Below are positions 1 to 64,000 of a stretch of DNA of 64,000 nt, one piece after another; position 1 is the stretch's first letter; each line of letters begins with the position of its first letter. The translations under genes were made by a program, and so were the position numbers. Source of the stretch: Ostreococcus lucimarinus (taxonomy: Eukaryota); assembly GCA_000092065.1 (NCBI GenBank), contig CP000582.1. The stretch is one strand, 5' to 3'. The notes beneath the pieces were generated by a model. The model was not told the DNA's origin, did no database searches, and was given only the letters and a program-made list of their open reading frames with translations.

Positions 1-359
1 TTTCTTGGCATCCTTCTTCTCCCCCTTGCTCGGCGACGATGCGCCTCGCTTTTTCCCCTCTCCTTTTCCGTTTGATTTACCCCCCTTTGACGCTTTCGGC
101 GTCGACGGCTTCGCCACTCGATTCGCCTTCGCGTGTCTCCTATTATCTCTCACCCCACACGCGTTACACAGCGTTTTCGGGCCATCCGGGCCGTTTCGCC
201 ACAACGGCGTCGTCTGCGTGTTGCAGTGCGCGCACCGCTTCCCAGCCACTCCCGGCAGACCTTGCGCCGACGTCGCGGCGTCCATCACCTTATCGCGCAC
301 GAAAAGTTCACCGAAGTCAGTTTCATCGCACGCGCGACGGATAACGCGACAATTTCGCG

Positions 360-850
360 CGTGAAAACAAGCGCGCGCGCGCGTCGTCGCGTCCCGCGCG
401 TATTGAGGCTCCAGAAACCCCAACCGTTCGCCGTCGCGCGTTCTCGTCGTCTCGACAACCCGCGGACGCACCTTCGCCATCTCCCGCGCGCTCGTTCCGC
501 GCCAAACACCCCCCCGCACCGAACACTGCGCGCACGAACGCTCGCTAGCGCGCGCGACACATCGCTTCGTCAGTCTCCGCGCGTCGTCATCGCGGCATCG
601 AAACACCGACACGCCACCATCGGCGCGCGCGCGTCGCCCTCCCGCGCGTTTCCGCGTCTCCCGCGCGCGCGAACGACGCGTCTTAATCCCATCCACCATC
701 GCGCGCGCGCGCGCGCCGCACCGCGCGCGGGCGACGACGCCCGCGCGCGCTTCGTTCGCGCCATCGAGCGCCCGCGCGCATCCAGCCCCCGAAACCGCAA
801 CGCGACTTCGCGCAAAATCTAGCCCCCAACGCCCGCGCGCGCGCGTTCCC
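360..850. repeat. Block of alternating (CG)n tracts in a gene-free GC-rich region
   Basis: Runs of 10-20 nt of pure CGCGCG at about 373, 621, 661, 697, 733, 829. No protein-like ORF on either strand (translations are Arg/Ala artefacts). Confidence 0.5.
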
Positions 851-1179
851 ATCGCGCCGCGACGGCCGAGCGACGTCGATAATTTCACTCGATCCCTCGC
901 GCGCGTCGAGCGTCGAGCGCACGCACCGCGTCGTCGAAAAACCGGCGTTCGATTCGCGCGCGCGAACAATCAATCGGTCGCGCGATTGACGGAAATCGCT
1001 CGCGTTCGCGCGCGTCGACGGCTTCGTTCGTCGTCTGCGCCGAGGCGGGCGGTCAAGAAGACGCGCGTGCGTCGCGCCCGCGCTTCGCGGGACCTTCGGC
1101 TCGACGCTCGCGCCACCGACTGCGGGGGGGCCGGCGGGGCGTGCGGGCAGGACAGAATCACACGCCACCAAAGTTTTGT

Positions 1180-1395
1180 GCGTGGGATTAGTGACGGTTC
1201 GCGAACGGTAAATAAAAAATCTTGCGCGTAATTTTTTATGTGGTATAAGGGCTCGTATTCGAGCTATAAGATTCGCTATGTTTAATGAACGGCGGAGACG
1301 ACGCCACGTCGATCGCGCGGCGCCGCGCGGCGCCGCGCGAGTCGCGCGACGAAGGTTGGTTGCGCTTGAAAAAACGATGCTTGGGTATTACGTAG
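1180..1395 (-). terminator. AT-rich 3' region downstream of GT77-like gene
   Basis: Only AT-rich patch (TAAATAAAAAATCTTG...TTTTTTATGTGGTATAAGG) within 1.4 kb. Lies immediately 3' of the minus-strand stop at 1396. Confidence 0.35.
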
Positions 1396-3104
1396 CTAGG
1401 GTGACGACGCGGGGTCAGTGAAAGAGACGCACCACATCTCGGCGGTGCCGCCTCGGGTCGCGCGCGTCGCGCCGCGGCGGAGGACGTCAGCGGCGAGGAC
1501 GCTCGCGCACGCCTCGCGTAGACACTCCGCGCACCAAGGTTCGGGATGGGACACCGCGCTCGAGAGCGCGGCGTGGTTTGCGTCAAATTTTAACGCTGGG
1601 ACTCGATCGATGTCGCCGAGGGTGAGGAGAACGTCGTCTCGGCGTTCGCCGCGCGCCGCGTCGACGAAGACGGCGGCGCGCGGGCTCGGGACGCTCGCGA
1701 GCGGGACGAATCGGCCTCCGGCTTTGCGTATCTTCGCACCGGAGACGAAGTGGTCGAGAGGACACGTTCCTGGAAGGTAGTTCTCGTCGTTCGCGCCCGG
1801 ATATCGACACTTTGCGCTGAACACGTCGTCATGGCCGCTCCAAACTTTGTCGCACCGACACGGCAGTGGGGGAATCGCAAGCGTGCGGTTGAGGGATACG
1901 GCGTACGCGAACGCCTTCACGAGCGCGCGAACGTTCGCGCTCGCGACAATGAGGTGGTCCTCAATCGTCGGTTCCTCGCTCGTCAAGTTTTGAGGCGCGA
2001 GTTCAAACGTGAGGAACTTTTCGTCCTCGCCCGCGGCGTCGTGCAGCGCCCACAAGCCAACCTCTTGAAACCTATACCGCTTCGCCTCTCCACCACTACC
2101 GTCGAACGTGTACGTCGCGTGCACGGCGTACGGTTTAACGTCATCCCAGACGCCGTCTTTTCGATTCACCCACTGCATGAAGTATCCGTGACCGTTCACG
2201 AAGAGTCGAAGCGGCAACGCGCCAATCGCGAACGGCGAACCGGTCGACGGCAACGGCGAACCCGATTGCAGCACTCGCGTCTTCGCCGACGCTCCCGGGG
2301 CAACATCTAGTCCCGGCCACGCATTTTCCTCGCGCACCATCTTGTTAAACACTTGTTGGTGCGTCGTGAGCTTTGAGTACGCCCCGTCCTTTGCCTGTAA
2401 ATTTCGCGCCCAGTCGCTCAAGAAATCCTTCCCCGCGCGCGTGTTCCTGATGAACATCATCCCAGTGTTGAAGATCCCGCGCATCGCGTATCTCGCTCCT
2501 AATTCCCAATCCATCGTCGGGCTTAAATTATCGCTGCTAATCATCACGTCCGCCCCGCGAATCTCCTCGCACCCGTCCACGTCGCCGCTCTCGCACTTGA
2601 AGTACGGCGCCGCGTCTCGAAGCCACACGACGTCGACGTCGGATAAAATCACGTCAAACCCGGCGTCGAGCACCGCGCGCAATTCCTTCACCATCAACGC
2701 GCAAAACTTCTTCCAACTCTCGCTCGCGTGATCCGCGGCGTCGTTCAAATCGCCGTACTCGGCGCGATACGTCGCCACGCCCAGCGCGCGCGCCGCGTCA
2801 TGCGTCTCCGCGTCCAACGCCACGAGCACCGGCCGCACGCGCGCGCGCGACGCCTCCGCGCCGCTCCCATCCCCCCCCTCGCCCGCGCGCGCCCGCATCG
2901 CGTGCGTCGCCCAATTCTTCGCCACGTCGAGCACCTTCGCGTCGGCGAACGCGACGACGACGACGTCCTCCCCCTCCCGCGCGCCGACGTCGCGCAGCGT
3001 CGCCGCCGCGCCCGCGACCTCGACCGCCGGCGTCGTCCTCGCCGCGCGCGCGTCGCCGATCGCGCCCGCGTCGCCGATCGCGTCCGTCGCCGCGTCCGTC
3101 GTCC

Positions 3105-3137
<33 letters not shown>

Positions 3138-3255
3138 GCGCGCCTCCCGCGCGCGTCCGCGTCGCCGCGACCGCGCACGCCGCGACGACGACGCACGCGA
3201 GCGCCCTGCGCGCGCGCCGCGCGCGCGACGCGCCCTCGCGCGCGCCCGCGCGCAT
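1396..3255 (-). CDS. Glycosyltransferase family 77-like (nucleotide-diphospho-sugar transferase domain), Golgi-type type-II membrane protein
   Basis: ORF 1396..3432(-). Motifs DVDVVWLRDAAPYF, DVMISSDNLSP and FNTGMMFIRNTRAGKDF match the Nucleotid_trans/GT77 fold. The in-frame ATG at 3255 is followed by a short Arg-rich tail and the hydrophobic anchor ALACVVVAACAVAA. The ORF-track extension upstream of it is an Arg/Ala GC-frame artefact and would run into the POLD1 promoter. Confidence 0.6.
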
Positions 3256-3422
3256 CGCGCCGCGCGCGCGCGTCTCGCGCGTCGGCGTCGTCGCGCGTCG
3301 CGCGCGCGCGTCCTCGCGTCGCGCGCGTCGCGCGAGACGCGCGCGACGTCCCCGCGGGCTCGCCGCGCGTCGCGCGCCGCGAGACGCGCGCGCGCGACGC
3401 CGCGAGACGCGACGAAGCGACG

Positions 3423-6400
3423 ATGGATTCAAACGCGTCGCGGCTGTCGCGACACATCGCGACGACGATGCGACGCGCGGCGCGCGCGAACGACGACGAC
3501 GCGACGAAGCGACGAAAGAGTGATCCCGATGACGACGCGCTGCTGCGCGACGCCGAGGACGCGCGCGACGACGACGACGACGGCGCGACGACGGGAGGCG
3601 CGCGCGCGACGGGGGACGACGGCGCGGAGGAGTACGCCGACGACGTCGATTACGACGAGGAGGAGGTGTACGCGCGGACGACGAACGGCGAGGGCGAAGG
3701 ATTGATCGATGTGCGAGCGGCGGATCGCGCGAATTGGGTGCGACGACCGCTGGCGCGGGCGGTGGACGCGACGCGGGACGCGCTGCTGTTTCAACAGTTG
3801 GACATCGATTACGCGGTGGAGAAGCCGCACGAGGGACTGGGGGCGCGACGGGCGAAAGGTGACGCCGCGGTGGTGCGGATGTTCGGGGTGACGAAAGAGG
3901 GACACAGCGTGTGCGCGCACGTGCACGGGTTCGAGCCGTATTTTTACGCGTCGGTGCCGGAAAATTTCGGCGAGGCGGATTGCGCGGCGTTCAGGCGACG
4001 TTTGAACGAGGAGGTGAGCGCGGCGAGGAAGAACGCGCCGGGAGTGCACGTCGTGGACGTGTCGCTCGAGAGGAAGCAGAGTTTGATGCATTATAGCGAC
4101 GTGAAGGATCGCTTGTTCGCCAAGATCACGATGGGGCTGCCGAATATGGTGAGCGCGGCGCGAGGGATTTTGGAAAAGGGATTCAGCGTGCCGGGGGTTC
4201 GGGACGGGGCGTTCACGACGTACCCGACGTTTGAGTCCAACATCGTGTACGCCTTGCGGTTTATGGTGGACTGCGCCGTGGTCGGTGGGAACTGGATCGA
4301 GTTTCCGGTGAATTCGTACACGGTTCGTGCGAAGAAGGCGTCGCACTGTCAAATCGAAGTGGACATCATGTACGACAAGCTCATCTCGCACCCGGCGGAG
4401 GGTGAGTACTCCAAGCTCGCCCCGTTTCGCATCTTATCCGTGGATATCGAGTGTGCGGGGCGTAAAGGCCACTTTCCCGACGCACAATTGGATCCGGTGA
4501 TTCAGATCGCGACTCTAGTCACCGAGCAAGGGAGCGATAAACCGATTATTCGAGCCGTGTGGACGCTCGATACGTGCGCTCCGATCGTCGGCGCTGACGT
4601 CTTGAGTTTTAAGGATGAGCGGGAACTGCTTCGGAACTGGGGTAATTTTCTTCGCGGGTGCGACCCGGATTTGTTGATCGGCTATAACATCGTCAATTTC
4701 GATTTCCCGTACTTGTTGGAGCGCGCCGAGAAGCTCGGCGTCGCCGACTTTCCGTACTGGGGACGCTTGATCGGCACCAAGGTGCGCATGCGCGACACGG
4801 TTTTCTCGTCCAAGGCGTACGGTACGCACGAAAGTAAAGAAATATCTTGCGAGGGACGCGTGCAATTCGACATGCTTCGCGCTATTCAGCGCGATTACAA
4901 GTTGTCTTCATATTCGCTCAACGCAGTTTCTGCGCATTTTTTGGGCGAGCAAAAAGAAGACGTGCACTACAGCGCTATCTCGGAGCTGCAAAACGGTACG
5001 CCCGAGACGAGACGGCGTTTAGCGGTGTACTGTTTGAAGGATGCGTATCTTCCGCAGAGATTGCTGGACAAGTTGATGTACATGTACAACTACATCGAAA
5101 TGGCTCGCGTCACCGGCGTGCCGCTGAATTACCTGTTGACTCGCGGTCAGTCCATCAAGGTCATGTCGCAGCTTTTGCGCAAGGCGAGGCAGCGAAACAT
5201 GCTGATTCCTCACCATGTGAAGCAGGGCGGTGGCAACGTTCAAGCGGAGGGTGGTGTCGCGTACGAAGGTGCGACGGTCTTAGACGCCAAGGCTGGTTAC
5301 TACGAGATGCCCATCGCGACGCTCGATTTCGCTTCGCTGTATCCATCCATCATGATGGCTCACAATCTGTGCTACTCGACTTTAGTGCCAAAGGATAAGG
5401 TGGGTAAGCTCAACCCGGATGATTACGGGACATCGCCATCGGGAGATACGTTCGTGAAGGCATCCAAGGTGAAGGGGATTTTGCCAGAAATTTTAGAGGA
5501 ACTCTTGGGGGCGCGTAAACGCGCCAAGGCTGATCTTAAAAAAGCCACTGATCCGTTGCAAAAAGCGGTCTTAGACGGTCGCCAGCTCGCGCTGAAAGTC
5601 TCAGCAAACTCTGTGTACGGTTTCACCGGTGCCATGGTCGGACAGCTGCCTTGCCTCGAAATTTCTTCTTCAACGACGGCGTACGGCCGTACGATGATTG
5701 ATCACACGAAGAAAATGGTGGAAGAGAAGTATCGAACCGTGAATGGATACACTGGAAATGCCGAGGTCATTTATGGTGATACCGACTCCGTGATGATCAA
5801 GTTCAATACGCCGGATTTGGCGGAGTCTATGAAACTCGGTGAAGAAGCCGCGGTGTACGTCTCTGAGACGTTCTTGAAGCCTATCAAACTCGAATTCGAA
5901 AAGGTGTACTGGCCATATCTCTTGATTAGCAAGAAGCGCTACGCTGGTTTACTCTGGACGAACACTGAAAATTACGACAAGATGGACACCAAAGGTATCG
6001 AGACCGTGCGTCGCGATAACTGTTTGCTCGTGCGACAAGTCATCGAGACGGTTTTGGAGAAGATTTTGAAGCAGCGAGATGTGCAGGGCGCGGTGAAATA
6101 CGTGCAGAGTACGATCGCAGACTTGCTCATGAATAGATTAGATTTCTCACAGCTCGTGATCACGAAGGGTTTCACAAAAGAAGCAGACTCGTATGGGGTC
6201 AAGATGGCACACATAGAGCTCGCGCAGCGCATGCGCCAGCGCGATCCCGCCACCGCGCCGGTAGTCGGCGATCGTATCGCGTACGTCATCATTAAAGCGG
6301 CGAAGAACGCAAAGGCGTATGAAAAGTCAGAGGATCCGATTTTTGCTTTGGACAACAACTTACCCATCGATACGAAGCACTATTTGGATCACTACTTGAC

Positions 6401-6827
6401 CAAGCCTCTGCTGCGTATTTTCGAGCCCATCTTGCACAACGCGCAATCCGTACTGTTGCACGGCGAGCACACGCGTCGCATCGCGCAGCCGACGCCGACT
6501 GCGAAAGCTGGCGGAATCATGCAGTTTGCCAAGATTCGTTTAAGCTGTATCGGTTGCCGCGCACCGATATCGGATGAGAAAATGTCCAAGTCGCTGTGCA
6601 AGAATTGCCTCAACGACGAATCGCAGCACCTGAGAAAAGCGCTCGCCTCCGTGAACAACCTCGAGGGAGACTTCAACCGGCTTTGGACGCAGTGTCAGCG
6701 GTGCCAAGGCTCACTTCACCAGGACGTCCTCTGCACATCGCGGGATTGTCCCATTTTCTACCGTCGCAAAAAAGTCCAAAAAGATTTAACCGAAGCCACG
6801 GCGCAGCTGCGACGTTTCGATTGGTGA
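3423..6827 (+). CDS. POLD1: DNA polymerase delta catalytic subunit (family B polymerase)
   Basis: 1134 aa single ORF, ATG at 3423. Exo I DIECAG, Exo II YNIVNFDFPYL, pol motif A DFASLYPSIMMAHNLCYST, motif B KVSANSVYGFTG, motif C YGDTDS. C-terminal CysA/CysB zinc modules: CIGCRAP...CKNC and CQRCQGS...CTSRDCPIFYRR. Confidence 0.92.
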   Translation: MDSNASRLSRHIATTMRRAARANDDDATKRRKSDPDDDALLRDAEDARDDDDDGATTGGARATGDDGAEEYADDVDYDEEEVYARTTNGEGEGLIDVRAADRANWVRRPLARAVDATRDALLFQQLDIDYAVEKPHEGLGARRAKGDAAVVRMFGVTKEGHSVCAHVHGFEPYFYASVPENFGEADCAAFRRRLNEEVSAARKNAPGVHVVDVSLERKQSLMHYSDVKDRLFAKITMGLPNMVSAARGILEKGFSVPGVRDGAFTTYPTFESNIVYALRFMVDCAVVGGNWIEFPVNSYTVRAKKASHCQIEVDIMYDKLISHPAEGEYSKLAPFRILSVDIECAGRKGHFPDAQLDPVIQIATLVTEQGSDKPIIRAVWTLDTCAPIVGADVLSFKDERELLRNWGNFLRGCDPDLLIGYNIVNFDFPYLLERAEKLGVADFPYWGRLIGTKVRMRDTVFSSKAYGTHESKEISCEGRVQFDMLRAIQRDYKLSSYSLNAVSAHFLGEQKEDVHYSAISELQNGTPETRRRLAVYCLKDAYLPQRLLDKLMYMYNYIEMARVTGVPLNYLLTRGQSIKVMSQLLRKARQRNMLIPHHVKQGGGNVQAEGGVAYEGATVLDAKAGYYEMPIATLDFASLYPSIMMAHNLCYSTLVPKDKVGKLNPDDYGTSPSGDTFVKASKVKGILPEILEELLGARKRAKADLKKATDPLQKAVLDGRQLALKVSANSVYGFTGAMVGQLPCLEISSSTTAYGRTMIDHTKKMVEEKYRTVNGYTGNAEVIYGDTDSVMIKFNTPDLAESMKLGEEAAVYVSETFLKPIKLEFEKVYWPYLLISKKRYAGLLWTNTENYDKMDTKGIETVRRDNCLLVRQVIETVLEKILKQRDVQGAVKYVQSTIADLLMNRLDFSQLVITKGFTKEADSYGVKMAHIELAQRMRQRDPATAPVVGDRIAYVIIKAAKNAKAYEKSEDPIFALDNNLPIDTKHYLDHYLTKPLLRIFEPILHNAQSVLLHGEHTRRIAQPTPTAKAGGIMQFAKIRLSCIGCRAPISDEKMSKSLCKNCLNDESQHLRKALASVNNLEGDFNRLWTQCQRCQGSLHQDVLCTSRDCPIFYRRKKVQKDLTEATAQLRRFDW

Positions 6828-7037
6828 GCGCGACGAAGATTCCCGACGCGATAGTCGAGTCGATTCCCGACGCGATAGCCAAGTCTGCATTGAAAACCAC
6901 TCACCGCGCGCACAGCAACGAACGAACCGCGACGTAGGTCTCGACGAGCGAATCGCCGCGCGCTCGCCGCTTTTCGCGTCGCCGCCTCGCTCCAATCCAA
7001 AATCCAATTCGCCCGCACACCCCCCCGCGTCGCCGCG

Positions 7038-8660
7038 ATGTCCGCGCCGCGCTCGCCCGACGCGCCGATGATCGACGACCGTTACGTCTTGCTCGCCAAG
7101 GTCGGTCGCGGCGCCACGGGCGAGGTGTACAAGGCGCGCGACGTCCGCACCGACGCAACCGTCGCGGTGAAACTCGTCGACCTGGAAGACGCCGAGGACG
7201 ACGTCGCGGACATCCAGCGCGAGATATCCACGCTCGCGCAGTGCGCGAGCCCGTACGTGACGAAATATCTCGCGAGCGCGCTGGTGCGAGGGACGAGCAA
7301 GCTGGCGATCGTGATGGAGTACATGGCGGGAGGGAGCGCGCGACACCTCGCGGACGAGGCGGCGAAAGGAGAGGGCGAGACGACGGCGATCGAGGACGAA
7401 GCGAAGGTTGGATTGGAAGAGGGAGAGATATCGTACATCACCAGGGACGTGCTGCGGGCGTTGGAGTACTTGCACGAGGAGGGGAAGATTCATCGAGACG
7501 TGAAGGCGGCGAACGTGTTGCTGACGGAGGGCGGCGAGGCGCGATTGGCGGATTTCGGTGTGAGCGGACAGATGACGCACACGTTAGGAGCGCGGAGGAA
7601 AACGTTCACGGGGACGCCGTTTTGGATGGCGCCCGAGGTGATTCAAGGTGGGGAAGGGTACGATGAGAAGGCGGATATTTGGAGCTTGGGCATTACGTGT
7701 TACGAGTTGGCGTTGGGCGCCGCGCCGCACGCGGATTTACATCCGATGCGCGTGTTGTTCGTGATCCCTAAAAATGACGCTCCTCGACTGCCAGATGATG
7801 GGAGATTTAGCGCAGATTTTCAAGACTTCGTGGCTAAGTGCTTACAAAAAGATGCGAAAGCGAGGCCGAGTGCGAGAGAGTTGTTGAACCATCCATTCGC
7901 GAAACAATTCGATGGCGCGGCTGTGGACACGTTGAAGGCTCGAGTTGAAAAACATATTTCTTTGACGGAAGGAGATGCGTCGCAAGCCAGCGGCGCGGAG
8001 ACCGCGTTAGCACAAAAGCAGACGAGTAAAGCTGCGCCGACTTGGGACTTCGGCGAAGATTCGCTCGGGAGGAAGTTTTCGAAGCAGCAACTGGAACAGC
8101 AACAGGCGCAAACGCAAGATGTTGAAATCGCTTCCGATCACGGCGGAAGTTCGATTTATCAATCCATGGGCGGGACGATTCGCATGGCGAGTCGCCCTTC
8201 GATGGAGGGTACGGACGACGATGCGGATGCTAGCTCCATGGGAACCGCCACGGTTGGCACGGAGAGCTCTCGAGGCGCTCAAACGCGTTACAAGCTCGAC
8301 GATATCCTCGACAGTGGCACGGTGTACACACCTCTGATGCAGAGTCTGATCGCGCCGGCGTTCGAGCGGGTACAAACGAGCAACGACGCTGGTGCTGCCG
8401 CAGCTCTGGCCGCCGCCGAAGCTTTGGACAAGCTTGAAATCGTCTCGCCAGGCTCGCTCGCGTCCTTCGTACAAGCCGTCATGTACGAGCTGTCGACGAG
8501 TCAGGACGAGTCGATGCGAGGTTTGAAGTCGCGCGCGTCTAAGTTGTTCGGTGGTACGAGCGAAGATTCAGTTGCGGTCTCTAACGGCGGTCGATCCGTC
8601 GTGGCCAATTACCTGCTGCAGCGTTGGCAAGCAGACGTGCGCAAACAAGCGCAGAAATAG
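7038..8660 (+). CDS. STE20-family Ser/Thr protein kinase (GCK-III/MST-like)
   Basis: ATG at 7038. GRGATGEVYKA glycine loop, VAVK, HRDVKAANVLL, DFGVSGQ, GTPFWMAPEV are typical of the STE20/MST3-4 group. A long Ser/Ala/Gln-rich C-terminal tail follows. Confidence 0.8.
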   Translation: MSAPRSPDAPMIDDRYVLLAKVGRGATGEVYKARDVRTDATVAVKLVDLEDAEDDVADIQREISTLAQCASPYVTKYLASALVRGTSKLAIVMEYMAGGSARHLADEAAKGEGETTAIEDEAKVGLEEGEISYITRDVLRALEYLHEEGKIHRDVKAANVLLTEGGEARLADFGVSGQMTHTLGARRKTFTGTPFWMAPEVIQGGEGYDEKADIWSLGITCYELALGAAPHADLHPMRVLFVIPKNDAPRLPDDGRFSADFQDFVAKCLQKDAKARPSARELLNHPFAKQFDGAAVDTLKARVEKHISLTEGDASQASGAETALAQKQTSKAAPTWDFGEDSLGRKFSKQQLEQQQAQTQDVEIASDHGGSSIYQSMGGTIRMASRPSMEGTDDDADASSMGTATVGTESSRGAQTRYKLDDILDSGTVYTPLMQSLIAPAFERVQTSNDAGAAAALAAAEALDKLEIVSPGSLASFVQAVMYELSTSQDESMRGLKSRASKLFGGTSEDSVAVSNGGRSVVANYLLQRWQADVRKQAQK

Positions 8661-8717
8661 CCCATTCTAGTACAAGTAGTACATCATACTGTTGCAACGC
8701 TACTTCTAACGCTATAG
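8661..8717. terminator. 57 bp AT-rich spacer between convergent stops (kinase + / AAA ATPase -)
   Basis: Stop-to-stop distance is 57 bp. Sharply AT-richer than the flanks. Confidence 0.45.
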
Positions 8718-11516
8718 CTAAGTTCGTCGAAACTTTTGATACATTTCCAACAGTTCGCGGTGCGGCGGAGGGCTCGGACGCACGCGCGTCATCGCCGTGG
8801 CGACGTGACGGGCAAAGACTCTGTCGGCGTCGATGCTCTCCTCCAGCGCCGCCAGCGCAGCCTCTCGGGATATCGCGGACAGGTCTGCACCCGTATAACC
8901 ATGAGTCGACATCGCGGCCAAGCTCAAATCGACGTCATCCGCAAGCGGCGTATTCTTAAATTGCACTCGCAGAATAGCCATTCGATCTTCGGACGACTGC
9001 GGCGGCGGCACGTAGAGCAGGCGATCGAATCGGCCGGGGCGCAACAGTGCGCCGTCGACTAAGTCGGGACGGTTAGTCGCCGCGACAACAGTCACGTTCG
9101 TCGTCGGGGATAAGCCATCCATCTCTCCAAGGAGCTGCGTGATGACGCGGTCCTGCACGGAGGGCGCGCCGCCTTGTTCGCCACCGCCGCGTGTGCCGGC
9201 CAATCCGTCTACCTCATCTATGAATATCACTGAAGGAGCGGATGTCCTGGCGCGGGAAAACACCGCGCGCACGGCTTTTTCAGAGTCTCCTACCCATTTT
9301 GAAAACAGCTCAGATCCCTTAATGGAGATGAAATTGCGTCCCGACGCGCTCGCCACCGCTCGCGCCAGCATTGTCTTGCTACACCCGGGAGGGCCGTATA
9401 GCAGAATACCTTTAGGCGGCGAAGCTCCGACGCGCTTCATTGCGTCTGGATGCTTCTCCGCCCACTCAACGGCTTCTTTCAAGCGATCCTTTACTTCGTC
9501 AAGACCTCCGACGTCGTCCCAAGCGACGTTTGGAACTTCGATGGCTACTTCGCGCAACGCGCTCGGCCGGACTTTCACGCGCGCGTGCTCGAAATCGTCC
9601 ATAATCACTCGCTCGTCACGAGATGATATGTCGATGTCGCCAATCGCACGTGCGACGCCGTCGACATCATCGCTGACGCCGGATGACCGCTTGGACGTTT
9701 TTTCGATCACGCGAGTCAGCGCGCGCATCGCCGCGTTTTGGCACAGCGACGCGATGTCGGCGCCGACGAACCCGTGCGCTCGTCGCGCGAGATCCACGAT
9801 GTATTCCTCAGTCAAATCGTGATTTAAACCACGAAGATGCGTTTGAAGAATTTCTAATCGATCGCTGGGCGTGGGCACGCCCACTTCGAGCTCGCGATCG
9901 AATCTTCCAGGGCGCCGAAGAGAGCGTTCGATTGCGTCCGGTCTATTCGTCGTCGCGATGACGACGACGCGATCGAGCTCGGGAACGTTCGATGATGTAC
10001 CGTCAAATATGGCGAGCATCGTGGCGACGATTCGCGACGACATCATATCGTCTCCCCCCGAGGACTGATTGCGCGCGGGAGCGATGGCGTCGAGTTCGTC
10101 GAGCAGCACCACGCTCGGGGCTGCTTTCACCGCGGCGAGAAAGACGCCGCGAAGCGCCTCTTCGCTCTCTCCCATGTGCGCGCTCACGAGCTCTGGACCG
10201 TTCACGACGAACAATTTTGCGTTCGATGCTTGCGCGGCGGCGCGCGCGAGACGCGTTTTCCCCGAACCCGGCGGTCCGTAAAGTAACACTCCCCGAGGCG
10301 GCTTCACTCCGCATCGCGTGAACACCTCTGGGCTTTCGAGTGGCAGCGTCACGAGCTCGCGCAGCGCCGCTTCGTGGTCAGCCACGCCACCGAGACTATC
10401 GAACGAGACATCTTGCGACATCGCCACTCGAGACGCGCGCTTCACCGCGGACGCGACAACGTCGTCGTCGTCGTCATCTGACTCGCTCGCTCCGTCGCTC
10501 GACGACGCGTCGTCGCCGCCTTCCTCGCGCGGGTACAAAACGATGCGCGTCCTCGCCGAAATCTCCACGCCCCTGTCACCGACATCGGGCTCGAGCCGAA
10601 TCACTTTGAACATCGCGCTCGTCCCGAGCAATGGCAAGCGCACGAGATTCCCGACCAACAGTCCGCGGCCGTCCAGCGCGCGTCTGGCGAGCGCTTCCAA
10701 AATACCGCGCTGCCGCGCCGCCGTTCGCCCACCGCCTCCCGCGCGTAGTCCACGCTCGAGCCACACCGCGGCCTCTCCGCCGACGTCCAACTCGAGCGCC
10801 CAAAGCTTCAAATGGGCCACGATTTCACCCTCCGCCTCGAACGCGTCAATCGGTCCAGCCGCGTCCCGTCGCGTCTGCGCGCTCAAAATCGTCCCGCCCG
10901 ACGGGCACCCCATCGATAACCAAACCTTCCGCGAAAGCGACACGCCGTCGTCCCCTAAACCCGCGGTCGGCCACGCGCGCGCCAACACCACGCGCGCGCC
11001 GCACGTCTCGTCTTCGTCGTCTTCATCGCGATCCGCGTCGACGTCCAAGTTTAACGCGCGCCGCGCCGCCGCCGCGTGCGTCGTCGCGCGCGTCGCCCTC
11101 TCATCACCATTCTCCACCATTTCCACCCGCGTCGCCGCCCGCGCGTCGCCCGCGTCGCTGGTTTTCGTTTTCCCTCTCCCTCGCTTCGGCGTCGCGAGCG
11201 TCGCGCCGTCGTTTCCGTCTTCTCGCCGCGCGTAGCTTCGCAACTCGACCCACGCGCCCGCGCGAGCGCCGACCGCCCGCGCGAGCTTCGCCGACATCAC
11301 GCAGTGCGCGTGCGCGCCCGCGCCCTGCGCCACGGGCTCGCGCGCGTCGACGCGCATCGCGCGAACGCCGTCGGGGAGGTAGACGACGCCATCGTCGCTC
11401 GTCAAAGACGCCGACGCGACCGCCGCCGGGACGCATTCGTCGGGAGAATCGTCGCGGTGTCGCCCGCGCGCGCGACGCGCGGGCGAACGCGCGCGTCTGG
11501 ACGCGCGCGACGCCAT
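8718..11516 (-). CDS. Tandem-AAA ATPase, AFG2/SPATA5(Drg1)-like (CDC48 family)
   Basis: Two complete AAA modules, each with Walker A (GPPGSGKT / GPPGCSKT) and Walker B (VVLLDELD / VIFIDEVD). The D2 segment GILLYGPPGCSKTMLARAVASASGRNFISIKGSELFSKWVGDSEKAVR and the C-terminal GADLSAISREAALAALEE closely resemble the SPATA5/AFG2 pattern as I recall it. Start set at the in-frame ATG 11516; upstream ORF residues are low-complexity. Confidence 0.65.
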   Translation of the reverse strand: MASRASRRARSPARRARGRHRDDSPDECVPAAVASASLTSDDGVVYLPDGVRAMRVDAREPVAQGAGAHAHCVMSAKLARAVGARAGAWVELRSYARREDGNDGATLATPKRGRGKTKTSDAGDARAATRVEMVENGDERATRATTHAAAARRALNLDVDADRDEDDEDETCGARVVLARAWPTAGLGDDGVSLSRKVWLSMGCPSGGTILSAQTRRDAAGPIDAFEAEGEIVAHLKLWALELDVGGEAAVWLERGLRAGGGGRTAARQRGILEALARRALDGRGLLVGNLVRLPLLGTSAMFKVIRLEPDVGDRGVEISARTRIVLYPREEGGDDASSSDGASESDDDDDDVVASAVKRASRVAMSQDVSFDSLGGVADHEAALRELVTLPLESPEVFTRCGVKPPRGVLLYGPPGSGKTRLARAAAQASNAKLFVVNGPELVSAHMGESEEALRGVFLAAVKAAPSVVLLDELDAIAPARNQSSGGDDMMSSRIVATMLAIFDGTSSNVPELDRVVVIATTNRPDAIERSLRRPGRFDRELEVGVPTPSDRLEILQTHLRGLNHDLTEEYIVDLARRAHGFVGADIASLCQNAAMRALTRVIEKTSKRSSGVSDDVDGVARAIGDIDISSRDERVIMDDFEHARVKVRPSALREVAIEVPNVAWDDVGGLDEVKDRLKEAVEWAEKHPDAMKRVGASPPKGILLYGPPGCSKTMLARAVASASGRNFISIKGSELFSKWVGDSEKAVRAVFSRARTSAPSVIFIDEVDGLAGTRGGGEQGGAPSVQDRVITQLLGEMDGLSPTTNVTVVAATNRPDLVDGALLRPGRFDRLLYVPPPQSSEDRMAILRVQFKNTPLADDVDLSLAAMSTHGYTGADLSAISREAALAALEESIDADRVFARHVATAMTRVRPSPPPHRELLEMYQKFRRT

Positions 11517-11681
11517 CGCGCACGTCGTGCGCGCGCGCGCGCGGTCGTTCGCGGGCGCGCGCGGCGGTGTGCAGCTCGAAATCGATGGACGATTGAGATA
11601 CAAAAAGAAAAGCGTCGTTACAACAAAATGCGCGTACGCGCGGCGCTTAAAGGCGCGACGATCGACGATGACGACGATCTA

Positions 11682-12539
11682 TCACGCTCGTAAAGTTTGA
11701 TCAAAGTGCCAGGCCGCCATGCCGTCGCCCGGCGGACCCATGCGCAGGAGCGTGGCGACCATCTCGCTCACCTCGCGAACGCTCTCCACCTGCGGCGCGA
11801 GCATCTCGCCCTCGAGAAAATCGCACATGTGCGCGTCCCCGGCGTCGTCCGCCACGCGATGCAGCTCGCACAGCTTATCGTTGTTTAACTTTTCCAAGCT
11901 CAGGCTCAGTTCGAGCGCGTACAGCGCGCATCCCTTCTCCGGATGATCGTACTCGCTCTGCGGCGGCAACAGTTGCTGCAGCTCGACGCGCCCGCCGCGC
12001 AGATTCATGTATTCCATCAACTGTTCCGCGTGCTCGCGCTCCTCCAGCGCCTCGCGCTTGAAGTGTTCCGCGAATCCCTTCAGCGCGACGTTATCTCTCG
12101 AGAAATACGCCCACATCGCGTGATAGATGTACGACACGTTGTACTCGACGTTGATTTGCGCGTTGAGCGCGAGCTCGCACTCGTTGGCGAATCCGCTCCT
12201 CGCGAACGAGTACTCCACCGATTGCGTCTTCACCGGGTGCGTCGTCTGCGCCTCGACGATCGCTCGACTCTGCGTCGTTTCGTTCGCCGCGTCCGCGTCG
12301 GTCGCGTTCGCGCGCGCGCGCGCGCGTTCGATCGGTCGACGTCGATCGCGATTCGAATTCGATCGCCGCGCGGCGTTCGATCGTCGCGCCATCGTCGCGC
12401 GCGTCGCCGTCTCGGCGCGCATCGCGCGGGCGAATCGAGCGGTCGTCGTCGTCGTCGTCGTCGCGGTCGTCGTCGCGGTCAAAGTCGCGCCGCGCGTCGC
12501 GGTCGGCGTCGCGAAGTGCGAATTCGTGACGTCGCACAT
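11682..12539 (-). CDS. FER: Ferritin, plant-type (plastid-targeted)
   Basis: C-terminal 180 aa is a canonical ferritin four-helix bundle: ECELALNAQINVEYNVSYIYHAMWAYFSRDNVALKGFAEHFKREALEEREHAEQLMEYMNLRGGRV...CDFLEGEMLAPQV. The N-terminus is a Thr/Ala-rich transit-like peptide. The ORF-track start is GTG; I placed the start at the first in-frame ATG (12539). An upstream exon is not excluded. Confidence 0.8.
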   Translation of the reverse strand: MCDVTNSHFATPTATRGATLTATTTATTTTTTTARFARAMRAETATRATMARRSNAARRSNSNRDRRRPIERARARANATDADAANETTQSRAIVEAQTTHPVKTQSVEYSFARSGFANECELALNAQINVEYNVSYIYHAMWAYFSRDNVALKGFAEHFKREALEEREHAEQLMEYMNLRGGRVELQQLLPPQSEYDHPEKGCALYALELSLSLEKLNNDKLCELHRVADDAGDAHMCDFLEGEMLAPQVESVREVSEMVATLLRMGPPGDGMAAWHFDQTLRA

Positions 12540-12601
12540 CGCGACGACGCGCGACGACCGCGCGGGCGCGACGATCGAGCGCGGCGAAATATTCACCGTC
12601 G

Positions 12602-12847
12602 ATGGAGACGGCGCGCGCGATGGAGACGGCTCGAGACGCGCGCGACGCGAAGCCGCGTGCGGTGCGACGCGCGTACGCGGTGGCGCACGGGTGGGAGCAC
12701 GCGAGCGCGCTGCGCGAGACGCAGCGCGCGGCGATCGGAGCGCTCGGGACGCGCGCGCGCGACGGTCGCGGACGCGCGCTCGGGACGCGGGCGGCGCGGG
12801 ACGGGACGGAGACGGCGACGCGCGAGGGAGGGGAAGGGGAGGCGGGA

Positions 12848-12880
<33 letters not shown>

Positions 12881-15040
12881 ACGACGAGCGGGAAGGGGCG
12901 CGAAGACGCGATGAAAGGGCTGACGACGGCGCACGCGTTTTACGCGTGGTACGCGGACGTGGAGGAGACGATGGACGAGGCGCGGAGGCGAGCGAGACGA
13001 CGGGAGGCGGACGCGCTGCGCGCGGAGATTGAGAGGCGAGACGACGCGTTACGAAAATTGGAGGAGGTGGAGACGGGGGTTAAAACGCTCGTCGACGCGC
13101 AGGCGGCGCTGAAGCTGAGGGCGAGGCGGACGCAGGAGGAAAGCGAGCGGTTGATCGCGGAGAAGGATCGTCTGCTTGAGTTCGCGGACGCGCTGCGGGG
13201 AAAGCTGGATTATTTCGACCAGTTGGAAAAGGTGGCGGAGCAGTTTCAGGCTGGGGTTATCATCTCGGGCGCGAGCGATGCGAGTGGGGCGAGCTTGGCG
13301 CCGCGCGAGCAGGTGATGCCGATGCTGAAGCGTCTGGACGATTGCCTGGATTTTGTGGCGTCGCATCCGCAATACGCCGACGGCGGAAGTTACGGGACCA
13401 AGTTTCGACAGTTGCAAAATCGAGCGATGAGCACAGTGCGCGAATATTACGTCTCAGCCTTGCGCAAGGCGACGAAACACGTGCAAGATGTAGCGAAGGG
13501 TAAGACTGGTGTGAGCGGCGGCGAGGATGAGTACGACGAGCTCGTGGTCGAGGAGGGGAGTGCGACGACTTTGTTGTACGTTCGCTTTCGCGCCGCCGCG
13601 GCGGAACTGCGCGATCTCACCGAGGAGCTCGAAAAGCGAGGGCATCACGAAGAGTACGCCGCGCTTCTCTCGGACTGCCACGTGTTATACTGCGAGCAGC
13701 GTGCTCTTCTCCTCGCCGGGTCGGTTCGGACGAAGATGCGCGCCATAGCGACAGCCGAGCGTGGAGCGGATGTCATAGCTCTCGCGAGAATCGGCACTGC
13801 CTATCTCGTCGAAGTTTGTCAGGCAGAGTTCGCTCTGTTCAAACACTTTTTCCCGCAAACCGATCCCACGGGGGCCTTGTCCGCGCTCATGATTCCGCTC
13901 GGAACGTACTTGAGCGACATTTTGCGGCCAAAGTACATTTCAATCACCGAGTTGGCTTTATTGGCTGAGCTCGTCGAGGCGCTCAAGGGCGAGATCATCG
14001 AGGACGTAACCTCGAAGATTGACAATGCGCTAGCCTTGGAGCCGGCGATGCGAAGAATCCTGTCAGATGTTCAAGAGAGACTGATCTTCCGCGCGCAGAC
14101 TTACGTGAAGGATCAGGTGGGCAACTATCGAGCCACCGCGGCTGATTTGGACTTTCCCGCCAAACTCGTGCGCGCACTGCAAGCGAAGTCGTCTGGCGGC
14201 GACTCGGAGGACGACATTAAAAATTGGTACCCTCCACTCGAGCGCACACTGACGTGCTTATCTAAACTATATCGCTGCGTGGAGATCAAAACATTCGCGG
14301 GATTGGCGCAAGAGGCGGTGTCGCTGTGCGCGGACAATATCGCCGCCGCTGCGCGCGCAGTGGCGTCGAAAGCGACTCCGGTAGACGGTCAGCTCTTCCT
14401 CATCAAGCACTTGATCATCTTGCGCGAACAAATCGCGCCATTCAACGCCGAGTTTGCGGTTTCCATCAAGGATTTGGACTTTACCCATATGCGCGGGCAA
14501 ATGCGCCGAATGCTCGGCGGAGAGATGTCCTTCTTTTCGCTGACGCAAGACAACGCATTCTACCAGCTCGCTTCTGAAGGTCGACCGCGCGTCGTCGAGA
14601 GCAAAATCGACTCCAAGAGAGAGCTCGAGAAGCAACTTCAAGCCGCGTGTGAAGCGTACATCATGAGTATCACGAAACTCATCGTCGATCCAATGCTCAG
14701 TTTCATCACCAAGGTGACCGCGTTTCGCGTGTCGACGACGTCGCAGGGGAAATCCATCAAAGACGCAGCCTTTGCTTCGGAAGAAAAACTCGCAGCCATC
14801 GCGAAACAAGTCAAAACCTCGCTCGCAGACGAGCTCCCGAAGGCCGTCTACACCATGAAGTTGTACTTGCACGCGGAAAATACCCGCGAGGCGTTGCTCA
14901 AGCCCATCAAGAGCAACGTCGCCGAAGCCTTCGCGCAAATCGCCGCCATCATCGACGCCGACTTTCCTCCCGGCACCGCCGCGCGCGTCGGCCTTCTCGA
15001 CCCCGCGCAGCTCGCCGCCGCGATTGAGGACGCGAGTTAG
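12602..15040 (+). CDS. COG3: Conserved oligomeric Golgi complex subunit 3 (Sec34 domain)
   Basis: ATG at 12602. Collinear matches to COG3 hallmarks: AHAFYAWYADVEETMDEA, MPMLKRLDDCLDFVASHPQYAD, VRFRAAAAELRDLTEELE, LFLIKHLIILREQIAPFNAEF, LTCLSKLYRCVE. A poly-Asp tract sits near the N-terminus. Confidence 0.78.
12848..12877 (+). repeat. (GAC)10 coding trinucleotide repeat (poly-Asp in COG3 N-terminus)
   Basis: Read directly; in frame with COG3. Confidence 0.9.
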
Positions 15041-15105
15041 CGTCGCGACGCGCGCGCCAGATTAGAATCGCTCCGTGTAACACCCCACACTGCGCCGATC
15101 GCTCG

Positions 15106-16572
15106 ATGCCCTCGGACGACGACGACGACGTCCCGGAGCAGACCGCCGGAAATCGACGCCTGCTCGCGTCGGAGGAGGACGCGCGCCGTCGTAAGCGCGA
15201 GCGCCCGCGCGCGGTGTCGGTTTGGAAACTTTGCGGAATCAATGCGTTTTTCCTCGCCTACGGCGCGTGGATATCCTCGTTCGCCATCGTGACGCTGCCG
15301 TACGAGTCGACGAGGTTTTTCCCGGACGCCGACGCGGTGGCGCTGGGAGGGTTCATGTTCATCGCCGGCGCGAGTCAGATGTCGGGGCCGTGGGCGGGAT
15401 ACGTGAGCGATCGCACGCGGAGCGCGTACGGTAGACGGCGCCCGGTGCTCGTCAAAGGCGCCGTCGTCGCGGCGCCGTCGTTGGTGATGTTACTCGTGGC
15501 GCGAACGTACTACGGCTCGCTGGGGGGGTGGGCGCCGACGCTGTATTACGTCGCGTTCACGGCGACGATGCTGGCGCTGAACGTGATGTACACGGCGGCG
15601 AGCGGCATCGTGCCGGATATGATTCCGGACGATCAGACGGGACAGTCGAATGGGGTGCTGGCGGCGATGAGTGCGGCGGGGGCGTGCATGGGATTCGTGT
15701 ACACGATGGTGTATCCAGACGTGGGGAGCTTGTATTGGTTTTATCTCGCGCTGTTGGCGACGTGCGTGCCGATTACGTGTTATTGCGCCACGGAAGAGTC
15801 TTCGCTCGGTGGTGTAGCATCGTCAGATGACGTAGAGAGCAGTGCGAGGGAAGGTTCGACTTCTGCGACGGTCGACTCGGCGTTTTCGTGGCGCGAGCTG
15901 GCGTCGATGTACACGATTTCGCCTTTTGTTCCGGAACAAAAATCATTCTTTTGGCTCTTCGTTTGCCGCACGTTGTACTATACCGGCATCAGCGCTCAAG
16001 TGTTTTTGCTGTACTTGCTCAGAGATACCGCCGTGAAAGAAGATGGAAGTGGGCTCGAGGGACACGAGCCACAGCAAACGGTTGCACGCTTGTCCTTCAT
16101 CGGCCAAGTCGGCGGCATGATCGCCGCCTATCCCGCTGGTTTGCTGAGCGACGTCTTCGGTCGAAAGCCATTGATCGTCATCGCGTGCGCGGGCATTATA
16201 TCTGTGTACATCATGTTTATGTACATCCACCGATTGACGTCGATCATGTACATTGGCGTGTATTACGGCGCGTTGAACGGCATGTTCCTCTCGGTCGATT
16301 ACGCGCTCGCCATCGACTGTTTACCGAGCCGAGAAAACGCCGCGCGATGGCTCGCGGTTTGGGGTGTCGCCAGTTTCATCGGCACCTCCATCGGTCCGAC
16401 TGTGTTCGCCTTGATTCTTCACTTTTCTCCGCAGCCCGCCGACGGACGAGCGTACGGTTCGTCTCAAGAAGGGTACGACGTCATGCTCGTCGTCGGCGCC
16501 GTGTGGATGGCCCTCTGCGCCTCGTTCCTGTGCTTGGTCGACTCGAAGAAGCCCCGCGCGCGCGAACTGTAG
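15106..16572 (+). CDS. Major facilitator superfamily transporter (GPH/MFS_2-like, ~12 TM)
   Basis: ATG at 15106. Multiple hydrophobic spans. MFS signature between TM2 and TM3: GYVSDRTRSAYGRRRP. Acidic N-terminal tail. Only 65 bp downstream of the COG3 stop. Confidence 0.6.
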   Translation: MPSDDDDDVPEQTAGNRRLLASEEDARRRKRERPRAVSVWKLCGINAFFLAYGAWISSFAIVTLPYESTRFFPDADAVALGGFMFIAGASQMSGPWAGYVSDRTRSAYGRRRPVLVKGAVVAAPSLVMLLVARTYYGSLGGWAPTLYYVAFTATMLALNVMYTAASGIVPDMIPDDQTGQSNGVLAAMSAAGACMGFVYTMVYPDVGSLYWFYLALLATCVPITCYCATEESSLGGVASSDDVESSAREGSTSATVDSAFSWRELASMYTISPFVPEQKSFFWLFVCRTLYYTGISAQVFLLYLLRDTAVKEDGSGLEGHEPQQTVARLSFIGQVGGMIAAYPAGLLSDVFGRKPLIVIACAGIISVYIMFMYIHRLTSIMYIGVYYGALNGMFLSVDYALAIDCLPSRENAARWLAVWGVASFIGTSIGPTVFALILHFSPQPADGRAYGSSQEGYDVMLVVGAVWMALCASFLCLVDSKKPRAREL

Positions 16573-16777
16573 AACTGTAAGCCACGCCTAGATCGAGTCA
16601 GCTCTCGTCGCGCCCTGCGCACCGCGCCGCGTCGACGTCGCGCGTCCAATCGAATCGGAACATCGCGCCGTTCCTTTTTTCGGAAATGAAAAGGGAGACG
16701 AAGAGTCGCCGAAACGCTCGCGCGCGCGCGGGGTGCGCGGCCGCACGTCGACGCGCGCGGCGTCGCGAGCGCGCGGG

Positions 16778-19609
16778 ATGGGATGCCTGAAAGGTTGCAT
16801 GTTCTCGCGCGACGTGCTCACCGCCGCGTCGTGGGACGCCTTCGCCAAGGACGCCCTCGACGTCGATTTGGATTCCAAACCGACGCTCGACGATGGCGCG
16901 CGCGCGGGGACGAAACGCGCGCGCGCGCGCAAGCGCCTCGCCGTCGGAGAGGCGCTCGGGGATGAAAACGAATCGAAACAGACGAATCTCGACGCGCGAG
17001 AGGCGGCAAACGAGCGAACGGAGGGGTCGCTGCGGGCGATGGAATCAGCGATGGATGGGAATTTGCTCTTCGTCGAGCTGGACGCGCGAGCGCGACGACG
17101 GGTGATGGACGCCATGACGCCCTCGTACGTCGACGAGGGCGAGATCGTGATCGCGCAGGGCGATACGAATTGCGATCGATTCTACGTGATCGAAATCGGG
17201 GAGGTGCGGGTGATGAAGAATGAAAATTCGAAGCGGTCGAGCTTGTCGAACGATAGCGCGAACGAAGAGGGATCGCCGCGCGCTGCGCGGCTGGCGACGT
17301 CAAAGCGTTCGTTTGAAGGGTGTGCGTACCATCCCGAGACCGCCAAGCAAGTGGCAACGCTTGGCCCGGGTCGGGGATTCGGCGAGCTCGCGCTGCTGTA
17401 CGCCTGCCCGCGATCGGCGACGGTCGTGGCGGCGACGCCGTTGAAACTGTGGACGCTGCACGCGAGCGCGTTCAAGGCGATAAAGCGTTCCATCGCGACG
17501 AAGGATGCATCTTGTATGCTCGAACTTCTGGAGAGCGTGGAGCTATTCAACGCTCTGTCAGAGCAACAGCTGATTGCGATATGTACCGCGGCGAGAAGAG
17601 AGGTGTACGAGACGAATGACGTTGTATTCAATCAAGGCGATCCCGGAAATTGCTTCTACATCGTGGAACGCGGCGAGGTGAGCGTTCGAGTCCATGGTGG
17701 CGAAGTCGCGAAACTCTCGCGTGGCGATTTCTTCGGTGAGCGCGCACTGATAAATAATGAACCTCGTGCGGCGACGATCGTCGCCGCAACCGACATTTCG
17801 TGTTTGGTGCTTAATCGCCAAACTTTTGTCTCCATGCTCGGTTCCATTGAAGAGGCGCGATGTTTTGCCGGTTTGGCCGAATGCCCGATTCTCGCCGCTT
17901 TGAGCGACGCACAGTTGACGGATATCTCAAGTTTGATGAAAATGCAAACGTTCGTCAAAGATGAAGTCGTGTTTCAACAGAACTCTCTCGGAGATGCTTT
18001 TTACGTCATCATCGACGGGGAATTCGTGGTTACGAAATCATCCGTTGACGAACCGTTGGCCAAACTCACTCGAGGTCAGTACTTCGGCGAACTCGCACTG
18101 CTGCGTAAAGATAAGCGTGCAGGCACAGTCACATGCGTGAGCCAACACGCGAAGGTCGCGTGCATGACGAAGACGGCGTTCGAGAAGAAATTGGGCAACT
18201 TGGAAGTCTTGCGCAAGGCTTGGCGACTCGAGACGTTGAGAAAGGTGCCGATTCTCTCAAAGCTCTCTCCTGACGAAGCTCGAGCGTTATCGGACGAACT
18301 CACCGATGTGTCTTTTCGAGAGAATGAAACGATCGTTCGTCAAGGCGACAAAGGTGACGCCATGTTTATTTTGGAATCTGGCGAAGTTGAAGTCGTGGAC
18401 GAAAAGACGCTCGACGCCGAAGGAGCGCCGAAACTGTTATGCAAGCTCGGTCCGAGCTCCTACTTTGGCGAGCTTGGACTACTAAATTCTGAAACTAGAG
18501 CCGCTACCGTACGTGTTCCGCATCGAGCGACTGTTTTGATCATCACCCGTCGCACCTTCGAGCAACATCTCGGCAACTTGAAGGACATCCTGAAGAGAAA
18601 CGCCGAGGAAATGTACGCTAAGAGCGGTAGCGGCTCGTACAAGAAACCGGTGACAGCTGAGCTCGAGGAGCTCCAAACCATCGGTTTCTTAGGCGTTGGA
18701 TCGTTCGGTCGAGTGACGCTTGTGGCTCACGATGGAGAGACGTACGCGCTGAAGGAAATTGGCAAAGCACAAGTTGTCGCTCGCGGGTTGGTCGAGCACG
18801 TGTGGCGCGAAAAGCAAACCATGGCGCAATGTGACTCACCGTTCTTGGTAAACCTTCGGCGTACCTACGTCAGCGAAAGATCGATTTACATGCTCATGGA
18901 CAAAGTTCTTGGTGGAGAGCTTTTTACGTACTTGCAAACTCGAAACTCGCCGCTGCCCGAGGCGCACGCCAAATTTTATGCGGCGTGCGTGGTGCTGGCA
19001 TTCGAGTATCTGCACGACCGGCAGATCACTTACCGCGATTTAAAGCCAGAGAACCTTCTGATTTGTACAAATGGTTATCTCAAAGTCACGGACTTTTCGT
19101 TCGCGAAGAAACTTCCGAAGGGCGCGAAAACTTTTACGCTGTGCGGCACGCCACAATACTTGGCGCCCGAGCAAGTACAACAAGTCGGCCACAATCGCGC
19201 CGTCGATTGGTGGGCGGTTGGCGTTTTGGTGTACGAACTCGTCAACGGCGTCCCACCTTTCAATCAAGACGACCACTACCAAATGTACAAGGCGATCAAC
19301 GAGGTCAAATTCCACTTTTCGCCTCGCAACGGCCCCAAATTCCGCGCCGTCGTCTCCGGCCTCCTTCGCCGCATGCCCGCGAGTCGACTCGGCATGGGCA
19401 AAACCGGCGCACGCGAAATCAAGCAGCACGAGTGGTTTGCAGACATAAACTGGAGCGCTCTCGCGCAGCAACGCGCGCGCGCGCCGTACGTGCCGCTCGT
19501 CGAAGACGTTCGCGATTTAAGGCACTTTGTGGACACCGGCGACGACGTCCCGGGACTCTCCGCGAAGTGGGGCACCTACGCCTCCATCGGGCGATTTACC
19601 GACTTTTAA
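16778..19609 (+). CDS. PKG: cGMP-dependent protein kinase with four cyclic-nucleotide-binding domains
   Basis: Four CNB phosphate-binding cassettes: FGELALLYACPRSATVVA, FFGERALINNEPRAATIVA, YFGELALLRKDKRAGTVTC, YFGELGLLNSETRAATVRV. An AGC kinase domain follows: LGVGSFGRV, YALKEI, YRDLKPENLL, DFSFAK, GTPQYLAPE. The ORF-track start is GTG. The first ATG (16778) gives MGCLKGC, a Met-Gly-Cys dual-acylation motif. Confidence 0.85.
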   Translation: MGCLKGCMFSRDVLTAASWDAFAKDALDVDLDSKPTLDDGARAGTKRARARKRLAVGEALGDENESKQTNLDAREAANERTEGSLRAMESAMDGNLLFVELDARARRRVMDAMTPSYVDEGEIVIAQGDTNCDRFYVIEIGEVRVMKNENSKRSSLSNDSANEEGSPRAARLATSKRSFEGCAYHPETAKQVATLGPGRGFGELALLYACPRSATVVAATPLKLWTLHASAFKAIKRSIATKDASCMLELLESVELFNALSEQQLIAICTAARREVYETNDVVFNQGDPGNCFYIVERGEVSVRVHGGEVAKLSRGDFFGERALINNEPRAATIVAATDISCLVLNRQTFVSMLGSIEEARCFAGLAECPILAALSDAQLTDISSLMKMQTFVKDEVVFQQNSLGDAFYVIIDGEFVVTKSSVDEPLAKLTRGQYFGELALLRKDKRAGTVTCVSQHAKVACMTKTAFEKKLGNLEVLRKAWRLETLRKVPILSKLSPDEARALSDELTDVSFRENETIVRQGDKGDAMFILESGEVEVVDEKTLDAEGAPKLLCKLGPSSYFGELGLLNSETRAATVRVPHRATVLIITRRTFEQHLGNLKDILKRNAEEMYAKSGSGSYKKPVTAELEELQTIGFLGVGSFGRVTLVAHDGETYALKEIGKAQVVARGLVEHVWREKQTMAQCDSPFLVNLRRTYVSERSIYMLMDKVLGGELFTYLQTRNSPLPEAHAKFYAACVVLAFEYLHDRQITYRDLKPENLLICTNGYLKVTDFSFAKKLPKGAKTFTLCGTPQYLAPEQVQQVGHNRAVDWWAVGVLVYELVNGVPPFNQDDHYQMYKAINEVKFHFSPRNGPKFRAVVSGLLRRMPASRLGMGKTGAREIKQHEWFADINWSALAQQRARAPYVPLVEDVRDLRHFVDTGDDVPGLSAKWGTYASIGRFTDF

Positions 19610-19772
19610 ACCCCCCTTAAATAATTTGTGTAATAATTTACGAGCGCGTGCGACTGCGCCGTCGCGTCCGTCGAAGAAATTCCGCTCGCCGCCGCGCTCG
19701 ATATCCAGTACTGGCAGCGCTGTTCAAACGCGTTGCCCGTCCGCGCGTGCCGCACACACGCGCGCGACGCAC

Positions 19773-21575
19773 GACATGCTCGTCGCGCGCGCGCGCGCGA
19801 CGACGCGCGCATCGCCGCGCGCATCGCGCGCGCGCGCGTCTTCCGCACCTCGCGTCGCCCGTCGCGTGGCCGCGCGCGCGACAAAGTTGACGATGGGTCC
19901 GGTGGGACAACCTGTCCCGAATGGATACGGCGATTATTACCCCACCCCGCGCGACGATCGCCGCGCGGGCGTGATCATGCACCCCACGAGTCTGCCCGGA
20001 GCGTACGGGATCGGCGACGCGGGCCCGGAGGCGCGCGCGTTCGTGGATTGGATGGCGAAAGGAAAGATGAGTATCTGGCAGGTGCTGCCGCTCGTGCCGC
20101 CGGGACGTCCGATACCGGGCGTGCGGGAAGACTATTGGTCGCCCTACAGCGGACGCGACGCGCACTGTGGAAATACGCTCGTGATATCGCTGGATGATTT
20201 GGTCGCGGACGGGCTGCTCGAGACGAAAGATTTGCCGAAGGCGTACGGCGGAAGCGAAAACGTGGATTTCGGACGCGTCGCGGCGACGAATGAGCCGCTG
20301 ATTGCAAAGGCGGCGGAAAAGTTGCTCGCGATGGCGAGTGGTAGTGGACTAAAGGGGGAGTATGATGCGTTCTGCGCGCGCGCGGATGTGAAGGCGTGGT
20401 TAGATCCCGCCGCGACGTTCGACGCCATCGATTCGACGCCGGAACTCTTGGGTAAATATTGGTGGGATTGGCCCGCGGAATATCGCGATCGCGATCCAGG
20501 CGCGCTCGCGGCGATCGAAAGCGAAAAAGCGAGTTCGATTGAACTCTTCAAGGCGACGCAATTTCTGTTCCATGTGCAGTGGATGCGTTTGAAAAAGTAC
20601 GCCAACGATAGAGGCGTTTCTCTGGTGGGCGACATGCCTATCTACGTCGGCGGTCACAGCGCCGACGTGTGGGCGAATCAAAACTTATTCTTGCTCGGTG
20701 ACGATAAACGCCCGTCGGCGTTGGCGGGTGTACCACCCGACGCGTTCTCCGAGGACGGTCAGTTGTGGGGTAACCCGTTGTTTGATTGGGGCGAGCACGC
20801 GCGAACGGATTACGCGTGGTGGGCTCAGCGATTGAAGCGCACGCTCGAACTTCACGACGAGGTGCGCATCGATCACTTCCGCGCCTTTGCGGCGTACTGG
20901 GAAGTCGAAGCCGGCGCGCCGACGGCGAAGAGCGGTCGATGGATGGTCGGTCCGGGGGTGGATATGTTCAACAAGCTCAAGCCGGCGCTCGGCGACGCGA
21001 AAATCGTCGCGGAAGATCTCGGGGTCATCACCGCCGACGTCGTCGATTTGCGTCAAGAGTGCGGTTTCCCGGGTATGGTTGTCCTTCAGTTCGCGTGGGG
21101 TGGTAACGGGCGCAACCCGCACTTGCTGCACAACCACTACGAAAATTCATTTTGCTACCCGGGCACGCACGACAACGAAACGTCGCAAGGCTGGTACGCG
21201 CAACAGGACGAGGACACCAAGCGCCGCTTGGAGGCGTACGCCGGCATCGCCTACGGCGACGGCGCGTGGGGCATGATCAAGGCTGGGATGTCCAGCGTGA
21301 GCAAGGCGTGCGTATTCACCATGCAAGACGTCCTCGCCCTCGGCAACGAGGCGCGCATGAACACCCCCGGCGTCGCCGACGGCAACTGGTCCTGGCGCAT
21401 CGGTGAACCGGGCGTTTTCGCCACCCTCGACGCCGAGGCGCACAAGCTCGCGAGTTTAGCCACCGTCTACGATCGCGTCGCCGACCCGGACGCGCAGTCC
21501 ATGCGCGAATCCTGTCAATCCGTCGCCGGCGGCGGTCGAGGCGGCTTATTCGGTTTAGGCTTCTGGATCTTCTAG
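19773..21575 (+). CDS. DPE1: 4-alpha-glucanotransferase (disproportionating enzyme, GH77), plastidial
   Basis: GVIMHPTSLPGAYGIGDAGPEARAFVDWMAKGKMSIWQVLPLVPPG opens the GH77 domain. Further conserved blocks: VGDMPIYVGGHSADVW, RIDHFRAF, WE. The ATG at 19773 precedes a ~45 aa Ala/Arg/Ser transit-like peptide. The ORF-track upstream extension overlaps the PKG 3' end. Confidence 0.85.
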   Translation, partial: DMLVARARATTRASPRASRARASSAPRVARRVAARATKLTMGPVGQPVPNGYGDYYPTPRDDRRAGVIMHPTSLPGAYGIGDAGPEARAFVDWMAKGKMSIWQVLPLVPPGRPIPGVREDYWSPYSGRDAHCGNTLVISLDDLVADGLLETKDLPKAYGGSENVDFGRVAATNEPLIAKAAEKLLAMASGSGLKGEYDAFCARADVKAWLDPAATFDAIDSTPELLGKYWWDWPAEYRDRDPGALAAIESEKASSIELFKATQFLFHVQWMRLKKYANDRGVSLVGDMPIYVGGHSADVWANQNLFLLGDDKRPSALAGVPPDAFSEDGQLWGNPLFDWGEHARTDYAWWAQRLKRTLELHDEVRIDHFRAFAAYWEVEAGAPTAKSGRWMVGPGVDMFNKLKPALGDAKIVAEDLGVITADVVDLRQECGFPGMVVLQFAWGGNGRNPHLLHNHYENSFCYPGTHDNETSQGWYAQQDEDTKRRLEAYAGIAYGDGAWGMIKAGMSSVSKACVFTMQDVLALGNEARMNTPGVADGNWSWRIGEPGVFATLDAEAHKLASLATVYDRVADPDAQSMRESCQSVAGGGRGGLFGLGFWIF

Positions 21576-21797
21576 CCGCGCGTTCGCGACGATCACCGAC
21601 GTCCCGTCCGATCCGCGCGCGCGCGATCGACGCCCGCGCACCACCCTCTCACTTCCCATCGCGTTCTTCGCTACGTCCGTGCGGATTGAATTACAAAAAG
21701 AAACCTACGAGCCTTCGCGCGTCGTCTCGCGCGTCCCGCTCGCGTCCCTTAGGGGTATCCTCGCCGTCCCGTCTCTCGTCGTCTCTTCGCTCTTCGC

Positions 21798-22118
21798 TCA
21801 CGTCTCCTCGAGTTCGCTCTCGTCCAGGTGCGCGATGAAATCTTTCCCGCCGTTCGGGTTCGGGATCGCCACCTTGACCGCGAGCGTCGCGCTCGTCGTC
21901 GCGCCCTCGTGCGCGTCCGCGCGCGAATCGACGACGCCCGTCATGCCGATGAGATCCGTCGCCGCGCCCTTTGATTTCGGGACGTGGTACACGACGACGG
22001 ATGATTTCACGCGAACCTTCGCGCCGACGCCGAGCGCGGCGCGGGCGACGACGGCGGCGCGGGCGGGAGGGCGCGCGACGGCGCGCGCGAGGGGGGCGCG
22101 CGAGGACGACGCGAACAT
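21798..22118 (-). CDS. FTRV: Ferredoxin-thioredoxin reductase, variable subunit (chloroplast)
   Basis: VGAKVRVKSSVVVYHVPKSKGAATDLIGMTGVV...FIAHLDESELEE matches the cyanobacterial/plant FtrV core (VGDRVRVTSSVVVYHHPEHK...GMEGEV...FKAHLKEDEFE). Preceded by a transit-like peptide. ATG at 22118. Confidence 0.8.
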   Translation of the reverse strand: MFASSSRAPLARAVARPPARAAVVARAALGVGAKVRVKSSVVVYHVPKSKGAATDLIGMTGVVDSRADAHEGATTSATLAVKVAIPNPNGGKDFIAHLDESELEET

Positions 22119-22232
22119 CGCGGCGAGAGGCGCGAAGTGCGGACGAAGGGGCGAAGTCGAAAGCTACGATGCGACGGGGTGCGTGTTGAAAAGAATCGAT
22201 TCGACGAGGCGATCGGTGGGGCGACAGGACGG

Positions 22233-23394
22233 TCACGCGTCGGCGTCGTCGCGGTCGGCGCGGTCGGTGTGGTCGCGAAGCGACATCGCGAGCGCGGCGC
22301 GAAGCTCGGCGTCGTCGTCGTCCTCGGCGGTCGCCGTCGCGGCGTCGGCGATTTCGGCGCTCGGACGCTGACCCATGCTCAGCGCGAGGGCTTGTTGGAG
22401 TAAAGCGTCGTCGTCGAGCATCATGGGATCGGCGGTGGCGTCGACGGGGGAGGTGTCGGCGCTGCCGGCGCCCTCGCTCGCGGCGACGCCCTCCTCGGCG
22501 GCGGCGGGCGCGGACGCGCCGGCGGCGGCGGCGGCTTCCTGACGCGCGCGCTCTTCTTCGAGCGAAATTCGCAGCGCCATCATCAACGCTGGATCGTCTC
22601 CCATGTCTCCCATGTCTCCCATGCCCTCGAGGCCCTGCATCGCCGCCTGCGACTGCGCCGCCGCCGCCGCCGCCGCGAATCCGCTCCCCGACGCCGCTCC
22701 GTCTTGATTGAAAATCGCCGTCCCGCACAAGACATCGCTCAGATTCGCCCCCGGCTCGACGACGACCAGATTCGAGTTATTATTCTTATTCACGCTCGTC
22801 ACGAACGCGTCCAACTTCTCTCGATTCGCCTCGACGTCGCCGAACGACACCACGTCCACCGCCACGTTGCACTTGCGCAATTTTTTCCCCACCGCTCGCA
22901 GCGCCTCGATCTCATCCCTCAGCGGGCTTCCGACGAACAGCACGATCCGCATTCGCTGGTGTTTATTCTGTCTGTGTTTCAGCGCCAAGTGCGCCACCTG
23001 GACGCCGACGCAGACGTTGATCTCGCCCTCGATCTTCACCCCGTGCACCGAGTTGAGCACCGCGCCCAGGTCCTGCGTCGGCGTCGTGAGCACGCGCGGC
23101 GTCTTTCCCGCCAGCGACAGCACGCCGACCGCGTTCTCGGGGTTGCTCTGCGTCTTCGCCCCGGCGAGCAGGTTCAATGCGTCCGCCTCGGCCTGCGATC
23201 GCGCGGCGCGCGTCAGTCGTCGCGTCGCGCGCGTCGTCGGTCGTCGGTCGTCGCCGCGGTCGTTGGGCGATCTGCGCGCGAGAAAAACGTCGCGCGCGGC
23301 GCGGCGCGCGCACCTGAAGACGCGAGGGGGCGTAGTCGGAGTTGCGAACGTGTTCGCTGTTATCGAGACACAGGATCGTGGCCTCGAGGACCAT
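22233..23394 (-). CDS. RPN10: 26S proteasome regulatory subunit RPN10/PSMD4 (VWA domain + UIMs); two exons
   Basis: Exon 1 is 23394..23314: MVLEATILCLDNSEHVRNSDYAPSRLQ. Exon 2 is 23192..22233, beginning AEADALNLLAGAKTQSNPEN. Joined, this reproduces the conserved RPN10 N-terminus, including the spliced-out junction. Three UIM-like motifs: ALRISLEEE, LQQALALSM, ELRAALAMSL. Confidence 0.85.
23193..23313 (-). other. Spliceosomal intron of RPN10 (121 nt)
   Basis: Donor CAG|GTGCGCGC. Branch-like CGACTGACG about 24 nt upstream of acceptor GATCGCAG|. Reading frame and RPN10 homology are restored only when it is removed. Confidence 0.8.
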
Positions 23395-23525
23395 GACGCG
23401 CGCGCGGGGGGGGGTGTGACGCGATCGAGCGCGGAGGCGCGGCGACGCCGAGGCGAAGCGGCGAAGCGGCGCGCGGATTACAAAAGCTCGAGACGCGAGC
23501 GTGGGGCGCGCGAAGCGCTGGGTGA

Positions 23526-24530
23526 CTAGACGACGCCGACGAAATCTTCGCCCTCCCAATCGTCGTATATGGAGCGGCGCGCGAGGTCGGGAACGGGGGC
23601 GTCGCAGTCCATCGCGTCCGTCGCGTCCGTCGCGTCCGTCGCGCGCGCCGCGTCGGACGACGGCGCGAATCCCGGACGCTTGCGAGGCGTCGGGGTGACG
23701 GCGTCCCAACCGGGGCTCATGTCCGCGCGCGATGGAAGCGTGGAGCGCGTCGCGACGTCGGCGGCGCGCAGCGGCGCGAGGCGGACCACGGGAAGGCGTC
23801 GACCGTCGCGCGCGGCGGCTTCGGCTTCGGCTTTGGCGCGCGCGCGCGCCTCGGCGGCCTCGGCCAACTCTCGCGGCACGTACTCTCCGGGTTTCAGCGT
23901 CCCGTTCGGTCTCGCGAGTGGATCCACGGGCACGCGAACCATCTCCTCGTCGTCCTCCACCGGCGGATCGTACGCGTGCAACAACCGTCGCCACTTGCGC
24001 ACCGCGCCGTCGAACGCGCGTTTCGACATTCCCGCGCGAATGTTCGGCGTCCACGCATCGCTCGATCTCCTCGCGCTCTTCGCCACGAGCTCGCGATATC
24101 GCGCGTACCCGAGCGTGTTCTTCCCGTAATCGATCTGTCGCTGTCGTTGTCGCAGCTTGTGCGGATCCGTCTCCTCGCGCGTCGTCGCGTCGTCGCCCGA
24201 GCCGCGCCGCGCGTCGCCCGCCGCGGCGTTCGTCAGGTCGTACACGTCCTCGATCTCCCCGTCTTCGATCGCGCGCTTGACGTCGATTCGTTTGCGTTCG
24301 TTCGAGCGCCTCGCGCGCGCGCCCTCGCGCGATCGCGCGACGAGGCCGCGCGAGACGTCGCCGTCGCGCGTCGCTTTTCGCGCGCTCGCGGGCTTGACGA
24401 TCGCGCGCGCGGGCGCGGTGCGCTTGACGTTGGCGTCGTGCTTGCGCGCGAACGGACGGTGCGATGGCGATTCGTCGTCGCGCGCGGCGCGCGGCGCGCG
24501 CGAGGGCGACGGACGCGGACGAGGCGTCAT
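23526..24530 (-). CDS. Histone RNA hairpin-binding protein (SLBP)-like
   Basis: KLRQRQRQIDYGKNTLGYARYRELVAKSARRSSDAWTPNIRAGMSKRAFDGAVRKWRRLLHAYDPP matches the SLBP RNA-binding domain signature (RQKQI.YGKNT..Y.RY...TPNK...SRRSWD..IK.WK..LH.WDPP). The rest is low-complexity. ATG at 24530. Confidence 0.65.
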   Translation of the reverse strand: MTPRPRPSPSRAPRAARDDESPSHRPFARKHDANVKRTAPARAIVKPASARKATRDGDVSRGLVARSREGARARRSNERKRIDVKRAIEDGEIEDVYDLTNAAAGDARRGSGDDATTREETDPHKLRQRQRQIDYGKNTLGYARYRELVAKSARRSSDAWTPNIRAGMSKRAFDGAVRKWRRLLHAYDPPVEDDEEMVRVPVDPLARPNGTLKPGEYVPRELAEAAEARARAKAEAEAAARDGRRLPVVRLAPLRAADVATRSTLPSRADMSPGWDAVTPTPRKRPGFAPSSDAARATDATDATDAMDCDAPVPDLARRSIYDDWEGEDFVGVV

Positions 24531-24655
24531 GGAGTGGGGCGTCTGTCGCGACGCGATTTAAATAAAGTCGACGCGGCGGAGCTGATGTCGCGTCGGGCCG
24601 TTACAATGGCTCTACTAGGAAGCTAAGTTCGCGTTCGACAGATAAAAACGATCGA

Positions 24656-25854
24656 TTAGAAGCCGATGAACTTGGCGGCGAACACGTTGTTGTGCGCGGG
24701 ATCCGCCATGTGGGACACCAAGTTGGCCACCGGGCCGACGCCGGTGTGGTCGTATTGCACCATGATGCCGGCGAAGGCGACCATCGCGAGACGACCGTTG
24801 GCGATCTCCTTCGCCTTCAAGGTCTTCAAGTCACCCTTGGCGTAGCCGAGCGGGTCGAAGATGCCACCCGGGTAACCCACAACGCCAGCCGGGAGCTTGG
24901 CGTTGGAGAACGGCGTCGGATCTTCGCTCACCGAACCCGGCTTGCGAATGTCTTGCCATCTGCGCACTTCGGCCCAGTTCATCATGAGCATTTGCACCCA
25001 GAACAAAGTCGTGGCGTCGGTGAAGTAGCCGTCGTACGACGGGGCCTCGTGCCAGTTCGGCAAGTTGCTGATGCCCATGTTGGTGAGGATCTCCGGCGCC
25101 GCGGCGCCGGCGACGCCGAGCATCGCCCAGCGGCCGTGTTGAAGCTCGGCTTGCACGTACCACTTCAAATCCTCCGGATCCTTGCCGAGTTCGAGCGGAT
25201 CGAAGCCGTAATCACCCGGCAACTCGTTCTTCAAGTGCGCCGGCGCGGTCGCACCCGGCATCCACATCGGTTGCGTCGCGGCGCTCGCGCGCGTCTTCAA
25301 GCTTTGACGCTTTTGCGCCTTCGCCGCGCGCAAACTGCATTCGCGAAATCGCGCGTTCGTCGTCAGTCGCCCGTTCGTCGCGTTCGCGTCCCGTCCATCC
25401 CATCCCTCCCTCGCGCCGCGCGTCTCGCCGCGCCGCCTCGCCGCGCGCCGTCGCTCCCTCGCGTCGCTCGCGCGCCCGCGGCGGCGCCGCGGACGGCGTC
25501 GAGTCCGAAGCCCCGCGCGCGTCGCCGCGCGCGTCCCGCCCCGTCCCGCCGCGCCCGATCGCCGCTCGAACGTCCGCCCCCCCCGCGCCCTCGCGCGCGC
25601 TTCCGCGCCGCTCGATCGCCGCGCGCGACGCGCGAAATTCCCTCGAATCGAAATCCCCGTTCGAAGACGCGCGTCCGCGCGCGCGCGCCGCGTCCGCGCG
25701 CGCGCGAGCCCGTCGCCGTATCTCCCTCGCGCGATACGATACGATCGCGATACGACGCGCGCGATCCGTTCGCGGCGCGTCTCCGAGCGCGCGACGTCGC
25801 GTCGAGCGCGCACCTGGCGACGGCGGTGGAAGAGAATTGAACGGCGGCGGACAT
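24656..25854 (-). CDS. LHC: Chlorophyll a/b-binding light-harvesting protein (LHC, Lhcp/LHCII-like), two exons
   Basis: Exon 1 is 25854..25814: MSAAVQFSSTAVA+AG. Exon 2 is 25334..24656: (S)LRAAKAQKRQSLKTRASAATQPMWMPGATAPAHL... It contains both LHC helix motifs, ELQHGRWAMLGVAG and EIANGRLAMVAFAG, plus GDYGFDPLELGKDP and GGIFDPLGYAKGD. The spliced product is about 239 aa with a transit peptide. Confidence 0.85.
25335..25813 (-). other. Spliceosomal intron of LHC gene (479 nt)
   Basis: Donor GCCAG|GTGCGCGC. Branch-like CGACTGACG about 29 nt upstream of acceptor GAATGCAG|T. Phase-2 junction: AG+T gives Ser. Very GC-rich, low-complexity interior. Confidence 0.75.
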
Positions 25855-25963
25855 GACGACGGGTGTGCGTTTCGCGCGCGGGTGTGTCGCCGGCGCGCGA
25901 TCGGCGCGCGCGGCGATGGTTGGTGTTTATGTCACACATCGTTTGTGTGGGTTTGTAGTGACA

Positions 25964-25975
25964 GATATAATATAG
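25964..25975. promoter_or_regulatory. TATA-like element GATATAATATAG in the shared LHC / coiled-coil-gene bidirectional promoter
   Basis: It is the only AT-rich stretch in the 231 bp between the divergent ATGs at 25854(-) and 26086(+). It lies about 110 bp from each ATG. Confidence 0.35.
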
Positions 25976-26085
25976 CATGTCGGACATTCGGTATGTATTT
26001 AAGGGATTCGTAACGGTTTTATTTCACGCGCTCGATATATCCGTTCGGCGCGCCATCGCCCGCACAGCGCGACGCGGGCGGCGCG

Positions 26086-27958
26086 ATGACGCGACGCGTC
26101 GACGCGAACGCGCGCGCCGTCGACGCGCGCGAGCGCGAGTGCGGTGAACTCAGGGTGCGTCGGAAGCGCGAACGCGACGCGAGATGGCGCGGACGCGACG
26201 CGAACGCGAACGATGAATGAATTCGAGTGACCGTTCGACCGTTCGACCGTTCGCGCGACCGTCGACGCGTCGACGGCGCGCGACGGCGACGCGGAGGCGC
26301 GCGCGACGGCGCGAAACGGTGATGCGAAACGCGTCGAACGCGCGCGAGCGAGCGCGAGGCGCGAGGACGGGCGCGGGAGACGCGAGGGGACGCGAGCGCG
26401 GACGGGGGACTGACGGCGAGGCGAGACGCGCGCGCGACAGGGATTTTCGCACTCGTTGCTCGGGAAATTGGACGCCGCGAGACAGGCTGGGAGGTTCGGT
26501 GAGGCGGAGATCGCGTTGTTGAAGGAAAAGCTCGCGATCGTGGTGAGCGCGTTTCAGAGCGAGCGGGAGAAGAGGGAGAAGGAATTGGAGGCGCTCGGGA
26601 GCGCGGCGCGCGTGGAGCTGAGCGAGCGAGAGTTCGCGTTGTCGAGCGCGAGATTGGAGCTCGCGGAGGCGAGACGGTTGATAAAGATTTTGGAAGCGAG
26701 AGAGGATAGTACGAGAGATGATCTCGACGAGGCTTTGACGGCGAATGAGATTTTGAAGGCGCAGTTGCTGGACGAACACGAGTGCGCTTCGACGCTTCGA
26801 CGCGAGTGCGCGCGGTTGCGCGAGGCGCTGCGAGATGCGGGCGAGGCGTTGGCGTACGCGGCGGAAAGAGAAGAAGAACTCACGAATAAGCCGGCGGGAA
26901 TGGATGACGTGGAGGTGAGACTCGAGCGTGAGGCGCAAAACGCAAAGATTGCGCGCTTGGAAGAAAAGCTCGTCGAGACGAGGGACGAAAACAAATTGCT
27001 CAGACGAGACTTGGTGGAGCGCGACGGAGAAAACTCAGAGTTACATCGCGCGGTTGCCGAGCGCGATGGTGCGCAGCGGTTCCTCAAAACGCAACTCGCG
27101 GACTGGAATCAGCGTTTGTACGCTCGCGCCGAAGGAAGCGACTCCCAACTCGCCGGTACGACGACGAGCGCGAGCGAAGGTTCGGCGACTGAACTGCGAA
27201 CGAGGTTGGATCAAGTCGAGATCGAACTCGGTGCGAAGACTGGCGCGGTTATCGCGTTGGAGCGTCGCGTGAAAGATCAAGACAAGGCACTCGAACGCGC
27301 GCGTGCGGAGATCGAAAAGATGCGCGAGAAGCTCTTCGCGCGCGAGACGACGGATGTCCGCGCCACGGCACCGAAGCAGCGATCCAAGTACGTCGAGGAC
27401 GCCGAGAATACCGCGGCGCAGGTTATGGAGACGCTTCGCGCGACGCGCGACAGACATGCAGAGAAGCGTAGTCGCGACGCTCGCGCGGCACGACGCGTCG
27501 GTGGCCCCAAGAGCGCGCAGAGCCGACCGGCGACGAAGAAACGCGAGCGAGCGCCGCCGTCATCCGTGGTCATTGACGCGAACGCCCCGTACCAACCGCC
27601 GCGAGCGAATGACGACGAGGACGAGGACGACGATGGCGATGATGACAGCGAGTACGAAGAAATTGACGTGCCGATCAAGCGCACGACGAAGAAGGGAATG
27701 TCGAAGAAGAAGTCAATCGCGCCCGCCGCCGCCAAGGAAAATGCCGCGACGGACGCCGCGCCGGCGAACGACGGTCCGCGCATGCCTCTCGGCATGCTTC
27801 AGATGCCCAAACTAGGCGCAAAGAAAGACAAGGGCGCGGTCGACGATGTCGCGCAGAAGAAGCGCCGATTGAATCGTCAATCGGCGATTCCCGAAGCGTT
27901 GCCGTCTTTAATGTTCGGCGTCGCCGACGGCGATTTTCAAGTCGCCCCGGCAAAGTGA
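26086..27958 (+). CDS. Coiled-coil protein with basic C-terminal tail (function unknown), two exons
   Basis: The ORF-track start at 26456 is TTG. Proposed exon 1 is 26086..26154: MTRRVDANARAVDARERECGELR. Proposed exon 2 is 26441..27958. About 350 aa of heptad-rich Glu/Leu/Arg/Lys sequence, then a Lys-rich tail ending PEALPSLMFGVADGDFQVAPAK. Confidence 0.5.
26155..26440 (+). other. Putative spliceosomal intron (286 nt) of coiled-coil gene
   Basis: Donor CTCAGG|GTGCGT. ACTGAC at 26409..26414, 27 nt upstream of acceptor CGCGACAG|GG. Phase 0. No in-frame stop in exon 1. Confidence 0.5.
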
Positions 27959-28272
27959 GCCACCCGAGAATTACCCTCGTTCGCGTCCTTTGCACGATGA
28001 AACACCACACGAGCTAAATACTATCACGCATCGCTGCGTCCTACGCGTCCCTCCCGCGCCGCGTCGCCCCCTCGCCGCCGCCTTCGCCGCGTCGACTCAA
28101 ACGTCCCGCGTCTCTCGCGCCGTCCCATCGCCACCAACCGCACCAACAGCCCCCCCACGACGAGCGCGCTCACCACGCACACCCCCACCAGCGCCTCGCG
28201 CGCGCGCGCCCCCCCCCTCGCGTCGTCTTTCCACCGCCAGTCCTCGAACATGCCCGCACACCGCGCCTCGCA

Positions 28273-29307
28273 ATGGCGTCCGTCGCCCCGCGCGCGCGCG
28301 CGTCGACCGCCTCGCGCGCGCGCGCGCGCGTCGCGTCGTCCGCGTCGGCGTCGTCGACCGCGCGTCGGCGCGCGTCGCGCTCGAAACACGGCGACGCGCG
28401 CGGCGTCGACGTCAACCGACGCGCGGTCGCGGTCGCGCTCGCGGTCGCGCTCGCGACGCGCGCGGCGCCGCGCGCGCGCGCGACGGCGACGACGACGACG
28501 GATGAATTCAACGCGCTCGAGCGACGGGCGAAGCGGGCGTACTACGCGCGCGATTTGAAGCGGGCGCGCGAGGACTTGACAGCCATCATCGCGATGGAGC
28601 CCGAGACGCCCGAGTGGCGCGAGCGCCGCGCGCAGGTGCTCGTCGACATGAAATTGTTCGAAGAAGCCATCGCGGATTACGACGAGGCGGAGCGAATGTA
28701 TCGAGCGATGTACGACGACGCGACGACGACGTACAAGTCGCTCGGGATGCTGAGTAATCGCGCGTTGGCGTACGAAGGGTTGAGTCGCTGGGACGCGGCG
28801 ATCGCGGATTACTCGGAGGCGTTGAAGTACTCGTCGATGATGGGAGCGACGCCGCCGTACGTGCTGAATTCGCGTGGGAATTGTTATAACTCGATCGGGG
28901 AGTACGAGAAGGCGCTGGATGATTACTCGCGCGCGGCGGGCATTTTTCAGCAGTCTCGAAATCTTAGCGGAGCGATCTACGCGCAGAGCAACGCGGCGTT
29001 GATGCTCGCCGAACTCGGCCGAATCGACGAGGCGATAGAGGACATGGAAAAGGTTAAAAGACGAGCCGCCGGGAGCGTTGACATGCGCGCCGCGCTCGCG
29101 GCTCTCTATTGGTCGCGAGGGGAGGAGCAGCGCGCGGAGGATAATTGGAATTGGAGCTGCACGGCGATCAACAGTGGCCAAATGGTCGAAGGTGGTCCAG
29201 TGCTCGACGGCTGCGAGCTTTATCGCGATTACGATTGGCTCGGTCGCATTCGACGTTGGCCCCCGTCAATGGTGCAAAAGTTTAAAAGATTCATTGAGTT
29301 GAGTTGA
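28273..29307 (+). CDS. TPR-repeat protein, probably organelle-targeted
   Basis: ATG at 28273. Ala/Arg/Ser-rich N-terminus. Then at least 4 TPR-like units: AYYARDLKRAREDL, NRALAYEGLSRWDAAIADYSEALKY, NSRGNCYNSIGEYEKALDDYSRAAGI, AQSNAALMLAELGRIDEAIEDMEKV. Confidence 0.6.
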   Translation: MASVAPRARASTASRARARVASSASASSTARRRASRSKHGDARGVDVNRRAVAVALAVALATRAAPRARATATTTTDEFNALERRAKRAYYARDLKRAREDLTAIIAMEPETPEWRERRAQVLVDMKLFEEAIADYDEAERMYRAMYDDATTTYKSLGMLSNRALAYEGLSRWDAAIADYSEALKYSSMMGATPPYVLNSRGNCYNSIGEYEKALDDYSRAAGIFQQSRNLSGAIYAQSNAALMLAELGRIDEAIEDMEKVKRRAAGSVDMRAALAALYWSRGEEQRAEDNWNWSCTAINSGQMVEGGPVLDGCELYRDYDWLGRIRRWPPSMVQKFKRFIELS

Positions 29308-29341
29308 AAACAATGATTTAGTGATACAATAGTCGTTAGAT
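29308..29341. terminator. 34 bp AT-rich spacer between convergent stops (TPR + / dioxygenase-GT2 -)
   Basis: AAACAATGATTTAGTGATACAATAGTCGTTAGATCTAG. Confidence 0.45.
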
Positions 29342-31963
29342 CTAGTTGAAATACCACAGCGTCGTTCCCTCGATGAGCCCGAGCGTGTCTACGTTTGATT
29401 CCAAGTCGCCGCTATCGCCAGAACCTTTGCGGCGCTTTGCCACGCACACGACGACGGGAAGCCCTCTCGGCGCCTTTGAGAAGTGCACGATAGGCACTGG
29501 CGCTTGGTCGGGTGCTTGCGAATTCGTGTACTGACGTCCCGTTTTTCTGGGATCAATGTCAATCATCGCTTCTACGCGTGCTCTCGCGGCGGGCGAAATT
29601 TCATTCATGAAATTTTTCGCGTCACGCCCTGCGCCCCACACGATGAATTTCTCCCACGACTTCATGGGAAGAATGCGTTCCTCGAACGCTTGCGCGCGAA
29701 CCTGCAACAGCCGACGGCGACTACACCGTGCTGATGCGCTCTGTGGACTCCAGCGATACAACAGCACCGGGTTATGCGGGTAGTCCCCGGCGCGTAAAAG
29801 CGATGGCAAGCCCTTTTTCAAGTTCTGCTCGTAATTTAACGCCAAGTGCCGTTGGAAGAAAATTAAATCTTCCGCCTCGCCCGAACCAGGCGGTGCCTCA
29901 ACAAAACCGCCTACGGTTTCTGCGACCGTTCGCGCCATGCACCACGTCGGCAAGAGTACCGTGCACTCTCGGAATTGTTCGAGGTGAAGCTCGTTTTGCG
30001 TCATCATGTTCGCCCAGGCTTCGTAATGCTCCGTTGAACCGCTTGGATACCGTTTCCAGCACCCTCCAACGATGGCCGTCCGATTTTCCGCGGCGAGTGG
30101 CACTTGTAGCTCGAGTCGCTGTGGCATCATGACGTCGTCAGAGTCCAGGAAGACTAAAATGTCTCCGTGACTCTGCTCGATGCAACGATTTCGACAGAAC
30201 CCGATACCAAAGTTGGGCGCGTCTTCCGCGACAAACTTCGAGCTCTCTGGCCACCTGCTTCCGTTCACCACAACGGCGATGCCCACTCGGGTAAACGCCT
30301 CGCGCCAGATTTTGATGATGTCTGGCGACCCATCCGTACTGCTGTCGTCGAAGATGCTCACCTCGATTGGACCTCGGTACGTTTGAGCGCATATAGAGCT
30401 CAAAGTCTCATCTAACCAACGAGATGCGTTATACACGGGAACAATGATACTGACGCTCGGCAAAGTAGTATCCACCGGAGGTCGAACGGGTTGCTCCTTG
30501 GGCGACGTCGACACTAGGAAATCGAGCACGCGCTTGAGCTTCGGCTTGGCGGATACGACTTCTTTGAGGATGGGAATCCCAACCTGCTCATACGATTCTT
30601 GCTTCACTCGAGCCATGCCATTCGCCAAAAGGCGTACTGACGAAGTCAAGTTACTCGTTCCACTATGAATCATCCACGGGTGTAACAACGCCACGGTCCC
30701 AGCCTTCCCGACAAGTTGCTCGATGACGCCATCGATGTCGTCTCGTCGAATCGCATTTTCAGCTTCGTGCGCATCTAGCTCGTACGAAAGCGGGAGACGT
30801 CCTTCGGTCGACAATTCGCTCACTAGATCAATAGCCCATGAGTTCAAATCTTGGTGAATGATGCCGCCCTTTGAGCGCAAATGCGACGCGATCCACTTGT
30901 GTGAACCCTTGATGAACGCCGTACCGCCGCCGCCCGGGACGCAGTCGGATAAAAATACCAAAATAATCACGCCTTGGTACGGATGTCCGTCCGGTGTGCG
31001 CTGCGCATCCGTGCTGAATCCCGCGCCAATGTCTAAGTGCCAGCCTCGGTTGAGCATACGCCTTCGATTGACCGGATGCCACGACCTGGCCGCCTCGAGC
31101 TCCTCCGCCTTTGGCTCTGGAGATCCCTCCCTGACTTGTCTGTCTACGATATTTGCCGACCTTTCGTCTAAAAGCATCATCGCCCGCCCTCGCACTTGTT
31201 TTTTCGTGCACGAAGGGCGTACTCTCTGCATCAACTGCGTGATGTACTGCCACTTCTCCCCGTGCTCCGTAACAGCCGCCAGAAGCGCGGCGTCGTGCTC
31301 GGGCGCCCATGCGCTTTCATAATGCTCCTCACACTGCTTCGCCGTCCACGTCAACTCACTCGTGCTCATCATCTTCGCGATGGCATCCCAATTGTGACCG
31401 CCCTCCTTCAACTTTCTCACGTTCCCGCTGTCGCACTCTGTCCATCTCGCAGGCGCCGGCGCGCACGCCCCGCTCTCGTCGCTCACTTTCCTTCGCTTCT
31501 CGCTCTGTTCCGCCCTCGCCGCCCTCGCTTTGGCTTCCTCCGCCACGAGCATCGCTTGTTCACTATCCTTTTCCGGAAACGTCACCGGGCAGTACCAATG
31601 CCGCACGTCGCACGCGCGTCGCCGTTCGTCCACCGCGTTCAGTTCTATGTCCCACGCCGCGCGCCCGAGCACTTCGTCCAGCGCTTTCGCGAGCTCGGGC
31701 GAGTTCCTCAGCGCGTCCCACGGCGCGCCGTCGCTCGGGGCGACGACTTCGATCACCCTTCGCGCGTTCCCGCGCGGCCACGTCGAGGGGTCGTCCAAAG
31801 CGAGCGGCGTCGACGCATTTCTTTCGCGACCGCTCTCGGCGGTGACGCACGGGTCGGCGAGTTCGCGACGCAACTGCGCGCGTATACCGTCGACGACGGA
31901 CGCGGAGACGGCGTCGGGGATGAGAACGATGCCGTCGGCGATGAATCGCTCGCGGAGCGACAT
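29342..31963 (-). CDS. Multidomain fusion: PhyH-type 2OG-Fe(II) dioxygenase (interrupted by two SANT/Myb-like repeats) + GT2 glycosyltransferase + C-terminal Rossmann-like region
   Basis: ATG at 31963 (MSLRERFIADGIVLIPDAVSASVVDGIRAQL = PhyH N-terminal strand). SANT/Myb-like repeats: RWTECDSGNVRKLKEGGHNWDAIAKMM...QCEEHY and WAPEHDAALLAAVTEHGEKWQYITQLMQRVRPSCTKKQVRGR. PhyH core: WHLDIG (HxD) ... LLHPWMIHSGTSNLTSSVR (distal His/Arg). GT2: VSIIVPVYNASRWLDETLSSICAQTY...FDDSSTDGS ... DxD motif VFLDSDDVMMPQRLE. Single uninterrupted 873 aa ORF. Confidence 0.65.
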   Translation of the reverse strand: MSLRERFIADGIVLIPDAVSASVVDGIRAQLRRELADPCVTAESGRERNASTPLALDDPSTWPRGNARRVIEVVAPSDGAPWDALRNSPELAKALDEVLGRAAWDIELNAVDERRRACDVRHWYCPVTFPEKDSEQAMLVAEEAKARAARAEQSEKRRKVSDESGACAPAPARWTECDSGNVRKLKEGGHNWDAIAKMMSTSELTWTAKQCEEHYESAWAPEHDAALLAAVTEHGEKWQYITQLMQRVRPSCTKKQVRGRAMMLLDERSANIVDRQVREGSPEPKAEELEAARSWHPVNRRRMLNRGWHLDIGAGFSTDAQRTPDGHPYQGVIILVFLSDCVPGGGGTAFIKGSHKWIASHLRSKGGIIHQDLNSWAIDLVSELSTEGRLPLSYELDAHEAENAIRRDDIDGVIEQLVGKAGTVALLHPWMIHSGTSNLTSSVRLLANGMARVKQESYEQVGIPILKEVVSAKPKLKRVLDFLVSTSPKEQPVRPPVDTTLPSVSIIVPVYNASRWLDETLSSICAQTYRGPIEVSIFDDSSTDGSPDIIKIWREAFTRVGIAVVVNGSRWPESSKFVAEDAPNFGIGFCRNRCIEQSHGDILVFLDSDDVMMPQRLELQVPLAAENRTAIVGGCWKRYPSGSTEHYEAWANMMTQNELHLEQFRECTVLLPTWCMARTVAETVGGFVEAPPGSGEAEDLIFFQRHLALNYEQNLKKGLPSLLRAGDYPHNPVLLYRWSPQSASARCSRRRLLQVRAQAFEERILPMKSWEKFIVWGAGRDAKNFMNEISPAARARVEAMIDIDPRKTGRQYTNSQAPDQAPVPIVHFSKAPRGLPVVVCVAKRRKGSGDSGDLESNVDTLGLIEGTTLWYFN

Positions 31964-32189
31964 GGCCGCGACGGGCGCGGCGCGCGCTGCGGGACGAAGT
32001 CGAAATTGAAATTGCCAAACCTTTGCTGCAACAAAAAGTGCACACGACCGGGACGGCGACCGGGACGGCGACCGGGACGGCGACGAGAACGAAGAATCGA
32101 CCGAGGCGCGCGATCGGACGTGTCGTGACGTCGTGAAGTCGTGATTGAACGACGATGAAAGAATGTGATGGTACAACGCGAAGTGGAGC

Positions 32190-33305
32190 TCACACTTCGG
32201 ATCGGTCGTCGGCGTTCGCGGCGGCGGCTAGGAGGGCGTCGGATCGCTTGGCCAAACGCGTGGCCAGCGGCGCGTCCATGAAGAGCTGTGTGATGTGACA
32301 CACGATGCATGGGATTGCTATCAGACCGCCTGAGCCAAAGACATCTTCGGGGAGGTAAGATATGATGGTCATGGCCACGGGGAGGGTCTTTTGGCTGGAC
32401 ATCATCACGCACGCCACGCGTTCGGGGCCGGAGAGGCCGAGCGCGTGCGTGGCGGCGTAATTGATGGCTAGGAATACGACGTGAACCAGGACGGCGGCGA
32501 AAAGCACGGCGAATATCGTGCCTACGTTTGTGTCGATGAGCTCTTTGGCGCTCTTGGAGATGGACATCCAAACGACGATGATGAGACACGAATTATTTGT
32601 CAACGTGAGCTCCGCTTTGCGCGCGTTCGCAAACGCCGCCACTGCTGGAATCATCTCTCGCGCAACCTTCCCGAGCACGATCGGAAGCAGAATCGTGAAC
32701 AACAACTTAACCAAAAGTTTCACCGCCTGCGTCGACATGTCGTTCGCCGCCCCATTCACCGCGCTCGCCATCTCTCTCGGCCCGCTCGCCACGACGGCGT
32801 TGAAGTAAAACGGCACGGTAAACACCCCGATCAGATTCGTGCTCACCGTCAGCATCAGCGCCAGCGCGACGTTCCCTTTCGCGTTTCGCACGAGCGTCAC
32901 ACCACTCGTCAGCGTCGTCGGCACGCAGCAAAACAGCGCTAATCCGTATCGAAATTCTATCGGTTTGTACGGCACGCGTACTAGGATAAACCCGAGCAGC
33001 GGCGTCAAGCCTAATATGGCCACCCATCCGTACCCGAGCGCGCCTCGTCCAGCCTTGAGCGCTTGCGTGATTTCCTCCGTCTTCAGCGTGGCGCCGGATA
33101 TGACGAAGATGATCACCACGCACACCGTTTGGATGACGCTCCAGCCGCTCACTGACACCTTGGCGAGCGCCTTGCCGGCGGCCGGGACGGAGAGCCCGAA
33201 TAAAAGCGCGAGGCAGAAGCCGCAGACGAGAAAATTGTCGAGCAAGAAGGCGCGCGCGCGCGCGTGCATCGGTTTGGGCTCAGGCTTCACGACATCAGCG
33301 AGCAT
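32190..33305 (-). CDS. SBF-like (sodium/bile-acid symporter family-related) membrane transporter
   Basis: ATG at 33305. About 10 hydrophobic spans. Pattern GYGWVAILGLTPLLGFILV...LALFCCVPTTLTSGVTLV is typical of SBF_like/BASS-type carriers. Confidence 0.6.
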   Translation of the reverse strand: MLADVVKPEPKPMHARARAFLLDNFLVCGFCLALLFGLSVPAAGKALAKVSVSGWSVIQTVCVVIIFVISGATLKTEEITQALKAGRGALGYGWVAILGLTPLLGFILVRVPYKPIEFRYGLALFCCVPTTLTSGVTLVRNAKGNVALALMLTVSTNLIGVFTVPFYFNAVVASGPREMASAVNGAANDMSTQAVKLLVKLLFTILLPIVLGKVAREMIPAVAAFANARKAELTLTNNSCLIIVVWMSISKSAKELIDTNVGTIFAVLFAAVLVHVVFLAINYAATHALGLSGPERVACVMMSSQKTLPVAMTIISYLPEDVFGSGGLIAIPCIVCHITQLFMDAPLATRLAKRSDALLAAAANADDRSEV

Positions 33306-33449
33306 CGCGCGCGAGGCGCGGTGTGAGACGCGGACGAATGGCGAGCTAGTGAAGAAAAAGTGAAACGACGCGCTTTGGCGGCGATGTGTCTACGCGTTGG
33401 TGGTTTCACTACAACCAAACTAAAGCTTTGGTGTCGGTCGGGGTCGCGC

Positions 33450-34789
33450 TCACAGTCGATCATCGCCTCGGTGAGGCTTGACGTTGCTCATGTCTCGCGG
33501 CTCGTTTCGGTAGCTCGCCGTCGAGAGGCCGGTGATGGGCTCTTTGCGAGCTTGAAATCGCGAGAGTTTTTGCGTGACGCTCAAACCGTGCAATCTGTCT
33601 TCCTTGCCGAATGGCGCGCGGTGGATATCGAATCGATCGTCGTACTCGTCGTAATCCAAATCCGTGTAGTAGTACCCGTCGTCCTCCGTCATGCAAGAAA
33701 TGATGGTTAAGATGCCCATGGAGAGCGCGGCGACGAGGACGACGGTGGTGAGGATGACATAGAGCACCCCGTTCACGTCACTCATGTGATGGTGCGGAGC
33801 CCAGTCGATGTAATCATTCATCCCGGCGACGTATGTCGGATCAGTGTACGTCAGGTTGCTGAGTTTCAACGGCGCGACAGCCTCGATGAGCAAACCGCAC
33901 GTCGCGTTGAGCTCGCCGCCTTGCAACGCGATGCGCGCGTAACCATTTTCACCCCACTGCGTGCCCCAAGAGTTCTTTATCACGACGTACTCCATATCCA
34001 GCGTTTTATCGTAGCCGAAACCGACGGCGACGACGGCGTGATTGATCAAGTTTGGATGGTTGGCCCAATCCGGTTGACACTGATCGTACGTGAGGATGCC
34101 GCCAGAGTAGAATCTAAAGTGCTCGCCCATCGCGTTGACGGCGACGGACACCGGTTGCATGTAAATTGCCGATTTCAAGTCGTCCCACGTGTTTTCGAGG
34201 ACGATATAGTCGTCGATCGACGCTGCGTGTTTGCGAGCCGTGTTCGATCTGCAAGGCCCTACTTCGCTCGTCTTGATCGTGTACGGATGCACTGGATAAT
34301 CTTCCGCGGCGCTGATGCCCCCCTTCATCACCGCGTACTGATACCCCGTCACCATGTTACCCCCCGTGCAATCTTGATCGATCGGATCGCACTCTAACAA
34401 CATTTGAGGCGACAGCGTCACCGCCTCTCTTGTCCAAATATAGTGCACGCCCTCCACCGCGGCGGCCGTAGTAAAAGCCCAGCACCCACCGCACGCACCC
34501 TGCTCCCAAACCTTACTCAAGCCACCGAACTTGCGCCAATCCCAACTCGTTGGAAGATTATTGGCGTCGTATAACTCGCCATCCTTCCCGCGCTCGTTGG
34601 CCCAAATATCCGCGTTTCTCCGCAGAAACTCGTCGTGCATCTCGCGCCAGCTATCTTTCTTCGTCCTGCTACGGTCCCGTTCGCCATCGGGTGTCGGTAC
34701 TAACCGTCCCGTGCGCGCTACAAACTCCTCTCGCGTCCTATCGCTCCACAGCGTCGGCCCGAACGTCGCTCGCGAGTCCTCCTCCTCCT

Positions 34790-34825
<36 letters not shown>

Positions 34826-35276
34826 AGCGCTTCGACCGTCGACCCTTCGACCGATGCCCCAGCGCCGCCGAGTCGTCCTCCGCGTCGCGCAGCGCCCGCA
34901 CCACGCGCATATTCTCATAAAAAATAGCCTCCCGCCGTCGACTCTCCTCGCAAGGATACGCGTCGGCGTCGTCGCCGCAGTACTCGCGCGCGCGTCCGCC
35001 CTCGCGCGCGAACGCCTCGAACGCCTCCCGCATCGTCCGCGCGTCTTCCTCCCTCGCCAGCGTCGTCAACAGCGCGGTCTCCATCGCCGTCGCCGTCGTC
35101 GCCGGTCTCCCGTCGCCGTCGCGCGCGTCGTCGCGCGTCGTCGGCGCTTGTTGGGTGTTGCGCGTTCGATCGTCGTCGTCGTCGTCGCCGCGCGCGACGC
35201 CCGCGCGCGTCAGCGCGAGCGCCAGCGCGCACGCGACGAGCGCGACGCGCGTCGTCGACGCGCGCGCGCGCGCCAT
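33450..35276 (-). CDS. Papain-family (C1A, cathepsin L-like) cysteine protease with C-terminal transmembrane anchor
   Basis: ATG at 35276 gives signal peptide MARARASTTRVALVACALALALTRAGVARG. ERFNIN-type propeptide: EESRRREAIFYENMRVV. Catalytic Cys block: QGACGGCWAFTTAAAVEG. His block: NHAVVAVGFGYD. Asn block: IKNSWGTQWGENGYARI. Then a hydrophobic span VLYVILTTVVLVAALSMGILTIISC and a 60 aa tail. A (GCC)n-encoded poly-Ala sits inside the pro-region. Confidence 0.8.
34777..34824 (-). repeat. (CCT)4(GCC)11 coding repeat (poly-Glu/poly-Ala in cathepsin pro-region)
   Basis: Read directly; minus-frame translation SAAAAAAAAAAAEEEED. Confidence 0.9.
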
Positions 35277-35375
35277 CGCGCGTCGCCGTGTGCGCGCGCG
35301 CCGGTCGGTCCGCGACGACGGCCGTCGAGTGTTCACGCGTATAACGCGCGCGAAAACGCTATGAAATCGAGTACG

Positions 35376-35382
35376 TATAAAG
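35376..35382 (+). promoter_or_regulatory. TATAAAG box about 130 bp upstream of the ATG at 35512
   Basis: Canonical TATAAAG within a short AT-richer patch (35341..35400) of the divergent cathepsin / coiled-coil-gene intergenic region. Confidence 0.4.
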
Positions 35383-35511
35383 CGCACGAAAACACCATGA
35401 AACCGTTTTGACGACCGAGGGGGACGAGGCGCGCGCGACGGCGACGCGCGGCGCGCGACACCGCGACGCGACGCGCGCGCGACGGCGCGACGACGGCGCG
35501 ACGACGCGAGG

Positions 35512-36723
35512 ATGGTTTTTTGGGACAGTCCCGAGAGCGCGGACGAGGACGCGCGACGACCGCGCGCGCGGTGCGACGGCGAGGACATCAACCGACGCGC
35601 GACGGCGACGACGCGCGCGCGCGCGTGGTTGCGAGACGCGCTCGAGCGAGGGACGACGGCGACGGCGCGCGCGACGGCGACGAAGGAGACGTTAGTTCTG
35701 GACGACGCCGCGCGCGAAGCGCGCGAGGGAGCGACGAGCGAGGAGGAATCGAGGCACCTGCGTCGACACGTGGACGCGCTGACGAGGGAGTGCGCGGACG
35801 CCGTCGCCAGGGCGAACGCGAGCGAGATCGCGAGGGAACGATTTGAACAACTGCGGCGCGAAAATGCGGCGTTGAAAAACGCGGACGCGCTGTGCAAGAA
35901 GGCGGAGACGCGAGCGAAGGCGGCGGAGGCGAGGGCGAACGCGGCGCGGGACGCGATGGTGAGCGCGAAGCTTCGTCACGAGGCGGCGCTCAAGAAGGCG
36001 TACGAGGAAAAGGATGGCGTCGTGGAGCGCATGCGGATAGACATCGAGATGTTGCGATCGGAACTCGCGTGCGTGGAGGCCAAGGTGTCGACGCTGGAGG
36101 ATCAAAACGCGGAGATGGAGGAGGATTTGAACGAATACCGCGAAGAAACGGCGCACTTGGACGAAATCATCGCGCAGGCGGAGAGCGAGATGGTGAGAAT
36201 GCTCGAGGAGAAACGCGCGATCGAGCGTGAACTCGCGGCAAAGAGTGCGATGAACATCAAGTCGCTCATCATGAGTCCTTTCTCGCCGTCATCCAGTTCG
36301 CCGCTCGGCACGCCGCGTCTCGCCGCCGCCATGCGTTGGTTCGACACCGCCGTCGTCTCGCCAATGCGTTCGCCGTTCGCGGACATCACGAACGCCGATG
36401 ACGCCGACAACGACACCATGGGTACGAAAACACCGACCGCGCGTAAATCTCGCCTCGGACCGGGGATGAGTCCTTTACCCAAGACGCCCGGCGCCGTCGT
36501 CGAGGATTCGGCGGAGGACGTCGAGCAATACGAGAGCGACGACGAAAGCGTCGGCGTCGAGACTGTTCGAGAACGAACGTGCGAAGTCAAACGTTGGCGA
36601 TTGGTTCTTTCCAAAGTTCCCGAATCGAGACTTTACGGCAGACGTTGGAGCGACGTCGGCGTGCGCTTGCGCGTCGTCGGCGCGGTGTCGCTGTGCAACC
36701 TCGCGTCGGCGGCGTCGACGTAG
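35512..36723 (+). CDS. Coiled-coil protein (function unknown)
   Basis: ATG at 35512. Central Ala/Glu/Arg/Lys heptad region: LRRENAALKNADALCKKAETRAKAAEARANAARDAMVSAKLRHEAALKKAYEEKDG...LEDQNAEMEEDLNEYREE. Ser/Pro-rich C-terminal half. No recognisable catalytic motifs. Confidence 0.45.
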   Translation: MVFWDSPESADEDARRPRARCDGEDINRRATATTRARAWLRDALERGTTATARATATKETLVLDDAAREAREGATSEEESRHLRRHVDALTRECADAVARANASEIARERFEQLRRENAALKNADALCKKAETRAKAAEARANAARDAMVSAKLRHEAALKKAYEEKDGVVERMRIDIEMLRSELACVEAKVSTLEDQNAEMEEDLNEYREETAHLDEIIAQAESEMVRMLEEKRAIERELAAKSAMNIKSLIMSPFSPSSSSPLGTPRLAAAMRWFDTAVVSPMRSPFADITNADDADNDTMGTKTPTARKSRLGPGMSPLPKTPGAVVEDSAEDVEQYESDDESVGVETVRERTCEVKRWRLVLSKVPESRLYGRRWSDVGVRLRVVGAVSLCNLASAAST

Positions 36724-36918
36724 TTTCGCCCGGCGCGCGATCTCGAAAGCTTGTCATCATCATGTATGTTTATACCGTCATGGCATCGCGCCCCGCGAGC
36801 ACCTCGCGCGAGCGCCGCGCGTGAACGTCGTGTCGAAGCGAAGCGAGAGCGCGGCGCGGCGCGTGATTCGAAAATGATTCTCCTCTCATTACCTTCGCTA
36901 GAGTTATGTCTACGACGC

Positions 36919-37740
36919 CTACAAACGACGACCACGGCGACCACCCTTTCTACGAGTAGAATCCGTCGGCGTCGGCGTGACGTCTTCGATTCGGCCAATC
37001 TTCAACCCGGAGCGCGACAACGCGCGAAGCGCGCTTTGCCCGCCCGGACCCGGCGACTTCGTCTTATTACCCCCGGTCGCGCGCATCTTAATGTGCAGCG
37101 CCGTGATACCGAGCTCTTTGCATCGCGCGGCGACGTCTTGCGCCGCGAGCATCGCCGCATACGGCGAGGATTCATCGCGATCAGCCTTCACCTTCATCCC
37201 GCCGGTGCATCGGCTCAGGGTTTCCTTGCCCGACAAATCCGTCACGTGCTGCGTCGTCGAACGCGCGCGTCGGTCAGTCTCTCGCAATCGTCGTTCGGCG
37301 CGTCGCACGGCGCGCGCGAAAACGAAAACGAATGTCATCGCGCACGGCGTCGACGTCCTTCATCGCCGCGTCGCGCGCGCGTCGTCATCGCCATCGTGCG
37401 CGCGACGATCGCACTAGGGCTTTCATCGCGCCATCGCCATCGCCATCGTCATCGCGCGTCCCTCGCGCGCGTCGCGTCGCATCGCTCGTTCGAGCACGCA
37501 CCACGAAAGTATCGTTAAACGACGCGTAGATGTGCGCGACGCCGAAGACGAGCTCGCCCTCGCGCGCGTTGGGACCGACGTACGTAGCCTGCGCGCGGCG
37601 TCGATCGCGGTCGGGTCAGTCGGGCGTTCGCGTCGTCGTCGTCGCGCGCGCGCGCTCGGTCGCGCGCGCTCGGTCGCGCGCGCTCGACGCGATAGGCGCG
37701 CGCGTCGCGGCGTCGCGGCGTCGGTCGAGTCGCGCACCAT
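36919..37740 (-). CDS. RPS14: 40S ribosomal protein S14 (uS11), three exons, first coding exon = ATG only
   Basis: Exon 3 is 37248..36919: [109 protein letters not shown], near-identical to eukaryotic S14. Exon 2 is 37588..37502: [29 protein letters not shown]. Exon 1 is 37740..37738, ATG immediately followed by GTGCGCG. Confidence 0.85.
37249..37501 (-). other. RPS14 intron 2 (253 nt)
   Basis: Donor TTCGTG|GTGCGTGC. GAGACTGACCG about 25 nt upstream of acceptor CGACGCAG|CAC. Contains (GGCGAT)n hexamer repeats. Confidence 0.85.
37589..37737 (-). other. RPS14 intron 1 (149 nt), begins right after the start codon
   Basis: ATG|GTGCGCGAC donor. CCGACTGACCCG branch-like motif about 27 nt upstream of acceptor GCGCGCAG|GCT. 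Contains a tandem CGCGCGCTCGGT repeat. Confidence 0.65.
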
Positions 37741-37933
37741 GTCGCGGTGCGGCGCGTCGTCGAAAGACGGCGCGCGCGCGCCGCGCGCCCGCGGTCTCGC
37801 GGCGGGCGCGCGGATGGACGGTGTCGTCGATGTTGGCGTTTTCGGGCGTACTCTACGTGCGTTACTGAATACGCATACGGAGCGGTCGGTCGCCGCGGGG
37901 CCCGGCCGTTACACCGACGCGCGCGGCGTCGCG

Positions 37934-39712
37934 ATGACGGCGCGGCGCGAGCGCGCGCGCGCGCGGCGACGGCGCCGCGTCGCCCTCATCGCGTGCGCGT
38001 GCGCGCTCGCGGTGATCTGCGCGCGCGCGGTGACGCCGCGACGCGCGCGCGAGCGGCGCGCGGACGCGCGAACGCCGCGAGAACTCACGCTCGCGTCGCA
38101 CGGTGCGTTTCTGGCGCTGGACGTCGAGTCGAAGGCGGCGCGCGTGATACATCGCGGCCGGGGGGTGTATTACGGCACGTTCGAGGACGGATCGTCGTCG
38201 TCGGACGCGGTGTGGGTGGCGTCGAGGCCGGATAACGCGAAGACGCGGACGCGGACGGCGACGCGCGGGGACGCGTTGCTCAGAATAGACGCGAAGCGGG
38301 GGGAGATTTTAGAGGAAAGGGCGATCGATGCGGCGTTCACGCACGACGTCGTGCGACGAGGTGACTCGGTGTTCGTCGCCGACACTGGGAACGGGCGGAT
38401 TTTGGAGTTGGAGTATCCGTCGATGAGGACGCTTCGGGCGGTGGAGTTGTCGGTGAAGGCGCACGTGAATACGCTCGCGCCGGCGGACGCGAGCGAGTAC
38501 GGCGAGCACGCGGTGTGGGCGGTGCTTCATAATTTAGGTCCGAGCGAGGTGGCGTTGATCGACTTGGAAACTGGGCGCGAGTTGCGACCGAGGTTGACCA
38601 GAGTGGGCACGAAGTCGCACGGGTTGGTCATATACGAAGATCGATTCATCATGCTGAACAGTGGAGAGGGGCAATTGATTTCCGTGGACCCGTCGGGTGT
38701 CGAAGATTACGAGATTTTATGGACCGATGATTCGCGGACGTTCATGAAAGGGTTGTGCGTGATCGATGACGTGGCGTTTTTCGGCGTTTCGGCGTTCGGA
38801 AGAAGAGAAGACCGAGGCGATCCAAACAAGTCGAGCGACGTGGTGGCTTTCGATCTCGTTCGTAAGCGCGAGCTCTGGCGACAGACCGTGATGACGCACG
38901 GATTGCTCAACGTCATCGCCGCGCCGCAAATAGAGTCGAGCACTTGGTCGCACGCACATTGGAATGCAAACTCGCCGTCGTTGTACGCCGAATGGATTCC
39001 TCTGGCGGCGAAGCAAACGAACAATTGTGAAGCGACCGATCGGAATTCCTTGCTGTTGACGTACGACGACGTCGATGTACATCTGCTTCGTGATTACATT
39101 CAAGGCCTCCCTCGCGACGTGTTCAAAGAGTCTGGCAAAAACGGAAACGCTTTGTTGGGTGGGAGAGACGGCAACATGCAAAAGTTCAAGCCAAACGTCG
39201 ATGGCATGCTCTTGTTTTTCTCAGATCGAGGTGGCGAACACGTTTTTGAGTTTCCATTTTGGAAACGTCTCGAGCCGTACGTGCAACCTGTGCTGATTGA
39301 TTTGTTCACCGATCAACTCGGCGTCTCGGATCCGTTACGACACGTGATACGGCTACAGCTGGCGGTGATGAATCCTGGTTCTGAAATTTTGCCACACGTG
39401 GATACGGGCGACTGGGCGAGAAGACACCATCGATTTCACGTTCCAATCATAGTCCCGCAAAACGCTGGAGCGGTGGAATTCGTCATGATGCCAGAATCCG
39501 GTCAGGAAATCGCCGTTCCGCTCATCGAAGGTCGTCCATTTGAGATAAACAACGCGGTGACGCATCGAGTACGGAACAGCGCCTCGTCTTGGCGCATCCA
39601 CTTACTCGTCGACTTTAGCGAGCAACCGACGGCGAAGAGGCACGTGCTCAAGCCTGGGGACGTTTGTGACTACGCCAAAATGGGCAGCGGTCGGTGTGTG
39701 GCTGTCACTTAG
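37934..39712 (+). CDS. Membrane-anchored protein with NHL/beta-propeller-like region and C-terminal aspartyl/asparaginyl beta-hydroxylase-type 2OG-Fe(II) oxygenase domain
   Basis: Start placed at ATG 37934: [30 protein letters not shown], a signal anchor. Earlier in-frame ATGs fall inside the RPS14 5' region on the other strand. The middle region has VFVADTGNGRILELEY-type propeller blades. The C-terminus has the AspH-family core LPHVDTGDWARRHHRFHVPIIVP ... GRPFEINNAVTHRVRNSASSWRIHLLVDF. Confidence 0.6.
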   Translation: MTARRERARARRRRRVALIACACALAVICARAVTPRRARERRADARTPRELTLASHGAFLALDVESKAARVIHRGRGVYYGTFEDGSSSSDAVWVASRPDNAKTRTRTATRGDALLRIDAKRGEILEERAIDAAFTHDVVRRGDSVFVADTGNGRILELEYPSMRTLRAVELSVKAHVNTLAPADASEYGEHAVWAVLHNLGPSEVALIDLETGRELRPRLTRVGTKSHGLVIYEDRFIMLNSGEGQLISVDPSGVEDYEILWTDDSRTFMKGLCVIDDVAFFGVSAFGRREDRGDPNKSSDVVAFDLVRKRELWRQTVMTHGLLNVIAAPQIESSTWSHAHWNANSPSLYAEWIPLAAKQTNNCEATDRNSLLLTYDDVDVHLLRDYIQGLPRDVFKESGKNGNALLGGRDGNMQKFKPNVDGMLLFFSDRGGEHVFEFPFWKRLEPYVQPVLIDLFTDQLGVSDPLRHVIRLQLAVMNPGSEILPHVDTGDWARRHHRFHVPIIVPQNAGAVEFVMMPESGQEIAVPLIEGRPFEINNAVTHRVRNSASSWRIHLLVDFSEQPTAKRHVLKPGDVCDYAKMGSGRCVAVT

Positions 39713-39783
39713 CGTGTGAGTAGGTCATCTTAGTCAACTTTGTATTGGTTTGATTACACATTCTTTCTTTCACATTTGCTTTC
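39713..39783. terminator. 71 bp AT-rich spacer between convergent stops (AspH-like + / USP7 -)
   Basis: T-rich: TTTGTATTGGTTTGATTACACATTCTTTCTTTCACATTTGCTTTCTCAC. Confidence 0.45.
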
Positions 39784-42700
39784 TCACATGATTTTGATCG
39801 CTCGCTCAAATCCAGCCGGCTTCCCCTGACGGCTAGCCGGCCTTCGCGGACCTCTAACTTCGCGCTCGATCCCCAGCGTCGATTCGCAAAAGCCCTCTTT
39901 GGCGATGCGAACCAATTTACTCGATATAACCAACTCGTCGTCGTCCAAGATTTCATACCGCGGCGGGTGGCCGATGTAGAACTTCCATTTTGCGAAGTCC
40001 TCATCCGTCGCTTCGAGCCTCGTCTTGATCCGAGCCTTCACTTCCCCGAGCGTCTCACCTTCACACGTGCGAAGTAACATCGGTTCATCGTAGGCATAGA
40101 ACTGGTTAGGATTGGACAAGTCTTTGGAAATGTTGTACACACGCAAGAGTCTGTCTTCCTCTGACTCGTCATCGGGAACTTCCTCCGCACGAAGCGTCCA
40201 ATATTGGTCGTTGATATCTGCGATATCCTTTTCCTCCTCGAAAACTTTGTAGATTTGCGAGTAGAAAAGTTCAAGCAGACGTAATTTGCGACCGCCGACT
40301 CGAGTACCGAGCCTAGATCTGACCTCTTCGAGGACATCCTTCACCGCTGCGCTCTTCGACAGACGCAGTTGGAATTCTTCAACGAGCTTTGTGTTCAGTC
40401 CATGGAAGAAAACTTTTAGCGTCTTCAATTCCTGGAGTTCGGGCAGCGGCATGTCTAAGACTTCGTAATAGAGCACGTCGCTTTGCTGGTTTTCCAGCAT
40501 TTTTATCAAAGTATCCGCGCCTCTAAATTGGAAGCTTGCACTCTTTGGACCGTTCGTGTACACGTGATGCGCGGTGAAGCGCAATCGAAGAGGATCGTCC
40601 AAACCGATCGCCGAAGCCAAAACATCAGCGACTTGATCGTAACTCATCATTTTCGTCAACTCCAGAGTCACTTTGTCCACCTTAGGGGCCTCCAGCTCTC
40701 TGAAGTGAACGATTTGATGATTGTGTCTGAAGTCCGCATATTGAACCACGTTGGGGAACTTTAGTGAATCTTCCATGTCTTCAGTGATTTCTGGTTGAAT
40801 AAGCAAGATATCACCGTTACCGAGCTGCAACGTCTTGCTACCGTCATCGGGGTCGCTCAACGGATATGTTTTCACTTGTTTGTCCGATAATTGATCAATT
40901 TGAATCTTACTTTCGCGAACGAACGCAATTTCCTCAAACATGAGCGTTGACGCGGTACTGGCAAACCCTGCCATGGATTTGATCTTCGGCATGTAGGTAC
41001 TGAGCGTCTCCTCGGGACTCGCGTAAAGCGTGCCACAGTAACTCAACCGCGCCTCATGCGGATTGTAAAGCTTGACGTGCAACCAAATGTCTCTTTCTGG
41101 GTCACTGTTCGCGAACGCATCATCGTCAAGCTCTTCCAGGTAGAGTCTGAATTCGCCTGATGAAGCATGCTGTGAGTTAGGCACCGTGTATTTCAGCCGT
41201 GTTTTTTCAACCGTCCAGGTCGGTGGGGTATTTGCGTGGTCTGGAAGCGCGGTGGCTGGCCGAGATGTTTTGTTGCGTCGTGGCGAGTAAGTCCAGTACC
41301 GCTGCCTCTCAGCTGGTATTCCGAGCTTCTCGGAAACGAGCTCCCTAAACTTTGTAAATGTCGACTTTTTATGCAGTCGGAACCTTTGCGCGCTCTCAAA
41401 ATTGCCCAGATCAAAAAACTTCTCCGAAGCGATCTGCCGCTCTAAATCTTGCCTGGTCAAAACCTTGATGATGGTGTACAGATGCGCCTCCTTCTTTTCC
41501 TGCGCCTCTTTCTCCTTTGCCTTCTGCTCCTCAGCGAAGCGGGCCTGGAGGTATTCCGTGAGATGAGACTTATTGGCGACGCACATGATTTGATCCATGT
41601 CATCCTCTCGAATGTACACGAGCATGTAGGCGCTACTCACTTTTTGGAACCGCAAGTTCGGCGCCACGCGGACGTTTGTCGAGTCATCGTCTGCATCCAT
41701 ATCGCTATCGACCGCGGCTGCGCCGCCGCTTCCGTACTGTTCCACCACCGACTTTTCTGCGGTTTCTTTCGTCACGTGTTCGTCATCAAACTTGAACCAC
41801 TGCGCATCTTCCGCCTGCAAATTGGGCTTGACAAACGCGTAATAATGTCCACCATTTATCCCCCCGCTGTGTACTAAGACGCTATGAAGCTTATACTTGT
41901 TGCGAACACTCTTGTCGGACTCGGGAACGAGGTACTTACGATCACCCACGTCGAGATCGAGCTCTTCGGGGAACTCATATCTATCATGGATCTTCACCAT
42001 GGTGTCTCGTTGGTAATCGTACTCAAAACGCTTCAGCTGAATCTGCAACACGGGAGGAAAGTCGTGGAACAGCGTGCCTTTGCGAGCGTCTTGCAATCCG
42101 TGTCCCTCGGCGCGATACTTGTTCTCGCCATCAAGTTTTTCAATCTCAGTGTAACGATCAAAGGACGCATAAATATCTTTGCATCCCTTGACGTCTAACT
42201 GAAGATCGAGAAACTCCTCCTTGCGTTCGCTCTTGTAATCAACGTTGATGCACTCGATGAAGTTCGTCGTGTGCCCTTCGAAGAGCTTCTGAATCGTGCC
42301 CTCGACGCACGTTTGTTTCATGGCCTCTTCAAGCTTATCCTGAAGTACACGGTTGAGTTCCTGTACGTCGTGTTGCATGAAGGAATCGTAAGAGTCCCAT
42401 CCAAACGATCGCGTCAAATCCTCCGTGCTCACGTCGCCTTCTTTGGCGTACTGAAGACAGTAGAACACCGATTGTAACGCTAATGGCATCGATGTGTGCG
42501 CCTCTTCCGTTTCGTTCGTAGGCATGTGATAGACCGCGCGACGAAAGGAGGGAATGTGATAGAGCGTCTGCAAGAGCGAGTTCATGTAACACGTCGCCCC
42601 TTGATTCTTCAGACCGATCAGCCCTGTCTCTTTGCGCGAGTCGTATTCGCTATAAAACGCACTCTGCATCGGTCGGTCGACTTCGTGCTCCTCAATCGGC

Positions 42701-43413
42701 GTCACATGCACTCGGAAATTCACACAGCCTTCGGCGTCAACGTAGCCCTTTTCAAAAACGTCTTCGCGCGTGATGAACGACGCGAACCCCCAATCCGCTT
42801 CGCGTCTGTCGAACGTGTGCGACGTTTCCTTCGATTCTACCACCGACGCATCCGTCGGATGAAGCAGCTGCAATTCGAACTTCGCGTGCCTTCTCCACTC
42901 TCTACTCATGTCGTCCTCGATTCGGCGCGGCTTTGTCGCCCCCGTGTCCAAGAACAAGCTCACCTGCGCCGGCGTCTCCGATTTCGAGTTCAAATTACTC
43001 CCGAACGGATACATCGCCAACCGAAAGAGTGTATCTCCGCACTCAAACGTTTGACTCACCACCTTCGCGTCTCGTTTCTTCCATCGCGAGAACTCGGCGC
43101 GCCACGAGAACGTCGTCGGCTCCGCCGTCGAGAACGCCAACTCGCTATCTTCCGAACCGCTCGACATCGATCGATCGTCGTCTTCCGCGTCCGACGCGTT
43201 GCCGTCGTCGGCATCTAACGACCGCATCTCCACTGCTCGCGCGGGCGTCGTTCGTCCGGACGCGTCGTCGTCAGTCGTCGAGGCGGGTGCGGATTCCAGA
43301 TCGATTGCCGTCGCGATTCTCCGTCGGTTTCGTCGCGCGCGAAGCGCGCGCGCCCGATCGAGCGCCCGCGAGCGATGCGCACCGTCTTGCGAGGCGATAT
43401 CATCGCCTGACAT
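39784..43413 (-). CDS. USP7: Ubiquitin carboxyl-terminal hydrolase 7 (USP7/HAUSP; plant UBP12/13-type) with N-terminal MATH domain
   Basis: ATG at 43413. MATH: FSWRAEFSRWKKRDAKVVSQTFECGDTLFRLAMYPFG. Cys box: GLKNQGATCYMNSLLQTLYHIPSFRRAVY. His box: YKLHSVLVHSGGINGGHYYAFVKP. Long UBL-repeat C-terminal region. 1209 aa single exon. Confidence 0.9.
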   Translation of the reverse strand: MSGDDIASQDGAHRSRALDRARALRARRNRRRIATAIDLESAPASTTDDDASGRTTPARAVEMRSLDADDGNASDAEDDDRSMSSGSEDSELAFSTAEPTTFSWRAEFSRWKKRDAKVVSQTFECGDTLFRLAMYPFGSNLNSKSETPAQVSLFLDTGATKPRRIEDDMSREWRRHAKFELQLLHPTDASVVESKETSHTFDRREADWGFASFITREDVFEKGYVDAEGCVNFRVHVTPIEEHEVDRPMQSAFYSEYDSRKETGLIGLKNQGATCYMNSLLQTLYHIPSFRRAVYHMPTNETEEAHTSMPLALQSVFYCLQYAKEGDVSTEDLTRSFGWDSYDSFMQHDVQELNRVLQDKLEEAMKQTCVEGTIQKLFEGHTTNFIECINVDYKSERKEEFLDLQLDVKGCKDIYASFDRYTEIEKLDGENKYRAEGHGLQDARKGTLFHDFPPVLQIQLKRFEYDYQRDTMVKIHDRYEFPEELDLDVGDRKYLVPESDKSVRNKYKLHSVLVHSGGINGGHYYAFVKPNLQAEDAQWFKFDDEHVTKETAEKSVVEQYGSGGAAAVDSDMDADDDSTNVRVAPNLRFQKVSSAYMLVYIREDDMDQIMCVANKSHLTEYLQARFAEEQKAKEKEAQEKKEAHLYTIIKVLTRQDLERQIASEKFFDLGNFESAQRFRLHKKSTFTKFRELVSEKLGIPAERQRYWTYSPRRNKTSRPATALPDHANTPPTWTVEKTRLKYTVPNSQHASSGEFRLYLEELDDDAFANSDPERDIWLHVKLYNPHEARLSYCGTLYASPEETLSTYMPKIKSMAGFASTASTLMFEEIAFVRESKIQIDQLSDKQVKTYPLSDPDDGSKTLQLGNGDILLIQPEITEDMEDSLKFPNVVQYADFRHNHQIVHFRELEAPKVDKVTLELTKMMSYDQVADVLASAIGLDDPLRLRFTAHHVYTNGPKSASFQFRGADTLIKMLENQQSDVLYYEVLDMPLPELQELKTLKVFFHGLNTKLVEEFQLRLSKSAAVKDVLEEVRSRLGTRVGGRKLRLLELFYSQIYKVFEEEKDIADINDQYWTLRAEEVPDDESEEDRLLRVYNISKDLSNPNQFYAYDEPMLLRTCEGETLGEVKARIKTRLEATDEDFAKWKFYIGHPPRYEILDDDELVISSKLVRIAKEGFCESTLGIEREVRGPRRPASRQGKPAGFERAIKIM

Positions 43414-43621
43414 CAGCGCCGGTGAGGCGCGTCACCGTGTGGGGAGGTGGAGAGAGTGCGAGCGGAGATTAGACAGTTGCACTCGGGACGACGGTTGAAC
43501 CGACGGCGAGCGGCGAGCGGCGGATGTTTCATCATTCATTCATGCCTTTGCGACGACGCGTTTCGACGAGCGGTGAGCTAGATGCTAAAGTTGAGGAATC
43601 GTTCGGTGCGCGCGGAGGGCG

Positions 43622-44182
43622 TCATCGCGCGCGCGCGGCGGCGCCGACGCGAGATTTGACGTGCTGCTGCTGCTGCGCTCGAGCCGTCGGGCGGGTGTCC
43701 TCGGGAACGAACGGGTCGCCGATGGCGCCGTGCACGGATCTTCGGAACGCGGGAAACACGACTGGGTCGCGAATTTTGCTCGCGATGAATTTTTCGAGCT
43801 CTGACTTTTCGGGTGAGGACTTTTCGGCGTCGCGAGCGGCTTTGGCGTACGAATCAGCCTTGCGTTTTTCTCGCTTCTGCTGCGAAAGCAGCGGCCCGAG
43901 ATTTCTACCGCCGCCGCCGCCGCCGCCGCCGGTCGAGGAAGTTCCCGACGATTTTCCCGTTCCCGTCCGTTCGCTCAAGTTGGCCGACGCCTTCCCGGCG
44001 TACGTCGCCGAGCTCGTCGCCGATTTCTCGGGCGATTTCTCCGCCGACGATATCGGACGCGGCACTTTCTGTGACTCCTGCGTCGCACCCTCGGTTTTCT
44101 TCCCCTGCTCCTTCCCGAAGCTCTGCGTCTCGTTCTCACTCGCTCGCTTCGCCCCGTTCCCAGCCTTTCGCTCTCGTTTTCG
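43622..44182 (-). CDS. K/E/S-rich low-complexity ORF in frame with the upstream hypothetical gene (possible downstream exon or readthrough extension)
   Basis: No ATG. The ORF-track start is GTG at 44065. Open frame back to the TAG at 44186. Composition is Lys/Glu/Ser-rich, unlike the Arg/Ala artefact frames. A (GGC)n tract encodes poly-Gly. The tail is FIASKIRDPVVFPAFRRSVHGAIGDPFVPEDTRP. Confidence 0.3.
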   Translation of the reverse strand, partial: RKRERKAGNGAKRASENETQSFGKEQGKKTEGATQESQKVPRPISSAEKSPEKSATSSATYAGKASANLSERTGTGKSSGTSSTGGGGGGGGRNLGPLLSQQKREKRKADSYAKAARDAEKSSPEKSELEKFIASKIRDPVVFPAFRRSVHGAIGDPFVPEDTRPTARAQQQQHVKSRVGAAARAR

Positions 44183-44185
44183 CTC

Positions 44186-44581
44186 CTACTTCGACAATCT
44201 ACGATGCGCCGAGAAGAAGGCCGTCTTGGGCGAGTGACGAGAGAGCACCTGCCCAAAATTCGTCCCATCGTCCACGCTCAGCCGCTTCCGCTCGCCTCGA
44301 TCGCCGTCATCGTACACCAAACACACGTGGATCTTCTCCTTCAGCGCGTTGTCCCCCGTCTTGGCCAGTTCTTTGGAGAACGCCGCGTTCGATTTATGCG
44401 CCGCCGCCGCGCGCGCCACGTCTCGCAGAAATTGGTTCAACCGCTGTCCGTTGTGCACTCCCACGCGTCCGACGCGCGCGAGCCCACCGGAACCGGCGCG
44501 CGATTTATCCCCACCGCCCTCGCCGCCGTAGAACGATCGCTCGTCCACGCGCAGGTCGAACGGCGTCTTGTACTTTTCCAT
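44186..44581 (-). CDS. Hypothetical protein (131 aa as written; may continue into the downstream K/E-rich ORF)
   Basis: ATG at 44581: MEKYKTPFDLRVDERSFYGGEGGGDK...KIHVCLVYDDGDRGERKRLSVDDGTNFGQVLSRHSPK. Non-GC-artefact composition (Lys, Tyr, Phe, Asn codons). Terminated by TAG at 44186..44188, which is in the same frame as ORF 43622..44065. Confidence 0.4.
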   Translation of the reverse strand: MEKYKTPFDLRVDERSFYGGEGGGDKSRAGSGGLARVGRVGVHNGQRLNQFLRDVARAAAAHKSNAAFSKELAKTGDNALKEKIHVCLVYDDGDRGERKRLSVDDGTNFGQVLSRHSPKTAFFSAHRRLSK

Positions 44582-44634
44582 GTCTCGGCGCGCGGCGTTA
44601 GTTGGCGCGCGCGCGGTCCGCAGACCGCGGCGCG

Positions 44635-45447
44635 ATGTCGCGCGCGCCGTCGATCGCCGCGCGGCGGTGCGCGAGCGTCGCGTCGACCGTCCCGACGCGC
44701 GCGCGACGGACGAATCGCGCGCGCGGCGCGGCGGCGTCGAGGAATGCGGACGCCGAGACGAACGCCGAGACGGACGACCGTCGCGACTCTCGACGCGCGT
44801 TTCTCGCGCGGGCGTGCGCGGGGACGGCGTGCGCGCGCGCGTCGTCGTCTCAAGCGTCGGAAGCGCGCGCGCCGAGCGGATACGACGCGCCGACGGTGGC
44901 GCCGAGCGGGTCGACGACGCGCGCGAACGCGTTCGAGTCGTCGCGCGCCGGCGGCGAATCCATCTCGCCGTACGCGTATCGCCTCCGATGGCCGAGCGGA
45001 TGGTGCGCGCTGCGCGACCTCGCGAGCGCGCGAACCGTGGGCGTCGACGCGTCGTTTAAGGATCCGCTGGACGAGGCGAGCACGCTCGCGGTGTTCGTGA
45101 CGCGCGGCGTTCGCGAACGCGACGTCGCGTCGCGATACGGAACGCTCGATGAAGACGCGAGACGACGCGCGGACGCCGCGCCGAATCAAAAAACCATAGG
45201 CAAGAGGACCGTGCGCGTGTCCGTGCCGCGCGGCGACGGCGCCGGTCGCGTCGTCGTCGAGGCGCACGAGATCGAAACCGAAGTCGGCGGCGGCACCGCC
45301 GGCAGGTTCGGCGCCGCCGTCGAGCTCATCCGCGTCTGGGTAGCGGACGGCTCCGAGTGGTGCGTTCGCGCCACGGCGAGTAAATCCGCGTGGCCGCGCG
45401 TTCGCGGCGAGCTTCGTCGCGCCGTCGATAGCTTTGAGTTCGCGTGA
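44635..45447 (+). CDS. PsbP-domain protein (PsbP-like/PPD), thylakoid lumen, twin-arginine signal
   Basis: The ORF-track start is TTG; first ATG is at 44635. Transit-like N-terminus, then the TAT motif DSRRAFLARACAG. PsbP-fold blocks: YAYRLRWPSGW, GVDASFKDPLDEASTLAVFV, KTIGKRTVRVSV, ELIRVWVADGSEWCVRATASKSAW. Confidence 0.7.
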   Translation: MSRAPSIAARRCASVASTVPTRARRTNRARGAAASRNADAETNAETDDRRDSRRAFLARACAGTACARASSSQASEARAPSGYDAPTVAPSGSTTRANAFESSRAGGESISPYAYRLRWPSGWCALRDLASARTVGVDASFKDPLDEASTLAVFVTRGVRERDVASRYGTLDEDARRRADAAPNQKTIGKRTVRVSVPRGDGAGRVVVEAHEIETEVGGGTAGRFGAAVELIRVWVADGSEWCVRATASKSAWPRVRGELRRAVDSFEFA

Positions 45448-45677
45448 CCGTCGCGCGGCGTTAGACGTTCGTAGTCGAGAGTCGCGTGACTTTTTGGGGT
45501 GGGTTGAATGACTTGGGCACGCGATTCAACGACGGGTAGGGTCGTTTGCGTTTCTTAGTTTTTATAGTAAAAGTGGTGACTTGGGCGTCGGTAGATCCAA
45601 ATCCGCGCGCGCGCGGAGACGCCGCGGAGACGCCGCGGGGACGCTCGAATTCCGCAATCATCACACCCCGACGCGCG

Positions 45678-46238
45678 ATGCCGACGTCGGCGACGCCCTA
45701 CCCCGACCCTCCCGCGTTCTTCACGCTTTACGGCGCGCCCGACGTCGTCCCTCCGGCGCCGCCGACGCCTCCCACGAACGCGGCGTACGCATCTTTCGGC
45801 GCCAATCATCACACCGCGCCCTGGCACGACCCCGACCACGGGTACGCCGCGTCCGGTGGGTTCGTCTACCCGATCTGCGTCGACGAGCGCGGGAAAACGG
45901 ACGCGCGAGAGGAGATGTGCGCGCTGACGCGACACGCGACGGCGAGGTTCGTGGAGGCGATGGAGAGGTGCGTGGACGCGCCGACGCGCGCGGAGGAGGC
46001 GACGGGGGCGCTGCACGCGCTGTTCAACAACGCGCATAAATTGATCAACGAAACGATACGACCGAGTCAAGCGATGACGGATTTTGAGTATCAGATAGAA
46101 CGGATGATTGAGGAGAAACGAACGAGCGTGGAGGCGCTGGAACGGGCGCTGGAACGGGCGAAAGCGGTCAAGGCGAACGCGGCCGAGGCGAGCGAGGATT
46201 TGGGAGTCGAGGCGCTGAAGAGAGCGCTGGAGGGGTAG
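45678..46238 (+). CDS. Small Pro-rich N-terminus / helical protein, possibly Mediator subunit MED7-like
   Basis: ATG at 45678: MPTSATPYPDPPAFFTLYGAPDVVPPAPPTPP resembles the MED7 N-terminal PP..Y..F..Y motif. A helical region follows (ALHALFNNAHKLINETIRPSQAMTDFEYQIERMIEEKR). Identity is tentative. Confidence 0.35.
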   Translation: MPTSATPYPDPPAFFTLYGAPDVVPPAPPTPPTNAAYASFGANHHTAPWHDPDHGYAASGGFVYPICVDERGKTDAREEMCALTRHATARFVEAMERCVDAPTRAEEATGALHALFNNAHKLINETIRPSQAMTDFEYQIERMIEEKRTSVEALERALERAKAVKANAAEASEDLGVEALKRALEG

Positions 46239-46303
46239 ATGCATAGATAGATAGAATTACAACGCAATGCGCGAGTGATGATGATACATCGTGTCGGTGA
46301 CGA
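46239..46303. terminator. 65 bp AT-rich spacer between convergent stops (MED7-like + / PIG-V -)
   Basis: ATGCATAGATAGATAGAATTACAACGCAATG... Confidence 0.4.
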
Positions 46304-47611
46304 TCACGTCCACGGGTAGAAATTGGCGAAGAGCGCGGCGCCGACGAGGGCGTAGGAGACGTGGTACGTCGCGATGAAGCGTCTCCACGCTTTGCTGTGG
46401 CGACCGAGGTGGGCCAGACCCCAATACATCGCCGGCGAGGTGCTCAAAAATCGCGTGGCGACTTGCACGTGCATGTACGTCGCCGCTATGACGGTCATCA
46501 CCCCGAGTTTGACGAAGTACGCGCCGACGAAGAAGCGCTGCTCCTCCTTGACGAAGACGCGCGCGTCTCGCGACCAAGCAAAGCGCTTCGTGAGGTAAAA
46601 CCCGAGCGCGATGGCGGGCGCGCCGAGCAAGACGTTCCCGAGGTTTCGCGCGCGATAGGACGACATGAAGCCTAGATTCCAGTAATGCCTCTGAATGAAA
46701 GAATACATCCCGCTCGGAACGTATCCGTACAGGTTGCGCCACGACTTTGGGCGACAATACGGTCGCTCCGCGCCGTCGAATACGGCGCCGTTGCAATATC
46801 GCATGTCCCCGAACTGAGCGAACGCGTAGTGCGGCGCGACGGTCAGCGCGATCGCGATCATCGCTCGCTTCAAGTGTCGCGCCGCGCGACGATGGCGCGT
46901 CTCGTCGTTCGCGTCGCGCAGTAAACGAAACATCTCTCGCCCGGCGTGTCCGAGCAACAAGACGACGCACAGCACCCCGTTCGAGCGGAACATCGTCGCG
47001 ACGCCGAACAACACGCCGCTGTGCAGCACCTTATTTTCTTGCAACAGCGACCCCGCGGCGAACTGCGCGTACGCGAATCCCGCCTCGGCGTACGCGCTTC
47101 CGTAAAACACATTCGCCGGATTCATCGCGTACAGCGTCGCCGCGGCTTCCGCCAGCGCCTCATCCCTCAGCAACTGCGTCGACAGCGCGTACATCGCCTC
47201 CACGCTCCGCGCGAACGCGTACGCGTTAATCGCCACCGCCGCCGCGCCCGCCGCGCACTCCTCCCGCGCGTCGTCCCGCGTCGTCCTCGCCCCCGCCAGC
47301 CTCGCCGCGCGTCCCACCGCGGCCGTCGTCGCCCGCGTCGCCATCGCGAGCCCCGGATAAAACGCGTGCTGATGCTCGAACTCGTACCCTCGCACCGCGA
47401 TCCCGACGTGATGTTCGCCGTCCCACGACGTCGCCGCGCGCACGCCCTCGCACGCGACGTCCGCGAGTCCGCCTCGCCGCGTCGCGTCGCGTCGCGTCGT
47501 CGACGCGCGCGCGAGCCCTCGCGAGGCGTCGTACGCCGGCATCGCGAGCCGCGTCGCGAGCACGACGCACAGCGCGACCGCGCGCGTCCGCGCGCCGCGT
47601 CGAAACATCAT
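46304..47611 (-). CDS. PIGV: GPI mannosyltransferase 2 (PIG-V/GPI18 family)
   Basis: ATG ATG at 47611 precedes TM1 (RAVALCVVLATRLAM). N-terminal block WDGEHHVGIAVRGYEFEHQHAFYPGLA matches the PIG-V signature (WDa.hf..IA..GYe.E...AFfP). Multiple TM spans. C-terminal YMHVQVATRF. The ORF-track 5' extension is an Arg-rich artefact antisense to the next gene. Confidence 0.6.
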   Translation of the reverse strand: MMFRRGARTRAVALCVVLATRLAMPAYDASRGLARASTTRRDATRRGGLADVACEGVRAATSWDGEHHVGIAVRGYEFEHQHAFYPGLAMATRATTAAVGRAARLAGARTTRDDAREECAAGAAAVAINAYAFARSVEAMYALSTQLLRDEALAEAAATLYAMNPANVFYGSAYAEAGFAYAQFAAGSLLQENKVLHSGVLFGVATMFRSNGVLCVVLLLGHAGREMFRLLRDANDETRHRRAARHLKRAMIAIALTVAPHYAFAQFGDMRYCNGAVFDGAERPYCRPKSWRNLYGYVPSGMYSFIQRHYWNLGFMSSYRARNLGNVLLGAPAIALGFYLTKRFAWSRDARVFVKEEQRFFVGAYFVKLGVMTVIAATYMHVQVATRFLSTSPAMYWGLAHLGRHSKAWRRFIATYHVSYALVGAALFANFYPWT

Positions 47612-47776
47612 CGCCCGCGTCGTCGTCGTCGTCGCGCCGCCGTCGCGCCGTCGCGAGGCGTCGCGCAGGAACGTCCCGAACGCCGCGCGCGTCGCGCGCC
47701 CGTCGGTCGCGCCGTCGCCGTCGCGCGGCATCGCGGCGCGCCCGCGCGTCACTCTGCGGCGACGCATCGACCGACG

Positions 47777-49480
47777 ATGTCTCGACGCGCCGACGCGCGC
47801 GCCGACGCCGCGCTCGGCGCGTACGCGTACGTCGACCTCGCGGGCGCGACGCAGGGGCCGTTCGCCGCGCGCGCGCTCGCGCGGTGGCACGAGGACGGGT
47901 TTCTCGAGCGCGCGCTCGCGCTGCGGCGCGACGGCGACGGACGCGAGACGACGGTCGGCGACGTCGTCGACGCGCTGCGCGCGCGCGATCGCGCGCGCGA
48001 CGAAGAGGACGACGACGCCGACGACGCGCGCGCGCGCGAGGGCGAGGGCGCGAGCGACGGCGTCGCCGATGACGATCGCGACGACGGCGGCGCGCGCGGC
48101 GACGACGCGAGGGCGAGCGCGTTGGACGATCGACTGTCGCGGTTGCTCGCGATCGGCGGCGGCGAGCTCCCGCGCGCGCGCGCGGTGACGCCGGACGTCG
48201 CGGAGGAGGGCGGGTGCGAGGACGCGGCGGCGCGGGATGCGATGGGATCGGAGACGGCGGGCGACGACGCGCGCGCGAGGGCGTACAGACGGCCGAGAGG
48301 GTGGCGGGACATCCTGCGCGCGACGCGGGAGAGGGTGCGGCGAGGACGGGCGGCGATGGGGGAACCGCTGGGCGAGGAGGACGAGACGGGGACGTGGAGC
48401 GCGGCGGTGAACGCGCGGTTGCGGGATCCGCGGCCGGACGGGCGCGCGCGGGGGACGGAACCGGACGAGGAGGGCGCGCTGCCGGAGGAACCCGCGCCGA
48501 TCGATCTTCGCGAGCCGTTTTGGGTGATTGAAGATCGCGCGCGAATGGACGGTGAGCTCGACGCCGAGCGTTTGAACGCCGCGGTGGCGGAGCAGTTGCG
48601 AAATACGTCAAAGCCGCCGGCGAGCGGCGACGCGAGGAGCGACGATTCAGACGTGAGTTGGAGCGGGAAGCCGGGAGGCTTGGAACGACAGGCTGCGCGC
48701 GCGGCGGAGCGCGCGGCGCTCGAAGCGGCGCAGCGCAACGCGCGCGAGGCTGCGGCGAGGACGGAGCGGGCGGAAGACGCCGCGGCGGTCGAAGAAGACG
48801 AAGCCGCGCGCGCGCGAGCGGCGACGGAGGAAGCGCGACGAAGACGACACGAAATGGAGCAATACTTTGCCGCAAATCCTTACGCCGGCGAGTGGTGGTT
48901 GACGGAACAAGAAAACGACGGAAAGTTTACGCTCGGACCGTTTGCGTACCACGAGCTGCTGGAAAGGCTTCCTCACGTCGCGGTGGCGCATCGCAGGGAC
49001 GACGACGCGTGGCGCGTGGTGGGTCCGTACGCGGCGCGCGAACGCGTCGAGGGTTACGGACGCAACATGGACGGCGCGGTGCTTTCGTTCGACCGTGATG
49101 AGGCTGATGCGGACGCGGCGGCGTCGCGCGATATGGAGACGGAAGCGTGGTTCGACGTCGTCACGTCTGTCATTGACGTAGAGGGCGAAGTACAAAATGC
49201 GCTCTCGCGAAACGTCGGCGACGAAAAGGATGTAAACGCGTGGTTCGATAGAGAAATGTCGAAAGTGAAACTTCCACCGGGAATCGCACCGATGAAATCG
49301 GTGAAGTCGACGCAACGAAAGCGTCGTCGCGGCTTTGAAACGCGCGTCGTCGCCAACGAAACTCAAAACCTTGCGTCGGCTCGCGTACTCGGCGATCTGT
49401 ACCAAGCGGTGACGAGGAATCGAAAACGACTTTTCGCGGCGATCATCGAGCCCGTGTTGGACGAGTGGGAACGCGAATAG
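47777..49480 (+). CDS. GYF-domain protein (two GYF-like modules, acidic/Arg-rich linker)
   Basis: ATG at 47777. YVDLAGATQGPFAARALARWHEDGFLERALALR is a GYF core (W.Y.d..g..qGPf....W...GyF). A second GYF-like unit is GEWWLTEQENDGKFTLGPFAYHELLERL. Asp/Glu/Arg-rich linker. The upstream ORF-track extension is antisense to PIG-V. Confidence 0.55.
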   Translation: MSRRADARADAALGAYAYVDLAGATQGPFAARALARWHEDGFLERALALRRDGDGRETTVGDVVDALRARDRARDEEDDDADDARAREGEGASDGVADDDRDDGGARGDDARASALDDRLSRLLAIGGGELPRARAVTPDVAEEGGCEDAAARDAMGSETAGDDARARAYRRPRGWRDILRATRERVRRGRAAMGEPLGEEDETGTWSAAVNARLRDPRPDGRARGTEPDEEGALPEEPAPIDLREPFWVIEDRARMDGELDAERLNAAVAEQLRNTSKPPASGDARSDDSDVSWSGKPGGLERQAARAAERAALEAAQRNAREAAARTERAEDAAAVEEDEAARARAATEEARRRRHEMEQYFAANPYAGEWWLTEQENDGKFTLGPFAYHELLERLPHVAVAHRRDDDAWRVVGPYAARERVEGYGRNMDGAVLSFDRDEADADAAASRDMETEAWFDVVTSVIDVEGEVQNALSRNVGDEKDVNAWFDREMSKVKLPPGIAPMKSVKSTQRKRRRGFETRVVANETQNLASARVLGDLYQAVTRNRKRLFAAIIEPVLDEWERE

Positions 49481-49533
49481 CTCATCTAGTATACTGTAGA
49501 TTTCAACTCAATGCTCTAAATGTCTGCTATAAG
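49481..49533. terminator. 53 bp AT-rich spacer between convergent stops (GYF + / PNPase -)
   Basis: CTCATCTAGTATACTGTAGATTTCAACTCAATGCTCTAAATGTCTGCTATAAG. Confidence 0.45.
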
Positions 49534-52017
49534 TTACTCGGGGTCGGATGGCGTCGTCGCCTTCGCCTTCACCGTGAAACGCGGCGTTTCGCGTCCAGGT
49601 GGACGGGGACGAGGTAACAGCGCTTTTCGACTCCATTTGATGCTTCCACGCGCGTCCTTCTTGACGCACTTCACCTCGACTTGATCGCCCACCGAATAAA
49701 CGTCGGATACATTTTCGGTGTGCTCGTGCGCAATTTCGCTCACGTGCAACAGCCCATCGTCGCCGGAAGCGGTAGTGAGCACGCAACCGAAAGGTAGCAC
49801 TTCTTTCACCGTGGTGGCGTACGTCTTGCCGACTTCTACGATGGAATTCTTCAAGTTTTCGATGTGCGCGATGGCGGCGTCGTACGACGCTTTATTTTGT
49901 CCAAACACAGCCAAGTCACCATCGTCGTTAACGACGGAAACCTTTGCCCCGGTTTCTTTTTCTAAAGCCTTAATATTCGAACCTTGAGGGCCGATAAGTT
50001 TCCCGATCAACGCCGGCGGCAGCGTCGCTCTGCCATAGCGAGGCGCGGAGTCCTTCATCACAGATTTTGGCTCGCTCACGGCGCGCTCCATTACGTCGAT
50101 GACTTTCTGCCTCGCCGCTGACGCGCGATCGAGCGCTTCGATGAGAATATCCAACGGAATGCCCGCAGGCTTACAATCGAGTTGAATGCCAGTGACGCCC
50201 GAACGTGTGCCCGCAATTTTAAAATCCATATCCCCTAAAACATCTTCGAGACCCATGATGTCGTCCATGAGCGCGTACCGCTTGACCTCGCCCGTTTCCT
50301 CGTCTTCGTCCATGACGAGACCGATCGAAATTGCGCCGACGTGCTCGGTGAGCGGCACGCCTGCATCCATGAGCGCCATGGATCCCGAGCACACGGCAGC
50401 CATAGAAGACGAACCGTTGCTCTCGAGAGTCTCGGTGTTCACGCGCACCGCAAATGGGAAAGCGTCCTCATCCGGAAAGACTCCCAAAAGCGACTTCTCC
50501 GCGAGTGCGCCGTGTCCAACCTCGCGCCGTGAAAGCCCCCTCGCACCGGTTTCGTTCACAGAAAACGAAGGGAACGAGTAGTGCAACATCAGACGCTTGG
50601 ACGTTGGACCCGTTAAATTGTCCAACCGCTGCGAGTCTTCGAGCGAGCCCAAGGTGACGGTGGCCAGCGCCTGCGTGTTCCCGCGCTCAAATAGTGCGCT
50701 GCCGTGCACGATGGGCATCGTTCCAGTGACACCGTCGAGATTGCGAAGTTCGTACACACCGCGTCCGTCGACGCGCACGCCCTCGTCGAGAACTCGTTCG
50801 CGAAGCACGCGACCGCACACGGCGAAGTACGCCGAACCCAACATGGCTTCGCTCACCTCACCACTCTCCATCCACTCCGGATGGCTATCCATGAGTTCGC
50901 GCACGACTTCGCTTTGTAGCTCCGCCATTTTACGCCCACGCTCGTGTTTATCCTGAATGTGCTCTTCGTAGAGCGCGACTAATCGCGCCTTGGCGACGTC
51001 GTAGCACGCGCGTTTCATCTCCGCCGTCACGGGAGCCGCCGCGAGCTCTTGCTTGGGCTTACCTATCTCGTTTGCGAGCGCGATTTGAGGAGGTATCAAC
51101 TCACGCACGGCTTCGTGCGCTTTTCGCAGCGCATCGGCGACTAAAGTTTCCTCCAAGCCCCCAGATTTATTACTCTGCGCCTCGATCATCAACGCTCGCG
51201 CTTCGTTCCCGGCGTAAAACAGAGTGAAATCTGAACTCTCCACCACCTCATCCGACGGCGAAACTATGATTGCTTTATTCACCACCGCCACTCGGACCGC
51301 GCCGATGGGTCCATTCCATGGAATGCTCGACGCCGTCAACGCCGCGCTCGCTCCGTTCACCGCCAACACCGCCGGATCCTCCACGCCGTCGCTCGCCATG
51401 ACGACGCACTGCAACATCACCTCCTTGGCGAAATTCTTCTCAAAAAGCGGCCGAGTCGCCCTATCGATCACCCGCATCGCCAGTATCTCCCTCTCTTTCG
51501 GCGCGCCCTCGCGTCGCGTGAACGTCGACGGAATCTTCCCCTTCGCGTACGACCGCTCGCGATAATCCACCATCAACGGCGCGAACCCTTTAATCAACGA
51601 CCCGTGATCGAGCTCTCGACTCGCCGTCGCCGCGCACAGCGCCACCGTTTCCCCACTGTACGCCAGCACCGCCCCATCCGTCAGCCGCGCGAGTCGTCCG
51701 CTTTCAAACGTGACTCGTCTCGGCGTCGCCGCGTTCGCGTCGCCGTCCTCGCGGCTCGTCGTCGCGCGCGCCGTCGCGCCCGGAAACTTTCCCTCCGTCG
51801 ACGACGACGCGCTCGCCGCGAACGCGCGCGTTCGTCCGCGCGTCTCCGTCTTCGCCGCGGCCGCGCCGTGCGTTCTTCCGCGCGTCGTCGTCGTCGATCG
51901 CGTCGCGCCGTCCGCCGCCACCGCGACGAGCGTCTTCGTCGCGTCCGCGCGCGCGCGAAGCGTCGCGTCGCGGCCGAACGCGCGCGCGAGCGCTCGCAGG
52001 GCGTTCGCGCGCGGCAT
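49534..52017 (-). CDS. PNP: Polyribonucleotide nucleotidyltransferase (PNPase), organellar
   Basis: Two RNase PH domains (FESGRLARLTDGAVLAYSGETVAL...; GRGVYELRNLDGVTGTMPIVHGSALFERGNTQAL...), KH (LPPALIGKLIGPQGSNIKALEKETGAKVSV) and S1 (VGKTYATTVKEVLPFGCVLTTASGDDGLLHVSEIAHEH) domains. Start is uncertain: ATGs at 52017, 52083 and 52098 all precede an about 100 aa transit-like region. 52098 would abut the divergent NMO ATG. Confidence 0.85.
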   Translation of the reverse strand: MPRANALRALARAFGRDATLRARADATKTLVAVAADGATRSTTTTRGRTHGAAAAKTETRGRTRAFAASASSSTEGKFPGATARATTSREDGDANAATPRRVTFESGRLARLTDGAVLAYSGETVALCAATASRELDHGSLIKGFAPLMVDYRERSYAKGKIPSTFTRREGAPKEREILAMRVIDRATRPLFEKNFAKEVMLQCVVMASDGVEDPAVLAVNGASAALTASSIPWNGPIGAVRVAVVNKAIIVSPSDEVVESSDFTLFYAGNEARALMIEAQSNKSGGLEETLVADALRKAHEAVRELIPPQIALANEIGKPKQELAAAPVTAEMKRACYDVAKARLVALYEEHIQDKHERGRKMAELQSEVVRELMDSHPEWMESGEVSEAMLGSAYFAVCGRVLRERVLDEGVRVDGRGVYELRNLDGVTGTMPIVHGSALFERGNTQALATVTLGSLEDSQRLDNLTGPTSKRLMLHYSFPSFSVNETGARGLSRREVGHGALAEKSLLGVFPDEDAFPFAVRVNTETLESNGSSSMAAVCSGSMALMDAGVPLTEHVGAISIGLVMDEDEETGEVKRYALMDDIMGLEDVLGDMDFKIAGTRSGVTGIQLDCKPAGIPLDILIEALDRASAARQKVIDVMERAVSEPKSVMKDSAPRYGRATLPPALIGKLIGPQGSNIKALEKETGAKVSVVNDDGDLAVFGQNKASYDAAIAHIENLKNSIVEVGKTYATTVKEVLPFGCVLTTASGDDGLLHVSEIAHEHTENVSDVYSVGDQVEVKCVKKDARGSIKWSRKALLPRPRPPGRETPRFTVKAKATTPSDPE

Positions 52018-52101
52018 CGGACGGCGCGTCGAGGTGTGCGGACGCGTCGCGCGCGTCGTCGTCACTCGTCGACGCGTTCGCATCGCATCGCGACGCATCG
52101 G

Positions 52102-53142
52102 ATGGCGCGACGCGCGCGCCTGCGCACGCGGCTCACCGATCTCGTTCCCGGACTCGAGCATCCCGTGACGCAGGGCGGCATGCACCACGTCGCGTACGCC
52201 GCGCTCGTCGCCGCGGTGTCGAACGCCGGCGCGCTCGGCACGCTCACGGCGCTGACGCAGCCGACGCCCGAGGATCTGCGACGAGAGATCGCGCGAACGC
52301 GCGCGATGATCACGCGGAGGAGCGAAAAGAGTAAGAGCGGATACGCGCCGTTCGCGGTGAACTTCACGCTGCTGCCGGCGCTGCGACCGCCGGATTACGA
52401 ATCGTACGCGAGGGTGATTTGCGAGAGCGACGTCGAGGTGGTGGAGACGGCGGGAGCGAATCCGGGGAAATTCATCGAGATGTTCAAGAAAAAGGGGATA
52501 ATAGTGATACATAAGTGCACGACGCTGCGACACGCGCTGGCGGCGGAGCGGTTGGGGGTGGACGCGGTGAGCGTGGACGGGTTCGAGTGCGCGGGACATC
52601 CGGGGACGAACGACGTGGGGGCGATGGTTTTGTTGGCCAAGGCGCGAGACGTGCTGACGGTACCGTTTCTAGCGTGCGGGGGGATAGGAACTGGGAGGCA
52701 ACTCGCGGCGGCGCTGGCTTTGGGCGCGGATGGGGTGTGCATGGGGACGAGATTTATGGCGACGCGCGAGGCGCCGATTAAGGATGGCATCAAACGCGCG
52801 TTAATCGCCGCCGACGAGAACCAAACCACGCTCGTCATGACGACGGTGAAGAATCACGAGCGGGTGTATAAGAATAAAGTCGCCGAAGAAGTGCGCGCGA
52901 TCGAGGCGGTGAAGCCCGGAGACTTTGGCGCGATTCACCATTTAGTGCGCGGGGAAAACTATCGCGTATCGTTTCAGGAAACCGGCGACGCCGAATCGAG
53001 CGTCTGGAGCGCCGGATGCGTCATGGGTCTCATCGACGACGCCCCATCGTGCGACGAACTCCTCACGCGCATCATCGACGAGGCTGTGGACGTGATGACG
53101 ACGCGACTACATCGCATGATTGTCGTAGACGCCGCGCTCTGA
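52102..53142 (+). CDS. Nitronate monooxygenase / 2-nitropropane dioxygenase-like FMN oxidoreductase (NMO family)
   Basis: ATG at 52102. LTDLVPGLEHPVTQGGMHHVAYAALVAAVSNAGALGTL is the NMO N-terminal FMN-binding signature. TIM-barrel blocks DAVSVDGFECAGHPG and ACGGIGTGRQLAAALALGADGVCMGTRF. Confidence 0.75.
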   Translation: MARRARLRTRLTDLVPGLEHPVTQGGMHHVAYAALVAAVSNAGALGTLTALTQPTPEDLRREIARTRAMITRRSEKSKSGYAPFAVNFTLLPALRPPDYESYARVICESDVEVVETAGANPGKFIEMFKKKGIIVIHKCTTLRHALAAERLGVDAVSVDGFECAGHPGTNDVGAMVLLAKARDVLTVPFLACGGIGTGRQLAAALALGADGVCMGTRFMATREAPIKDGIKRALIAADENQTTLVMTTVKNHERVYKNKVAEEVRAIEAVKPGDFGAIHHLVRGENYRVSFQETGDAESSVWSAGCVMGLIDDAPSCDELLTRIIDEAVDVMTTRLHRMIVVDAAL

Positions 53143-53242
53143 GCCGCGTTTCGCCGTAGAAGCTCCTTCTTCTCTCCTTCTCTTGTAGTTGACTTCATTT
53201 TCCCGCGCTCGGTCCTCGTCGTTCGCGCGCGCGCGCGCGAGC

Positions 53243-54379
53243 ATGTCGACCAAACCTTTCGACTACTCCAAATGGGACGCCATCGAGCTCAGCGACGACG
53301 AAGACAGCCATCCCGGGGCGCAATTCATCGAAGCTCAAACGCTGCGAAGGATCAAACGCGAGGCGCACGAGCACAAGGAGCGCGAGCGCATCGCGCGCGT
53401 GGACGCGCTGAAGACGAAAAAGAAGGCGCTGAAGCGCGAGATTAAAAGCGAGGAAGAGACGCTGGTGAGGACGGTGGAAACGCTGACGCCCGAAGCGGAC
53501 GGGAACGGGGACGGGGACGCGGCGAGACGCGCCGCGGAGACGGCGCGAGCGACGATCGAAGCGAAACGGACGGAACTCGCCGACGTTGAGCGTCAAATAG
53601 AGGCGTTGGAGCATCAAAAGAAGTTCAACGCGGAGGAGATGTGTTACGTGGCGAGTGAGAAGACATTGGTCGGCGCGGCGTGCAAGCCGGAGGAAGTGGC
53701 TCGAGCGCAAACGATGTCGTACGAAGAGTACGTGAAGACATACGGGGAGGATTTGGATGAAATTGCGAGCGGTAACGCGTCGATGTCGTACGGTGAGCTC
53801 GGAGAATGGTTCGCGAACGGCAAGTTGCACCTATTTTGTGAACACTCCACGGGATACTTGCTCTTGAAATCGCTTTACTTGGAGATGGAGAAGAAGACGC
53901 GCGAGGCGAGGACGTGCGCTCGGGTCGCTTTCGCTTGCAAATCCATCGGCGAATTCGCCGAGGCTGGTAAAAAGAGCGAGCGAGACGCGGCGGAACCATT
54001 TTTTAGACGACTAGACACCAACCCGGACGTCGCTCGCGAGTACGAAAAGTCCTTCGACGAGTACTTTGAAAAGCTCCGCGAGCGCGCCGAGGTCAAGCTT
54101 CGCGAGGAAGCCGCGTCGGCGTCCGCCGCCGAGCCCACGTCGCTCGAAGAAGTCCCTTTAGAAGACCGTCTCGGTCCCGGCGGTCTCGACCCGGTCGCCG
54201 TGTACGACGCCCTCCCTCGCGAGATGCGCGAAGCCTTCGATTCCGGCTCCGTCGACGCGTTGAAAAAATTTGTCAACTCCCTCCCCATGGACGAGGCTCG
54301 CGCGCACATGCGCGCGATGGTGGACAGCGGTCTTTGGGTTCCGACCCCGGGCGAGGATCCAGGCGAGGCTCTGCGCTGA
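53243..54379 (+). CDS. CDC37: Hsp90 co-chaperone Cdc37
   Basis: ORF-track start is TTG; ATG at 53243. MSTKPFDYSKWDAIELSDDEDSHPGAQFIEAQTLRRIKREAHE reproduces the Cdc37 N-terminal kinase-binding motif (DYSKWD..ELSDDED.HPN). The middle Hsp90-binding and C-terminal regions are collinear. Confidence 0.8.
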   Translation: MSTKPFDYSKWDAIELSDDEDSHPGAQFIEAQTLRRIKREAHEHKERERIARVDALKTKKKALKREIKSEEETLVRTVETLTPEADGNGDGDAARRAAETARATIEAKRTELADVERQIEALEHQKKFNAEEMCYVASEKTLVGAACKPEEVARAQTMSYEEYVKTYGEDLDEIASGNASMSYGELGEWFANGKLHLFCEHSTGYLLLKSLYLEMEKKTREARTCARVAFACKSIGEFAEAGKKSERDAAEPFFRRLDTNPDVAREYEKSFDEYFEKLRERAEVKLREEAASASAAEPTSLEEVPLEDRLGPGGLDPVAVYDALPREMREAFDSGSVDALKKFVNSLPMDEARAHMRAMVDSGLWVPTPGEDPGEALR

Positions 54380-54494
54380 GCTCGGTCGTGTCGTCGCGAT
54401 TCCCTCGACGCGCGCGCGACCGCCTGATTTTTCAACTGTAACATCTGACCCTTCGTTTCCTCTTTCCCCTCACGCGCTCCCGCACACGCCGACG

Positions 54495-57400
54495 ATGCCC
54501 GCCGCCGACGCGGACGCGCCCGCGCGCGACGACGACGCGGGATTCGTCGTGCGCACCATCTCGAGGCGTCCGTGCGTGACCTGCGTCGCGACGCTCTTGT
54601 TCGCCGCGATAATTTCCGCCGTCGGTTTGGTGACGGGGACGCTCGAGGTGCAGACCGAAGGCTGGGAAACGCGCGGCACGCCGATCGCGAATCGCCAGGT
54701 GCCGTACAGCCTGTACAGCGAGAGCACGTTCGACGACGGCACGACGAACAACGCGTACCTGAGCGAACCGAACGCGCGACGAAAGTTGTTGTCTGGGACG
54801 CCCGACTGCGGAACGGGGGGGCAGTACGACTCGGAGAGCAACAGTAACATGGAGGACGACAACAATTTTCACTTGATATTCGAATCGACGGGGGGGGATT
54901 TGTTCACGCCGGAAGCGTTCGCGGATATGTGCAAGGCGACGGAGTCTTTCATGGATCACGCCAACGGGGGCGGCGACGGCGACGACTTTGGAAGCCTGTG
55001 CGAGCGACAGAGCGTATGCTCGAGCGCCAGCGATCCGCCGGGGACGACGTCGTCGGATTGGTCGTCGGGTGGGACGTATAAAGGAACGTGGCAGAACTGG
55101 CAGATCGAAACTTCGGGCTCGCCTTCGACGTACAGGCGATGCTCGCGGGCCTTTTCGTACCCCACGTATCTGTACATGAACACCGCCGGGGCCTCGAGCT
55201 GCGACGACTACTTAACAAACTCTGCGTTGCAAACGGCTCTGACGAATTTGAAGACATACTTACTCGCCTGCGCCCCCGTGAAGGCTGCTGATTCTGAGGC
55301 GGCTTGTTCGGGAACTTCGCCTGTGCCTTGGAAGTCGGCGGCGCTCGGTGAAGCTTTCGGCTTAAATGGCGTCACCGATTTATCGCTCACCCGCTCCATC
55401 ATCCCAACGACTGGCAACAGCGATATGATCGCAACATGGGGTTTGAACACGTGGGAAGGCGGTTGGACGTACTCGAGTTCGTATTTCAACGTGTACTATG
55501 ACACCGCTAGTTCGGACGTAAAAGACGCGTATGTCGACGAACAGCTGTTCAAAGACTTGGCGCTCGCCGTCAGCGCCATCTCCATCATTATCATCTTGAT
55601 GTGGGTGCACATGGGTTCGGTGCTATTGACCGTGGGTGGAATCGTACAAGTGCTACTGGCGTTCCCGTCGGCCATTTTCTTCACCAAGACGCTCTGTCAA
55701 CTCGACTTCTTTCCGTTTCTCAACTTCATCGGTCTTTTTGTGATCGCCGGCATCGGCGCCGACGATTGCTTCGTGATGTACGACAAGTTCCAACAGTCCA
55801 AGTGTCGGTGCGTCCCCGGGGCGAACGCTACGGAAGTCATGAAACGCGCGTATTGGGATTCCGCGTGGGCCATGTTTTTGACGTCGATGACTACGGCTGC
55901 AGCGTTCTACTCGAACGCAATCATACCCATCGCTCCCATTCGCGTCTTCGCAATTTTCATGGGCACGATGGTCATATTTGACTATCTGTATGATATCACG
56001 ATATTTGCCGCTTTGCTGGCATGGCAGCACGACGTCATCGTTGGGTACGAAAACACTGGCAAGAACACGTTTGGGTCGTGGTTTCTGGATTTTTATGGCT
56101 CAATCGCACGCTTTCGAGCCAACTGCAAGAAAGGACCACCAAAAACCCGCGACGCTGACGATGTCATCGATTCCAACCGCGAACGAAGATCGGTGGCTGA
56201 AGCTATGCTCGCAGACAAAGTGTTCCCCATCATTCACACACTCCGGTGGTTCCTCGTGGTGGCTCTCATCGGTGCTTTTGCGGGCGGCATGGTCGGCACT
56301 TTGAAGCTGTCGACTCCGCGTGACTCGGAAGTCCAATTGCTCCCTGACGACCACATGTTCACGAAATTTTCGTTCCTCAGGCGTTCAGGCTTCAAGAGCT
56401 CAACGGAGTCTCAGGTGTGGACGAAAGTTCTGTGGGGGGTTACTCCGTCGGACAATGGCGATCACTTCAACCCCGCGAGCCGAGCTTCGATTGAATGGGA
56501 CACGTCGTTCGATCTTTCACCCACTGCGAATCAAAACTGGTTGAAGACTTTTTGCAGTGACACAAAGTCGAACATGGCGAACGATAACGCAGCGTATTGT
56601 TGGTTCGAATACTTTGAAACTTGGCTCGGCTCGGCGGGTGGCCCGACCGAGTGTGGCGGCTACAAATTCATTCCAGTCCCTCAGGCCAACTTTTACAGTT
56701 GCGTCAAGTATTACGCCGATCAGAATCCAAGTGTACAGATGATGTCTCGCCCACTCTCGAACGCGTTCTACACTAGTAATGGCCAAACAAGGATGAAAAT
56801 CATGTCGGTGCAGTTCGCCACAAACGTATTGTGGACCGCGCCTACGGAAGACCTTGAAAAAGTCTGGCAAACTTGGGAGAACTATTTCGCGGCCAAGATG
56901 GCGACAGCACCAGCTGGACTTAAGAACGGGTTTCAAACGTCTGACGCATGGGCTTGGATGGATACCGTCGCTCAGATGCGAGACGGTGCGTACATCGCGG
57001 CCGGGACGACGCTCGCAATCGCTGCGGTGACGACGATGATCTCCACGCAAAACGTCATCATCACCTTGTACTCACTGTTGTGCATCTTGACGATTCTCGT
57101 CGTCACGGTCGCCGGGGTCGTTTCCATGGGCTGGAATCTCGGGTTCCTCGAAGGGATCTGTCTCGTCATCTTAATCGGGCTTTCGGTTGATTACGTCGTT
57201 CACATCGGGCACGCGTACGCGCACGCTGCTCGCCACGAAGGCGTCAGTCGTCGGGAATGCGCTCGCTCGGCGCTCAGTGTCATGGGTTTCCCCGTCCTCG
57301 GTGCGGCGTTCACAACTCTGTGCGCTGCGCTTGCGTTACTTCAAGCCGTGATCGTCTTTTTCACAAAGTTCGGCACCATCGTCGTGCTCTCCGCCGTCTT

Positions 57401-57530
57401 CTCGTCCATCGTCTCCGTCGTGTTGTTCATCGGCCTGCTCGCGGCGGCGGGTCCGGTCAACGGTATGGGCGACGTCACGCGCCTCTGTGGACGAAAAGCG
57501 TTGTCCAAGAGCAAGAGCATTGCGTACTAA
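54495..57530 (+). CDS. Patched-family RND membrane protein with sterol-sensing domain
   Basis: ATG at 54495. 12 TM in two blocks, separated by large Cys-containing extracytoplasmic loops. SSD signature: FIGLFVIAGIGADDCFVMYDKF. Second TM bundle has the same topology. Confidence 0.75.
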   Translation: MPAADADAPARDDDAGFVVRTISRRPCVTCVATLLFAAIISAVGLVTGTLEVQTEGWETRGTPIANRQVPYSLYSESTFDDGTTNNAYLSEPNARRKLLSGTPDCGTGGQYDSESNSNMEDDNNFHLIFESTGGDLFTPEAFADMCKATESFMDHANGGGDGDDFGSLCERQSVCSSASDPPGTTSSDWSSGGTYKGTWQNWQIETSGSPSTYRRCSRAFSYPTYLYMNTAGASSCDDYLTNSALQTALTNLKTYLLACAPVKAADSEAACSGTSPVPWKSAALGEAFGLNGVTDLSLTRSIIPTTGNSDMIATWGLNTWEGGWTYSSSYFNVYYDTASSDVKDAYVDEQLFKDLALAVSAISIIIILMWVHMGSVLLTVGGIVQVLLAFPSAIFFTKTLCQLDFFPFLNFIGLFVIAGIGADDCFVMYDKFQQSKCRCVPGANATEVMKRAYWDSAWAMFLTSMTTAAAFYSNAIIPIAPIRVFAIFMGTMVIFDYLYDITIFAALLAWQHDVIVGYENTGKNTFGSWFLDFYGSIARFRANCKKGPPKTRDADDVIDSNRERRSVAEAMLADKVFPIIHTLRWFLVVALIGAFAGGMVGTLKLSTPRDSEVQLLPDDHMFTKFSFLRRSGFKSSTESQVWTKVLWGVTPSDNGDHFNPASRASIEWDTSFDLSPTANQNWLKTFCSDTKSNMANDNAAYCWFEYFETWLGSAGGPTECGGYKFIPVPQANFYSCVKYYADQNPSVQMMSRPLSNAFYTSNGQTRMKIMSVQFATNVLWTAPTEDLEKVWQTWENYFAAKMATAPAGLKNGFQTSDAWAWMDTVAQMRDGAYIAAGTTLAIAAVTTMISTQNVIITLYSLLCILTILVVTVAGVVSMGWNLGFLEGICLVILIGLSVDYVVHIGHAYAHAARHEGVSRRECARSALSVMGFPVLGAAFTTLCAALALLQAVIVFFTKFGTIVVLSAVFSSIVSVVLFIGLLAAAGPVNGMGDVTRLCGRKALSKSKSIAY

Positions 57531-57593
57531 TCGGTGCAACTTGTACGGCTTTTTACAAATTTTTCACTTTACTGTAATTTATTACAACACTCT
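57531..57593. terminator. 63 bp AT-rich spacer between convergent stops (Patched + / methyltransferase -)
   Basis: TCGGTGCAACTTGTACGGCTTTTTACAAATTTTTCACTTTACTGTAATTTATTACAACACTC. Confidence 0.45.
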
Positions 57594-58529
57594 TCACACG
57601 CCGGCCTGCGCGACGCGTTGAAGAAACATCTCAAACGAATCCACGTACGCCCGCTTCCCCTCTCCCACGCGCGCCTCCTGGTAAAGCGCGCACGACGTCT
57701 CCTGGTAAAGCGCGCACGACGTCTCGACCGCATCGCCTGAATATCCTCGCAATGTCGCGCGGGCGAATACTAAACTCGGCCGCGACGCGCCTTCGTGGTC
57801 GAACACATCCGTCGCGCGCACGGCGTCGTCGCCGAATGCCGCCACCATCGCCGCCAACAACCGCGCGCGGCCAAGACTGGGGTAGACGACAAAAAATTCT
57901 CCATCCTCTCTCAGCGCCTCCTTTGCGAACCCGATAAAGTCGTGAATCGTCGCCGCGCCTCCATCCTCCAGTATGCCAAACCGAGCGCCTTTTTTCTCTT
58001 TATTCTTCGGCGGCGTCCCGCGCGTCGCCTCGAAAAACGGTGGGTTCGTCAGCACCACATCGAACGCCCGCCGCATTTTACGATCGTCCAGCAGCGCCCG
58101 CGCGTCTTCCACGACATCCCCCGGCACGACGTCGAACGCATCGCTCGCTCGCGCGTTCGTCTCGACGCTTCGTCGAAGCCTCTCGCAGCTGTCCCGCTGC
58201 GCCTCGACGAACGTCGCGCGCGCGGGCCGCGCTCCCGACAGCGCGTACGCGAGCCCGACCGCCCCGCTCGAGCCCGCCCCGAGGTCGCACGCGCGATCGG
58301 CGAAACTCTCGACGTCGCCGCGGCTTCGTCTCGCGAACCACGCGAGGGCGAGGGCGTCGACGCCCGTGCGGTAGCCGACTTTGCTTTGCACCACGCGAAG
58401 CTTCGAGGCGCCGAGCACGTCGAGAGTTTCGCCGTCGGCGACGCGCGGCGCGCGCGGAGCGGTCGAAAGCGCGCGGACGATCGTCGTCGCGGGACGAGCG
58501 GCGCGAGGGGACGCGAGCGCGGCGCGCAT
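57594..58529 (-). CDS. SAM-dependent methyltransferase, small-domain N6-adenine type (YfiC/TrmN6/HemK-like, NPPF motif)
   Basis: ATG at 58529. Motif I: CDLGAGSSGAVGLAYAL. Motif IV: DVVLTNPPFFE. The C-terminus carries a perfect 24 bp tandem duplication encoding ETSCALYQ twice. Confidence 0.6.
   Translation of the reverse strand: MRAALASPRAARPATTIVRALSTAPRAPRVADGETLDVLGASKLRVVQSKVGYRTGVDALALAWFARRSRGDVESFADRACDLGAGSSGAVGLAYALSGARPARATFVEAQRDSCERLRRSVETNARASDAFDVVPGDVVEDARALLDDRKMRRAFDVVLTNPPFFEATRGTPPKNKEKKGARFGILEDGGAATIHDFIGFAKEALREDGEFFVVYPSLGRARLLAAMVAAFGDDAVRATDVFDHEGASRPSLVFARATLRGYSGDAVETSCALYQETSCALYQEARVGEGKRAYVDSFEMFLQRVAQAGV
57674..57721. repeat. Perfect 24 bp tandem duplication (CTCCTGGTAAAGCGCGCACGACGT x2) inside coding sequence
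   Basis: Read directly: 57674..57697 is identical to 57698..57721. In frame on the minus strand, giving TSCALYQE TSCALYQE. Confidence 0.9.
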
Positions 58530-58737
58530 GGGTGGGGAGTCGCGCGCGCGAGGCGGCGACTGCCGTCGCGCGCGTCTTCGGTAGCCGCGTCGTCGTCGTC
58601 GTTGGGTCACAAACGTCTACGTGGGCGCGCGTCGCCAGTTCTTCTAATTAATCGTTGATCACGTACACACAATACACTCTCACGCCTCCCGCCTATCGTT
58701 GTCGAATAAAGAATTGTATTCTTCTCGCCGAGCGCGT

Positions 58738-59459
58738 TTACGCCGTCAAGAGACCCTTGTCCCGTCGCAACTCTTGCTTGTACTTGGACATGCGCGCCTT
58801 GCGTCGAGCGCCGGTGTTCTTGTGCAAGATCCCCCGCGCCACGGCCTTATCCACGGACTTTGTCGCTTCCGAGATCAACGTTTCCAAACCGCTAATATCC
58901 GCCTCCGTGCACGCGTCCGCCGCCATGAGTTCGCTCGCGTTGACGAAAACCTTCTTCATTCGCGTCGTGATTTCAGACTTTCGCGCCTTGTTATACAAGC
59001 GTTCCTTTTGCGACAATCGCGTGCGCGCAACCTTGTTTTGCGCCGCGCGCACGATGAAAGCCCCTCGAGCCGGCGACGCCGTCGTCGAGCCTGCGCGCGC
59101 GCGACCCCGCGTTTAGGGTTCCAGGTCAGTCACCGCCCCGTCCGCGCGCTTCTTATCTCCCCCTTCCTCCCGCGCGCGCGACGCGCGTTCGCCCGTCGCG
59201 CGCCGTCGAGCGATCGTCGAGAAACGCATCGTCCTCTTCCCGCGATCGCGCGACGCGTCGCGCCGCGCGCGCGCGCCCGCGACCCCTCATCGCCGCGCGC
59301 GCGCCTCCCACCGCGTCGCGCGCCGTCGCGCGCGCGTCGTCGCGCGTCGCGCGTCGCGCGTCGCGCGTCGCCCGGAGCGCGTCCGATTCGACGATTCGTA
59401 CCTCGAGCGAGCGCGGTCTTGGACGCGACGGCGTTGGAGAACGTGAGCGCGGCGTGCAT
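58738..59459 (-). CDS. PRPS20: Plastid ribosomal protein S20 (bS20), two exons
   Basis: Exon 2 is 59090..58738: ...VRAAQNKVARTRLSQKERLYNKARKSEITTRMKKV...AVARGILHKNTGARRKARMSKYKQEL, collinear with bacterial bS20. Exon 1 is 59459..59402: MHAALTFSNAVASKTALAR+G, a transit-peptide start. Phase-1 junction reconstructs Gly. Confidence 0.75.
59091..59401 (-). other. Intron of plastid S20 gene (311 nt)
   Basis: Donor CGAG|GTACGA. GGTGACTGACCTGG about 33 nt upstream of acceptor GCGCGCGCAG|GC. Contains (GCGCGTC)n tandem repeats at about 59338..59366. Confidence 0.65.
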
Positions 59460-59651
59460 GGCGCGTCGATGTGTGCGGCGTCGCGCGCGCGGCGACGTCG
59501 CCGCGCCGGCGCGCGCGAAAAGAGCCTTAAATATGAGATTTGATGGCGCGACGGCGGTGTCGTTCGTACGTTCGTGTGTTTATCACTGTTTACACATACA
59601 CAGATTGCGCGGTCGGTCGCGCCCGTCGGTCGCGCGCGCGCGCGCGTCCGC

Positions 59652-60368
59652 ATGGCGCCGCGCGCGCTCGCCGCGCGCGCGCGTCCGGCGCCGATTCGCG
59701 CGCGCGCTCGAAGAGAACGTCGTCGCGCTCTCGCGTCGTCGTCGAGCGCGAGCGACGAGCTGTGCGCGCGCGTGGACGAGCTGAATGCATTCGTCGGCTG
59801 CGAGACGCGCGCGGTGACGGTGCGCGAGCGCGCGCTCGGCCGCGGCGCGTTCGGCGTCGTCCTGCGCGCGTCTCGCGACGGCGGCGTCGGCGCGCTCGAC
59901 GCGCTGGTGACGCGGCGGAGCGAGACGAAGGACGTGTGGCCGGGCGGGACGGACGCGGCGACGAGCGGCGTGGTGCGCGCGACGCGAGGGCGCGACGGCG
60001 AGGCGGCGGCGGCGGAGACGTACGAGGAAACGATGCGACGGGAGCTGGAGGAAGAGCTCGGGAGCGATGCGGCGAGAGGCGCGAGCGTGCGGGAGTTGTT
60101 CACGTTTCCGTACGAGGACGCGTACATGCGAGTGTTCGGCGCGTGCTTTGAAATCGTGCTCAGGGACGACGCCGAAATCGAATTCGCGGACGGCGAAGTG
60201 GCGGCGGCGAGATTCGTGAGTCTGGATGAGTTGGCGAGGAGCCTGAGAGAGGGGCGGGAGAATTTCACGCCGATCGGGAAGTACGTGCTGGAGTCGTACT
60301 TGGCCTTCGTCGAGACGGGCGCGCGGCCGCCCTCGGCGTGGGCCGAGCGGCGCGTCGAACCTTCGTGA
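59652..60368 (+). CDS. Nudix hydrolase
   Basis: ATG at 59652. Nudix box with insertion, ending in the REx2EE core: PGGTDAATSGVVRATRGRDGEAAAAETYEETMRRELEEELG. Transit-like N-terminus. Confidence 0.65.
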   Translation: MAPRALAARARPAPIRARARRERRRALASSSSASDELCARVDELNAFVGCETRAVTVRERALGRGAFGVVLRASRDGGVGALDALVTRRSETKDVWPGGTDAATSGVVRATRGRDGEAAAAETYEETMRRELEEELGSDAARGASVRELFTFPYEDAYMRVFGACFEIVLRDDAEIEFADGEVAAARFVSLDELARSLREGRENFTPIGKYVLESYLAFVETGARPPSAWAERRVEPS

Positions 60369-60437
60369 GAGACGAGTGCTTTGCATTTAAAAATAATCGC
60401 GCTAGTGTAGAGTGTAGTATAATTCGTTTGGATGTAG
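60369..60437. terminator. 69 bp AT-rich spacer between convergent stops (Nudix + / PTGES2-like -)
   Basis: GCATTTAAAAATAATCGCGCTAGTGTAGAGTGTAGTATAATTCGTTTGGATG. Confidence 0.45.
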
Positions 60438-61472
60438 TCAGTTCTCTAAGCCGTCCGTGCGGGTGGCCGGTCCCACGGCTTTTTCCATGCGCTCGTACCA
60501 GGGGCGGATCGAAGTGTTCGCCATGACGTCCGCGAACGTCTCAAACGTCTTCACGGCGCGCAAGACACCGAACACGCACAAATCTGCGTTATTCGGCGCA
60601 TCGCCGCCGCAGAATTTACGAGAGCCGACCGCTTCGTCGACGAACTTGTCGCACTCGGCGTATAAATCGGCGCGCTCGTCCTCGATTCCGTGTCGCTTCT
60701 TCAGCACGCGATGGGCGATGACGTACATGGACGCCGCCCCCACCCATCTCGCGCTCTCGCGCTCAAAGTACCCAAAATTCCCTCTCTTTGTGATGTAATC
60801 GAAAGATTTCACCGCTTCCGCCCACGTGCGGTAGATGTTCGGCGTCAAAACGTGCACGAAGCGTTCGTCGACCCACTTCGTCCACGTCGCCTCGCGTTCG
60901 AGGTACGCCTTCGTCTTCTTCGCCCCGAACCACGCCCCCGCGTTCGCGCTCGACCCGCTCGCGTCGAACCGCTTCGTGAGCTCGGCGATGATCGCGCTCG
61001 AATCGTTCAACTTTTCGTCCCCCACGGTGACGATCGGGACCTTTTTCCATCCATCCTCGACCCATCCCAGTTCGCCCTTCGTCATCGGGTTCACCTCCAC
61101 GACGTCGTACGGCGTCCCGTGATAATCCAAAAACGCCTTCACCTTGTTACAGAACGGGCACACGTCGTACTGATACAGCGTCACGCGCGCGCCTCCGAGC
61201 GCCGCGTCCGCCGGGCTCGTCCTCGGCGCCTCCGCGCTCGCCTCGCGTCCCGCCGTCGTCGCCGCGAGCGCCGCCGCCGCCGCCGCCGCCGCCGTCGCCG
61301 TCGCCGCCGTCCCCGCGCGCGTCCTCGTCGACGCGCGCGCCGTCGTCGCCGCCGTCGACGCGCGATGCGTCATCGCGCGCGTCGTCGTCGCGCGCATCGG
61401 CGTCGCGCGCGTCACCGCGTCGCGCATCAGCGACATCGCCCGTCGACGCGCCGACGCCGTCGTCGTCATCAT
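60438..61472 (-). CDS. Prostaglandin-E synthase 2-like glutaredoxin/GST-fold protein
   Basis: ATG at 61472. After an Ala/Thr-rich presequence: VTLYQYDVCPFCNKVKAFLDYHGTPYDVVEVNP...KVPIVTVGDEKLNDSSAIIAEL. CPFC thioredoxin-fold motif and order match PTGES2. A GST-C-like helical domain follows. Confidence 0.7.
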   Translation of the reverse strand: MMTTTASARRRAMSLMRDAVTRATPMRATTTRAMTHRASTAATTARASTRTRAGTAATATAAAAAAAALAATTAGREASAEAPRTSPADAALGGARVTLYQYDVCPFCNKVKAFLDYHGTPYDVVEVNPMTKGELGWVEDGWKKVPIVTVGDEKLNDSSAIIAELTKRFDASGSSANAGAWFGAKKTKAYLEREATWTKWVDERFVHVLTPNIYRTWAEAVKSFDYITKRGNFGYFERESARWVGAASMYVIAHRVLKKRHGIEDERADLYAECDKFVDEAVGSRKFCGGDAPNNADLCVFGVLRAVKTFETFADVMANTSIRPWYERMEKAVGPATRTDGLEN

Positions 61473-61615
61473 TCCGAATCGATCGTCCGCGCGTTCGCGC
61501 GCGCGTCGGCGATGCCTCGGCGCGAGACCGCGGCGTCGACGATGCCCTCGCGCGCCGTCGTCGAGCCCGCGCGCGCGTCGTCGTCGCGTCGCGAAGTCTC
61601 GTCGACGCGCCGTCG

Positions 61616-62770
61616 ATGCGCGCGCGACGTCACGTCGCGACGCGCGACGACGACGGCGCGCGACGTCGCGCGCGCCGCGCGAGCGGGATGTCGAGCGACG
61701 ACGCGCCGACGTTCGACGCGCTCGAGACGCGCCGCGCGTGCCGCGCGCTGCTGCCGACGCTCGATTTAGAGCGCGCGACCGAACGCTCGGTGCGCGAGGC
61801 CGTGCGCGACGCCCTGCGCGCGGCGCGCGGCGACGACGGGCGAGACGTCGATCGAATCGTCGTGCAAAACGAGATCGACGCGTTCCTGGGGCGCGCGGAC
61901 GCGGCGGTGGCGGCGAACGAGGACGGCGAGCGCGGGGCGACGACGACGGCGACGACGAAGCGCGAACGCGTCGACGACGAGGGGTCGCCGACGACCGGAG
62001 GGAATAAGAGGGCGAGCGCGACGGCGGAAGAGAGCGCGCTGGATGAAACGCGAGTGTTGGCGGCGCTGGAGGCGATCGGAGAGGACGGGACGGAGGCGAA
62101 GGCGTTGGCGAGCTTTTTGAAGCGCGACAAGACGGCGGTGAACAAGGCGCTGTACGCGATGGCGGCGCGCGGATCGGCGAGGAGAGAAGACGGCGAGGGC
62201 GGGGCGCCGAGGTGGTTCGTGGCGAACGCGAGGGTCGGTGCGAGCGAGGCGGCGACGACGCAGAGCGCGCGGCCGGCGAGCTCGACGGCGGACGCGGCGA
62301 CGACGGACGCGGCGACGAGCGCGGGCGGCGACGACGCGGTGGAGAACGAAGTCGTGGCGCTGTCGAAGACGAAGCGCGTGACGGTGCGAAAGTGGAAGGA
62401 AACGACGCTCGTTGACATTCGCGAGTACTATCAAGCCGGTGGCGAGGGACCGTACAAGCCGGGGAAGAAAGGGATTTCGTTGTCTTCGGCGCAGTGGCGG
62501 GTGCTCGACGCGAACATCGATAAAGTGGCGAGCGCCATCGAGGCGTGCGAGGCGTCGAGCCAAGAGCAGCTGGTGTGCGAGATGTCGAACACGCGACGGT
62601 GCACGGTGAGCAAGTACAAAGGGAAAGTTTTGGTCAACATTCGCGAGTACTACGAAAAAGATGGCGAGATGCGACCGGGAATGAAAGGAGCGTCTCTCGC
62701 GGTCGAAGCAGCGCGACGTCTCGTCGCGCACGCGTCGCAAATTTCTGCGCGCGTGGCTAGCCTCGAGTAG
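61616..62770 (+). CDS. Transcriptional coactivator PC4/Sub1 family (KELP-like: DEK-C domain + two PC4 ssDNA-binding repeats)
   Basis: ATG at 61616 (alternative ATG at 61688). DEK-C-like: PTFDALETRRACRALLPTLDLERATERSVREAVRDAL. PC4 repeats: VALSKTKRVTVRKWKETTLVDIREYYQAGGEGPYKPGKKGISLSSAQW and CEMSNTRRCTVSKYKGKVLVNIREYYEKDGEMRPGMKGASLAVE. Confidence 0.7.
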   Translation: MRARRHVATRDDDGARRRARRASGMSSDDAPTFDALETRRACRALLPTLDLERATERSVREAVRDALRAARGDDGRDVDRIVVQNEIDAFLGRADAAVAANEDGERGATTTATTKRERVDDEGSPTTGGNKRASATAEESALDETRVLAALEAIGEDGTEAKALASFLKRDKTAVNKALYAMAARGSARREDGEGGAPRWFVANARVGASEAATTQSARPASSTADAATTDAATSAGGDDAVENEVVALSKTKRVTVRKWKETTLVDIREYYQAGGEGPYKPGKKGISLSSAQWRVLDANIDKVASAIEACEASSQEQLVCEMSNTRRCTVSKYKGKVLVNIREYYEKDGEMRPGMKGASLAVEAARRLVAHASQISARVASLE

Positions 62771-62844
62771 ATTTGGAAGAAGATGTGGAACACCGACGAA
62801 ATGTAAAACGATGAACGAAATGCTTACCAAGGCGCTCGCGATGC

Positions 62845-64000
62845 TCACTCCTCGAACGGTTGTTCGAGTAACTCTTTTCGAATCCACACCGCGTAATCGT
62901 CGCCGTGCGTTGCGAGCTCGAACTCTGCGATTTGAGCGAGTATTTCACCCGGAACGTCGTATCTCGGCCCTAGCTTGACGATGATTTTGTCATCGATGAC
63001 CGCGACGTATAAATCGCTCTCGGCGATTTTGATGTCAACTCTGCTCTCGCAGCACACGTTGGCGAGCTTACGGCAGCTCAACAAAGCTCGAATTTCTGAT
63101 GTTAGCGATTAGGACCAACCCAAGTTTTCGTCGCAGCACCAAATGTGCGGGCCAAACACGCAGGGAATGCCGGGATGCAGAAGCGTGTACGCGTAACCCA
63201 AACCGAGACGATCGAGTGGAAACGGCCAGTGATTCTGCGGGTATCCGGTATCGTGGTTGTCGAGAAATGTCACAGCACTTTGCGGTACCCAGCCGGCAAG
63301 CCCAGGCATGCCGCCTTGCTGGTCTCGTAGCCGCCAAAACTCTACTCGCTTGACTGCTTCTTGTAGAATTCCCTTGGTCACGAAGTCGAACAACGCCGCG
63401 CATTCGTCTGCGGCGTTCAACCAATCCACGAGCACGCGTCTCGGCTTGTCTTGATTGTACTCGAGAAAGCTTCCCGACCACGTCATCCCGACCCAGTTCT
63501 CGCCGACGCAGAATTGCTCAAATCCAACCGTTTTCTCCACATACTCTCTCACGAAATTCGGAGCGTAGCCTTGGACGAAATCGAACCTCCATCCGCTGAA
63601 ACCGATGTCATCTTTCAACCAGTTCAACCACTCGATGATCGCTTCGCGAATCTCGGCGTTTGTGTGGTCGAGATCAGGGGCGATTTCGATCGAGTCGCCA
63701 CTATCGTTGGCTCCTTGACCTTCGCGAAAAAATGGATCGTCGCCGACGATGGCGTAAGCTCCCCAATTTATTCGTCTCCCGCTCGGCGTTACTTCGTCCG
63801 CAAACGAGATGAAGCGGCCATCCGAAGCGTACTCAGCGCAACGATGGTTGATGACGATGTCGCACACGGCTACTATTCCGGCTTTTTTCAGAGCCTGTAC
63901 CAACGATTTAAGCTCCGCTTCATCGCCGTACTCGCTACCGTCCAAGTTGTAAATTTCCGATGGCATGTAACCGTGCTCGTCTACCGATAACGACGGTGGA
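62845..64000 (-). CDS. AMY: Alpha-amylase (GH13, plant AMY-type), 5' end beyond window; catalytic core and C-domain separated by one in-frame TAA
   Basis: 63966..63109: GYMPSEIYNLDGSEYG, IVAVCDIVINHRC, GWRFDFVQGY, FCVGENW, FLDNHDTG, HPGIPCVF. The coding sequence continues upstream to the window edge as ...PPSLSVDEHGYMP. TAA at 63109..63111. Then same-frame ORF 63084..62845 encodes the AMY C-domain: ...SRVDIKIAESDLYVAVIDDKIIVKLGPRYDV...HGDDYAVWIRK. Confidence 0.7.

Follow-up and report, generated by a model that had tools for sequence, protein, structure and literature searches.

Close to the end of a 64,000-nucleotide stretch of DNA from Ostreococcus lucimarinus (contig CP000582.1 of assembly GCA_000092065.1), here called the window, lies part of an alpha-amylase gene whose catalytic core and C-terminal beta-domain stand in the same reading frame but are separated by a single TAA. 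The original prediction for this locus allowed several readings. The gene might be a recent nonsense-truncated allele or pseudogene, the TAA might be a sequencing error, it might be read through or recoded, or it might be removed together with a 24-nt GT...AG intron. The question is which of these readings holds for the sequenced strain, CCE9901, and what is left of the enzyme.

The interrupted reading frame

By direct translation, the amylase frame opens in the window at 63999 on the minus strand and reads ...HPGIPCVFGPHIWCCDENLGWS up to the TAA at 63111..63109. Behind the TAA, the unchanged frame continues as SLTSEIRALLSCRKLANVCCESRVDIKIAESDLYVAVIDDKIIVKLGPRYDV...HGDDYAVWIRKELLEQPFEE to a TGA at 62847..62845 (minus strand). 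This post-stop segment consists of 88 codons (SLTSEIRALL...HGDDYAVWIRKELLEQPFEE) with no additional stop and no frameshift, and the domain C peptides encoded in it include IIVKLGPR and YDVPGEILAQIAEFELATHGDDYAVWIR. The predicted ORF of 63109..63966 on the minus strand, closing at the TAA, could be confirmed and has 285 aa; the 5' end of the gene lies outside the window. The complete truncated product has 499 aa (protein P0132) and ends with ...ENLGWS; with Gln at codon 500, the product would have 587 aa.

The part of the protein before the stop matches the Pfam family PF00128 (E=2.8e-12). The part behind the stop matches PF07821 (Alpha-amyl_C2) with E=1.6e-21 and 76.8 bits at a cut-off of 27, in agreement with the earlier claim that a plant-type domain C follows directly after the TAA in the same frame. 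Both profiles of a plant-type GH13 alpha-amylase are thus present, and the match to barley AMY2 (1amy) has an E-value of 7.8e-98. The catalytic Asp/Glu/Asp triad, equivalent to D179/E204/D289 of barley, is kept; its residues D343/E370/D453 are invariant in an alignment of 22 sequences (A1). The presence of barrel and domain C in one frame, split by a single TAA, is confirmed at a match level far above chance. In this strain the two parts are not joined in one polypeptide, whereas they are in all environmental and orthologous sequences. The amylase gene is flanked by a DUF547 gene on one side and a PC4-domain gene on the other (order DUF547 - amylase - PC4), and its features are compiled in Table 1.

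Table 1. Features of the alpha-amylase gene in the window; env, environmental contigs
Feature	Position	Strand	Evidence or remark
Catalytic (beta/alpha)8-barrel part, plant-type GH13 alpha-amylase	63112..64000	-	PF00128, 1amy match
Catalytic Asp	63582..63580	-	Barley alignment, 22-sequence alignment
Catalytic Glu	63501..63499	-	Barley alignment, 22-sequence alignment
Catalytic Asp (second)	63252..63250	-	Barley alignment, 22-sequence alignment
Premature stop TAA, codon 500 of the full-length protein; ancestor CAA (Gln), C-to-T at 63111	63109..63111	-	
24-nt candidate mini-intron GTTGGTCCTAATCGCTAACATCAG; codes for loop G-W-S-Q-S-L-T-S between strand beta8 and helix alpha8	63096..63119	-	
Helix alpha8 codons LTSEIRALLSCRKL, 3' of the premature stop	63064..63105	-	AlphaFold2 helix 502-515; aligns with barley AMY2 GLKEEIDRLVSVRTRH
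Domain C beta-sandwich and tail codons, frame open	62848..63063	-	PF07821 over approximately 63060..62884; five modelled strands
Natural (ancestral) stop TGA	62845..62847	-	Full-length environmental alleles stop at the identical position
Private substitution after the stop	63000	-	env TTC (Phe), strain GTC (Val)
Private substitution after the stop	62985	-	env CTC (Leu), strain ATC (Ile); Ile also in environmental protein P0124
Private substitution before the stop	63872	-	env Ala, strain Val
Private substitution before the stop, synonymous	63961	-	

The codon in wild populations and in relatives

A protein search assigned the amylase to the P0001 cluster, which comprises 176 nearly identical environmental sequences, and gave more distant relatives at 62-73% identity, the range in which the amylases of sister lineages resemble that of CCE9901. 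A pattern search of JGI metagenomes, in which the first stop position was left as N, returned nine contigs, and all nine have C at this position, resulting in CAA (Gln). CAA is also present in an ENA contig (L001), which has 10 differences from the window in 2,390 bases. Altogether, the environmental contigs of O. lucimarinus (L001, L005-L013) have CAA in 10 of 10 cases. They are about 99.0-99.6% identical to the window and differ from it at five to six of the 1,155 compared bases within the gene (about 99.5% identity); the truncated form is absent from these ten contigs. Fourteen further members of the P0001 cluster were read. Thirteen of them span the site, with Gln in 12 cases and Glu in one, and the fourteenth is the truncated protein P0132 itself.

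Two more distant loci with the same gene order (L014 and L015) have AAC (Asn) and AAA (Lys) in place of the TAA, so that the population and the outgroups agree in having a sense codon. Wild O. lucimarinus and the sister Ostreococcus loci (P0001 cluster; P0003, P0007) share the order DUF547 - amylase - PC4 with CCE9901, but their alleles are uninterrupted. The comparison of orthologs at 63109..63111, which had been proposed as a means of deciding the matter, therefore gave a sense codon throughout (Gln, Glu, Asn or Lys) and points to a strain-specific change. In O. tauri, the ortholog is probably Ot02g05490, judging from its chromosome-2 gene name.

Since all environmental contigs have CAA, the TAA is the derived state and goes back to one C-to-T nonsense substitution that is confined to this lineage. 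In our estimation, there is a probability of roughly 85% that the locus represents a loss-of-function allele of recent origin, or an incipient pseudogene, which is restricted to the reference strain, and neither an intron, nor a recoding site, nor an assembly error. The possibility of a recent nonsense-truncated allele, raised in the original prediction, is thereby supported from three sides: the TAA recurs in three assemblies described below, CAA is the codon of the environmental population, and the 88 downstream codons are intact.

Private substitutions and age of the interruption

When the strain is compared to all environmental contigs over 1,155 nt, five sites are private to it, namely one synonymous, three non-synonymous and one nonsense change. 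The resulting ratio of 1 synonymous to 4 non-synonymous changes (including the nonsense change) does not differ significantly from the 11:9 in the neighbouring genes (Fisher p=0.32), in a comparison that had no power. Two spurious antisense ORFs were left out of the neighbouring-gene count. The lack of further stops and frameshifts indicates that the inactivation is recent.

The region 59130-61769 contains long antisense ORFs, for instance 59153..60268 (minus strand, 371 aa) and 60690..61769 (plus strand, 359 aa). These are Arg/Ala-rich and are artefacts of the high GC content; the likely real genes beneath them are a Nudix-like ORF (59574..60368, plus strand) and a GST/PGES2-like ORF (60438..61472, minus strand). 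Outside the window, the inositol-3-phosphate synthase gene ends with TAG in CCE9901 (L002:4551-4553) and with TAA in four of the four environmental contigs covering this position. With eight synonymous and four non-synonymous private differences, this gene is the densest strain-specific cluster in the 18 kb compared.

Consequences for the protein

The Gln allele (P0001) was modelled with AlphaFold2, with a mean pLDDT of 76.6 and values above 85 over the greater part of the catalytic core and of domain C. In the model, strand beta8 (481-485) is followed by a loop of lower pLDDT (491-501) and by helix alpha8 (502-515), and domain C is formed by five beta-strands between residues 524 and 577. The stop at residue 500 falls into the loop between beta8 and alpha8, directly before the helix. 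According to this model, the product of CCE9901 would be devoid of alpha8 and of the entire domain C, and judging from the fold, it is probably unstable or inactive.

The protein resembles barley AMY2 (1amy) and AMY1 (1ht6) in its domain order, i.e. a barrel with domain B followed by Alpha-amyl_C2, and in the equivalents of D179/E204/D289. Unlike the barley enzymes, the Ostreococcus amylase has an N-terminal extension of about 200 residues with low predicted order and an 8-residue insertion in the beta8-alpha8 loop, which is common to the prasinophyte relatives and inside of which the stop of the strain is located. The N-terminal extension lies beyond the window end and is complete in contig L002, which is identical to the window where the two overlap; it has an Arg/Ala-rich, transit-peptide-like start and is acidic thereafter. 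In P0001, its residues 1-49 and 61-127 have pLDDT values below 50, and most of the amino-acid polymorphism among the environmental sequences falls into the extension.

Some cysteines near the truncation site are clade-specific. These belong to 'HIWC(C)' before the loop (63130-63145) and to an invariant 'CCES' after alpha8 (63040-63055), both on the minus strand. In the alignment of relatives, the land-plant and chlorophyte enzymes have no cysteines at these positions. These cysteines of the Ostreococcus or Mamiellales type may represent a disulfide or redox feature.

It is conceivable that the 499-residue protein is functional itself, as an active or regulatory amylase devoid of domain C, and that the allele is no loss of function at all. 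The protein retains the triad, an intact N-terminal extension and seven and a half of its eight beta/alpha units, which would be in line with such a function. However, helix alpha8 is lost along with domain C, domain C is present in every homolog in which PF07821 was found, and none of the environmental contigs has the truncated form. In GH13 enzymes, domain C lies against the barrel, and their stability depends on this domain. We regard a functional truncated enzyme as improbable.

Decoding of the TAA

Near-cognate decoding of UAA can insert Gln, so that a basal readthrough of this kind, restoring the wild-type sequence, is possible in CCE9901. Whether by such readthrough, which would keep the allele partly functional, or by an own function of an amylase without domain C and alpha8, the reference strain might be a natural hypomorph. 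This has a small likelihood only. If true, the strain would be of use for the study of starch turnover in the smallest free-living eukaryotes.

Programmed readthrough, recoding or a variant genetic code with TAA for Gln, each of which would yield the full-length enzyme, is very improbable. Such a mechanism would fit the frame of 88 open codons behind the stop, which encodes a well-conserved domain, and also the ancestral residue Gln. What speaks against a variant code is the use of TAA as a terminator. Of the other ORFs in the window with a length of 200 aa or more, seven are closed by TAA, three of these sharing the TAA-T context, and the stop codon of the inositol-phosphate synthase gene is TAG in the strain but TAA in the environmental contigs, the two codons being interchangeable there. 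Readthrough is made unlikely by the absence of the stop from every relative, since no readthrough element could have been selected under these circumstances. We know of no leaky motif (e.g. UAG-CAR-YYA or UGA-CUA) that corresponds to the context UAA-UCG-CUA. The 122 nt from the stop onwards fold no better than shuffled sequences (z=+0.74), a tRNA scan of the window gave no genes and hence no suppressor tRNA there, and a scan of the window and of contig L002 against Rfam gave no matches. In summary, the stop is not conserved, and neither a leaky context nor a downstream structure was found, which leaves the proposal of readthrough or recoding unsupported.

Presence of the TAA in the strain

An error in the reference sequence or its assembly, with C as the true base and CAA (Gln) in an intact gene, is a further reading for which we see very little chance. 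One wrong base would suffice, and all environmental contigs of the species have CAA. The truncated protein P0132, a member of the P0001 cluster that carries the window-specific Val, speaks against it. P0132 originates from three contigs (L002, L003 and L004) in the Logan assemblies of SRR1179203, SRR1179204 and SRR23274481, that is, from separate runs in two accession series about nine years apart. The three contigs extend past the window end and are 100% identical to the window across 1.3-2.7 kb, including the T at 63111 and the four other private substitutions of the window in the amylase gene. Moreover, the inositol-3-phosphate synthase encoded by L002 matches XP_001416131.1 of O. lucimarinus CCE9901 exactly. 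The same genotype is thus found in separate sequence data of three runs, and because the TAA recurs in assemblies that are base-identical to the window, the suspected sequencing error is unlikely to be its cause.

L003 is identical to L002 across 8,929 nt except for one base at the contig end. Outside the window, L002 contains a 115-nt segment (L002:3124-3238, plus strand) with the canonical O. lucimarinus intron signals GTGAGT...GACTGAC...GCAG, situated between two called ORFs; its deletion results in a single 327-aa ORF of the DUF179 type. L003 stops short of this segment. Since L002 keeps the intron-like segment, it looks like genomic DNA.

The strain has been kept in culture for about two decades. 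If the three Logan runs all derive from one culture line, they place the mutation in that line and not in nature. The data are compatible with an origin of the allele in nature as well as in culture.

The 24-nt segment around the TAA

On the evidence of the sequences compared, we reject the idea that a spliceosomal mini-intron (63119..63096) is spliced out and thereby deletes the TAA, giving a full-length enzyme with barley-like spacing; it has very little chance of being correct. The segment does begin with GT and end with AG, its length is a multiple of three, it contains a CTAAC motif, and its deletion yields the barley spacing. However, its eight codons are coding in all close relatives, with the pattern [GC]-[WRP]-x-x-[ST]-L. 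The in-frame versions found there are GWSQSLTS, GWSESLPK, CRSNTLKG, CPSNTLKG and CWPKSLPG; two other relatives possess a 10-residue version of the loop and Micromonas-like sequences a longer one. In the alignment of relatives, the loop segment is absent from the chlorophyte and land-plant enzymes. At the corresponding positions, the syntenic ortholog L014 possesses a GT (within TGT) but lacks the AG, and in L015 both are missing.

The splicing signals do not fit either. EST-confirmed introns of O. lucimarinus have a median length of 111 nt, confirmed introns of chromosome 2 favour GTRNGT at the 5' site, and introns outside the intron-dense part of chromosome 2 start with GTGCGTG, possess an ACTGAC branch point in 87% of the cases and have a branch-to-AG distance of 20-35 nt (PMC2483917). 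In contrast, the segment has only 24 nt, and its 5' site GTTGGTC, with T at +3, agrees with neither GTGCGTG nor GTRNGT. Its sole branch-like motif is GCTAAC, the A of which precedes the AG by about 6 nt and follows the 5' site at a distance of only about 17 nt. The segment therefore deviates from O. lucimarinus introns in its 5' site, in its branch point and length, and in being coding sequence without conserved splice sites. A weaker argument against splicing is that the exact spliced protein of 579 aa does not occur in a collection of 15 billion proteins; the full-length Gln version with the private residues of the strain likewise has no exact match there.

The agreement with barley has another explanation. 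Between HPG.PC and helix alpha8, the protein has eight residues more than barley AMY2 (HMMER gaps of 6 and 2), and a Trp inside the supposed intron is aligned by HMMER with the Trp of 'DWG' in barley. The eight-residue excess pointed out in the original prediction is thus real, but an intron is not its cause. Since it is a coding loop insertion found across the clade, the deletion gives exactly the spacing of barley by coincidence. With codons that are coding in relatives, splice sites that are not conserved, and misfitting signals and length, the predicted GT...AG intron is contradicted.

Ultra-short spliceosomal introns exist in the Bigelowiella natans nucleomorph (about 19 nt) and in Paramecium (about 25 nt), each of which has thousands of them and an adapted splicing. 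The 24-nt segment resembles these only in length and in its GT...AG ends. Unlike these systems, O. lucimarinus has introns with a median of 111 nt and strict signals (PMC2483917), and the segment is coding in its relatives.

The window was also scanned with a regular expression modelled on the published intron consensus (GTG[CA]GT...ACTGAC...AG). The scan gave seven matches, two of which (25865 and 26155) share the 3' end 26440. One match of 178 nt (60579..60402, minus strand; GTGCGTG...ACTGAC...AG) was discarded. It sits inside an uninterrupted ORF of 344 aa and is a chance match, as its ACTGAC overlaps the stop codon of this ORF. Frame checks on the remaining matches are suggestive only, and the intron signals used above were therefore taken from the literature.

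One of the matches is a candidate canonical intron of 286 nt (26155-26440, plus strand; GTGCGT...GGACTGACG...ACAG), which follows a first exon of 23 codons. The gene concerned encodes a coiled-coil, Glu/Arg-rich protein of more than 500 aa without a Pfam match. The exact 500-aa product of ORF 26456..27958 (plus strand) is present in 404 blocks of a public collection, exclusively in environmental contigs, which shows the abundance of O. lucimarinus in metagenomes.

Origin and meaning of the allele

Taking these points together, the history of the locus would be a simple one. The gene is one of the plant-type (GH13) alpha-amylases of O. lucimarinus CCE9901, in which one C-to-T transition in the lineage of the strain changed codon 500 from CAA (Gln) to TAA. 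This codon sits in a variable surface loop between beta8 and alpha8. Translation would end with ...ENLGWS and give a 499-residue product with the triad kept but without the last barrel helix and the C-terminal beta-domain. Such a protein would be expected to fold badly and to have little or no activity. As the event is recent, the 88 downstream codons have stayed intact.

Other alpha-amylase paralogs probably cover the function. Four alpha-amylase genes are known from O. tauri, including one on chromosome 2 (PMC3056741). With this number of genes, a loss is probably tolerated and redundancy is plausible. With its one-base premature stop, otherwise intact ORF, ancestral sense codon and paralogs, the locus resembles other strain-private nonsense alleles and young unitary pseudogenes, and nothing about it is unusual in comparison to these. 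The event is ordinary and does not imply new biology.

It has consequences for the use of the reference genome nevertheless. In gene catalogues, metabolic models and counts of starch genes that are derived from CCE9901, the locus should be entered as a probable null. It should be counted neither as two genes nor as a gene with an exotic intron, and annotation pipelines should not introduce a 24-nt intron in order to rescue the frame. The wild populations all have CAA here, an example of how they can deviate from a cultured reference.
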